The notes beneath the pieces are model-generated. The model was given only the letters and a program-made list of their open reading frames with translations. It had not been told where the DNA came from and ran no database searches. A stretch of 64,000 nt of DNA, from positions 177,878,001 to 177,942,000 of the forward strand of contig OZ024743.1 of assembly GCA_964016885.1 (NCBI GenBank), in the 5' to 3' direction. A program made the translations under genes and the position numbers. Positions 1-64,000 of this stretch are shown here, one piece after another; within the stretch, counting starts at the first letter, position 1; each line of letters begins with the position of its first letter. Source of the stretch: Eledone cirrhosa (taxonomy: Eukaryota).

Positions 1-3000
1 TCCAACTATCTATTATAACAGTTCCAACTATCTATTATAACAGTTCCAACTATCTATTATAACAGTTCCAACTATCTATTATAACAGTTCCATCTATCTA
101 TTATAACTGTTTCAACTATCTATTATAACAGTTCCAACTATCTATTATAACTGTTTCAACTATCTATTATAACAGTTCCAACTATCTATTATAACAGTTC
201 CAACTATCTATTATAACAGTTCCAACTATCTATTATAACAGTTCCAACTATCTATTATAACAGTTCCATCTATCTATTATAACTGTTTCAACTATCTATT
301 ATAACAGTTCCAACTATCTATTATAACAGTTCCAACTATCTATTATAACAGTTCCAACTATCTATTATAACAGTTCCAACTATCTATTATAACAGTTCCA
401 ACTATCTATTATAACAGTTCCAACTATCTATTATAACAGTTCCAACTATCTATTATAACAGTTCCATCTATCTATTATAACTGTTTCAACTATCTATTAT
501 AACAGTTCCAACTATCTATTATAACAGTTCCAACTATCTATTATAACAGTTCCAACTATCTATTATAACAGTTCCATCTATCTATTATAACAGTTCCAAC
601 TATCTATTATAACAGTTCCAACTATCTATTATAACAGTTCCATCTATCTATTATAACAGTTCCAACTATCTATTATAACAGTTCCATCTATCTATTATAA
701 CAGTTCCATCTATCTATTATAACAGTTCCATCTATCTATTATAACAGTTCCAACTATCTATTATAACAGTTCCATCTATCTATTATAACAGTTCCATCTA
801 TCTATTATAACAGTTTCAACTATCTATTATAACTGTTCCAACTATCTATTATAACAGTTCCAACTATCTATTATAACTGTTTCAGCTATCTATTATAACA
901 GTTCCAACTATCTATTATAACAGTTCCAACTATCTATTATAACAGTTCCAACTATCTATTATAACAGTTTCAACTATCTATTATAACAGTTTCAACTATC
1001 TATTATAACTGTTCCAACTATCTATTATAACAGTTCCAGCTATCTATTATAACAGTTCCATCTATCTATTATAACAGTTCCAACTATCTATTATAACTGT
1101 TTCAGCTATCTATTATAACAGTGTCATCTATCTATTATAACTGTTCCAACTATCTATTATAACAGTTCCAACTATCTATTATAACTGTGTCATCTATCTA
1201 TTATAACAGTTCCAACTATCTATTATAACTGTTCCAACTATCTATTATAACTGTTTCAGCTATCTATTATAACAGTGTCATCTATCTATTATAACTGTTC
1301 CAACTATCTATTATAACACTTCCATCTATCTATTATAACTGTTTCATCTATCTATTATAACAGTTCCATCTATCTATTATAACTGTTTCATCTATCTATT
1401 ATAACAGTTCCATCTATCTATTATAACAGTTCCAGCTATCTATTATAACAGTTCCAACTATCTATTATAACAGTTCCAGCTATCTATTATAACAGTTCCA
1501 TCTATCTATTATAACAGTTCCATCTATCTATTATAACAGTATCATCTATCTATTATAACAGTGTCATCTATCTATTATAACAGTTCCAACTATCTATTAT
1601 AACAGTTTCAACTATCTATTATAACTGTTCCAACTATCTATTATAACTGTTTCATCTATCTATTATAACAGTTCCAACTATCTATTATAACAGTTCCAAC
1701 TATCTATTATAACAGTTTCAACTATCTATTATAACTGTTCCAACTATCTATTATAACAGTTCCAACTATCTATTATAACAGTTCCAACTATCTATTATAA
1801 CAGTTCCAGCTACCTATTATAACTGTTCCAACTATCTATTATAACTGTTTCATCTATCTATTATAACAGTTCCAACTATCTATTATAACAGTTCCATCTA
1901 TCTATTATAACTGTTTCATCTATCTATTATAACAGTTCCAACTACCTATTATAACAGTTCCAACTATCTATTATAACTGTTTCAACTATCTATTATAACA
2001 GTTCCAGCTACCTATTATAACTGTTCCAACTATCTATTATAACAGTTCCAACTATCTATTATAACAGTTCCAGCTATCTATTATAACTGTTTCATCTATC
2101 TATTATAACAGTTCCAACTATCTATTATAACAGTGCCATCTATCTATTATAACAGTGTCATCTATCTATTATAACAGTTCCAGCTATCTATTATAACAGT
2201 GTCATCTATCTATTATAACAGTATCATCTATCTATTATAACAGTGTCATCTATCTATTATAACAGTGTCATCTATCTATTATAACAGTGTCAACTATCTA
2301 TTATAACAGTTCCAACTATCTATTATAACAGTTCCAACTATCTATTATAACAGTTCCATCTATCTATTATAACTGTTCCAACTATCTATTATAACAGTTC
2401 CAACTACCTATTATAACTGTTTCAACTATCTATTATAACAGTTCCAACTATCTATTATAACTGTTTCATCTATCTATTATAACAGTGCCATCTATCTATT
2501 ATAACAGTTCCATCTATCTATTATAACAGTTCCAACTATCTATTATAACAGTTCCAACTATCTATTATAACAGTTCCATCTATCTATTATAACTGTTCCA
2601 ACTATCTATTATAACAGTTCCAACTACCTATTATAACAGTTCCAACTATCTATTATAACAGTTCCAACTATCTATTATAACAGTTCCAACTATCTATTAT
2701 AACAGTTCCATCTATCTATTATAACAGTTCCAACTATCTATTATAACTGTTTCAACTATCTATTAATAACTGTTTCAACTATCTATTATAACAGTTCCAA
2801 CTATCTATTATAACAGTTCCATCTATCTATTATAACAGTTCCAACTATCTATTATAACTGTTTCAACTATCTATTAATAACTGTTTCAACTATCTATTAT
2901 AACAGTTCCAACTATCTATTATAACAGTTCCAACTATCTATTATAACAGTTCCAACTATCTATTATAACAGTTCCAACTATCTATTATAACTGTTCCAAC

Positions 3001-3195
3001 TATCTATTATAACAGTTCCAACTATCTATTATAACTGTTCCAGCTATCTATTATAACTGTTTCATCTATCTATTATAACAGTTTCATCTATCTATTATAA
3101 CAGTTCCATCTATCTATTATAACAGTTCCAACTATCTATTATAACTGTTCCAACTATCTATCATAACAGTTTCAACTATCTATTAATAACAGTTA
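1..3195. repeat. 22-bp tandem satellite (consensus TCCAACTATCTATTATAACAGT), roughly 145 copies, runs off the window start
   Basis: Direct 22-nt periodicity. Variants are confined to a few positions (CAGTT/CTGTT, TCCA/TTCA/GTCA, ACT/TCT/GCT). Confidence 0.98.
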
Positions 3196-3793
3196 CCATT
3201 CACAAATTAAAGTACAGACGAACTAAATTATTAGTTGCTGAGCGCCAGTCCAAGTGATCGGCATTGAGTTGTGCTGTTAACCACTAAACATGATGTCCAC
3301 AAGATCAAGCTACAGAGACTTACTCCAAAACCGAGTGGCTCAACAGTATAACATGTACAGTATTCTCTCTGTATTATCTACCCACTATATTCCATTATCT
3401 ATCATACAATACCGACTGTCACCCTCTTTTGGCTAAATTCCTATTCTCATTCTTATTCTTATTCATATTAACAAACTCATATTCTCTCCTTTTCCCACAT
3501 TACTCTTCTTTTTTCCTTTCTCTCGTCTCATACTTTTTTCTTCATTGTGTAAAAATTGCGGAGCAATAACAGCATAAAAACATTTTCTCATATCTAATTT
3601 ATATTTCTATACAAAAAAAAAAAAAGAGAACTATTGTATCTTTAGTTTTTCTATTAGCAATGCTTTGGGAAATGAATAATCCATTAATTTCTGTTAATCG
3701 TGTTTTACTTTATATAATTTATTTAAGAGATTAGGCAGAAAATCAGAATGTTTGTTTTATACCCTGTTAATGAGTGTTATTATTTTAATGACA

Positions 3794-3986
3794 GGGCAGT
3801 GGATTGGCAGTATAGGTAGAGAGTCAGACGCCATGCTTTCCAGCAAAGAGTTACGTCACTTTACGAAGTGAGTTCAAATCCCGCCGAGGTTAACTTTGCC
3901 TTTCATCCTTACGGGGTCGATAAAATAAAGTACCAGTAATGTACTGGGTAATTGCTGACCTTGTGCCAAACGCAGAAACAATTATT
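3794..3986 (+). mobile_element. tRNA-derived SINE with 16-bp target-site duplication
   Basis: A-box-like TGGCAGTATAGGTAG, B-box GAGTTCAAATCCC and core GCCTTTCATCCTTACGGGGTCGATAAAATAAAGTACCAG. Flanked by a direct repeat ATTATTTTAATGACAG. Many copies in the window. Confidence 0.9.
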
Positions 3987-4254
3987 TTAATGACAGTAGA
4001 TTTTAAATATTAGATTGTCGGATAAAATGGCATGCCTTATATGTTCCAGATGTTTACTCTGAGTTGAAATCTCCACGAGTTACACTTTCAGTTCTGAGTT
4101 AAAATCTCGCTGAGCTCAACTATGTCGATAAAATAAAGAACCAGTACCTTAAATTTGAAGTGTTATATCAACGTTGAAAACTATTATTAGTAGGGAGGGG
4201 ACGGTGACTCCAGAGAATCGGTGGGTGTAGTATGATCCTGTAACTCCTAATAGA

Positions 4255-4536
4255 CAGGGTTGAATTTAGCCCTTGAGGGGCCCGGGGCACTTCAGGTTGG
4301 ATGGCCCCGCATACACAAAAAATTAGAATACACAGCAAGCACACCAAGTTTACATATCAAAGTCAGCTTGGTGCAAGTAATTGGAATTGAAAAGTTATAC
4401 ATACAGGTATTGAATTAAACAATTCAAATCATCCTAAAACTAAAGAACCCAGTTGAGGGCACAAATAAATTGCTACCCTCCCACTGTAAGGGACCCGGGG
4501 AAATTGCCCCCTTTGTCCCCATTAAATCCGGCCCTG
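4255..4536. mobile_element. MITE, hAT-like non-autonomous DNA transposon
   Basis: Terminal inverted repeats CAGGGTTGAATTTA / TAAATCCGGCCCTG. Degenerate 8-bp flanks CTAATAGA / CTGTTGGA. Confidence 0.6.
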
Positions 4537-4734
4537 CTGTTGGAGTTGCAGGGGGCACCATATGGACATATTGTGGTCCTTGGGTACTTTAATCCTGGTC
4601 GAGCATATCTTCTTTCCAGGTCTAAACACAGCAGATTTCTTCCAGAGAAGGATAGAAAGTGAGAGAGAGGAAATGAGAACAAGAAAGGAAGTGAGAGAGA
4701 GAGAGAGTGAAAGTGAGAAAGAGTTAAAGAGGAG

Positions 4735-4890
4735 TAATCGACCCCAGTAGAAGGCTGGTACTTTTTTAACGACCTCTAAAGGAGGAAAGGCAAAGTTGAC
4801 CTCGGTGGGATTGAACTCACAGAGCCAAACAAACAGAACAGCGAAAGCCACACTATCCGTAATAGAAACGTATCTGCCAATTCGCCACCT
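4735..4890 (-). mobile_element. Diverged SINE copy
   Basis: Reverse-complement SINE core CTGGTACTTTTT...AAGGCAAAGTTGACCTCGG..GGATT-GAACTCA. Confidence 0.75.
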
Positions 4891-5654
4891 TAATCGGTAG
4901 AGTGCTGCACAAATATCTTGGTATATTAGGTTAGGTGTCTTAACATTTTGAGAGCGAATACAATCGAGATTTACTTTGTTATTATCGATTCTGGGTCGAT
5001 GAAATAGAAACCTAATCAAGTATAAAATCGATATAACAAACGTTTCCATCCGTGACATTTGCGCCATATTTACCTTTGTAACAAAATATTTTTCAGTACA
5101 TTGTAAGAAGCGATACCGAATACGACCAAAGGATTTTCAAAATATACTGAAACGTTAGTTCTTGTCTGATGACCCTGTGATAAATAGGCGAAATTCCACA
5201 ATGGTCACCTAAGATAAATATAAATAAATATACACAGGTACAATAACAACAACCACACATAAACACACACTGGTGAGCAAAGATATAATACAAACACACA
5301 CAGACTCAGACTCGAACACACACCAAACAGAAAACACACATACAAACGCATGTGCAAATAGAGACAAGAATAAATAAAAAAATAGAATAGACATTACAAT
5401 ATAACGGAAGAAAACATAATAGTACCACTGATGATGTCACAGGTGTGTCATGAAAGAACTTTGATAGACTATATATATATTCATATCTATAATTTTAACT
5501 GTTGATTAATCAATGATAAACATTGATTGCCAGCTAATTAACTATGGGGATATGAAATATACAGAAACGAAAACCAATCCAAACCAAACAGTGAGTGGGT
5601 TTTATTATTATTTCTAGCAATATTATAACAATATGACCCTTCCCAAATATAACA

Positions 5655-5657
<3 letters not shown>
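4890..5657 (+). mobile_element. 3' remnant / pseudo-LTR of a PLE related to the 18.8-22.8 kb element; ends in (TA)n
   Basis: 5560-5657 matches 22660-22755 (AAACAGTGAGT...AATATGACCCT.CCCAA.TATAACA). Contains an HHR motif at 5423-5466. Left boundary approximate. Confidence 0.7.
5423..5466 (+). ncRNA. Minimal Type I hammerhead ribozyme motif
   Basis: tacca-CTGATGA-tgtcac(aggt)gtgtcat-GAAA-gaac-TT-tgata. Stems imperfect. Homologous to the cleaner copy at 63194-63238. Confidence 0.6.
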
Positions 5658-5737
<80 letters not shown>

Positions 5738-6231
5738 GAAATACGCACACATATTCATATGTATGTGGTGTCCGCTTTAACAAGTGTTGCTCCATGACCG
5801 AAAGAGCCAAAATAACTAAAATAATTAAATTAACTCCATAATCAGAGCTATTTATCAAATTACAAAATCTGAGGAAATAATAGATAAAAATAAACCTATT
5901 TTTTCTTCTAAGTCGCGACTGCAGTTTCACCGATCCATTGTGCACCGAATTCTGCACTATAAAAGTGCATCATCGCTGTGAGGTTGATAAGGCTTATCAA
6001 GAGAACCCTCAGAAAAAGGACTGTTTCTTGACGCGTTCTTAGCAAGTGCGAAAGTTTCATAGGCGGAGGGAGAGATTAACACATAATACAGTGGTAAAAA
6101 AGGACTGTTTCTTTCGTAGCAATTGAGTATTTCTTGATAGGCGGGGAGAGGAATCGGAAAAACTGCAGTCGGGACTTTGAAGAAAAAGTAGGTATATTTT
6201 TGTCTATTATTTCCTCATATTTTGTAATTTG

Positions 6232-6279
<48 letters not shown>

Positions 6280-6313
6280 CACACACACACGACACACACA
6301 CACACACACACAC

Positions 6314-6390
<77 letters not shown>

Positions 6391-6414
6391 TTATTTATTA
6401 AAATAACAGATTAA

Positions 6415-6465
6415 AGTTTAAGCAAAGAATCGCTGCTTTCACCCTTAACTGGATCTTCTAAAACT
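6415..6465 (-). ncRNA. HHR-like motif, CAGAAGA family (this copy TAGAAGA)
   Basis: Minus strand agttt-TAGAAGA-tccagttaagggt-GAAA-gca(gcgattctt)tgc-TT-aaact. Homologous to 12198-12248 and 49089-49189. Confidence 0.5.
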
Positions 6466-7702
6466 AAAAAAATCAATCTGTGAACGCAGAAGTAAATATT
6501 TCGAAAAACATCGCAACCCAAGGAAAACAGGAAGACGATACTTTGGTTCGTGAAGACGTTCCCTGGCAATGAACGGAATATTAATTTAATATTAATTTAT
6601 CAAATAGAGTTTTCGAGTCATTTACCGGGGTGATTTCCTAAGTTTTTACTTAACGGCATGTGAGACCTAAATGTATACTTTTGTTTTTGTTTTTTAATTT
6701 CCGGTTGATTCTATTTATTTATTTTATTTTATTTTATTTTATTTGTAATACTACTGTGCATTCTATTTACTGTCTGGCCCTTACTCACTCATCCACATAT
6801 ATGTCTGTTTACCAACCTTGTAATTATAAGTAATTATATATTATATTATGTTAATTATTTTATATTGTATTTGTTATTGTACTATCGATCCTTATTACTT
6901 ACCGTTGATTATATGTAACATTGTGACATGTTAAACTTTATATATCATGTAAGATGTTTATATTTTTGTACCATCATAAATTTGGGGTATTGTACAATTT
7001 ATTTTTCCTCACCTACTCTGTAACTCTATATGAATTGATTTGTTAACTTGAATGCCATTATATATTGTATATTATATATGTTATTATATTATTATTATAG
7101 TATTATTGTGACATCTATATTGTTTGTGTAAATTAACCGGAGATTATCTATTCTATTATATTATATTATATTATATAGTATATAATTGTATAGTTTATTA
7201 TATATTATATGTGCTACTTATAATAATATCATATTATTACCTCATGTATATTGGGTATATGTATTATTATTATTATTATTTTTATTCCTATTATGCTTAT
7301 TTATATTTAAACTCTTAATAAGGTTTAATTTGTGCTGTTGAAGATGGATATGTGTATTGATGTATGTGTATATGTGCGTACTTGTGCGTACATATATACA
7401 TATGTATATTGTACCTTTTGATTTTTATTGTAATTTTAATATTGGTAAAAGTATATTATATTATATTATATTATATTGTATTATATATAATTCCTGCTCT
7501 ATATAACCACCTTTGTTTAGCTCTAGGCTTTTTTTGCTTTGGACTATATTTGTAATATGGTTCTAAATGTTATACACCTCCTTAGTTATTTTTATTATAT
7601 ATTTTTTACCCATAATCTTGCAATACTTTAGTGTATGTACACTCCATATTCTTCGGAGTTTCCGGCTTGTATTGGCCGATAATACTTCTTGTTGTTTTAA
7701 TT

Positions 7703-7740
7703 GCCCTGATGAGTCCTTAATAGGACGAAAGATTGTTGGC
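7703..7740 (+). ncRNA. Minimal Type I hammerhead motif at the end of an AT-rich PLE-like 3' UTR (about 6660-7790)
   Basis: gcc-CTGATGA-gtcct(taat)aggac-GAAA-gattg-TT-ggc, then AATAAA at 7742 and (TA)n. Stem III is decayed. Confidence 0.7.
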
Positions 7741-7785
7741 TAATAAAGACTTTTGATGTATTGAATGCTTCTTTGTTTTACTTTC

Positions 7786-7839
<54 letters not shown>

Positions 7840-7994
7840 TTGGAGCTCTGAAATAGCAATATATATATGGATGTATATATAATGTATTTTGCAATACACT
7901 TTATGCTTAATTAAAAGCATTTTGAAGACCGTAAGCTATTGTTTTAAAGTAGTGACAAATTCACTCACTTTGATCTCAGCAAATAGGGGAGATA

Positions 7995-8038
7995 AGCCGA
8001 CAATACTTGTTTCGCTTTGGTTGAAGCTTATCAAGGCC
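7995..8038 (-). ncRNA. Type I hammerhead, U3-A8 core variant (unit 1)
   Basis: Minus strand ggcc-TTGATAA-gctt(caacca)aagc-GAAA-caa(gta)ttg-TC-ggct. GUC triplet; predicted cut between 7999 and 7998. Confidence 0.8.
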
Positions 8039-8310
8039 AACTACCCCACCTGTTTGCTGAGATCATTGATGTTATATTCTTATAGAAATCTAGTAAATAA
8101 TCAGGAGCTGATTATGCAGAGCGGTTGTTGGTCAGGCAGAAATTAAAAATTAGAATTGGAGCTCTGAAATAGCAATATATATATGGATGTATATATAATG
8201 TATTTTGCAATACACTTTATGCTTAATTAAAAGCATTTTGAAGACCGTAAGCTATTGTTTTAAAGTAGTGACAAATTCACTCACTTTGATCTCAGCAAAC
8301 AGGGGAGATA

Positions 8311-8354
8311 AGCCGACAAGACTTGTTTCGCTTTGGTTGAAGCTTATCAAGGCC
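8311..8354 (-). ncRNA. Type I hammerhead, U3-A8 core variant (unit 2)
   Basis: Same fold as unit 1 with stem III loop gtc. Nested in a 17-bp inverted repeat TGATCTCAGCAAACAGG / CCTGTTTGCTGAGATCA. Confidence 0.8.
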
Positions 8355-8668
8355 AACTACCCCACCTGTTTGCTGAGATCATTGATGTTATATTCTTATA
8401 GAAATCTAGTAAATAATCAGGAGCTGATTATGCAGAGCGGTTGTTGGTCAAGCAGAAATTAAAAATTAGAATTGGAGCTCTGAAATAGCAATATATATAT
8501 ATGGATGTATATATAATGTATTTTGAAATACACTTTATGCTTAATTAAAAGCATTTTGAAGACCGTAAGCTATTGTTTTAAAGTAGTGACAAGTTCACTC
8601 ACTTTGATCTCAGCAAACAGGGGAGATAAGCCGACAAGACTTGTTTCGCTTTGGTTGAAGCGTGTGTG

Positions 8669-8721
<53 letters not shown>

Positions 8722-9544
8722 TGTGTGTGAGAGAGAGGGTAGCAGAGCTCACGTCATTTCAATACACGTGTATTAACGCATACACTCGTACACTCACGCA
8801 TACACATAAAACAACATACACGCCATTAAGAATACACACACTTCAACGAACACACAAATATACGAATACATACACACTAGACGCACCACACCCCCATTTT
8901 ACACAAAGACACACTTCACCAACACATATACCCACACAGATACACATCCCACACCATCACTAACACAGACACACCACACCAACACACAGCACACACAGAC
9001 ACACAGCGCACACTATCACTAAAATAGCCACACCACACCAACATACAGACGCACACCACACATCATCACTAACACAGCAATACACAGATACACACAACAA
9101 ACATAAACAAACCACCGACGCATTTCCCCTGAAACTGATCTGCAAAGACAATCCTTTGAATTCTTCACATCTCTTAAATTCTGCCAGCTAACACTTTCAA
9201 TTGACACCGCAGGTTTTACCAATAATTAGATACACACGCCCATCTAACAGCCATTACTTGGTTGGACATAGTTCAGTCTTCATCTTTAATTAGAGACACA
9301 GAACCACTAGCACCAGCATCATCATAGCAATCACCACCAGCACCACAACAACCACCGTTACCACTACGACCACCACCACGACCACCACACCACGAACACC
9401 ACCACCACCACCACCACACCACGAACACCATCACCACCATCACCATCACCACCACCACCATCAGCACCACTATCACCACCACCACCCCACTATCACTATC
9501 ACCACCACCACAACACCACGAAACACATGCCTGAACGTACACAG

Positions 9545-9575
<31 letters not shown>

Positions 9576-9949
9576 TAAAGACATCAACTGGCACACTCAC
9601 AAAATGAAGCACATCTACACACACAAAGCGCAACACCGGTGAATACTATGTTTGAAAGTGGAATTTTACAGTACAATCAAAAAAATAATTAAACGAATCA
9701 ACTTAAAGATTATTTTAAAACAATTAAAAATTTATCAAAAATAAATCTACAAAAAAAAAACAATTAAAAACTATTAAAAAATCTATTAAAATCCTACCGA
9801 AATACCGTATCAATATGTAGCAGCCCAAATGGACTGTATATTAATAGAAAAAAAATGATAAACCGTAACGCTTTCTGGGACTTTATTTCATCGACCCTGT
9901 TTGGATGAAAGCCAAAGGTATTCTCTGAAGGATGTGGAAATATTAATGA

Positions 9950-10165
9950 TTTCTGATTTAAGCACCAGACCAATAATTTTGGTGGAGGAGAAAGTCAATT
10001 AAATCGACCACAGTGCGTTACTGGTACTTTATTTTATCGATCCAGTAAAGATGAAAAGCATAGCTAACCTCGGTATGATTTGAACTCAGAACGTAAAAGT
10101 CCGTAACTCTAAGCTGCGAAGCATGATGTCCGACGCTCTACCGATACTACTAATCTAGCACCCTT
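9950..10165 (-). mobile_element. SINE copy
   Basis: CTGGTACTTTATTTTATCGA...GATTTGAACTCAGA...CTCTACCGATACT. Confidence 0.8.
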
Positions 10166-10894
10166 TTGCATTACACTAATATCGTTCTACTATAGAAACG
10201 TACTTCAAGTACACGTACGCTATCTGTTTTCCTTAATTTAAGCAAGATGTCTTTACATCGGTTTACACAACGTTCTCAACATAATCTGAAGTTGGTTAGA
10301 TAGTTTTCTCCACATCAGACTCTCACGAGTTCATCCAATACCCAAAACGACATTACTACTACACAATTATTTTTCTCAGCTAGGTTAATAACTTTGAGTT
10401 CAAATAATGGTGTGCATATTTTTATTAATGTTATTTCAGCGAGGTGGGAATTCTTGCACAGAATGATGGTAAAATTTCAACCCTACACTTTTATTCACCG
10501 CGAGCTATACGAGAGCTGATTTTAATGATCTTCTGATCTGACTTTGAAGTAACATATTTAATTTTTCTGTTCTCTTTTTTTTTTATTTCCGTGTCAAATT
10601 CTTCCATTTAATCTTTTTTTTTCTCATCTATTTTTCCAAAGTATAAACAGACATTTTAAGCTACGGATAAAACATATATATATATATATATATCGTTATG
10701 AGATATGACTGTAATACAGTCCTACGCATCTCTGAAACAGAGGGGAATGTTTAACAGCTGGGTGTCCAATTAAATTTGATATGAAGGCAGGAGGGAATCG
10801 AAATTTTGTTATGTTGTGAAACAAGAACAACGCGTCAACGAAAAACAAGTAGATTAATAAAGCTTTATCTAAAATATTAATATGAAACCAATAG

Positions 10895-11075
10895 TAATAA
10901 TTGTTTCTACTTTTGGCACAAGGCCATCAATTACCAGTACATTACTGGTACTTTATTTTATCTACACCCTAAAGATGAAAGTCAAAGTTAACGTTGGCGG
11001 AATTTGAACTCAGACCGTAAAGGGACGTAACTATGTTGGAAATCATGGCCTCCGACCTTCTACTGATACTGCCAA
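10895..11075 (-). mobile_element. SINE copy with TSD
   Basis: SINE core on the minus strand, flanked by direct repeat CCAATAGTAATAAT. Confidence 0.85.
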
Positions 11076-11217
11076 TAGTAATAATATACCATTAATGCTT
11101 CTGAACCTAGCTGCGTTGTATCTCTTATCTATGTTTATATCTGAAAACAATACGCGCATTCAAAAATATAGTGTACTTGCTTGTTTGCATATATATATAT
11201 ATATATGTTAACCATTT

Positions 11218-11251
<34 letters not shown>

Positions 11252-11475
11252 AAAAAAGAGAGATATACTCACTCTTGAAACAACTGTAGGTTGTTTCTCA
11301 TTGCTACCGCTGAAACAAAAGGATGATTAGAACACATGACATACAAACAAATCGAGTATTAGTAATATTATTATGACTTTGCCTTTCATCCTTACGGGGT
11401 CGATAAAATAAAGTACCAGTAATGCAGTGGGTAATTGCTGGCCTTGGGCCTTAAGTAGAAACAATTATTATATTA

Positions 11476-12654
11476 CTAGCAGTGTATCCACGCGTTGCAC
11501 GGGAAAGAACATTGGTAATAGCACTTCCAATGAGAAACGTTTATTTGTGAGTGCCTGTTAAAAACTCACGAAAATATACCGACAGGAAACTTGTTTTATT
11601 TGGAGAAAATTAAGAAGTTGAAAGTGCAGTTTAGCTGTCTACGTGCATTGTTCATAGAAATATTGTTGAGCCCCTACTTTTGATACACCTCTGTTTTAGC
11701 CTTTTTGATTAAATGTGAAAGAGAAAGTCACAGGTTAAGTTGGCAGAAGGTTCCTGTGTCATAGCAGTAAGGCGTAGGCTACTTACCTCAAAAGTTCAAT
11801 CGGACACTTTCCACTAAGTTTCTCTTTCTCTCTATCCCACTCGGTGCAGTCCCTTGCGAATTTCTTGCGTAGGCCTGGTGTAGATTTGCACCCGATCCAT
11901 CTGCCCGATGCACATGTCCGCTTTGTACGGCTTTTGGAGGAAGGAGTGACCAGCAGTACGTTGTTCAGTATTATTACGAAATTGTGTAGCAGAGAATCCC
12001 GCGCGAACTAACAGCTCGGGAGGAAACTGCTTACCTCGAAGATTCATTCGCCATCGTTCTTTTCAACGCTCCGTTTAGTTTGTATTTGTTGGTCTACAGT
12101 TAGATGAATGGTGCACAAAGGGTTAATGTTTATTGGCTAGAAGTGGCAACTGGACTGGCTTGCCTCGCTTATATTATATATTAAAATAACAGATTAAAGT
12201 TCAAGCAAAGAATCGCTGCTTTCACCCTTATTGGGATCTTCTGAAACTAAAAAAATCAATCTGTGAATGCAGAAGTAAATATTTCGAAAAACGTTGCAAC
12301 CGAAGGAAAACGGCTAGATGATACTTTGGTTCGTGAAGACGTTCCCTGGCAATGAACGGAAAAAACCGAACGTAATACGTCAGCAATGACGTGTTTGTAA
12401 TAACGTCGTAATGCAGACAAGCAGACATGCAGACAGATATTATAAGGGCTCGACGTAGATAGATAACCGGCGCCTAACACCCCTTTAACAACAGAAAATC
12501 GAAAAATAAAAGCTGCAGTTAATATCTTTAGACCACAAGAAATATATAAATGCAAGTTTGAAGTCAATCGGAGTAGAAATGTGGATTTGTATAGACTTTG
12601 CAAAAATGGGGGGACACACACAGACAACTACAGTTTTATATATATATGTATAGA
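11476..12654 (-). mobile_element. Non-autonomous Helitron, interrupted by a PLE pseudo-LTR piece at about 12180-12380
   Basis: Minus strand starts TCTATA and ends with subterminal hairpin CCCGTGCAACGCGTGG followed by CTAG. Sits between A and T. Second copy at 34757-38072. Confidence 0.75.
12198..12248 (-). ncRNA. HHR-like motif with CAGAAGA core
   Basis: agttt-CAGAAGA-tccc(aataa)gggt-GAAA-gca(gcgattctt)tgc-TT-gaact. Confidence 0.6.
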
Positions 12655-12664
12655 TAATTATACA

Positions 12665-12860
12665 CTGAGTGGTTAGAGAATTGGATTCACAATCTTGAGG
12701 TTGTGAGTTCGATTCCTGGACCGGGCGATGCGTTATGTCCTTGAGCAAGACACTTTATTTCACGTTGCTCCTTCTACCTGGAGTTGCAACAGATAGATAG
12801 TACTAGCAACTGGAAAGACCGCCGGAAACATTCTTTCCTCGGTCCGATTTGACGAAAGTC
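12665..12860 (+). mobile_element. Second tRNA-derived SINE family, partial
   Basis: GAGTGGTTAGAG...GAGTTCGATTCC...GTCCTTGAGCAAGACACTTTATTTCACGTTGCT. Related copy at about 29075-29345. Confidence 0.65.
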
Positions 12861-13123
12861 AATCGATCCTTATATATATATACACATTATTGTTATATTT
12901 CGGGAGGGTCATGTTGCCAGTATTCCCAATAGAAAGAAACGCACACACCATATAATTTTCATTTTATCTTTATTGTTCGTTATTCATTTGTTATATATAT
13001 TTTTCTCATATTTATGAGTATATAGTATATATATGTGTAGTGTATATGTATGTATATTTATGTATGTTTAAGATAGTTATCAATGGTGAATAGACTGGTT
13101 GGGGCAATAACGGTCTTATTTAC

Positions 13124-13210
<87 letters not shown>

Positions 13211-13302
13211 TATCGGTGTAAAAGGTAAACAGAAATAACAGCACAATCGGTGCAATATGGAAGGAATATATTAGGTTAACACTTGAAATAAAAGGAAAAG
13301 TG

Positions 13303-13338
13303 TCCTAACGTTTCGGACGCTAGTCCTTCATCAGAAGA
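13303..13338 (-). ncRNA. Minimal hammerhead with palindromic stem III (dimer type)
   Basis: tctt-CTGATGA-a-ggac(tagc)gtcc-GAAA-cg-TT-agga, with AACGTT palindrome. Lies in a segment bounded by (TA)n. Confidence 0.75.
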
Positions 13339-13766
13339 AAGAATGAGAAATAAGATAGATTGAAGGGACGGGCGGGGTGGAATTAGAAAAAGTGTCTTTA
13401 GATAAAAATAACAGGTCCATTCATGTTGACATCTCTCGGAAAAAAAAATATATATATAATATAATATAAAACAAAAAATAAGTGATGCATCTGAATTCAA
13501 TTTATTGTGTTACAACAGTTACGGACAGCTTGACATATGATCATTGTGTGGAGACGTGTCCATCGAACCTGTAGATCCAGAATCAGACATATCCACACAA
13601 TGATCGTTCCTCGAGCTGTCCGCCGGCGAAACAATTGTAACACACAATAAATTGATTTCAGATGCATCACTGATTTTTCGTTTTATATTATAACATACTC
13701 TGCTCTGTAAGAGCATAGAGTGCTCAACCGGCATACCGCCTATGGATACACCTTAGCTACCATCAG

Positions 13767-13854
<88 letters not shown>

Positions 13855-13856
13855 TT

Positions 13857-14062
13857 AGAAATTATAAGCTTTCACCGTATTTTAGACTAAAGATATGTCT
13901 AGCCTGATAGTGGGGTTTATAACCCTCGGAGAAATGGAAAAAGATGAGTGTTGCCGCCCATGTACGGCAACACTCATCTTTTTCCATTTCTCCTAGGGTT
14001 ATAAACCCCACTATCAGGCTAGAAATGTCTTTAGTCTAAAATACGGTGAAAGCTTATAATTC
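13857..14062. repeat. Fold-back palindrome, arms about 100 bp, between (TA)n tracts
   Basis: AATTATAAGCTTTCACCG...GTGTTGCCG-cccatgta-CGGCAACAC...CGGTGAAAGCTTATAATT with a few mismatches. Confidence 0.95.
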
Positions 14063-14131
14063 TTAATTTTTAATTTTCAAACTCGCGCACCGTTTCAAAA
14101 ACATACTTACATGTTTACATTTATAATTTGC

Positions 14132-14162
<31 letters not shown>

Positions 14163-14349
14163 CACGCATTTCATAAGAAATTGAGGAGTTATATCCTATT
14201 TAAGAAATAGTACGATCCTTTGGAATTTCGGTTTACCTGCCTTAGAAATCGTGACCGTTTCTTCGACCAGCAAGTAGCATGAATACAAATGATATGTTAT
14301 CTAGATAATAAATGTTGAAATTAAGTGTAATTATCGATATTTATAATAC

Positions 14350-14775
14350 AAATGACACATGCAAGAGGAATCAGATGTATTGTGCAGAAGAGAAGACTGC
14401 GTTGGTATGGACATGTGATTCATATAGATGATGATCGTTGGGTGAAAATCGGCCAAATAATGGAAGTGGAAGGATGCAGCAATATAGGAAGATTCCGGGA
14501 GACCTGGATGGACGTGGTAAAAGCTGATCTCAAATCGCTAAAACTCAGAGAGGAGATGATAAAGGAACGTGATAAACGGAGAAATGTTGTACTGAGAAGG
14601 ACCCATCCAACCCATGCACGCGTAGAATAACTGACGTATGATGATGTTGATGATAATGATAATGATGACAATGATGATGATGATGATAATGATGATGTTG
14701 ATGGTAAAAATGATGTAGATGATGATGACAATCTTGATGATGATGGGTATCATGACGATGATGATGATGATCGTG
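14350..14775 (+). mobile_element. RTE-clade LINE 3' fragment with (GAT)n tail
   Basis: Translates as KRRLRWYGHV...GRFRETWMDVVKADL, a typical RTE C-terminus, followed by a degenerate (GAT)n tail. Confidence 0.8.
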
Positions 14776-15131
14776 ATACAAGTTTATTTATGATATCTAG
14801 ATAAGTATTTAGCAGGAAATATTATTTTGCTGCATATGTCAGAAACTATTTGAGTAGAAAAATTAATTTCTCACCGTAAAATTTGAGTTCAGTATAATAC
14901 CACAAGTATTGATCTGTTTCCAGCTATTCGATTTTACACGAGATTAAATTTTACATGAATACATAAGGTTTTTCTCCTTGTATTATTGTCATCATTTATC
15001 ATTTGCATTATGTCAAATATAGCACTAAAGGTAAATTCTCCGACATCTCTATCTCTATCTCTTTCTCTCTCTGTCTCTCTATCTCTCCCCCCTCTCTCTC
15101 TCTCTCGCTCTCTACTTATATATATATATAT

Positions 15132-15342
15132 ATAGGAAAAAGTATGACCCCGACGGCAGAGCTCAAGCCGTTTCGACGGCTATTTCTGGACATAAGTATT
15201 GCGTCCAGAAAGAGCCGTCGAAACGGCTTGAGGTCTGCCGTCGGAGTCATACTTTTTCCTATTACCCACACTATTACCCTAAGTATTGAGTACTCTGGTG
15301 CGTTATGGTCCATCTGGTTCCTTACCACAAGTCCTTCGTTAT
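15132..15342 (+). mobile_element. Fold-back fragment of the pseudo-LTR of the 58-62 kb PLE family (3' half of the HHR only)
   Basis: 15132-15260 is palindromic. Sequence matches 62620-62752. (TA)n on both sides. Confidence 0.85.
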
Positions 15343-15697
15343 ATATATATACATATAAACATGAATTGAAAGTTTTGAACTGATGAATTTTCATAAAATT
15401 TTAGAATTCTCATTGCGCGAACGGTAAAAACTTCAAACTAAAACTAAATACTAACTAATACTTATTACTAATTTATACTTATTCCTAATTAAACTATTTT
15501 TCACTGGGAAAAATTTGTCAGTATTTTCTTTTCCTTTTTACTAATATATCACAACTCGTGTGTCACACCTCTATTTTTTAAAATATATATATATATCCAG
15601 AGAATGTTACGTGAAGTTACTGTAGGTTCACCCGGGTGAGTACTCGATATTTAGGCTCACGTTAGTATCGGGCTGTAGAGCTAGACAGAGTGTAATA

Positions 15698-15880
15698 TAA
15701 TAATTGTTTCTACTTTTGGCACAAGGCCAGCAATTATCCAGTGTATTACTGGTACTTTATTTTATCGACCCCTTAAGGATGAAAGGCAAAGTTAACCTTG
15801 GCGGGATTTGAACACAGAATGGCAAGGGCCGTAACTCTATGCGTCAAAGCATGACGTCCGACCCTCTACCGATACTGCCA
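15698..15880 (-). mobile_element. SINE copy
   Basis: Near full-length minus-strand match to 3794-3986. Confidence 0.9.
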
Positions 15881-15926
15881 AATAATACAAGGACGAATGG
15901 TTACTCCTTCATTACGTTTATTGGTT

Positions 15927-16011
15927 GGTGACGCGCGTTTCGCTACAGATCAGCTCAACGTTCGATCTGTATCGATGTGGCTCGACTCTAGAATCACAAG
16001 CTCGTCGGACC
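15927..16011 (-). ncRNA. Hammerhead motif with CCGACGA core and branched stem II
   Basis: ggt-CCGACGA-gct[sub-hairpins incl. acagatc/gatctgt]agc-GAAA-cgcgcg-TC-acc, then AATAAA. Confidence 0.65.
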
Positions 16012-16309
16012 TCTGTAGTAATAATTGTTTCTACTATTGGTACAAGGCCGGAAATTACCCAGTATATTACTGGTACTTTATTCTATCGTCCCGGTAAGGA
16101 TAAAAGGCAAAGATAACCTCGACGGGACTTGAACTCAGACCGTAAATAATGACCTATACGCCTGAGTGAGTGGGCACACAGGTTTATTTATTTATTTATT
16201 TTCCTTTTTTATACTCTCTCACACAACATCGTTTCTATAAGTTTTCTTAATAGCTTTCTCTACTTTCTACAGTCTTCACAAAACTGGCTTCATACCATAT
16301 TTCCTCAGT

Positions 16310-16355
<46 letters not shown>

Positions 16356-16729
16356 TATATATATTTTCACACACTAACCTCTTACCACTCCCATCTCCTC
16401 ATTAATTCCTTATAGCAATGTCTAAACGTATAATTAAACACCGTAGTCTTTCATCTCATATCCTCCACAGCCCCACCACCGCAACCACACCACACACAGC
16501 ACCTCAGTCTCACCACATACACGCCTACATGTCTAGGGCGAGCCAAAACATCACACCCGCTACTCGCATCAACCTTTGCTCTTCAGCACTAACTCGTCAC
16601 TACGCCCACCCCTCCACCCACCCCCCACACACACCCTATCTTACAGGCCAAAACATTCCTCATAATTAACCCACCAATAAAAAAAAATGTTTATGTGCCA
16701 TGTATATTCATTGTCATTACTACTACAGA

Positions 16730-16804
16730 GGTCCGACGAGCTATTGATTCCAGAATCAGGCCAGACCGAACCATGAGCTAATGAGTAGCGAAACGTGCGT
16801 CACC
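16730..16804 (+). ncRNA. Hammerhead motif with CCGACGA core (inverted partner of 15927-16011)
   Basis: ggt-CCGACGA-gcta[ttgattc-ca-gaatcag...]tagc-GAAA-cgtgcg-TC-acc, AATAAA at 16809, then (TA)n. Confidence 0.65.
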
Positions 16805-16843
16805 AACCAATAAACGTAATAAAAGCGCAACCATTCGTTCTTG

Positions 16844-16924
<81 letters not shown>

Positions 16925-16929
16925 CATAT

Positions 16930-17632
16930 ATGAAAATAAACGTGCTGCGGCGTTGCTAATGGGTTACATATGAATAAAGTTAGTCCTTCATCAGTGATCT
17001 TCCAACCATCATTGGTATTTCATCGCTTTAAAGACCATATACCTCCGGTTGATGCGAGCAACGGCTAAAAAAGTCGTTGGGACACGTAAATAAAGGGGAC
17101 AAGAATGTAAACAACAAAAATGGTGAGCAACGAAAAGTGATGAAGAAGAAGTCAAGTCCCAAATTTCTATGAATTTAAATTCGGTGAAATCGTGAACGAG
17201 AGAGAATAAAGACCATCAAACCAGGTTGGAATGTAAGCAAGGAAGGAATTCCGCACAGGTCTAACGGGAGGAAGAAGGGATCTAGTCTGTGATTTCGGTG
17301 AACGTGAGTTCTGTGAAATCGTTGACGAGAGAGAGAAAAAGAACGACCTGCTAGACCAAGAGTGCGAAAGAAAAGAATTACGCACAGGTCAAACAGGAAG
17401 AAGGAGGAGGAGGAAAGGTAGTAACAGAGAATGAGTGAGTGAAGGGTGAGGAAGAGGCTAACAGAGAGAATGACTGCTAGAGAGGGTAAAGATACAGAGA
17501 AAGAGGAAGCGGTAAGAACGAAATAGACGTGTAACAGCGGGGAAAAAAATATGTGTAAATATGAAAATAAACGTGCTGCGGCGTTGTTAATGGGTTACAT
17601 ATGAATGAAGTTAGTCCTTCATCAGTGATCTC
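16930..17632 (-). mobile_element. About 700-bp non-coding element with about 70-bp terminal direct repeats, inserted in (TA)n; partial inverted relative at 18200-18512
   Basis: 16930-17000 matches 17561-17631. 18200-18512 is a diverged reverse complement of about 16945-17255. Confidence 0.7.
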
Positions 17633-18111
17633 TATATATATATGTATATATATTTCAAGGGAAGGACAAATAGAGGCACAAAAAGTGTTATTAGTCTCAG
17701 GCTTTATGTAGAAAAGGAGGAAAGATAGTTCGATGTGTCGGGCTTTAGCCCTTCTTCATGAATACAGAATAGAGACAGGATCAAAAAGGATAGATACAAA
17801 AAAAAGAATAAGATGAGGTGAAGTAGTTATTCTATATGAAAATTACAAAAAAGCACATACATTATGCTGTCTATCATCAATTCTTTCTAAGGATTAACAG
17901 CAGAGTGAATATGCCATGGATTCGTCTGCACATCAATAATTTTGCACTCTGAAACGATCACGAAACGATGGATTATTTAAATACTTTACTTTGTTTTATT
18001 CTTGCAAAAAAAAAAAGTAATTTCTCTCTGCTTTTATAAGATATTCACATCAACACTAGGGTGAGATCTAATATGGCTGTAATTCATACCTTGACCAAGT
18101 ACATTAATATA

Positions 18112-18192
<81 letters not shown>

Positions 18193-18521
18193 GTATATAT
18201 GTGCGAAATTCCTTCCTTGCTCACATTTCAACCAGATTTGATGGTCTTTTGTCTCTTGTTCACGATATCACCGAGTTTATATTCATAGAAATCTGGGACT
18301 TGTCTCTTTCTTCTCACTTTCCGTTGCTTAAACCATTTTGTTTGTTACCCTAACGTCCCCTTTATTTACGTGTCCCAACGACTTTTTTTAGCCGTTGTTC
18401 GCACCAACCTGAGGTATATGGCCCTTAAAGCGATGAAATGCCTAAGACGGTTGGAGGGTCACTGATGAAGGACTTACTTTTTCATATGTACCCCATTTGC
18501 AACGCGCAGCTCATCATTATT

Positions 18522-18820
<299 letters not shown>

Positions 18821-19959
18821 ATATATATATATATAACGGCGATGAATTAGTTTTGCGAGGTTGTTGATATGAAATCGTGTGTCGAAACAAATATTGCTAT
18901 AATTGGGGAGGGTCATATTGGTATAATATTGCCAGAATTAATAACAGAACACACTCACTGTTTGGTTGGTTTTCGCTTTTCGCTTCTGTGACTTTTATAT
19001 CGGTAATCTAATTTATTCGGTCCTCAATATTGCCATTGACTGACCAACGGTCAAAAATAATACAATATAGACACAAACACATATATATAGTTTATCAAAG
19101 TTCTTTCGTTGCACATCTGCAACCACGTCAGTGGTGCTATTGTTTCCTCCCGTTGCATTGTATTTTCTACGCCATCTTTATTTAGTCTGTTTATATATTT
19201 ATTTATTAGTTTATTTTATTTTGTTTTCTTTGCGCATGCGTTTGCGTGTGTGTAGAGTGTTTTGTTTGATGTCTGTTCGTGATTGGGTGACTGTGTATTG
19301 GTTAATGTATTCTATCTTTACTAGTGTGTGTTTATATGTGTTTGTTGTTATTGTGCTTGTGTATGTATTTATTTATTTATTTATCTACGTATTTATTTAT
19401 ACTTCTCTTAGGTCAGTGTTGTTTGTTTAGGTGTTGTTGTTATTCCATTCATTCTTTCTGTTTAGCCTTGGCCTTCTAAGTTCTATTTCACTGGCCTCTC
19501 TGATTTGCCTATCTGCTGGGTCATTTCTATGTTTAGATATTATTCTAATTTCTATGTTGTCTATATTACCGTCGTGTTGTTGTCTGGCATGTTCGTATAG
19601 TACTGAACCGTTTTTTCGTCCTTTTAGTTCCCCCTAGTGTTGGTCTATCTTCTCACCTATGCTACGAGCTGTCTCGCCTATGTATGTTGTTGTCATGTTT
19701 CTGCAAGTACTCTCTGTACAACTTATGCTATAGACTACGTATCTAGTTTTACAGTTTATCCGGTGGTTTACCTTACATATGATACATTTCCTATTAGTAC
19801 AGTGGGTTTTCTTAAAAGGGTACGTTTTGCTGATCAGGAATTTTATGGTGGTTCCTGGCTTTTCTACCACCTTAATCTTTAAGTGGGTCTTTCTCAGGGC
19901 CTTTCTACACTGGTTAGCTAATTTCCCTCCAGGGTTGCATACCACAACAAATAGATGAC

Positions 19960-22245
19960 GTGACAGAGGCACAGTTCACCATAGTTAGAAATAAGATTAG
20001 ACAAATAGTAGACCGGTATACTAAGAGACAGAGCAGACCAGAGGCCCAACAACTTGGGAGGAAACCTGTAGAAGGCTTGGTTAGCCTCAAGCAGCACACA
20101 AGGGATGGTGAGGTAGTATGTCTACCCACGGATAAGTCTGGTAGGATGTCAATCGATAGCATGCCGAACTACATCAAGGCTATGCAACCCCACATCACCA
20201 ACACGAGCGAAATTGCACAGCAAACACATGATGGGATAGAGAAAATCCTCAACGCTCACATGATGATGTGGACCGACATCCTAAAGCCAAGCAGACGCAC
20301 TGCAAATAACTTCCAGGCGTCTAACAATACCATACCATCCTTGTATGGGATCCAGAAAGACAACAAGACAGTCGACGACCCGCAACAGGACCACCAACAA
20401 TCCCATATGCGGAGCAAATATAGCTAGCAAATACAGGATCTCCTACTTCCTCTCAATGGTTATACGCCCCATAATCAAGATGTCCCCAGATGTATGTGAC
20501 AGTACAGAGGACCTCCTCAGCAGAATCAGTGAGTGCAACAAAAACAGGAACATATCCAACTGCATAATAGGCTGCATGGATGTGGTGTCACTGTACCCAT
20601 CCACTAACATTGATTTTGCTGTGGAAAAATGTGTGGAGATCATCATTGAGAGTGAGGTGGAGTTCTGCGACGTTGACACAGAAGAACTGGGCCTCCTACT
20701 TAGACTTACCTACGACACTGACTACCTAGACAGCCATGACCTTAGACGTTTCTGCCCTAGTAGACCTATAAGAGGTAGACTCCCCACCATAACGTCAATG
20801 GCTAAAAAGACTCCCATGGGAAGGTGGATTGGGTGGACCAATGCTATACGCACCCCCCAAAACAATGATCAGGTAAGAAAAATGGTCGCACATGCAATAG
20901 GGGCTTGTATCAAAACTACCCTAAATGTCCACATATTCAAGTTCAACGACAAGATCTCCACCCAAAATGAGGGAGCAGCCATTGGCGTCAACATAGCTGG
21001 CGATGTTGCCAACCTTTTTATGGTATGGTGGGAAAGGAGACTTAAAGATCTCCTTAATGAGAGCTCCATAGACCTCATCATGTACTCTCGTTACGTAGAC
21101 GATATCAATATAGTTATAAGAACATCCCCACTAGAGAGCACTAAAAAGTTTGATTTAGAACGTAGCACAATGGAAAGCATCCAGCAGATAGCTAATTCCA
21201 TACACCAGAGTATAACTGTAACTATCGAGTACCCTTCCAAACACCCTAACAATAGACTACCTGTATTAGACACGGAACTCTGGATTAACACTATAGACGT
21301 GAGAGCCCAAATTCTCCACTCACACTATGCTAAACCCATGGCCTCCAAATACCTGATACTCAAAAACTCACCAATGTCCAGTAGTTCTAAGTTTAATATT
21401 CTGACCGCAGATTTGGTACGAGTGATGAAGAATGTGTCCCGCATGTGCGACCAAACAGAAATAGAAAGACACATCCACACTTCATCAACCGCATGCAGTT
21501 CTCTGGCTACAAGCAAAGAGACAGAGTCAGAGTATACGAAGGAGCCATGGAGAAGTATAAGACCCTCATAGAACTGGACAGGAAAGGAATTTGCCCATTA
21601 TACAGGAGCGAATCATGGAATAGCTTAGATAGGGCTAGACATAAGATAGGGAAAGCCACCTCATGGTACGACAACCAGAGATACAAGTGTGTCATGTTTG
21701 TGGACGCGACCCCTGGAGGGAAATTAGCTAACCAGTGTAGAAAGGCCCTGAGAAAGACCCACTTAAAGATTAAGGTGGTAGAAAAGCCAGGAACCACCAT
21801 ACAATCCCTGATCAGCAAAACCTACCCTTTTAAGAAAACCCACTGTACTAATAGGAAATGTATCATATGTAAGGTAAACCCCATGATAAACTGTAAAACT
21901 AGAAACTTAGTCTATAGCATAAGATGTACAGAGGGTACTTGCAGAAACATGACAACAACATACATAGGCGAGACAGCTCGTAGCATAGGTGAAAGGATAG
22001 ACCAACACTGGGGGAACTAAAAGGACAAAAAAACGGATCAGTACTATACGAACATGCCAGACAACAACACGACGGTAACATAGACACCATAGAAATTAGA
22101 ATAATATCTAAACATAGAAATGACCCAGCAGATAGGCAAATCAGAGAGGCCAGTGAAATAGAACTTAGAAGGCCAAGGCCAAACAGAAAGAATGAATGGA
22201 ATAACAACAACACCCAAACAAACAACACTGACCTAAGAGAAGTAT
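19960..22245 (+). pseudogene. Frameshifted PLE RT + GIY-YIG endonuclease ORF (CCHH-type EN, Cys-rich linker; Neptune-like, clade tentative)
   Basis: Motifs LPTDKSG, MDVVSLYPS, GAAIG..IAGDVANLFM, RYVDD, LPVLD, CTNRKCIIC, VYSIRC...C...YIGETARSIGERIDQH and LYEH, spread over at least 4 frames. Confidence 0.92.
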
Positions 22246-22503
22246 AAATAAATAAATAGATAAATAAATAAATAAATACATACACAAGCACAATAACAAC
22301 AAACACATATAAACACACACTAGTAAAGATAGAATACATTAACCAATACACAGTCACCGAATCACGAACACACATCAAACAAAACACTATACACACATGC
22401 AAACGCATGTGCAAAGAAGACAACATAAACTAATAAATAAATATATAAACAGACTAAACAAAGATGGCGTAGAAAATACAATGCAACGGGAGGAAACAAT
22501 AGC

Positions 22504-22545
22504 ACCACTGACGTGGTTGCAGATGTGCAACGAAAGAACTTTGAT
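22504..22545 (+). ncRNA. Hammerhead motif in the PLE pseudo-LTR, core CTGACGT (A9 altered); identical inverted copy at 19094-19135
   Basis: acca-CTGACGT-g-gttgca(gatg)tgcaac-GAAA-gaac-TT-tgat. Confidence 0.6.
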
Positions 22546-22807
22546 AAACTATATATATGTGTTTGTGTCTATATTGTATCTGTATTATTTTTGACCGTTG
22601 GTCAGTCAATGGCAACATTGAGGACCGAATAAATTAGATTACCGATATAAAAGTCACAGAAGCGAAAAGCGAAAACCAACCAAACAGTGAGTGTGTTCTG
22701 TTATTAATTCTGGCAATATTACACCAATATGACCCTCCCCAAGTATAACAATATATATATATATATATATATATACATTCATTATTATTTACATTCATTA
22801 CATTCAT

Positions 22808-23000
22808 AAGGGCGGTGGATTGGCAGTATCGGTGGAGGGTCGGACGCCATGCTTTCCAGCATAGTTACGTCCCTTTACGATCTGAGTTGAAATCCCGCCG
22901 AGGTTGACTTTGCCTTTCATCCTTACGGGGTCGATAAAATAAGTACGAGTAATGCACTGGGTAATTGCTGGCCTTGTGCCTAAAGTAGAAACAATTATTA
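22808..23000 (+). mobile_element. Full-length SINE with TSD
   Basis: SINE core, flanked by ATTATTATTTACATTCATTA repeats. Confidence 0.9.
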
Positions 23001-23016
23001 TTTACATTCATTATAA

Positions 23017-23118
23017 AGGTGAGTTTTATTACGCTCGAGTTTCGTCTGTTTATCAGAGTCATCAGCCAACTGATGACTCTGTCTTAAACAGCAAAACTCC
23101 AGAGTAACAAGACTCACT
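23017..23118. repeat. Old fold-back centred on two back-to-back decayed HHR cores
   Basis: CAGAGTCATCAG-ccaa-CTGATGACTCTG centre. Minus arm reads CTGATGA-ctctg(ataaa)cagac-GAAA-ctcgag. Confidence 0.6.
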
Positions 23119-23199
23119 TTTTTGTATAATAACAGCGAATATTAAAACTCTACTTCAGTATTGAGTACTCCTTTCTCTCAGCCATCAACCCCGCATGTG

Positions 23200-23232
<33 letters not shown>

Positions 23233-23236
<4 letters not shown>

Positions 23237-24590
23237 CGAAGGAAATGTGGTAAGGAACCAGGTGGACCATAACGCACCAAAGTACTCAATACTTAGGGTA
23301 GTAGAGTGGCTAATAGGAACGAGTAGGGCCCCGACGGCTGAGCACAAGCCATTTCGACGGCTAATTCTGGACTAAACAAAAAATGTTATCCTGGTATTTG
23401 AATAGCCGAGCTTCTCAGGGGGTAATTCCATATATGGTAAAAGTGATTGTCACAAGGATTGGTCACAAGTTTGTTGTCGAGACATAATAATTATATCATG
23501 GCAATTTGTGGAGGAAAGGGGTAGCTGAACCTGCCAGTAGAAGAAACAGGGAGAGTGGGTGGAGGGAACCCAGTCGTGCGTTGATAGTGCCAACTACAGC
23601 TGGGCATGAGGTCAAAGAAGATACTAGGGGGGTGGAGGAAGTCGAAACAATAAGTAAAACGATATGGGGTAAATATATAGATAAATACCGAGAGTGTTAA
23701 AAAACAATTAAATGTAAAAATAAAAATTTAAAAAAAATAAAAATTTCTGGTTAACCTAAGGACAGCTATCAAGTCTCTCACTGGTACTGCTAGACTAAAG
23801 AAATGTTTACTGGTTAACCTAAGGACAGCTATCAAGTCTCTCACTGGTACTGCTAGACTAAAGAAATGTTTACTAGGTGGGACGGAATTATAATGAGACC
23901 CTTTTAAGAGGTATAAATAAACAACTGAATATATCTTACGGTGACGGGTCAACAAGTGGGGGGCCAAAATACTAATGAAACTACCACGAAATAATATTTC
24001 AGAGTCCCGAGACCAGTACGAAATAAAGGTTTCCACCCAGACACAAGGCCAGCAACCACCCAGTGCAAAAAAAAAAAAAGATAAACTAATACGAAATAAT
24101 AATTCAGAATCCCGAAAAAGAAAACTAATACTATCTCTAAGGGTGTCGCCACGATACAAAATTCTAGTGCAAACTACATAAATGCTCGTACGAAGTATAT
24201 GTAAAATTTGATACGGAAAATTAATTCAGAACCCCCCCCCCCCCCCAAAAAAAAAATATAAATACTGATATACGAGAAATTAAAGCAAAGATACCACTAA
24301 GGAATATAGAAAGCACGGCATAGGGGCAGCCATCGGGTAAGAAGGCAAGTATCCGGGGTCTAACACATCTGCTATACAAAGCGGCGTCGGCCAAATCTAT
24401 CATAGAATAGGGGAAGGGGGTGGGAGTACTGAGGCTACAAAGGACCGAGGAGCTGCCTAGGGTGGGCGAGAAAGTAAAAGGACGACGACAAATGATAGAT
24501 TTGGCCGGCGCCGCTTTGTATAGCAGATGTGTTAGACCCCGGATACTTGCCTTCTTATCCGATGGCTGCCCCTTTTCTGTGCTTTCTATA
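23233..24590 (-). mobile_element. 3' UTR + pseudo-LTR of a diverged subfamily of the 58-62 kb PLE, with 5' inversion
   Basis: Collinear with 58321-59460 and 61868-62330. 24492-24590 is an inverted copy of 24304-24401. Confidence 0.88.
23328..23423 (-). ncRNA. Large Type I hammerhead motif, core CTGAGAA (C3/A8 mismatch)
   Basis: acccc-CTGAGAA-gctcggcta[...]tagccgtc-GAAA-tggcttgtgctcagccg-TC-ggggc. Confidence 0.6.
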
Positions 24591-24594
24591 TTCC

Positions 24595-26570
<1,976 letters not shown>

Positions 26571-26689
26571 AAGAAAATTAGGATGTTGTTGTTATTCAAT
26601 TCGGAGCTTTGTAGTTTCTAGAGATGTGGACAATGTGTGAAGATTTCATTGCTTTTGTTTAGACAATCGCTATTGCGTAATCTCCTTAG

Positions 26690-27165
26690 AATATTTATCC
26701 GTCCATCAATACATAGTCCACAAGACGGATTGCCCCTTGCGTATGGCTTGGACTTATTATAGGCTTTCCATTGAATAGAGTAGTCTATACTTGAGTCCTT
26801 GAGAGACCATACGTGGCTCGCGAGTTTCGTGGATGATCGCCCTGGTAAAGAACAGGGTGGCCTCTCTCACCCAGAAATGGGTTAAGAGGAAGCTGTCCCT
26901 GAAAGTTCGGGCAGAGGTGGAGAATGCATTCATCGCATCCGTCATCTGCTACCGCCTTACCGTTGTGTCTTGCCCCGGCCCAACTCGGACAAAAATGTAG
27001 CACCTCTTCTTCGCTTTTTATGGAAGGGACGTGATCCCATGGTCAGACGATTCATCTGCTGTCAACACCCGTTGCGCGGAGGGCTGGGCTTGCCGTGGCT
27101 GATATGCCCAAACACCCGCTAAGGCTGCGACATCTCTGGTGCTTCCTTGATGGTGCAAAAATGAG
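26690..27165 (+). pseudogene. Decayed L1/Tx1-like LINE RT fragment
   Basis: GC-richer segment with remnants such as RKLSLKVRAEV and ICCQHPLRGGLGLPWL. Confidence 0.6.
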
Positions 27166-27280
27166 GACACACACACATTTCACTTTTATATATATGTATA
27201 GATATACATACATATACAAACACATATACGCATATATATGTATATACATATATACATATATATAAATATACACATACAAA

Positions 27281-27520
27281 TCTATCTATCTATCTATCTA
27301 TCAAGGGCGGGTAAAATTCCCGAGATCCTTGGACGAGTTCACTCCAGTGGTCTCTGTCCCTCATTATCGCTGCCATCTCCTGCGTCTCCAACAAAGCAGT
27401 GTCTGTCCATAGGGCATCAACGTATGTTAACTTCGTTCTTCCTCTTCCAGTGTGTCCATGCAGGGGCTCCCACAGGAGCACTGAGTGCAGTGTCGACTCT
27501 GGATGTCGGTGAGCATGTCC
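27281..27520 (-). mobile_element. RTE LINE 3' fragment with (GATA)n tail
   Basis: GHAHRHPE...VLLWEPLHGHTGRGRTKLTYVDAL...MRDRDHW. Confidence 0.85.
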
Positions 27521-27522
27521 AG

Positions 27523-27619
27523 TTCGTGAGTTTTTAACAGGCACTCACAAATAAACGTTTCTCATTGGAGGTGCTATTGCCAATGTTATTACCCGTGCAA
27601 CGCCGGGATACACTGCTAG
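27523..27619 (+). mobile_element. Helitron 3'-end fragment
   Basis: Hairpin CCCGTGCAACGCCGGG followed by CTAG|T. Matches the ends at 11476 and 34757. Confidence 0.75.
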
Positions 27620-29074
27620 TATTTATATAAAACATTCGAATAAAGATATAGAACAAAAAGTGTCTAAAAAACACTAAATATAATCAAAGATTTCACGGAG
27701 AAATGTGTATATATGTACATATATGTATACATATATACATAATGTGTATATATGTACATATATGTATACATATATACATAGATAGTACATACATACGTAT
27801 GTACGTACATTCATACATAATACATACATACATTCATACATACATACATAGATGCATGATGGCTGCAAACTCTACTAAGATTATTGCAATCGCTTGTCAG
27901 AATACAGAAAATGGTGCACTTTTAGGTTACGGCCAGCCACACGAACCTGCAACAGATCCTGAACAAGCAATGCCTGTACTTTCAAGGTTTTTTAAAGGCC
28001 TTGCACTCGACTAATCCCACTCTCTGAGCATCGAAAACACTACCCGAAAAGGAGAACTGATCAACATCATCGAATGCTTTCGAAGCCGCAGTCTTTTTTT
28101 TTTTTATTTTTCAGAGTTTCCCTCTCTTAGAAAGGTGTTGTGACAACAACTGGGGGCCTTTCACTCCCATAGATACATATATACATAGATACATTCATGC
28201 ATGCATACTTACATTCATACATGTATACACTTACAGCATGCATTGCTACGTAAATACATACATACATACACAAATCTACATACACACACATAGACACACA
28301 TACACACATACATACATACATACATACATACATACATACATACATACATACATACATACATACATACACCCATACACACACATACGTACAATTTAAAAAC
28401 GAATTAGCTACTAAACTCAGCACTACATAATGAATTATGTTGTAATATTTCCATAGAGCAGCCTGTATTTCTGCCTCCAATGTAAAATAAATCAATACCA
28501 TCACAGTGCTATCTCATCAACTATATGATACTTTTTATATAATTATAATTATTCAAATTTCCTCTCAATATTTTATTACACAGTAGAAACCAAAATATAG
28601 ATTAATTTTTTTCTTAATCATAATTTCTTGATGTTATTGTTGGTAATTAATCATCTCATTTCATATTAGTAGAATAATCGATACAGTCGGTAAATCCTTC
28701 CTTTGAATTTCGTCTCCATCAATTAAAGCTAGTTCATATTTCCTGATGAATGCCATGAAAAGTTTTTCGTTTGTTTTGATAACAGTGTAATCACTGCAGA
28801 GATATCTGCTTATTCGAGACTATCCAGGAATTAGGTGGACGCCACATGGTTAAGAGGTTCTTTTCGCAATCATTAGGTCCCCGGTTCGATCTCACTGCGA
28901 ATATGGACACAGTCTGTTTTGATGTTGAGTGTTCTAGTTGTTTAACCAACAGAACAGCCTGCTCAATATAATAACTTGTACATGGCTGAGTATTCCACAT
29001 ACAGATGTACCCATAACTTAATTCCCAGGGAGATTCAGAGGAATATGACTGGCACTTTGAATTACGAGGCATGT

Positions 29075-29345
29075 GACCTGGTGGTAAATATTTTGGATTT
29101 ATGATCATCATGTTGTAGGTTCAATTCCTGGACTACGCTGTCTACTGTGTTCTTGAGCAAAACACTTCATTCCACGTTGCTTTAGTATACTCAGCTGAAA
29201 ATGAGTACCAGCAATAGCTGGGGGTTAAACCTGCGATGGACAAGTGTTCTGTCCAAGACAGAGTGTTGTATTCTCAGTCGCTTCACGCCACGGAAAACAG
29301 GATAAGCACCAGCCTAATGACGTTCCGGACTTGTTACAGACTTTA
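29075..29345 (+). mobile_element. SINE, second family
   Basis: GGTTCAATTCC...TTCTTGAGCAAAACACTTCATTCCACGTTGC...TCAGCTGAAAATGAGTACC...CCTGCGATGGAC. Confidence 0.65.
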
Positions 29346-29699
29346 TGACAGTACCTATATAGTACCTATATGACATTACCTGTCTGACTGTACCTATATA
29401 TACAGTACCTATATGTAGTACTTATATGACAGTACGTATAAACAGTACCGATATCCCTGCAAAGTTTCATGGTCATAGCCTTAGTGATTCTTGAAAAATG
29501 TTGACCTCTATAAAAGTACTAAAGTTCAACACATATGTGTACATATGATAACGTCACCAGACAAATGATGACGTCAGCAACATTTTTTCTGCAGCAATAA
29601 TTGCCAATCAATGGTCTATACTTGTGCTAAGTGTCATTGCCATAGCATTAGTAATTCAAGAATAAAGAAAGGGGGGGGGGGCGTTATAATATTCGAGAC

Positions 29700-30033
29700 A
29701 ATTGACTGCTATTTCTATTAGGTCAAACAACCGTTATTGGTTCTTCCATTAGCTTGAATAAAGAGAATATTGTCGGTGGTAGCATTTGACTGCTATTTCT
29801 AGCAGGTCGTATAATCTTTAGTGGTCCTTTCATTAGCTTGAATCAAGACATTTTACTGTGGTAGTATTTGACTGCTATTTCTAGCAGGTCAAACGACTGC
29901 TAGTGGTTCTTCCCTTAGCTTGAATCTAGACAATATTTTTCTGTGGTAGTATTAACTGCTATTTCTAGCAGGTCAAACAACCGTTAGTGATTCTTTCCTT
30001 AGCTTGAATCAAGACAATATTTTCCTGTGGTAG
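29700..30033. repeat. About 83-bp tandem repeat, 4 diverged copies
   Basis: TTGACTGCTATTTCTAGCAGGTC...TTAGCTTGAATCAAGACA recurs at about 29702, 29787, 29868 and 29952. Confidence 0.9.
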
Positions 30034-30297
30034 TGTGATAAATTAGTAAATTCTAAGATATGCTTTGTTGAAACTATAGAATTATGCCAAAGAGAAAATC
30101 TCAATACTAAACAATTTAGAATTTACACAAGTTAAATGAAACCTGACAAATATTTGACTTGGTTTCGTTTAAGTTTTATTGAATCATTACTCTAGGACTG
30201 CAAACAAAATAAAACAGTTAGAAATCCAGAAAATTTTCCAAAGATAACAGATGAAAACTTTATATCCATAAGCTACGTTATTACATTGTCAGGGTTG

Positions 30298-30505
30298 TAT
30301 GGCGGTGGATTGGTAGTATCGGTAGAGTGTCAGCCAATGTCATTTACGACATATACTTATGGCCCTTTGCCTTCTGTTCAAATCCCGCCAAGATTAGCTT
30401 TACCTTTCGTCCTTACGGGGTCGATAAAATAAAATACAAGTAATGCGATGGGGTCAATTTAATTGACTTTCCCCTCTCTAAAAATTGTTGGCCTTGTGGC
30501 TAAAC
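30298..30505 (+). mobile_element. SINE copy
   Basis: GGCGGTGGATTGG...GTTCAAATCCCGCC...CCTTACGGGGTCGATAAAATAAA. Confidence 0.85.
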
Positions 30506-30765
30506 CATTATAATGTCGGGTTGTACTTGATTATATGTTTCTAGTATAGGCGATAATATATGTGTATGTATATGTATGAACATATTCCGATTTGGATTTC
30601 CATCACGTCTGGTGAGATGATTGATCCCAAAATTGAAACCGATTGTAATCAAGGCTACTAGCTGGTCATATGCAGAACATTGAAACTTTGATCTTTCAGT
30701 CTTTATATATACACATATGTGTGTGTGTGTGGGGGGGGGGGGGTACATATATGCATTAACATACA

Positions 30766-30804
<39 letters not shown>

Positions 30805-31239
30805 GTGTGTGTATGTATGAGTGCGTGTTTATGTATATATATTGGATTTGCGAGATTCAATACATTCCAGTGAGCAGAGGGTTCATCTTATATCTTATAT
30901 CTCTATAAAGACATAGCTGATACGGTGCCTAACTTCCATTATCGTATTATCAATAAAAGCTTCAATTCCACAGAAAGCAATTTGTACATTATATTAAAAC
31001 ACTGCAAGTTAATCAATACTAGTAAATTACCCGCTTTCGTTGCATATAACTTCCTGTGAGCCCTACCCAAGAATGATATGGTGTTTATGACTGAATACGA
31101 ACTTTAACGCCTCTCAGACATCCCATCTATTAAATTGGATATCTTTATGAAGCTTTTTATATAAATATTTTTAAATAAATTTATGTTGATAGTAGCTCTT
31201 TTATCCAACAAAAATAAAATCAATGAGTCAGTGCTGTGA

Positions 31240-32067
31240 AGAATGAGACACTTCTCCTCACAAGCACACCTACGGAGTGCACTCTACATTTGAATAGATT
31301 CCACTGAAGTAGATGGAGGAGTTCAAGTATTTTGGGGCCATGTTTACGAGTGATGGAAGGCAGGAGGTTGAATCAAGTGCAAGAATTGCAGGAGCTAGCG
31401 CAAAAATGCGCCAGCTTCAGCATTCAGTAATCAGAAGAAGAGAGGTAGGTGTAAAAGTCAAACTTGCTATATTTGGTATTCGTACCAACTCTTACCTAAA
31501 TCTTGGCTAATAGCCGAAAGAATACGATCGAGAATACAGCGGCCGAAATAGGGTTTCTCAGAAGGGTTTTTGGAGTAACGTTACTCGATAAAGTACGTAG
31601 CTTGAAGATTAGAGAGTCACTCCGCGTAGAGCCGTTACTTCTCCGAATTGAGATACCACAGCTCCGATACTATGGGATTGTGGTTAGAATGTCTCAGGGA
31701 ATAATCGTTGGACAGATTTTAAGAGCAAAACCAGCCTGTAGAAGACACAGGGGTAGACCCCGAGTAAAATGGTTGGATAAACTTCATGAGCTCGGCTGGT
31801 CTTGCTTGGAGTTCCAGCCGGATCAGTTGGCGACGGTTTCATCTTTGACAGGACCAGCTGGAAGGAGTGTTTGAGGACTCTATCTCCACGACTTTCTCAA
31901 GAAGAAGAAGAAGAAGAAGAAGAAGAAGAAGAAGAAGAAGAAGAAGAAGAAGAAGAAGAAGAAGAAGAAGAAGAAGAAGAAGAAGAAGAAGAAGAAGAAG
32001 AAGAAGAAGAAGAAGAAGAAGAAGAAGAAGAAGAAGAAGAAGAAGAAGGAGGAGGAGGAGGAGGAGG
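31240..32067 (+). mobile_element. RTE-clade LINE 3' fragment with long (GAA)n(GGA)n tail
   Basis: EEFKYFG.MFTSDG, AAEIGFLRRVFGVTLLDKVRS, QLRYYG..VRM, RHRGRPRVKW. Confidence 0.88.
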
Positions 32068-32594
32068 AATTTCTGTTATTCATTCTCTTTTTTATACCAA
32101 ATATGTACAAACTATTCCCAACTCTCAACCTACACACATTGTATATTTCTTCCATCTTATTCTAATATTATTTTCACTTATGACTGCTAACTTTCTCACA
32201 TCAACAGCCACTCACAATTCTTTCACTGCCAACATCACTTGCTGCAGCTTTTCTTCGTCGTCTTCATTATTCAACTGCCTACAGCAAAGAGATAACACCA
32301 GTCTTTCTCTCTACTCACACACAGATAACTACAGAGGATTCAAAACAATGGATTTTTCATTATCCATGGCTTAACACCGCCACATGCCCGTTGTGTGTAT
32401 TTAACGCTGTTCACTCTGTTGCATTTAGAAATGTAGATTTTATTTTATGAAGTTCATAGTTGTATGAATAACATTACAAATTGTTTATAATTCTTACTTC
32501 AAAGACTAGCACTGGGTATGATAGCACCATAGTGAGTGGCTGACAGATGTTAACGACAGCAACAGTTGACTGATAAAATGACAAGTCAGTCAAT

Positions 32595-32855
32595 CATATT
32601 GGTGGCCTCCCCACAGCCCCGGCGTTTCACCGGAGGACGGCAAGGGAGACACGCTGGAAAAGCCATCCCAACTCGCGAGACTCACACCTACGGCTGGCCA
32701 ACGCCTATGCTGGTGAGTAGGGAGGTAGCCCTAGAGACGAGGACACCAGAAGTCTCCACTGCCAAAGGTACAACCGCAAACCTGTCGGAGAGCGACCGGT
32801 ATTTGGAGAGTTTGGCCTCCTCAGCCCGAGGTGCAGCAGATTGCGGCTGGAGAAA
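32595..32855 (-). mobile_element. CRE-like retrotransposon 3' fragment
   Basis: Reverse complement is similar to 40755-41015. Confidence 0.75.
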
Positions 32856-35459
32856 GTAATTTATAATTCTTACAGAATGAAAATATATACAGATATAAAC
32901 ACATATAATAAATACAATTAATTATTGCTAGGAACAGCACAAATATAAAGCATAATAATATATGTCTGAGTGAGAGAAAAAGAATAAGAAATGATAAAGG
33001 AAAGAAAAAAAAATAAACGACCATCGATTAAACACCAAGGGAGACAATCGGGGTCACACTCCACACCACATGACTCAACAGAAACGTTTTATGGCAAGAC
33101 AATAATACACTTGCAGCATTACCGTGGATGATGGCGTGGCTAAGGCGCTCAAACAACCAAGCATTCTCATGGGCATCACTGACACCTTGGTAAGGCGAGG
33201 TGATGGAATACTACAGGCTGGAAGAAATAGTTATTTTATAGTTCCTGGTATTTTAGGATTTTATTTCGTTCGGTTATGAAAGCAGTGACTGTAAAATTTG
33301 TCCAGATAAAAATTTGAACTCGTCGACATATTGAAACTTTTCAGTTTTCTAAGCTGTTGTAAAGTATGTGTGTATGTGTGTGTGTGTGTGTGCGTGTGTG
33401 CAATCGACTGTGTTGTTGTGAGTGTACATAGGTATATGTGTGACTGTGTGATTGTGTCAGTATATGTGTGCGTGCATCCGATTTAATGTTTGAATTCGTG
33501 GGTGTATGTATGTGAATATGTCTCTATGTGAATATGTATCTGAATATGTATGTATGTGTATATGTATGTTTGTGTCTATATATATGTATGCATATATGTG
33601 CGTATGTGAATATGTAGGTATGTGAATATGTACGGATGTGAATATGTACGGATGTGAATATGAATGTATGTGAATATGTACGTATGTGAATATGTACGTA
33701 TGTGAATATGTATTGATGTGTATATGAATGTATCCTATATGTATATGTACGTATGTGAATATATACATATGTGCATATGTACGTATGTGAATATGTGCGC
33801 ATGCGTGCACATATGTCCCTGCCGTATTTTCCCCAGCCACAGCTATGAATAACCTTAGTCCACGTTTGTCAGTCTGAGTCAAGCCTGGCCAGTGTCTTCC
33901 TTTCTCATTGGACTAATTGATTAAAGAATTAAAAACATAAAATGTGAACTCATCAAAATCTTCGGCCTTTCTCTTTCTATTTAAGCTCTTGTAAAATCTT
34001 CGAGTAAAACCGAAAGATTGTAATAAAACGCGGTTGTAACCGAACGACTTCCTCTTCAATCATCATTGGGTTCGTTGTATTGCAGCCCACTACCATTATA
34101 AAGACATAGAATGATACATCGCAATCATTTCAATAGACAGAACCATAGACAACATACTGTGTTTGCGATTTTCGGTATTAGGAATTTCTTCATTAAAGTC
34201 AAACTAGCTGTATAATGTAAATCCTGAAGTCTTTGCAGGGGGAGAAACAGAATGCAACTTCTGTTAATGAAGACTACGAAACATACTAAGGAGCAAGTAA
34301 AAGAAAGGATTGTCGAAAAGCAAAGATCGCCAATATTTCAGACATTATAAACAAAGCTCGTAGGGAGCGAATTGAGAGAGTCGTTAGAACGTCGGATTGA
34401 ATGCTTTGTGGTATTAGTTTCGGCTATCTGCTCTCTGAGTTCAAATCCCGTCCAGGTCAACTTTATCTTTCATCCATGCGATATCGATAAAAAAGTACCA
34501 TTCAAGTCGTGGGGTCGGTAGTTCCTCTGTGTCTCTTTTTTACCTCCATTCCTTCTCTCTTTATCCTTCTGTGGACGACATTTATTGTGTTCAAACATGG
34601 AGAAGAGATGGGCGCCGCCAGGTTTTAAAAATGCCCCAGAAACCTTATATGTCAATATGGTACAACTACGAGTAAAAGAAAGGAAATTAAAGCGGTGGCG
34701 ATGCCCCAGCATGGCCTTAGCACCTCATCTGGAACATATAATAGATATAATAGAATCTAGCAGTGTATCCGGGCGTTGCACGGGTAAGAACATTGGTAAT
34801 AGCACCTCCAATGAGGAAGGTTTATTTGTGAGTGCCTGTTAAAACTCACGAAAATATACCGACAGGAAACTTGTTTTTTTTAGAGAAAATTAAGGAGTTG
34901 AAAGTACAGTTTAGCTGTCTACGTGCATTGTTCATAGAAATATTGTTGAGCCCCTCCTTTTCATACTCCTCTGTTTTGGCCTTTTAGAGTAAATGTGAAA
35001 GAGAAAGTCACAGGTTAATTTGGCAGAAGTTTCCTGTGTCATAGCAGTAAGGCGTAGGCTACTTACCTCAAAAGTTCATTCGGACACTTTCCACTAAGTT
35101 ACTCTTTCTCTCTATCCCACTCGGTGCAGTCCCTTGCGAATTTCTCGCGTAGGCCTGGTGTAGATTTGCACCCGATCCATCTACCCGATGCACATATCCG
35201 CTTTGTACGGCTTTTGGAGGAAGGAGTCACCAGCAGTACGTTGTTCAGTATTATTACGAAATGGTGTAGCAGAGAAACCCGCGTGAACTAACAGCTAGGG
35301 AGGAAACTGTTTACCCCGAAGATTCATTCGCCCTCGTTCTTGTCAACGCTTAGTATTTGTTGGTCTACAGTTAGATGAATGGCACACAAAGGGTTAATGT
35401 TTATTGGCAAGAAGTTTTTTGAATAATAAAAGACGGGTTAAAGCGACCTATAATGTATC

Positions 35460-35553
<94 letters not shown>

Positions 35554-35696
35554 AAAAGTTCTATTTAAATTGTTGGGATACAACAAGCAAATATTTTTAT
35601 AACTGATATAAAGCACTCAATAAATAATTGGAGTAAAAATACGATATTAACAAATGGAAACTATATTTTATAATATAGTTTCCATTTGTTAATATC

Positions 35697-35758
<62 letters not shown>

Positions 35759-35759
35759 G

Positions 35760-35810
35760 AGCTTCTACAGGACTAGAACTGTTTCATTCGTGAATAATCA
35801 TCAGGAAGCT
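35760..35810 (-). ncRNA. Type I hammerhead motif, canonical core
   Basis: agcttc-CTGATGA-tt-att(cacg)aat-GAAA-cag(ttctagtc)ctg-TA-gaagct, directly next to (TA)n. Confidence 0.75.
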
Positions 35811-37023
35811 GGCTGTCCAAGTGGGTGGTGGTATTTATATATTTTCTTTAAAGCTATAATATTATCAAAGGCAGAAAGAATACTGTAAACAAATTGAAAT
35901 TTGGAATACCAATCGTAGTTTATCACTTAGACTAACAATGCCTGTAAGACAGGTGTCTACAGGATGGGTGGTGTTCATTGGTTTAAAGAAAAGGGAAATT
36001 CTTTAGCAGCTAATTCTTTAAGGGTGAAATAAGGGTGACAAAGGCAGAAAGGGTTCCATCAACAGATTCAGGTGTTGGGGGTGATTCCCTTTATTGTGAA
36101 GTTTCTCTCAATATATATTCCAGGTGTCGACAAGCACATTCACACACGCGCCCCACTTACACACGTACACACACATACACACACACACAGGCAGGCACAC
36201 ACACAACAAACATACATAAAGGTACATACATACATATATACAAATATCTAAACTATAATAAACGAAGGAGTGCGGGACTGCGTACGGTTCATTTTTTTTA
36301 TCTCGTTTGTAAAATAAGTTGGGTTACTTTGAATAAATAATGAATGAATATTACATAATGTATGTACTAAATTTCGTAAACATGAATAATTTTGTAAAAA
36401 TAAATAATTTCAAATTGACTTCTTTTGAAAGTTGCACTTCCGGTATATAGTCGCCACCACCCCACTTCAACTACCTCATATATAGAAAGAGAGAGTTTGT
36501 GATGAGAGAGATAGAGAGATTATGATTTTCGACACCTAACGCGTATGATTGTGTACATACATACATCTATATGTATGAGTATATAACTATTATGAGTATA
36601 TAACTATAATTGCGCAAACACAAACTTATAAAAATACACTCTCACGGACATAATTCACACAAATATACATACTTTCACACAAATATACATACATTCAAAC
36701 ATATACATTTACACAAACACACACATACAGTCATGATAGCGTTCGGTTTAATTGGAGATGGGAGGGTATACTTTCACACAAATATACATACATTCACACA
36801 AACATACATACATTTGTACATACTTTCACACAAACATACATACATTCACAGATATACATTTACACAAACATACATATATTCACACATACACATTTACACA
36901 AACACACACATAGAGTCATGATAGCGTTAGGTTTAATTGGAGATGGCAGGGTAAAACAAGTATAACGTTTTATTTATTTATTAATTCTTTATTTATTAAC
37001 TCTTTTTTTTTAAACTCATTTAA

Positions 37024-37212
37024 TATAATTGTTTCTACTTTTGGCACAAGGCCAGCAAATTACCCAGTGCATTACTGGTACTTTATTTTATCGACCCTGT
37101 AAGGATGAAAGGCAAAGTTAACCCCAGCGGGATTTGAACTCATATCATAAAGGGCCGTAACTCTTTGTTGCAAAGCATGGCGTCCGACCCTCTACCGATA
37201 CTGCCAATCCAC
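37024..37212 (-). mobile_element. SINE copy with TSD
   Basis: SINE core, flanked by CATTTAATATAAT. Confidence 0.9.
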
Positions 37213-37413
37213 ATTTAATATAATGGTTACAGAACGAAAACACCAACAAATATAATATATACAAAGGAAAGGGAAGGGGAAAAAAGAAAGAAAAAATACA
37301 CAAGCACTAGCATCTTAGACTCCATAGAACAAAATGCAGATGAAAGGGGTTGAAAAACGAGACACTGCCAGAGCAAAAGATAGCAATATAGCGAGGAGCA
37401 CTGGGAAATCTTT

Positions 37414-37778
37414 CTAATAATTTTTTAGGCAGGCCAACACGCTCGCAGCGTTACCTGGGGTGATGGCGAGGCTGAGGTGCTGGAACAACCAAGTGCCCTC
37501 ACGAGCATCACCAGTTACCTCTGTTTGGCGAGCCGCCAGTGAAGATAAGAACCTCGCTGTCATTAGCCCGACTCCCACAAACGTCTCGAACGCCACAGGC
37601 TGGATAATGGAGTTAGCTGACAGAACACGGTATTTTAGGATTTTGTTCCGTTCAGCTGCGGATGCTGTAGCTCTCGCCCTTACCGCTGCATCCAGAATGT
37701 GGGAAGACGCAAAAGAGTCACTAACTGTGACGACCCATGTAAGGCACCTGCCTCTTGACCAGGACCACAGAGTAAGAT
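37414..37778 (-). mobile_element. CRE-like retrotransposon endonuclease fragment
   Basis: Minus strand PWSRGRC, AERNKILKYR, PVAFETFVGVG, WLFQHLSLAITPGNAASVL. Confidence 0.75.
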
Positions 37779-39299
37779 TGTCAGCAATGACGTGTTCGTC
37801 AGAATGTCGTTATGCAGACAGCTAGACATACAGTCAGATATTATAAGGGCTCGACGGAGATCGATAACTAGCGCCTAACACCCCTTTAAGAACAGAAAAT
37901 TGAAAAACAAAAGTTGCAGTTAGTATCTTTAGACCGCAAGGAATATATAAATGCAAGTTTGAAGTCAATCGGAGTAGAAATGTGGATTTGTATAGACTTT
38001 GCAAAAATGAGGACGCACACACACACAAACACACACACATACAGAGGCAACAGTTTTATATATATGTATAGATAATGCACAGCTTTATAATAGAAATAAA
38101 ACACACCAGTGCTCAACGAAGTCACCGCGTTTATAATAGATGCTCGAATTGTTAAAGCAATAATATATTCCGAGCTATAAATAGTAGCTCGAGGATAAGA
38201 AAGACCAAAAAGTGAAATACAGAAATATTATTTATATAATTGTTTCTATTTTAGGCACAATGAGACCAGAAATGACTTCAGATTATCTTTCACTCATTCT
38301 TTCACTGGATGCTGTGAATACCATACAAATACATTGATTACAAGTTATGGACAGGGGAAAACTAATAAGTCTAAAGTCTGTCTTGAGTAGGGGGAGGGGT
38401 CATAAGGCCAGTACTTATCACAGTTTTCACCTAGACAGGACTCCTGTTCATCACAGACGTAAACTCTCAGCTATTGCTCGAACACATTTTCAACTGAGTA
38501 TAATGGGAAATGATGTGTTTTACTCAAGAACACAACACACAACACAGTGCAGAAATTGAACACACGACATTATAATCCAACACTCTTACCACTATTACCT
38601 ATTGTTAAAATGTAGCAGCAGCAATTAACCACCACAACCATCATGAATGTGTGCCACACATGTTCCCTACATGTACCTCATGTGGGCCTCAGGTGGGCCT
38701 CAAATATGCCATATGTGTGCCGGAATATGCGGAGTTCGAAATACTTTTTACATACATGTTTACTCCATTGTGGACAGCAATTTGGCCATCATCGGTAATT
38801 AGGGGACAATATAAAGACGCATGCGCCATATATAAGAATATGCGTGTGTCTGTGTTGGGAGTGGTATGTCATTTAGATTTATATGTATGCGTTCCTGTGT
38901 GCGTGTGCATGTGTGGGTACATGCGTGTACGTGAGCATGTGTGTGTACATGTATGTATGTGCATGTGCCTACATATGCAACTATGTGCATGTTGGTTGGA
39001 TGAGGTCATTTGTATTTATATATTTGCGTTCTTCTGTTGTGTGTGCATGTGTTTACGTGTGCCTCTGTGTGTGTACATGTGCGTGTGTGTGCGTGTGCAT
39101 ATATGTGCTCATATGTGTGCACATGTGTATGCACATATGGGGCTGAGAACCTATGTGTGTGCACGTGTGCATATATATATATGTGCATGTATGTTTGCAT
39201 CTAGGGCTGTGTATCTATTTGTATCTATCATGCTCACAATATGGCTGCCTATCAATTGAAAATATAAGTTTTTCTCCGTGGCTTTCCAGCGAAGATAAA

Positions 39300-41020
39300 C
39301 GAATATATGACATCACGCCGAGATCATCTGCTCGAGGCCTGTCTCAGCCGAGCCCCCCTCTGCCTACCCGCTGGCCTACCTGTCATATGGAGCCCAGAGC
39401 ATGCTCCTAGCTGCTGATACGGTCATACCCTCGGCTACTGGGGTCCAACAGGGCGACCCTTTGGGGCCCCTCCTGTTCGCCCTTGGTATTGACCACATCG
39501 CCCGGAGTATCACGGCCCCTCTCAACGTTTGGTATCTGGATGATGCTACTTTGGGCGGGCCCGTACGGACGGTCTGCCAAAACTTTCAATCGGTGATTCC
39601 TGCCCTGGCGGGAATCAGCATCCAGGTCAACTCGGCCAAGTCGGAGGTGGTGAACGTCAGCCTCGATGCTGCGAGCTTTGCAGCCTCCGTCTTGGACGTG
39701 CGGTCCATTCTCCACCAGGTTCAGGTGACCCCAAAGAGGATGTCCTCATCCTCGGGTCACCGATCCACCCGCCGGCTATCCGCTCCACCATCAGGTCCAG
39801 GCTTCAACAGCTCCAGACACTCACGAGCCGACTGGGCTTGATTGACGGCCACCCAGCTCTCTTTCTGCTGAGGGACTGCTTCGCCATACCGAAGTTCCTC
39901 TATACACTCCGCAGCGCTCCATGCTACACCCAGACATCTCTCCTCGCTGACTTCGATACTTGTATCCGAGCAGCAGCCGAGGGGATATGCAGCGTCAAGT
40001 TTGACGACATAGGGTGGCAACAGGCCACTTTACCGGTCAGCTATGGCGGCCTAGGCCTCCGGTCCCCGATCTCACTAGCTTTGCCGGCGTATCTTTCGTC
40101 GGTAACCTCTTGTCGCGTCCTCGTCACCAGGGTTCTTCAAAACACAACAGAACCCTTTGTTCAGAGAACGTGAGGCCGCCTGTGAGACGTGGGACCGGTT
40201 GGGTTTAGCCCAGTAGACGTCCCTCCTCCTTCTTCCCCTGTTGACGTCAAGACCTTCAACGCACTTGGGATGCCATCCAGTGCAGCCTGGCCTCAGACAG
40301 GCTCACGCGCCAGCTCGACCAGCACCGCCTTGCTTGTTTTCGTGCGGCCTCCAAACACCACAGTGGTGCCTGGCTCCATGCTCTGCCCTCCTTCTCCACT
40401 GGCACGCAGCTAGACAACCATAGCCTGCGAATCGGCGTTTCCCTGAGGCTCGTCCTCAGGATCTGCCACCACACCAATGTCGCTGCAGTTCCACCGTGGA
40501 CTCTTTCGGCCTCCACCTGCTTTCCTGTCGCCACAGTGCCGGCCGCATTCTGCCCTCAACGAGGTCATTAAGCATGGCTTGGACGCTACAGGCTTCCCTT
40601 CCCAGCTCGAGCCGGTGGGGCTGGATCAAGGGGACGGAAAAAGGCCAGATGGCATGACCATCTTCCAGTTCCACGGTGGCAAACCCTCGTCGGGGATGCC
40701 ACTTGCACCGACACTTTCTGCAGCCGCAACCTGGAGCAGTCTGCGACCCACCCAGGTTCTGCTGCACGTCGGGCTGAGGGGGCCACACTCCTCAAATACC
40801 GGTCGCTCTCCGACAGGTTTGCGGTCGTTCCCCTGGCAGTGGAAATTTCTGGTGTCCTCAGCCCCAGGGCTACCTCCTTACTCACCACCATAGGCGCTGA
40901 GCTGGCTGCCGTAGGTGTGAGCCCCGTGAGTTGGAGTGGCTTTTCCAGCGCGTCTCCCTTGCCGTCCTCCGGGGAAATGCCTTCTCCATTCTGTCCACCG
41001 GGGCTGTGGGTGGGCCCCAT
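39300..41020 (+). pseudogene. CRE-clade non-LTR retrotransposon (RT + restriction-like endonuclease), 5'-truncated, frameshifted
   Basis: GVQQGDPLGPLLFAL, WYLDDATLGG, QATLPVSYGGLGL, GAWLHALP, PHSALNEVIK, EPVGL...DGKRPDG, FAVVPLAVE. GC-rich island. Confidence 0.88.
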
Positions 41021-41081
41021 CGCATACCAATACATTAGTTAAATACCATTCTTTCATCATTTATCTGCTTGTTGCTGTAAT

Positions 41082-41281
41082 NNNNNNNNNNNNNNNNNNN
41101 NNNNNNNNNNNNNNNNNNNNNNNNNNNNNNNNNNNNNNNNNNNNNNNNNNNNNNNNNNNNNNNNNNNNNNNNNNNNNNNNNNNNNNNNNNNNNNNNNNNN
41201 NNNNNNNNNNNNNNNNNNNNNNNNNNNNNNNNNNNNNNNNNNNNNNNNNNNNNNNNNNNNNNNNNNNNNNNNNNNNNNNNN
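41082..41281. other. Assembly gap (200 N)
   Basis: Run of N. Confidence 1.
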
Positions 41282-41889
41282 TGCTTGATTATGGCTGACA
41301 ACTGATGCAACCAAGACACACATAGTAAAAACCAATATATGGAACATTATATTATGTAACATTATCCCATTATTTTAATTTATATTCCTTTGAAGTTCCG
41401 ATGTGCCACTCTGTTTATTAAATATGTTAATTATTTTCAACCTAACCAGATCAATTATGATATATAGTCATCTGATCCAGAAATATTATATGGAGTAGCG
41501 AAACAATTTGTAAACGGACATTATTATTATTATATTATTATTATTATTCTCTACATTCCTTACATCAAACTAAATATGTTGACAATCTTTTAATAATGTC
41601 TTCCTTGTGAAATTTGTGGTCTTGTTTTGCTTAACTAATGAATATTCCAGCTCTGCGCACCTAACTTCTGCATGAACCCAGCCACCTAGCTGCTTTCTAC
41701 TGCATATTGCACATTGAGCACATGCCTTTACGCTTTGGCTTCTAACTAATTCACCAATCTCTCCTCTCATATCTCCTCTCCTATCTCCATCTCTCTCTTT
41801 AAGATTGGTTACTCTTGAACTGTGTATACTTGAGTTCCCGTAGTTAAGCTATTTACTGTTAGAGGTCACCATGTTGAGCAAACAGGAAC

Positions 41890-42150
41890 TCAGAATCTCA
41901 CTTAAGTCTGATACCTATCCCGGACAGAAAGACATACCTCAAACTCCTAATACAGATTGTCAACTCCTTCATTCGAAGAATAAGATGGAAAGCGTAACAC
42001 TTTGACCGTGCGGTTTGCTGCGGACGCCGGAAGTACAGCATATAGATATGGATTTACCACATGCAAGAAACTCCCCACACAACATCCTGCTGGACCCTTT
42101 TGAGAAAGATCTATTCAACTTCGTCAGGAGCATTAAGTTCAAAAAGCATT
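41890..42150 (+). pseudogene. N-terminal ORF fragment of a Hydra-like PLE
   Basis: IPIP...FIRRIRWKA...YGF...PFEKDLFNFVRSIKFKK aligns by eye with NIPIP...FAKRLRWRT...PFENDLFQLVKNLKVK at 61.5-61.75 kb. Confidence 0.75.
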
Positions 42151-42291
42151 ATGAATATATATATATATATATATATATTAATATATCTTGTTTTTTGTGT
42201 ATTAACTGTTAGAACTATTAGATATCTCTCCTCGTCTGTCGTGGTTTATTAGCTATATACGAACGTTTAAACTGATTAAATATATAAATAA

Positions 42292-42804
42292 CTAGCAGTA
42301 GTACCCGGCATTGCACGGTATAGGGTATTGTGAAATATATAACCGCCTTAGCTAAGCTAAGTATTGCCACAACCACGGCTGGCAAAGAAGTAAGGGTCTG
42401 ATGGTGGTACGTAAGTAAGCAACACTGTGGCTTAAAAACGTGAGGAAGAAGTTGTGTGCAATTACCAACTGTTTGGGGAATGAGTGTGAGATTTGTCTTG
42501 AGCAAGGGTGGCAGAATAACCGGATGCAGCAGACAGCCAGACATACAGACAGATATTATAAGGGCGCGAAGTTATATGTATGTATCTATCTAAAAAGAGA
42601 AAGACTAAGAATTATAGAGAGAGATCGCTAAATCGCCTAATGCGGTCCCTAGGACATTGAAAGTTTGAAATCGTTTTTACTCAGAACACTCCCTGAAACA
42701 TAAGTATTACATGTATAAAGTTTGAAAACGGTGGGTTGGGTGCTTCTCTAGTTTTAGGGATTCAAACTCACACACACACACATCCTTAGTTTTATATATA
42801 TAGT
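42292..42804 (-). mobile_element. Non-autonomous Helitron, related family
   Basis: CTAG end with hairpin CCGTGCAATGCCGG. (CA)n near the other end. A|T insertion site with no TSD. Confidence 0.75.
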
Positions 42805-43629
42805 TTACAAACAACGAAAGAGATTATAGATATCTCTCGCTGTCTGTCATGGTTTATTAGCTCTATACGAACGTTTAAACTGATTAAATATATAAATAAT
42901 TACAAACAACAAAAGAGATTATACGCCTACATCCATTTATTTACGTAAGTATTTATTTAATTACCTATTTTTATGCTCATTTTCAATTTCATATTTATTT
43001 ATATTTTATCCTTATTTAATGTCATTCTCCGTCTTAATGTGTTTAACTACTGAGAGCTACACCAGACATTTATAGCAGAGATATCGACTGGCTTATATGT
43101 AGACAAGATAGGAATTATAATTGTGAGCGTCATAGAATTTGATGAGCATATCGAAGCAGAATCGATACGCAGTTTACTGAACTGTTACCTAACGATTAAT
43201 ATATGTGCTTTACAAATTTTGACTATTTGGAAAAATATATGTTACTCATTGTTATGACTAAAATATCATGAATTGATACTTCGATCTGGCATTCTTGATA
43301 TAAAGGTGTCGCAAGTAACAGATAGTGATACAGCCACCAGATAAGTTGTGATATAAGCAGGCTCGTGTCGGACCAACTGCAGTAAACTACTATAGGAGAT
43401 TGAGCAATGGGTAACATAGTTAGCCCCTAAGAGAGGTCACATACCTCAGTGGTGTAGGTACGACGAGATGAATAAAGGTTGACTGGCGCGAATAAAACCA
43501 TCAGATAATACTCAGTTATACAAGTATTGTCACAATAATCCATGATGTTCAGATATCCCGTTTGTAATATTTTTATGACATTCCATCACTGCAACGAATG
43601 TAGGCCTGGACTCCGACTTCTTGGCATCA

Positions 43630-43865
43630 TATAAACATTATACGTATGAGGGTTGTTGATTGGCACAATCGGTAGAGCACCGGACACTCTGCTTTGCAGC
43701 ATAGAATTACAGTTCTTTACATTCTGAGTTCAAATCCCGCCGAAGTTAACTTTGCCTTCCATCTTTACGAGGTCGATAAAATAAAGCACCAGTAATGTAT
43801 TGGGGTTGATTTCATCGACTTTCCCTTCCTAAAATTGTTGACCTTGTGGCTAAGTTAGAAAGCAG
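43630..43865 (+). mobile_element. SINE copy
   Basis: TGGCACAATCGGTAGAGC...GAGTTCAAATCCCGCCGA...GGTCGATAAAATAAAG. Confidence 0.88.
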
Positions 43866-44217
43866 TATATGTATTGCAGCAGCTATTGGTGTGATACACG
43901 AATTTACGCCATTGAAATACCGCCACATCCATAGATTCATCACGTCGTAAGATGCATTATATGTAGGAGCAGTCGGGGTTCCCCAGGCACATGTGCTGAT
44001 GTCTCCAATGTTTGAACATTGTCAGATTCTGGGATTCGGGTCTTGGACTTGCATTATGGTGGTGGATAAAAAGGTCGGTCACATCCGTGCATATGGGAGG
44101 GTGTAGACTTGCAGAAATGATTGAGTTGGTGTTGAGATGGCTATCATTGACACGATGAAGTATTCATCAAGTGTGTATATACAAGGTGTCCCAAAAATGT
44201 ATACACAGTTCGAATCA

Positions 44218-44284
<67 letters not shown>

Positions 44285-44286
<2 letters not shown>

Positions 44287-45898
44287 TATTAATGTATAAG
44301 GGAACAAAGTATCAATGTTGTATCATATACATATTTAATTACATATTACATGTTTCACTGTCGATCAGCTCGAGGAATGTACTATTGATGATTGAAGCTG
44401 ACCCTAGAATCGGAAGCTCCTCAGATATTTTTCAACACGTAGATTCACGTCTGAGAGAGGGAAGATAATACGTCATTATTTGGAGCGGTGAAAACAATTA
44501 CACGCAAAGACAAAACCATGTTTATGGTATAAATGAAGTCGTTGACTAATATTCTATTAGGTGGTTCCGGGAGACGTTCCCTGGCAATGAACGAAAAAAA
44601 ACGAAGATAATACGTCATTATGTAGAGCGATGAGAACAATTACACGCAAAGACAAAACCACGTTTATGGTATAACTGAAGTCGTAGACTAACATTCTATT
44701 TAGGAAACCGAATGATTCTTGGCTTCAGAGTTAAGAATAATGTAAATAAATTACAGAGGTTATTGAAATCAACAATAATTAAATATATACATCCACGCAT
44801 CCATATACACATGCATACACGAAAACACGCGCCAAGGGTATGCAAATAGAGGCACGTACACAAAACACGCGCATACATACAAAAACCCACGCAACGCCTG
44901 TATCCGCACACATACGAACGTATACACCAAATACACATAAACCTATATAAAAAATATATTAAAAAAATACATATACACGTGTGTATGTGTGTGCGCGTAT
45001 ACATATAATTATATAAACGTATATAAATATACACACATAAATACGTATATAACGCGTACACACACACACACACCTACAAGTAAATACACATATGTTCGCT
45101 AAACATACGTCAACCAAAATACAAAGTACACATATATACACACACTACATACGTCCAAATCCCCATACACACACAAACGCAAAACTCACGTATACACATA
45201 ACCATATACACATGTACCAGTATATATAATATAATATATATACGCATATAACAAATGCAAGCAAATACATGTACGAGAAAGTATACGTACCTTCACAAAA
45301 CATACAAGTAATATATACTTACCTATACAAATAAGTAATGGTATAAACATAACATATACTTAGCTACCACATCAAGACGTAAATTATCCGCGTATAGTTC
45401 GTACTATCCTTTAAGTTATAAAGTGGGGCTGTAATACAGGAAAGTTTTGTGCAATTTATGTTTACAAGCCAAAATTGCCTCAGATTTTTTGTTTAAGATG
45501 TGGTCTTTGGCGTAGAGTATTACCAGGGCTTCAGCGACGCAGAGGTCACATGGTCTTTTATTTCCGTTATACGATCTAGCTTTAGCTAGGATCTCCCAGT
45601 GTAACCTATATTGGGTGTGGATGTCTTTTAGACACCAGATATAAGCTGAAAGTGACGTCATATTCCTTCTTAAAGGGTTAAGAAAAGAATGGGTATGCAT
45701 GTAAAGACGCTGCTTGAATTTATTGGTGGTTAACCTTATGTAGGCCCTACGGGACGTGGGTGTCTCAACCTTACATTTGTAGACAATGTTACTTGAGAGG
45801 CATTTCCCGGATAGGGAGCAGTCAACCCGTTTCCTACAAATACAGTTAGTACTAGCTACAGGGTTGCACGTGTTACTACGACTAGTTAATTTAGCTAA
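44285..45898 (-). mobile_element. 5'-truncated Hydra-like PLE: GIY-YIG fragment (45416-45898), 3' UTR and pseudo-LTR ending in (TA)n
   Basis: CICRKRVDCSLSGKC...NIVYKC...YIRLT...FKQRLYMH...CDLC..E...LNKKSE...CKH. Confidence 0.88.
44341..44430 (-). ncRNA. Type I hammerhead, canonical core, expanded stem II
   Basis: aaatat-CTGAGGA-gct[...gtcagct/agctgat...]agt-GAAA-catg-TA-atatgt, with palindromic stem III ACATGT. Confidence 0.7.
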
Positions 45899-46613
<715 letters not shown>

Positions 46614-46614
46614 G

Positions 46615-48992
46615 AAACGGTTGTATGCTAAAATATTACTTGTGTGAGAACAATTTACGATGTCTCAACGCCATATTCCAAAAAAGACCAGGCCAGCGGT
46701 GGACACACAAATTTCCAAATGGCGACAAGACACAACTGGATTATAACATAATCAATCGAAAATGGAAGAACAGCGCAAAAAACTGCAGAGCATATGATTC
46801 ATTTGTTAGTTTTGACTCGGATCATCGCATTGTCTCGGCCAAGATACGATTAACTCTCCGAGTGAATAAAAAGAAATATGCAAATGCTACTCCCTACAAC
46901 TGGGCAGTTCTGAATACCAATCCTGAGACTTACAAAACCTTTGTAACCCAACTGAGCAACCGATTTGCTGCCCTACAAGACTCTGCGCCAACAAAATCGT
47001 CAAATTCTACATTTAACCACTTTCAAATGGCATTCAAAGAGGCAGCGGCCGACACCATCCCTTTAAAACTCAAGGTTAAAAAACGAAAACCCTGGGAAAC
47101 AGAGAGGATATGCCAAAAGCGCAAAGAGTTGCGTAAAGCTGCAGAATTGAAAGACACTCAACGATCTCCAGAAAACATTAGTAACTTCAATGCTGCTTGT
47201 ACAACACTGAAAGGTGAGTATGAAATTGAGCAAGCCGAATACATGCAGAAAAAGATCAATCATATCTCAAGTACTGTCAGCAATAAGAGGTCTGCTGAAG
47301 CCTGGAAAACTGTCAATGAAATTAGTGGCAGAAAAAAGTAGTGACAGAGCCAAACTGAAAATCTCCAACCAAGACGAACGTTTAAAACTGTGGCAACAAC
47401 ATTTTCAGAAACTACTTGGCAAAGCACCACAGATCATCGAAGAAGAAATAATACCCGTTTTTACAGAGGAACACCAAATACAGAAAGGTCCATTTCACTA
47501 TGGAGAAACGACAGAAAACAGTGAAAAGTATTGGTAACGGAAAAGCGTGCGGACTCGACGAGATCCCAGCTGAAGTGTGGAAGGTACCTGAATTTCACCC
47601 AATCCTACTAGAATTGTGTAATGGTGTCTATAATCAAGACCCCATAGACAAATGGACTGAGGGATGTATCCTCCCTTTTCCCAAAAAGGGCGATCTTGGA
47701 ATGGCTAAAAACTACCGTGGCATAACACTAATGGCAATTGCCGCAAAGATATACAATCTCATGTTGCTTGACAGAATAAGACCTGTCATTGACCCCTTGC
47801 TGAGAAAAAACCAAAATGGCTTCCGCACCAACAGATCAACATCAGGGCAAATACTTACTATTCGGCGTATCTTGGAAGGCGTAAAAGCCCAAAACCTCCC
47901 AGCAACTCTCCTGTTTATTGACTTTTCAAAAGCATTCGATTCCATCCATCGTGGGAGGATGAGAGAGATAGTTCTAGCCTACGGCTTGCCAAAGGAAACA
48001 GTAAATGCCATCATGATATTATATAAAAGCATCCGCGCAATGGTGCGCTCACCTGATGGAGATACAACTTCTTTGACATCATTGCAGGAGTACTCCAAGG
48101 GTGCATCATATATTTTTATCACCTGCCTCGACTATGTATTGAGAAAAGCCCTGGACGAAAACTTATAGCTTGGTTTCACTCTCACAAAGCGGAAGCGTAG
48201 ACGCCATGCAGCTCAGAAAATCACCGATGCTGACTATGCGGATGATTTAGCGGTCCTCGCTGACTACCTTAAGGATGCAACATCACTACTTCACAGCATC
48301 GAATCAGTTGCAAAGGAAATCGGACTCTATGTCAACGCAGGCAAAACAGAATATATTTGCCTGAACCAAGACTCCTCAGTTGGTATGCGAACTCTAAACG
48401 GCGATATAATCAAGCAAGTTAATGACTTCAAATACTTAGGTGCTATATAGCCTCCACAGAACATGATGTTAACATTAGTCTGGGAAAAGCCTGGGGAGCA
48501 TTGAATGCAATGGAAAACATATGGAAATCAAACCTGCCGGCCAAACTGAAAAGGAATTTTTTCAGAGCTGCTGTGGAATCTGTGCTTGTTTATGGCTCTG
48601 TCACTTGGACGCTAACGTCAAAACTCGAGAAAAAGCTAGACGGGGCATACACACGTATGCTCCGTGCTGCTGTAAACGTATCTTGGAGGGAACACCCAAC
48701 AAATAAGGATCTCTATGGCAATATACCACCTATCAGCAGGTCAATACGTAAACAGAGACTCAGATTTGCTGGCCACTGTTGGCGCAGCAAGGAAGAAATA
48801 GCAGGCGATGTATTGTTATGGAGTCCATCTAATGGAGCAAAATACTCTGGTCGTACCAAGAAGATATACGTCAAGCAACTTGAGAACGATACTGGATGCA
48901 CTGCGGAAGAACTGGCAAACGCTATGAGAGACAGATATGGATGGAGGAAATGTGTCGCAGAAGGCTGAGCAAGCTCGACCTGATGATGATGA
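46615..48992 (+). mobile_element. RTE-clade LINE, 5'-truncated (end of APE + RT), frameshifted, (TGA)n tail
   Basis: QLDY...SDHRIV, GKACGLDEIPAE, PKKGDL...NYRGITL, QNGFR, FIDFSKAFDSI, DYADDL, FKYLG, RLRFAGHCWR. Confidence 0.95.
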
Positions 48993-49072
48993 TTATATAT
49001 ATATATATATATGTATATATATAGTAATAATAATAAATGTGAAGACTAAAATCCGAAGAGGGCTCGATTTAT

Positions 49073-49206
49073 TAAAATGACAGATTAAAGTTTAAGCAAA
49101 CAAACGCTGTTTTCACTCTTAACGGTATCTTCTGAAACTGTGTCAGAAGATCCCGTTAACGGTGAAAGCAGCGATTTTTTGCTTAAACTTTAATCTGTTA
49201 TTTCAA
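49073..49206. ncRNA. Fold-back made of two head-to-head CAGAAGA-core HHR-like motifs (49089-49139 minus, 49140-49189 plus)
   Basis: Plus arm CAGAAGA-tc-ccg(ttaa)cgg-t-GAAA-gca...tgc-TT-aaact. Minus arm agttt-CAGAAGA...GAAA...TT-aaact. Confidence 0.6.
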
Positions 49207-49239
49207 TAAATATATGTGTGTGTGGAGAGAGAGAAAGAA

Positions 49240-49327
<88 letters not shown>

Positions 49328-49765
49328 TGGAAAAAGAATCTACACCAGTACTAGATTGGTACATTTTTATCGACCACGAATGAATGAGAGGCAAAGTTGA
49401 CCTCGGCGAGATTTTGACCTCAGATGTCAGAAAGCCAGAACTAACACCACAAAGCATTCTATCCAACGTTCTAACCACTCTGCAAATTCACAGTCTTTTA
49501 TGGCTGTCGGCAGGCTCATATATGTAATGAAAGTAAACTAAATTATTTGTTAACTCGATATTTGCACTCATTTGTAATTTCTATGCATTAATTATAGCTT
49601 TAAAAAGAATAAGAAATATGTAATTATTTCAGTGAGTTTGCCGTCTAAATCTGTTCATTAAATTTAATGAATGTAAGCATGAGATGTTTAACTGAAACAT
49701 ATTTAATTGAGATTTATTCTCTTGTTGCACCTTACCTACCTTCTAGACTTATTGCTGTTGATGTA
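49161..49765. repeat. Right copy of the duplication flanking the RTE
   Basis: See 45899-46613. Confidence 0.92.
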
Positions 49766-50181
49766 GTAGTAGTGGTGGTGGTACTAATGGTGGTGGTGAT
49801 GGCGGTGTCGGTGGCGGTGGTGGGGGTAGTAGTAGTAGTAACAATAATATATATGAATGCCATAAATGAGAGGAAAAGGATAAGAAGAGCAATGACTACT
49901 AGTCAAAGGAAGAAAGAAAGGGGGAAGATGGGAAAGGTTGACAGACTCTACACTTAAATCAGGGCGGTGTTTCGGCTGTACCCCACGGACAAACGCATGC
50001 TGCAACATCCATCCCACCTCGCGGGGATCCTTCCTCAGACGGGATGCTGTCGATCCGATTTTATGGAGGGAGGAAGTCAGCTGTTTTGGGTTCCGAGGAC
50101 GTCGGAGGTCTCGATGGCAACCGGTGCAGAGAGAAAGCAGTCGGTTAGAATTCTATTGATATATATGTATTATTTTGTTGT

Positions 50182-50362
50182 CGCAGTATCGGTAGAGGGT
50201 CGGGCGCCATGATTTTCAACAAAGAGTTACGGCCCTTTATGGTCTGAGTTCAAATCCCGCCGAGGTTAACTTTGCCTTTCATCCCTACGGTGTCGATGAA
50301 AAAAAGTACCAGTTATACGCTGGGAAAATTGCTGGCCTTGTGCCAAAAGTAGAAACAATTAT
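50182..50362 (+). mobile_element. SINE copy with TSD
   Basis: SINE core, flanked by ATTATTTTGTTGT. Confidence 0.9.
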
Positions 50363-50803
50363 TTTGTTGTTGCTATTGTTTTAGGTGTTAGTGGCACATA
50401 CTGCTCCTCCTGTTGATGATGATGATGATGATGATGTCGTTTATCTTATAGATATTATTTATTAGCTCCAGCAAAGACCCAATCCAGCATACCTATGATC
50501 AAACGCATTTTTGCCGCAATCATCACGTTTTTCGTTTCAGATTTCTCCGGTTTATACCCTTCAAAAATTTTTTTTTTCGTTCAGCAGTACCATCGGTAAG
50601 GGTTGAAACTGCCAAAGTCCATCTTGACGGCTAAAGACCTTGGAGTTTTGTGTCTTTCGTTTGTTTTTGTTTTCTTTATTTTAAACATATTGTAAGGTTT
50701 CCCCTTCAAAAGTTTTCTTTTTTTCGTTGTCTTGTTTTCGTTCGTTGTATTCTCTTTGTTAATTTTCCTAATTTTATCATGATATACTAACCAGACAAGA
50801 ACA

Positions 50804-50908
50804 TAAATCCACATCAAGGTTCATTGCTCGCAAAAATATCTTGTTTTGATTTTGCTGCAAAATCAAAACAAGATATTTTTGCGAGCAATGAACCTTGATG
50901 TGGATTTA
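50804..50908. repeat. Perfect palindrome, 52-bp arms, 1-nt centre
   Basis: TAAATCCACATC...GATTTTGC-t-GCAAAATC...GATGTGGATTTA. Confidence 0.95.
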
Positions 50909-50958
50909 ACCCCAAAAACTCTTTCCGAGCAATATAAGGAACACTTATGATTATTTAT

Positions 50959-50998
50959 GCCCTTCAGAAGCCCAACTGGGCGAAACGTACGTAGGTGC
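50959..50998 (+). ncRNA. Decayed minimal hammerhead (core TTCAGAA)
   Basis: gccc-TTCAGAA-gccc(aact)gggc-GAAA-cgtacg-TA-ggtgc, then AATAAA. G5 is lost. Confidence 0.5.
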
Positions 50999-51277
50999 TG
51001 TTTTAAATAAACATGTTTTAACGGTCTATTCTCCGATTTTTTACTTTCCCACGTGCTTACGCTCTGCTAACTCTCTAGCCCACTAAATATTAACACTTCG
51101 AATATTTAATACTGCCGACACTAGTATCGAGCACCTTTGGCATACGCTACTTCGCAAATAATTATATGTATCACCTATCCCCCCTTTTTTTCCTCTTTCT
51201 CGATACGTAAATACTATATACATATATATATATATATACACACATATATTTATATATGTGTGTATATATGTATATAT

Positions 51278-51309
<32 letters not shown>

Positions 51310-51654
51310 GTACATATACACATATATATACATATAGCTATATATATGTGTGTGTATGTGTATAAATATATATATAAATATATATATAAATTTATATATA
51401 TAAGCATATATAAATAAATATGTATATATATATATATATATGTCTGTGTGTATATAAATATATATGTGTGTGCATGTATATATATATGTATGTGTGTATA
51501 ACGAGAGAGATGGGGTGGGGAAACATATTAGACAAAAATAGGAAAGGATGTTTTGTAAATGAACTAGCGCGTACATAGTTGTCCAGATCAATAGATTCGA
51601 TGTTGAGAAAGCCTATATATATTGTCTTAGTCAGAGATTGATAGATATGTATTC

Positions 51655-53000
51655 CGATGTGTTCTGTGTTGTATGTCAGTATATGTATTCATTAGTATAT
51701 ATGTGTGCACAATGATCAAACGCATTTTTGCCGCAATCATCACGTTTTTCGTTTCAGATTTCTCCAGTTTATACCCTTCGAAATATTTTTCTTTTCGTTC
51801 AGCAGTACCGTCGGTAAGGGTTGAAACTGCCAAAGTCCATCTTGACGGCTGAAGACCTTGGTGTTATGTGTCTTTCGTTTGTTTTTGTTTTCTTTATATG
51901 TTCTGTATTGTATGTTAGTATATATCTATGTATATATATGTGTTCCGTGTTGCATGACAGTATATGTATACACATTAGCGTCTGTATATGTATGTGTTCT
52001 GTGTTGTATGTCAGTATATATGTATATATATATGTCAGGTCACCAGTTGGTGCTACTGGTAACATGTATCCCAGTACAACCTGTTTCAATGGTCAGGTCG
52101 TTGGCGACTAAACTGGCAACCCCACCAAGGTTTATTGGTGAGGAGGGTGACTTTGGACATCCTGCAGGATTAAAAACAAAACCTGTCAAAGGGCAAAAGA
52201 GCTCTTAAGAGTCAATGGCCATCCAAAATCACCGGGAGAGATGACCCCTTAGCCTTTGTCAAGGCAGAATTCTAAGAGAAGGAAAGCTCTGATATAACAC
52301 CTGCAACCCTGATGGTATCCAATGATGTTGACTTGTTCTTCTTTTTGATAAATATCATCTTGGTTAAGAGAGTGGGACTGGCTTTGTGCAGTGCCTTTGC
52401 TCACTATAAAAGCTTCACGGCACAGATATTGCTTTATATCTGGAGATCTCTCTGCACTTGTCGTCACATGGTACCATGCGCCCAGCACTATGTGTTAATA
52501 ATTGTCACAAGTGTAGTGTTTGTACCAGAGTCTTCAAGTCGCTAGCTGGACTAAAAAGTCACACTTGTTCAACGCATCGGTAGGGGTTCTCCTACATGGG
52601 TATAAAGTAGTGGCCGTACTCGAAAACGAGTTGGCAGCCATATATATATGTATGTGTTCTGTGTTGTATATTAGTATATATGAACACATTAGCGTATGTA
52701 GATGTATGTGGTTTGTGTTGTATGTCAGTATATGTCTGCACATTACGGTCTGTATATGTATGTGTTCTGTGTTTTATGTTAGTATATATATGTATATATG
52801 TATGTATATGTGTCTTCTGTGTTGTATATTAGTATATATGAACACATTAGCGTATGTATGTGTTCTGTGTTTTATATAAGTATATATGTATGTATATGTA
52901 TGAGTTCTGTGTTGTATGTCAGTATATATGAACACATTAGCGTATGTATATGTATGTGTTCTCTGTTTTATGTCAGTATATGAGTGCATATTAGCGTATG
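51655..53000. repeat. Degenerate 40-55-bp minisatellite (TATGTGTTCTGTGTTGTATGTCAGTATAT...), interrupted by two insertions
   Basis: Recurrent motif. Inserts at 51712-51897 (duplicate of 50495-50680) and 52036-52640. Confidence 0.8.
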
Positions 53001-53258
53001 TACATGTACAATTATATATATTATGTCTTCTGCTTCCATAAGTATATGTGGCTATTTATTTGCTTGCCTATACTTGAACAAAATCATTCTGGATGGTGTT
53101 TGTATATAGAATACAGACAGATACAAATATTAAACACATACACACATACACACACGCATATACATACACACAAACACACACACATATATATATATATATA
53201 TTTATATATATATGTGTGTGTTTGTGTGTATGTATATGCGTATATATATATATTTAAA

Positions 53259-53334
53259 CAGGGTGTCCCAAAAAATGTATACACACTTCAACAGCATGCT
53301 AATAAATGTGTATATATTTTTAGGGGACACCCTG
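53259..53334. mobile_element. Tiny Tc1/mariner-like MITE
   Basis: TIRs CAGGGTGTCCC / GGGACACCCTG. Solo half-copy at about 44182. Confidence 0.7.
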
Positions 53335-53336
53335 TG

Positions 53337-53379
<43 letters not shown>

Positions 53380-53385
<6 letters not shown>

Positions 53386-53762
53386 ATATTTGGGGAGGGT
53401 CATATTTGCGTAATATTGCCAGAATTAATAACAGAACACACTCACTGTTTGGTTGGTTTTCGCTTCTCGCTGTCTTTTATATATATATATCTGCGATCTA
53501 ACTTACTCGGTCCTCAATGTTGCCATTGACTGACCGGCGGTCAAAAATAATACAGATACAATATAGACAAACACATATATATATAGTTTACATAAATCTT
53601 TCGTTGCACATCTGCAACATCGTCAGTGGTGTTATATTCATTGTTCCTCCTGTTGTGTTGTATGTCTACGCCATTTTTTTTTGTTCAGTCCCCAAATATA
53701 ACAATATCTGTTTCGACACACGATTTCATATAAAAAACCTCGCAAAACTAATTCATCGCCGC
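53380..53762 (-). mobile_element. Pseudo-LTR fragment of the 18.8-22.8 kb PLE family with short inversion; HHR remnant (CTGACGA) at 53590-53630
   Basis: Matches 18893-19180. 53690-53762 is inverted relative to 18835-18910. (TA)n flanks. Confidence 0.85.
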
Positions 53763-53969
53763 TATATATATATATATATATACATATATATTTATATACA
53801 TATATATATATATACAAGATTTGTTTAGGTTTTTAATATAATGAAATATTAGGATCTATAAATCGGGCTGTTATTTTTCGTGATGTTTCCTTTATATTCG
53901 GCTCTCTAATTAAATGTATGTATTAATCAATATATCAATCTATTTCTGATATATATATATATATATATG

Positions 53970-54152
<183 letters not shown>

Positions 54153-54185
54153 GTATATATGTATATATATATATGTATATATATG

Positions 54186-54225
<40 letters not shown>

Positions 54226-54309
54226 TATGTGTGTGTACATATATATATATATATATGTGTGTATGTGTGTGTGTTATTGTTGGGTATTTATTTAACGGGT
54301 TGGAATCAA

Positions 54310-54745
54310 ACTAGTTATCTGCAAGTTTAGACGGTTTGAAGACAAAGAAGCCCACAGATTCACGTCGACCCACAGGACAAAGAAAGAAGAGGTGGTTAAT
54401 AAGGAAGTCGGGAAAGGTATGTAGATTCTATTGCATGCAAATTCAGAGAACTCCTTGATTAAACAAGAACCTTGAAACGGAGTGGAGATTGTTCAGCTCA
54501 GCAGTTTCTACTTCAGCTATCAAATGCTGAAGGCGAAAGGACCTTGGTGTGGCACCGGAGGTTGAAGATGCTACCCGAGCAAAGAAGGAGACTTACTAAG
54601 CTTGACTTGGAAATAAGTCCTCCTTCAAGTAGGCACGTAGAATCGGCCTTCACCTTACATTTCCATGTAAGTGACTCTGTATTTTATAGATCCGTTAATG
54701 CATTACGTAATTCTTACGGAGAATCGGCATTACATAACTGACACT
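54310..54745 (-). pseudogene. Probable decayed LINE fragment (Tx1/L1-like)
   Basis: Coding-like composition only; no clean motif. Confidence 0.35.
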
Positions 54746-56842
54746 TTTAGTTGCACACACACATGCATACACACCCATACACACATGTGTGTGTATAGGT
54801 GAAATCTGTGTGTATGTATGTTTGTATATCATATGTGTATGCATGTGTGTATGCATTTGTGTGCATGCATGTGTCTATGCTAGGGTGTGTATTCATGTAC
54901 GTCTGTGTGCATATATGTGTGTGTGTGCTTGTGTGTTTGTGCATGTGTGTGTAAGCATGTGTTTGTACGCATGTGTGTGTACATATGTTTATCTATGCAT
55001 GTGCGTGTACATATGTTTATCTAAGAAGAAGAAGAAGAAGAAGAAGAGAAAGTGTTTGTATATGCATGTGTATAGGCATGTGAGTATACATGTGTGTGTA
55101 TGCATGTGTATGTATAGATGTGTGTATATGCATGTGTGTGTAACCATGAGTGTCTGTGTGTGTATTATTCTAAATATTTCCATGTGTTCCATAATTGTTT
55201 TATTCTATTATTCTTTAAACAGAAAGATAGACATACTATCTTGCGGTATTTCTTTGGTTTCCTTGATGTTCTCAGCAGCCCCTCCCCCCATACAACTTTA
55301 GTATCTAGATATCCAGAGGCTGATAAATAATAACAGCCAAGTTCTTCAACTGATTTCATTGATTCGATCTTTTCTTCCCCACAGTTATATGTAGCTCTTT
55401 GTCCCTATTAGAAATGTTCATTTGTTCTGCAGAAAAGGAAATACACTGATTCACTTTGAAGTTATTTATCTTCAATATTTTCAGATTGAAAAATGTTGGT
55501 AATGCAAAAGCAGAGAATCATTAAAGACTTTGCGCTCCGACGTTGCGGTGAATATTTGACCTTCACCATTTCGGGGTTGATGAATAAAGCACTTGTTGAA
55601 GGGCGGTGGTTGATTAGATGAATTGTCAGAGCGTTGGACGGAATACTTTGCAGTATTTTTTTCGGTCTTTTACATTCTCAGTTCAAACATTGCGAGCTTG
55701 TCCAACCCACCTTTGGTTAGCTTCGATAGATACGCCCAAACATTATAATAGTTTCTGAGACTCAACTATAGTGAACTGAGAACTGCTCGGTAAAAAAATT
55801 AAATAAACGAGGCAACCTACTCGATGGTTTATATCGATGCGCTAGAAATAGCAGCCAAATCCCCCTTAAAATGACACCCTAACATCTGAAAAGATTACAT
55901 GACACATTGGATAATATAGATTTAGATACACCGTGTATGAAAAAAGAAGGATTGGTCATGATTAGAATCTAATTGATTATAAGCCTGTTCGATCAGAGCA
56001 GAATTGGAACAGAGCTACAGCAACAAAAACAATCACTTATGTTTTCTCAACTTCGATAAATAATTGTTCTGATAGATTAAATGTGTTATTGTATTTAGAT
56101 GTCTCTTTTTAAGTTCTAAGTTCTAAGCCCCTTGGGCTCGTTCGACTTTCATCCGTCCGGGCAGATAAAATAAGTAACCAACATGTACTGAAATTGATTC
56201 AGTAAACAAACTTTGGAAATATATATTCTTGTGCTGATATGAGAAATAATGTGAAATCGTTATTTACTGAGTAAATGTCATTAGCATAAGAATTGGCAGA
56301 GCATCAGACAAAATTCACAATATTTAGTTCCGTCTTAAATACACAGAATCTGTATAAAAGATGCGATGGTCACAACTGGAATATATTTAATCATAGCCCT
56401 GATCGGTTAAGAATTTATAAACAACAACAGTAATGATACAGTGGGTGATCAATAATGTTTCATTTTAAAGGAGAAGAATTGATGGTTATGGTCACAACTG
56501 GAACATATCTAATCATAGCCTTGATCGATTAAGAATTGATAAACAACTCAGTTGAAGGGAGAAGAATTGGTAGCAAAGTTTATTGCTGTTTCAAGGACAT
56601 AGATATTAGAGAAGAGGCAGGAAGGTCAGGTGGCATACGATGATAACATTTTTTATTGCAACAATAGAAGAAACAAGAGTTTATGGTTGAAGAGTGATGG
56701 TAATTGAATGTTTGATTATCAGCTATTTCTTGTGCATGCTTTGCAAGGAGCGGAGAAATCTTTGGTACTTAAGTATTTTCTGATTTTAATTAGGAAATTT
56801 CACGGTTGGAATACAGTTAATTTCTCAAAGTTAAAAGTTCAC

Positions 56843-57060
56843 AGTTCCGATATTATGGACATGTGGCTAAAATGCCTCAGTAAATAATCGCTGGACAGAT
56901 TTTAAAGGTAAAACCAATTGGCAGGAGACCGAGGGGTTAGAACCCGAACAAGATGGTTGGATAACATCCATGAGTTTAGTTGGTCTCGCTTGGGGGTCCA
57001 ATCGTATCAGTTAGAAACGGGAAGAAGAAGAAGAAGAAGAAGAAGAAGAAGAAGAAGAAG

Positions 57061-57089
<29 letters not shown>
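56843..57089 (+). mobile_element. RTE 3' fragment with (GAA)n tail, same family as 31240-32067
   Basis: CAGTTCCGATATTATGGACATGTGG...GATGGTTGGATAACATCCATGAG. Confidence 0.8.
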
Positions 57090-57091
<2 letters not shown>

Positions 57092-58061
57092 GTCATTGGA
57101 ATAGTAAACTACTTGGATAATAAAAAGCTTTAGTTGTTGTTTTCCTGCAATATACAGGTTTTCGGGAAATATTAGTTTTCATCAGAATCTCTGATATCCA
57201 ACATATTCGTTAGATTTTCTCTCCCTTTGTTTTCCTATCTTATAACCGATATACATACCCTCTGGGAAATCATATTATATTATCAATGAGAACAGTACAA
57301 TAGGAGGATAGTTGAATAATATGAAATATATCAGAATCAAAACAACAATTTCCATGCTTGAGTTCCTTAAGGATTCTCTAAATACACACATGAATATATA
57401 TTACTTAAATATATAAACTAATATGAGATGGTTAACGAAACATGATGTATCCATATCAATGTCATCCATATCTTCCTCATAATTAGGATGCTGGCGGTTA
57501 TTATTTTTTGTTACATTTCAGTTTAGTTGTGTTATATTTATTGTTTTCAACGCAAAGCCAGTCGCATCTCTGTGCACATTAGAGACATGTTGCCCACATT
57601 TCATTTTTGTTTTAGTATATTCATATTCTATTGAGAGTTTGGGGAATAATGGCTACAATGCCTGGTATTACTATTTTCTGTGTGTGTATATATGTGTAAC
57701 TCTTGATGTTTCGGTTAAGTACTTGTCTACTGTTTTCTTTCAATCACTCCTAAAGTATATATTGTAGAGTAAGTTTCTGTTTTCAATCCACACGTTCTGG
57801 TTATCTATATTCCGATAGTTTCTCACTTTCTTTTAGAAATAGTTTTGATTCACTAAAGTGTGAAAAATCCAGTAGGAGTAATTTAATTTATTATCGTCTT
57901 TGACAGTACTTGGACCAGTTTCCTTAATTTTCATGCCAGGACCAAATCTATTGGCATGGTTAAATCATTCTTACTTCATAATGATTTGTGAGATATTTTT
58001 ATCATTTCTCATTTTTTGTCCGTGCCATTTCTTGCAAGTGAGTATATATATATATATGTAC

Positions 58062-58255
<194 letters not shown>

Positions 58256-58267
58256 ATATATGTATAC

Positions 58268-58324
<57 letters not shown>

Positions 58325-58334
58325 AACAAGTAAG

Positions 58335-58429
58335 ACCCCGACGGCTGAGCTCAAGCCGTTTCGACGGCTAATTCTGTACTGAATGAAAAATTAATTCTGG
58401 TATTTAAATAGCCGAACTTATCAAGGGGT
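58335..58429 (-). ncRNA. Large Type I hammerhead, U3-A8 core (3' pseudo-LTR)
   Basis: acccc-TTGATAA-gttcggcta[...]tagccgtc-GAAA-cggcttgagctcagccg-TC-ggggt. Confidence 0.78.
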
Positions 58430-59605
58430 AATTCCATATATGGTCAAAGAGATAATCACCAGGATTGGTCACATCACAAGTTAGTAGTAAATCTGTGATG
58501 GCAAGTTGGTGGGGGAAGGGGTAGCTAAACCTGCCAGTAGGAGAAAAAGGGAGAGGGGTGGAGTAGACCCATTCATGCGTTGGTAGTGCCAGCTACAGCT
58601 GGGTGTGAGGTCAAAGAGGATACTAGGGAGGGGGAGGGGGAGGAGGTCGAAACGGTAAGTATAACAATGAAAGGTAAAAATGTAAAAGGTACTGAGAGAG
58701 AGAAAAAATAAGCAAAATCTGGATACTAAGACTTAAGTCTCTCGCTATTGCTAGGCTGAAGAAATACATAAATGAATAAATAAACAAATAAGTGAATAAA
58801 AGAATAGATAAATAAATAAATAAAAAAAATATATATATATAATGTAGAATAAAAAAAAATAAATAATAATAATAGAAATAAACTAGGTGGGACGGAAATA
58901 AAGGGACCCTTATACGAGGTATAAGTGCGTGTATCGTACGGTGACGGGTCAACAAAGGGGGGGACCAGAATACTAAAGAGACTACCACGAAAATAATAAA
59001 GGTTTCTACCCCAAACACAGGGCCAGCAACCACCCAGTGCAAGAAAGTAAACTAGTACGAGAATATAATTCAGGGTCCCGCAAAAAAATACTAGTGCTAA
59101 CTCTAAGGGTACCGCCACGAAACAAAAAGTCTTATACAAGCTACATGAAAGATCGTACGAAGTAAAAGAAAGGAACGGAAAATTAATACAGGAACACCCC
59201 CCCCCCCCCCAAAAAAAAGGGGAAAAAGAAAAAAGAGATACTGGATAAACGAGAAATTAAAGCAAAGATGCCACTAAGAAATATAGAAGGCACGGACAAA
59301 AGGGACAGCGGTCGGAGAAGGGGCGAGTATCGGAAGTCTAACACCTCTGCTATAAAAAGCGGAGTCAGCCACATCTATCATAGAATAGGGGAGGAGGTGG
59401 GGTGCTGAAGCTACAAGGGACCGAAGGGCTACCTCGGGTGGGCGAGAAAAAGACGACGACAAAGAAAGGGAACTGGGGTAGAAGGACTAGGGAGGGATGG
59501 GGGGAAGGAGGAAATATAGAGGAAGCGATAAAAGAATGTAAAAGAAGATCTTACGTCTCCATAGGCAAGCAGGGGTTACCCATTACAAAATAGGCAAGTG
59601 GGGTG

Positions 59606-61868
59606 TTATAGCCCTAGTCTACCCCCCCCCCCCGGGTCATTATGGGGTTTGAGGGCGAGGTAAGTCCTACGTAATCGGTGTTTACATGCAGTAACCAGTT
59701 CATCTTTCTTGTTAAGGAGTTGGTCCGTCGAAAACAACATTTGTAATGTTTCCTCCGAGCATAAATTGCACGGACGGCGTCCTCCCGTGTAAGAGTTGGC
59801 TCTGGACAGTAATTTCCAAGTGAGATCATAGTTGATGTTGTTGTCCTTGAGGTCCCATATGTGGCCCGAAAGTGTAGTGGCGTGACGTCGGGCCGGGTTT
59901 CGGAAGGTATGTCTGTGTTGGTATAGCCGGGTCTTGAAGTCGCATGCGGTTAATCCTATATAAGCTTTGTTGGAGGTGTCCGTGCTCACGTTGCACTGGT
60001 AGATCACATTACGGTCTCTGCATCTGTTGTCGAGGGGGCAACTGGATCTATCAGGACAGTTGCACCTCCTGGTCGGCCCTCCACTGCTATTTAGGTTGTT
60101 TCTTCCATCGGGGTTGAGTTTTTTGTTGTTGGAGGAGACGATGTTTTGTGCGAAGTTAGGTGTAGTGCTGTAAGAGAGTTTGATGGTATTTTTGTTAATT
60201 ATGTTGTGGTAGCGGTGTTGTGGTGGGAAGTGTTTTTCAATGAGCCTAAAGAAAATTTTCCCGATGGGAGTTGTCACCTCAGCGTTGTGGGGAGGATTGA
60301 ACCATGTTACATTGCGTGAGCGGCGGTGTCGCCTGCTGGTTCCGCTAATGGGAGCTGGACAGTAGGATATTTCCTCCCAGAAACCACTCCGCTTGAGGGC
60401 CTGGTTGTAGTAAGGCGCATGTTCATCGAATATCTTCTCATTAGCTGACAAACGGGATATACGGAGGGTGATGTTTTTGACCAGGTTGTTGGTGATGTTC
60501 CTAGGATGGTTAGATCGGCGGTGGATGTAGTGCAGGTTGTCATTGGGTTTCCTGTATGGGTAGTACAGGTCATTATTGAGATCGAGGGTAACGTCCAGGA
60601 AATTAACTCGGGTCAGGGACGTTTGTAGGGTTATTTTAAATCCCCAGCCGCGGAAGAAGCTGATTAATTGTTTACGGACACGATCTGTACTACTGGGGTT
60701 GTACCCTTTATGGGTAAGGAGCCCATCATCACGGTACAATCCACGACCGAAAGCAGGAAACATATCGGTGAGTTTGGCTATAAGGAATAATCCTATAATA
60801 TCTGTGACCTCCGCCGAATCCGTAGCGCCCATGCTGACGTCGAAGGGTGAGTCAGGAGCTCTTTTTATCCATTTGGAGTTATCAAAGAGTAAGACTGTCT
60901 TCCTGGCGTGGAGGATGATTTTTCTTTCCTGGTCGGTGATGGGCACAAGTGCTTCGGCGAAGACCAAGGCGGCAGTAAGTAGCGGTAAGGTGATTGAAGC
61001 ATAGTAGCTCTCTATGTCGAACTGGATAAATTTAGTGTCTCGTTTATCCTCCAAATTGCTGAACCATGAGATAACTTCCTGGGTGTTGATCCATAGGCTA
61101 AGTCGGGTGTGTTGCTTGACTTTAGGTATCACGCGGTCTAGGATTTTTTTGCTGATTCTCCCTATGTCGGACTTCGTTGGGTTTATAAGCCTGATAGATG
61201 GTTTACGGTCGAAATCGGATTTGTGGTCCTTCAGTGTGAAGTAGGGTGTCCGTGGGTCTAGGGGTTCAGTGCGGTCGGCGACCCCGAGGCTGGAGGTAAT
61301 TTGTTGTCCATCTCGATTAATGTCCTCGATGCATGAGTGGTTGGCCTTTGTATAGGTGGAGTTTAGGCTGCTCCTGATCAGTGTGTGGTATCTGTCGGGG
61401 TTGACAAAGTATAGGTTCCCAGTTTTATCCGAATGCACCATGATGTCATTGGTGTTATCATACTCTGTTAAGTTGCTACGGAGTTTTTGTAGGAATCGGT
61501 TGTGTCTGGGTTTAACTTTAAGGTTCTTGACCAGTTGGAAGAGGTCATTCTCGAAGGGTGAGAGCAAAGGGTTCGGGGGGGGAAGATTTGTAGGTAATAA
61601 ATTCGAATCTCTCCTTGGTACCGAAGTCCTGATTGTCGCAGAATCTGTCGTAGAAAAAAGTTCTCCATCTAAGTCTTTTCGCAAATAGATCGATTTTTTG
61701 CGTGAGCATCCGAAGGTAAATTTTTTTCGGTGGGATTGGGATGTTCTTGGTAGAGAAGTCGATATTGTGTTTTCGTATGGTGCGGGTGAAAGAAATTGAG
61801 CTTAGCGGAAACGTCTGGATACGGCGTGGTAGGGTCGGAAAGTGCTCTACTACGGGGATAGGAGCTAG
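59606..61868 (-). CDS. PLE polyprotein: reverse transcriptase + C-terminal GIY-YIG endonuclease; one apparent frameshift at the G8 run 61575-61582; start codon unresolved
   Basis: SDKTGN, TLKDHK...RLINP, QFDIESYY, FDVSMG, LYRDDGL, NFLDVTL, YRKP...YIH..SNHP, WFNPP, KLSYS, CNC-x5-C-x5-C, NVIYQC...YIGLT..FKTRLYQH, CNLC..E. Confidence 0.9.
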
Positions 61869-61963
61869 ATAACGAAGGAAATGTGGTAAGGAACCAGGTG
61901 GACCATAACGCACCAAAGTACTCAATACTTAGGGTAGTAGAGTGGGTAATAGGAACAAGTAAG

Positions 61964-62058
61964 ACCCCGACGGCTGAGCTCAAGCCGTTTCGACGGCTAA
62001 TTCTGTACTGAATGAAAAATTAATTCTGGTATTTAAATAGCTGAACTTATCAAGGGGT
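61964..62058 (-). ncRNA. Large Type I hammerhead, U3-A8 core (5' pseudo-LTR)
   Basis: As 58335-58429, with one stem II substitution. Confidence 0.75.
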
Positions 62059-62564
62059 AATTCCATATATGGTCAAAGAGATAATCACCAGGATTGGTCA
62101 CATCACAAGTTAGTAGTAAATCTGTGATGGCAAGTTGGTGGGGGAAGGGGTAGCTAAACCTGCCAGTAGGAGAAAACGGGAGAGGGGATGGAGTAGACCC
62201 ATTCATGCGTTGGTAGTGCCAGCTACAGCTGGGTGTGAGGTCAAAGAGGATACTAGGGAGGGGGAGGGGGAGGAGGTTGAAACAGTAAGTAGAACAATGA
62301 AAGGTAAAAATGTAAAAGGTACTGAGAGAGAGAAAAAATAAGCAAAATCTGGTTACTAAGACTTAAGTCTCTCGCTATTGCTAGGCTGAAGAAATACATA
62401 AATGAATAAATAAACAAATAAGTGAATAAAAGAATAGATAAATAAATTTAAAAAATATGGCAGGTTTAGCTACCCCTTCCCCCACCAACTTGCCATCACA
62501 GATTTACTACTAACTTGTGATGTGACCAATCCTGGTGATTATCTCTTTGACCATATATGGAATT

Positions 62565-62659
62565 ACCCCTTGATAAGTTCGGCTATTTAAATACCAGAAT
62601 TTATTTTGCATTCAGTACAGAATTAGCCGTCGAAACGGCTTGAGCTCAGCCGTCGGGGT
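62565..62659 (+). ncRNA. Large Type I hammerhead, U3-A8 core (inverted pseudo-LTR)
   Basis: Directly readable ACCCC-TTGATAA-GTTCGGCTA...TAGCCGTC-GAAA-CGGCTTGAGCTCAGCCG-TC-GGGGT. Confidence 0.78.
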
Positions 62660-62750
62660 CTTACTTGTTCCTATTACCCACTCTACTACCCTAAGTATTG
62701 AGTACTTTGGTGCGTTATGGTCCACCTGGTTCCTTACCACATTTCCTTCG

Positions 62751-62810
<60 letters not shown>

Positions 62811-62864
62811 CGTTTCTGAATTTGTTTAGCAAGATTCTTTATCTGAAATCGTGTGTTGAAACCG

Positions 62865-63389
62865 ATATTGTTACACTTTGGGAGGGTCATGCTGCCAATA
62901 AGAAACACACGCACCAGTTGCTTTCACTTCAATTTAATTTATTAAATATTTATAAATTTACAAATTTATAAATTTCTGGTTGGTTGGTTGGTTCCACAAC
63001 CAGATAGTTGTTTATATATATATAGTCATAGTTCTTTCGTCACACACTCTGTGACCTCTTCAGTGACTGGGGATTTCTTTCTTCGTTTCTGTGCCTTTCC
63101 TTTCTTCTATCCTACGCCATTTTGTTTTCATTTCAAACAAAATGGCGTAGGATAGAAGAAAGGAAAGGCACAGAAACGAAGAAAGAAATCCCCAGTCACT
63201 GAAGAGGTCACAGAGTGTGTGACGAAAGAACTATGACTATATATATATAAACAACTATCTGGTTGTGGAACCAACCAACCAACCAGAAATTTATAAATTT
63301 GTAAATTTATAAATATTTAATAAATTAAATTGAAGTGAAAGCAACTGGTGCGTGTGTTTCTTATTGGCAGCATGACCCTCCCAAAGTGT

Positions 63390-63397
<8 letters not shown>
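62865..63397. repeat. Near-perfect fold-back (about 263-bp arms, 7-nt spacer) of a PLE pseudo-LTR, in (TA)n
   Basis: Symmetric about 63131. Termini GTTACACTTTGGGAGGGTCAT resemble those at 18895, 22735 and 53383. Confidence 0.95.
63194..63238 (+). ncRNA. Minimal Type I hammerhead, canonical core; mirror copy at 63024-63068 (minus)
   Basis: agtca-CTGAAGA-g-gtcac(agagtgt)gtgac-GAAA-gaac-TA-tgact. Confidence 0.78.
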
Positions 63398-63430
<33 letters not shown>

Positions 63431-63519
63431 GTAGGAGGTGAGTTTTATTGTAGTACAATAAAGCAATGCAGATATCGGATAAGAAGCACTCTACAGTTTG
63501 TAGGACTGGAGTATACATA

Positions 63520-63816
63520 ATATATAAGATCAAAAGATGGTTAAATGAGTTCCACATATTTTATTATGCGCATTTCAAAAACAAATATCATCATGCAATA
63601 ACATTTGTGTTTTCATCAGATAAAATAGGAGGACATGATATGAAGGTTACAAACAGTTGTGGTTGATTTAAAACTGCACTATACACAAGTGTTTTTAACC
63701 TTCATATCATGTCCTACTATTTTATCTGATAAAAACACAAATGTTATTGCATGATGATATTTGTTTTTGAAATGCGCATAATAAAATACATGGAACTCAT
63801 TTAACCATCTTTTGAT

Positions 63817-63825
<9 letters not shown>
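63520..63825. repeat. Fold-back (about 127-bp arms, about 48-nt spacer) carrying an HHR in each arm
   Basis: TATAAGATCAAAAGATGG...GAAGGTTA / TAACCTTC...CCATCTTTTGATCTTATA. Confidence 0.92.
63557..63627 (-). ncRNA. Type I hammerhead, canonical core; mirror copy 63718-63788 (plus) has CTGATAA
   Basis: tattttat-CTGATGA-aaacacaaatgttat(...)atgatatttgttttt-GAAA-tgcgca-TA-ataaaata. 8-bp stem I and palindromic stem III. Confidence 0.82.
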
Positions 63826-63889
<64 letters not shown>

Positions 63890-63911
63890 ATACACACATA
63901 TATATATATAC

Positions 63912-63960
<49 letters not shown>

Positions 63961-64000
63961 CATATACATATATATACATAATTATATATATATACATATA

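Follow-up and report, generated by a model that had tools for sequence, protein, structure and literature searches.

A Penelope-like element of Eledone cirrhosa with an unusually large U3-A8 hammerhead whose loop II likely holds the transcription start

Introduction

In the accessible text of its description (Craig et al., 2021, PMC8557442), the Hydra clade of Penelope-like elements (PLEs) has a single RT-EN ORF with a DKT motif, a CxCX5C linker and CxxC, CxH and RW(K/R) motifs. Its members insert into (TA)n and carry pLTRs, an inverted 5' copy, a tail and a type I hammerhead near the 3' end, with units under 3 kb and tails of 30-40 nt. The Hydra hammerheads in File S2 of that paper are all C3-G8, with a loop II of 3-10 nt and a stem III of 3-4 bp closed by a 1-3-nt loop. 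A covarying U3-A8 core is found instead in the PLE pLTRs of Cercyon and Schistosoma mansoni; in the available part of Cervera and de la Pena (2014, PMC4209133), these minimal hammerheads have a palindromic stem III/loop III and G10.1-C11.1, lack a real helix III and require dimers. Among PLEs, the same paper reports a large helix III in fungi and protists but not in animals.

Two further PLEs bear on how such elements begin and end. Transcripts of Penelope of Drosophila virilis start in the upstream pLTR, and a partial tandem is needed. Its internal Inr-type promoter lacks a TATA box, has a DPE and comes with a 5' intron, and nothing in the text available puts the transcription start within the loop of a hammerhead (Schostak et al., 2008, PMC2377424). 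For PAc, a Poseidon PLE of Anolis carolinensis, the accessible text describes two internal RT starts 3' of the hammerhead that define the tail and are located within the ORF, in a stem-loop rich in AC (Frangieh et al., 2024, PMC11167929). RNA 3' of these starts is required, the main template is uncut RNA, and the hammerhead is not needed in vitro; no repeated positioning hairpin is described in that text. PLEs are also the proposed helpers of metazoan non-LTR retrozymes in the accessible parts of PMC7229834 and of Li, Clavereau and Pollet (bioRxiv 10.64898/2026.07.22.740005).

Here we analyze a PLE in a 64,000-nt stretch of Eledone cirrhosa contig OZ024743.1 (the window), which an earlier sequence-only reading had described as near-intact, with hammerheads that should fold as monomers and release a unit-length RNA.

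Results

The window copy is a disabled member of an abundant, young, high-copy Hydra-clade Penelope-like family. Its features are as follows (signed positions here and below count from the predicted cut).

58043..58322, left (TA)n target tract
58323..58817, minus strand, 3' pLTR, finishing at the short 3' end (+17 from the cut, then TA)
58335..58429, minus strand, complete type I hammerhead (U3-A8) in the 3' pLTR, predicted cut after 58340
58818..59605, minus strand, 3' UTR
59606..61778, minus strand, Hydra-clade RT plus GIY-YIG-type ORF
61841..61865, minus strand, bulged hairpin 2 (GCUC-inner stem-UA bulge-GAGC-ACU), +104..+128
61917..61943, minus strand, bulged hairpin 1 (ACUC-inner stem-UU bulge-GAGU-ACU), +26..+52
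61952..62457, minus strand, 5' tandem pLTR, 5'-truncated at about -489
61964..62058, minus strand, 5' tandem hammerhead, predicted cut after 61969
62005..62039, minus strand, likely core promoter within loop II, putative start 62009
62458..62752, plus strand, inverted 5'-truncated pLTR, finishing at the long 3' end (+98)
62565-62659, plus strand, hammerhead of the inverted pLTR, predicted cut after 62654
62680-62706, plus strand, hairpin 1 of the inverted pLTR
62753..62808, right (TA)n target tract

The term 'near-intact' of the sequence-only reading overlooked two lesions in the ORF. The start codon is ATA (61776-61778), where 33 of 34 copies examined have ATG, 190 nt past the cut, and the frame is shifted in the run 61575-61582, from which it is open to the stop. 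In addition, a G-to-A change at 62042 removes a stem II pair of the 5' tandem hammerhead. Non-AUG or ribozyme-driven translation, an idea from the accessible part of PMC13725137, was rejected on the strength of the ATG in sibling copies.

Assignment to the Hydra clade rests on the protein and on the mode of insertion. In the window protein, P0001, the DKG motif is modified to DKT (HSDKTGN), and reading by eye gives CNCPDRSSC for the CxCX5C linker, VIY...AYIG for the GIY-YIG EN, CNLC for CxxC and CKH for CxH; no CCHH motif was apparent to the eye in the EN. The N-terminal RWK appears as RWR, which lies in the upstream frame of the window copy; 12 of 34 copies of the family have it in frame. The L169 family carries RWK, and a match to Hydra-1_Obim was seen by eye. 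Insertion into (TA)n, pLTRs, the inverted copy and the tail are all present. Pfam gave no match for P0001 and, among 38 homologues, only weak single-member matches, one of them to GIY-YIG; a PDB sequence search returned none. In a quick-method tree of 51 rows, made up of unnamed relatives, the family groups with a 53% sister family, P0002 and P0018 with support 100. It departs from the published clade in its longer unit (3.5-3.6 kb) and tail (about 80 nt), and in its hammerhead, which is U3-A8 with a 54-nt stem II region and a 19-nt stem III. Neither twin hairpins nor a ribozyme-internal start was found in the Hydra-clade text examined.

All three pLTR hammerheads have the form ACCCC-UUGAUAA-G...54 nt...GAAA-CGGC UUGAGCUCA GCCG-UC^GGGGU. 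The UUGAUAA core, long stem II region, stem III hairpin and cut site are present in each copy over a span of 95 nt, just as the sequence-only reading described, although we correct stem III to 6 bp (ACGGCU/AGCCGU) with a 7-nt loop. The type I elements are all there: a YUGANRA core, GAAA, NUH and a Watson-Crick 3-8 pair. A strict descriptor that demands 5 bp or more in every one of the three stems (I, II and III) has two matches in the window and none in 40 block shuffles; the 5' tandem copy fails it because of the change at 62042. This copy is also the one whose minimum-energy fold is not the three-helix hammerhead, open at helix I, that the other two window copies adopt, and its stem III probability is 0.11-0.26 versus 0.67-0.90 in three other copies, compared at the two shortest window sizes. 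Helix probabilities reach 0.63-0.94 in a 121-nt hammerhead fragment, and stems I and III are lost from the global fold in 400-700-nt contexts. The folding energy is unexceptional (z about -1.1), the duplicated CGGCU/AGCCG arms can swap partners into an inactive pairing that is only 0.7-2.6 kcal/mol less stable than the active fold, and Rfam at its gathering threshold has no match within the window.

Conservation speaks for the motif. U3-A8 is retained in 95 of 97 copies while N7 varies as U, G, C or A. Helices and core are kept among three subfamilies whose fixed differences fall at N7, 10.2, loop II and the bulge; subfamily B has a G-C to G.U change in stem III, and the stems are otherwise fixed. 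These observations support a real PLE type I motif, unusually large and under selection. The U3-A8 core itself is already published, and the family shares the palindromic stem III/loop III and G10.1-C11.1 of the minimal U3-A8 hammerheads. A candidate pseudoknot between loop II and stem I (AGUA/UACU) was dropped, as it is not kept in subfamilies A2, B and C (the last represented by three full copies). Lunse et al. 2016 reportedly treat PLE hammerhead variants and may describe similar forms.

Alone, stem III has -7.1 kcal/mol in subfamily A and -4.9 in B, compared to 0.0 kcal/mol for the stems of the retrozyme discussed below and of three other (compact) Hydra hammerheads, so that helix III is not too weak for a monomer as it is in dimer-type minimal PLE hammerheads. 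However, stem III and its loop form a nearly perfect palindrome, as in the dimer type: an 18-bp homodimer has -30.7 kcal/mol versus 2 x -7.1, and 92 of 97 full copies retain GAGCUC as the loop. Folding as a monomer, as the sequence-only reading proposed, therefore holds in that by these calculations stem III can fold in a single copy, but with its palindromic loop the ribozyme may also act as a dimer.

The 5' ends of sibling copies point to a reason for the long loop II. Among loci sampled as top-scoring matches plus bystanders rather than as a census, 96 bystander arms have their end in -200..-23, and for 47 of them it falls in -46..-34, where 7 are expected. These 47 arms represent about 34 insertions, and none is an artefact of a diverged loop. 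The position -40 is 62009 in the window, the A of TCAGT, which we take to be an initiator-like word; a tentative TATA-like TATTTAAATA lies at 62039-62030, also inside loop II, and matches poorly in subfamily C. All three subfamilies (A, B and C) conserve the length of the loop and T(C/T)AGT(A/C)CAG, while the remainder of loop II is rewritten. Because sibling ends pile up at this word, the element's start likely lies within the long loop, which would explain the hammerhead's extra length, and a transcript begun at -40 would likely lack the catalytic 5' half of the ribozyme at its 5' end. As in Penelope of Drosophila virilis, the proposed start is in the upstream pLTR at an Inr-type promoter and a partial tandem is needed; the internal, TATA-less promoter, DPE and 5' intron of Penelope are unlike the window family.

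The pile-up could instead reflect an RT stop or fold-back hotspot, with loop II serving as an RNA element, for example in a tertiary contact with stem I. In favor of this reading, 37 of the 47 clustered arms are fold-backs, loop II contains a small imperfect palindrome, and its 3' part is conserved as a tertiary-contact sequence would be. However, the ten joints of other kinds cluster more sharply at -40/-39 than the fold-back joints do, five of them falling exactly at -40, and from one subfamily to another the stem I bulge and the remaining part of loop II have changed with no consistent pairing. The nearest other Hydra family also has a similar peak (-43..-46, 6 of 35 arms) at a similar word, TTAGT, which sits at the 5' edge of a compact hammerhead, outside any loop. 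We therefore regard a stop or snap-back hotspot as quite unlikely.

A minority of 5' ends fall at the predicted cut. Five of 63 arms in -130..+60, from four insertions, start at 0..+2 versus 0.99 expected (p=0.003, a value that counts arms although the two arms of an insertion are not independent), suggesting occasional cleavage. The +1 starts fall at a G-run beside a hairpin.

The 3' ends lie elsewhere: 47 of 48 TA-joined ends are at +15..+20 or +97/98, and none is within 5 nt of the cut. At 17 fold-back loci one short end is paired with one long end. Hairpin 1, which has a compensatory outer pair, is 5-8 nt 3' of the short insertion end, and hairpin 2 lies about 5 nt 3' of the long one. In metagenome Hydra loci, GAGCAC occurs in 36 of 46 post-hammerhead stretches versus 0.66 expected. 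The inner pairs form in 83, 63 and 56 of 85 cases compared to 65, 36 and 34 when shuffled, values that none of 2000 shuffles reaches in a test that ignores relatedness; the excess is seen only with a 2-nt bulge. Across 10 family-ends, insertion ends are mostly 5-10 nt before a hairpin, in a tally of ends with the motif within 25 nt that leaves misses uncounted. Two bulged hairpins conserved across Hydra relatives thus likely position reverse transcription. The arrangement resembles PAc, a member of another clade, in its two starts 3' of the hammerhead, and differs in the two hairpins and in ends that share TA with the target. In the open literature searched, we found no description of a promoter in loop II or of the hairpin.

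The element had also been proposed as autonomous partner of a '7.8-kb array', which is in fact an 829-bp array of 316-bp units at position 7833-8661. The two share a (TA)n target and an inverted two-end architecture, and the 316-bp unit fits the metazoan non-LTR retrozymes; the stated absence of primary-sequence homology is accurate (best BLAST match E=0.058, in a TA-rich stretch). The partnership itself is unsupported: U3-A8 also occurs in unrelated PLEs, and open frames are present in at least four Hydra families of this genome. The twin Hydra hairpins are absent from the array, where one end is followed by GCTA-N5-GAGCAC and the other by no hairpin. Neither pLTR homology nor shared cis signals at insertion ends was found, whereas Xenopus retrozymes are homologous to pLTRs in the available text of Li, Clavereau and Pollet. 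Retrozyme 5' ends had seemed to cluster at their own cut, but this impression arose because the unit had been split at that point, and it did not hold up. Among 30 loci of older retrozyme relatives, four have fragmentary Hydra matches, and none was shown to be linked to a coding PLE.

Discussion

From the DNA ends of sibling copies we infer a start site, a cap and cleavage. The explanation that we consider probable is that loop II holds the start, so that the main RNA would have the 3' half-ribozyme first and would carry a complete hammerhead, predicted to cut itself, at its 3' end alone; in any transcript begun at 62009, the likely start site, the hammerhead at 58335..58429 is the only whole one. 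Pol II would begin at about -40 in the upstream pLTR, giving a capped RNA with a 231-nt 5' UTR. The RT-EN protein would then bind either bulged hairpin on the 3' side of the hammerhead and launch target-primed reverse transcription within (TA)n at a UA 5-10 nt upstream of the bound hairpin, yielding the +17-20 and +98 ends, one per side of the inverted insertion. RT starts at the hairpins near the RNA's 5' end would account for the abundance of mini fold-backs reaching no further than the start site, whereas starts in the downstream tandem unit would produce full-length copies, which would explain the need for tandems. The hammerhead would cut part-time, in read-through or multimeric RNA or by strand swap via the palindromic stem III, leaving a minority of copies that begin at +1. 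Cutting would then be side-processing, with no role in defining insertion ends, in keeping with PAc, where the hammerhead is dispensable in vitro and uncut RNA serves as the main template.

In an extension of this cycle, the split ribozyme would be a one-way switch: the capped RNA begins with the substrate half only, and the full hammerhead 3.6 kb downstream cuts either site, reaching the 5' half-site by strand swap through the palindromic stem III. We hold this tentatively, as an idea that would probably fail. If true, cutting the 5' half-site would remove the cap and spare the 3' hairpins, turning a messenger into a template or circle precursor.

In the rival model that builds on the sequence-only reading, monomer-active hammerheads would cut both tandem copies in cis and release the main template, and ligation might further close the unit into a circle for RT to copy round. 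The stated distance between the two cuts, 3,629 nt (61969 to 58340), is right, and the stable stem III, the helix probabilities in the short fragment and the four insertions at +1 all fit. So do the multi-unit arrays of near-identical units (99.8-99.97% within arrays), but identity of 99.86% between arrays L168 and L177 means that arrays are no proof of rolling-circle copying. Circles have been proposed for PLEs and shown for retrozymes, and a circle would also put the hairpins 3' of the RT start, which a linear cut unit would lack at its 3' end. However, loop II starts outnumber +1 starts by about 47 to 5 (in overlapping, non-identical sets), no copy ends at the cut, and the 5' hammerhead of the window copy is damaged. 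Release by two cis cuts is thus unlikely as the main route, with or without a circle.

That the hammerhead is a passenger or inactive relic, conserved through promoter and protein-binding overlap and family youth, is very improbable, even with its near-isoenergetic inactive fold, the eight of nine Xenopus retrozyme dimers that did not cleave and the Anolis PLE whose insertion in vitro is unaffected by hammerhead mutants (accessible text of PMC11167929), since subfamilies differ at free positions (N7, 10.2, loop II, bulge) while core and helices stay, and +1 starts are enriched.

A probable start within loop II warns that what looks like a 'long stem II' may owe its length to a DNA promoter instead of RNA structure. 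PLEs are the sister group of telomerase RTs, and the choice of RT start, the need for tandems and the role of the hammerhead are live questions. This family offers handles on them: a likely ribozyme-internal start, a pair of covarying hairpins from which both insertion ends can be predicted throughout the Hydra clade, and genomic traces of cut RNA. If the switch is true, it would, with the twin hairpins, give a full testable cis-map of the PLE transposition cycle.

A dead copy of a young, abundant family

The element under study is a Hydra-clade Penelope-like element (PLE) with three pseudo-LTR (pLTR) copies. Signed positions below are counted from the predicted hammerhead cut.

58321-62752, the PLE
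62654 (+), predicted cut after this position
61969 (-), predicted cut after this position
58340 (-), predicted cut after this position
61575-61582, run in which the window copy is frameshifted
62042, G-to-A change in the 5' tandem hammerhead

Its parts run (TA)n, short 3' end, 3' pLTR, ORF, truncated 5' pLTR, inverted pLTR, long 3' end, (TA)n, which matches the known PLE layout. The frame of 731 aa contains DKT, CxCX5C, CxxC and CxH, given as marks of the Hydra clade by Craig et al. 2021 (PMC8557442), and the protein resembles Hydra-1_Obim when compared by eye. Scoring of 7,992 candidates gave 791 homologues, and identity reaches 37-53% in the best of them. In the 3.0-Gb genome of Eledone cirrhosa itself, the pLTR query returned 1,771 candidates, a figure that is not a copy number; the 40 scored were at 98-100%.

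The window copy is dead: besides the frameshift, its start codon reads ATA, whereas ATG stands there in 33 of 34 copies. The N-terminal frame is uninterrupted in 12 of 34 copies. In sister subfamily B, at 87% nt and 96% aa, many frames lack stops and there are tandem arrays with a unit of about 3,531 nt, and at least three further Hydra families in the genome have open frames. The length of a run of C around codon 70 is variable in subfamily A (loci L031-L060), shifting the frame in many copies, which may reflect slippage or assembly error; in subfamily B the run is interrupted and frames are mostly open. One locus, L168 (G000:C1:437200537-437213166), is a tandem array of four subfamily B units in which units 1/3 and 2/4 alternate in search score. 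This, with a difference of 1 nt between a compared pair of its units, hints that a dimer was copied.

An enlarged hammerhead under selection

The three hammerhead motifs lie where the sequence-only reading had placed them, and the feature is real. Stem I is ACCCC/GGGGU plus a distal extension, the core is UUGAUAA, the stem II region of 54 nt is closed by CGGCUA/UAGCCG and followed by GAAA, stem III is ACGGCU/AGCCGU with a 7-nt loop, and the cleavage site is GUC. A strict descriptor gave two matches in the window and none across 40 shuffles. With its substitution, the 5' tandem copy does not fold as a hammerhead computationally. Folding energy is ordinary (z of about -1.1), and an Rfam search of the window at gathering threshold returned no hit.

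The ribozyme had been called unusually large, and this is borne out, because its stem II and stem III regions measure 54 and 19 nt against 10-25 and at most 10 nt in metagenome relatives. Hammerheads were found in 53 of 77 such relatives, two of them U3-A8, and the Hydra hammerheads listed in File S2 of Craig et al. (PMC8557442) are all C3-G8 and compact. U3-A8 itself is already in print for Schistosoma PLEs, and in PLEs of fungi and protists a large helix III has been reported (PMC4209133). Another family of the same genome has a stem II region of 38 nt, and the nearest Hydra family has the core CAGAAGA and a stem III region of 17 nt. In that family (53% aa; L183-L194, L198, L210, L222) the core has A at position 4, the 5-bp stem III has a 7-nt non-palindromic loop, and the tail is about 85 nt.

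Selection on the hammerhead is visible: U3-A8 is kept in 95 of 97 full copies and the helices are fixed across subfamilies A, B and C, while N7 varies freely (U in 65, G in 26, C and A in 3 each). Loop II has been rewritten between the subfamilies, as has the bulge of stem I. The other 2 of the 97 copies, a sample skewed towards young ones, have the mismatched pair C3-A8.

The expectation that the motif folds as a monomer fared less evenly. Stem III alone is computed to be stable (-7.1 kcal/mol), and in a 121-nt fragment the three helices form with probabilities of 0.63-0.94. However, stem III and its loop are nearly palindromic (computed homodimer -30.7 kcal/mol), and 92 of 97 copies retain the loop sequence GAGCUC. 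The duplicated arms that make up stems II and III allow a swapped inactive fold, computed at 0.7-2.6 kcal/mol above the active one, and longer sequence contexts disrupt the predicted hammerhead. Monomer activity is possible on these models.

5' ends cluster inside loop II

Among arms that were not main matches of hammerhead-spanning queries and that end in -200..-23, 47 of 96 end in -46..-34 (7 expected), from about 34 insertions; none of the 47 is a diverged-loop artefact. Five of the ten joints other than fold-backs sit at -40. The A there belongs to T(C/T)AGT, a word similar to the metazoan initiator. A TATA-like word stands 30 nt upstream in subfamilies A and B and is poor in C. In the nearest Hydra family, 6 of 35 arms lie at -43..-46, at a TTAGT word just ahead of the compact stem I. 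Most simply read, these ends mark a conserved start some 40-45 nt upstream of the cut; in the studied family that position would fall within the enlarged loop II. Starts at 0..+2 account for five of 63 arms, against 0.99 expected (insertions L037, L039, L333, L335), and are the footprint that cut RNA would be expected to leave.

Two 3' ends, each ahead of a bulged hairpin

Of 48 TA-joined 3' ends, from a sample biased by a query that favoured long ends, 10 lie at +15..+20 and 37 at +97/98, with a single end at -6. No end falls within 5 nt of the cut. Short and long ends are paired at 17 fold-back loci. The two classes match the two internal RT starts reported by Frangieh et al. (PMC11167929).

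Each end is directly followed on its 3' side by a bulged hairpin of the form GCUC-inner stem-2-nt bulge-GAGC-ACU. In metagenome Hydra loci, 36 of 46 stretches downstream of the hammerhead contain the word GAGCAC, against 0.66 expected, and a hairpin finder gave 115 sense matches, 18 antisense and about 10 shuffled. With pairing not required, the inner pairs form in 83, 63 and 56 of 85 cases versus 65, 36 and 34 when shuffled, an excess seen only with a 2-nt bulge. Compensatory changes are seen in outer pairs, ACUC/GAGU in the studied family and UCUC/GAGA at locus L128. Across 10 family-ends the junction is mostly 5-10 nt ahead of the hairpin, in a tally covering ends with the motif within 25 nt. 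The hairpin can be seen by eye in consensuses published in File S7 of Craig et al. (PMC8557442), at the Hydra-2_Amil 3' end and twice in the Hydra-1_Ajap 5' end, and is not mentioned in the part of that file consulted. Searches of a literature collection with few subscription papers turned up neither the hairpin nor a loop II promoter.

The retrozyme array and other neighbours

1-3194, 22-bp satellite, 145 copies
7704-7745 (+), C3-G8 hammerhead-like motif that stops close to the (TA)n tract at 7789 and stands back to back with the array
7833-8661 (-), array of a 316-bp U3-A8 retrozyme
19211-22433, large inverted repeat in which arms of more than 700 bp (92-96%) enclose a 1.7-kb spacer
62865-63397, adjoining the element, perfect inverted repeat with 263-bp arms set 7 nt apart, probably another fold-back insertion
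63400-63830, fold-back element carrying a hammerhead of C3-G8 type (63619-63565, -; stem II region 36 nt), then the ACUC/GAGU hairpin form; likely the end piece of another Hydra-type family

The studied PLE had been proposed as autonomous partner of the 316-bp array, a proposal that the comparison does not uphold. The array is a young dispersed retrozyme (769 candidates) with a PLE signature: it targets (TA)n, its arms are inverted and it has two 3' ends. Its helper is likely a PLE. The studied family in particular is not indicated: the two have no common sequence beyond a 10-nt core, older relatives of the retrozyme are also U3-A8, and only a partial hairpin word occurs, at one end. The retrozyme family, which includes loci L061-L090 and L203-L232, has arrays that exceed 20 units (C1:293.63-293.64 Mb) and an older, more diverged layer of 2,915 candidates. 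The arms of the Hydra hairpin occur in the retrozyme in reversed order, GAGC coming first and GCUC about 45 nt after it.

A proposed route

From the motifs, element and ends observed in the DNA, we infer a route in which capped RNA would start from -40, the protein would bind a bulged hairpin, and RT would start at a UA just upstream of it, primed in (TA)n. Hairpins at the 5' end would yield mini fold-backs, and tandem read-through full-length copies. The hammerhead would act some of the time, either in trans or on RNA from read-through; the 3,629-nt monomer previously expected from two cuts is possible as a minor route or circle precursor. What is of value here is the family's cis-map, the window copy itself being dead.
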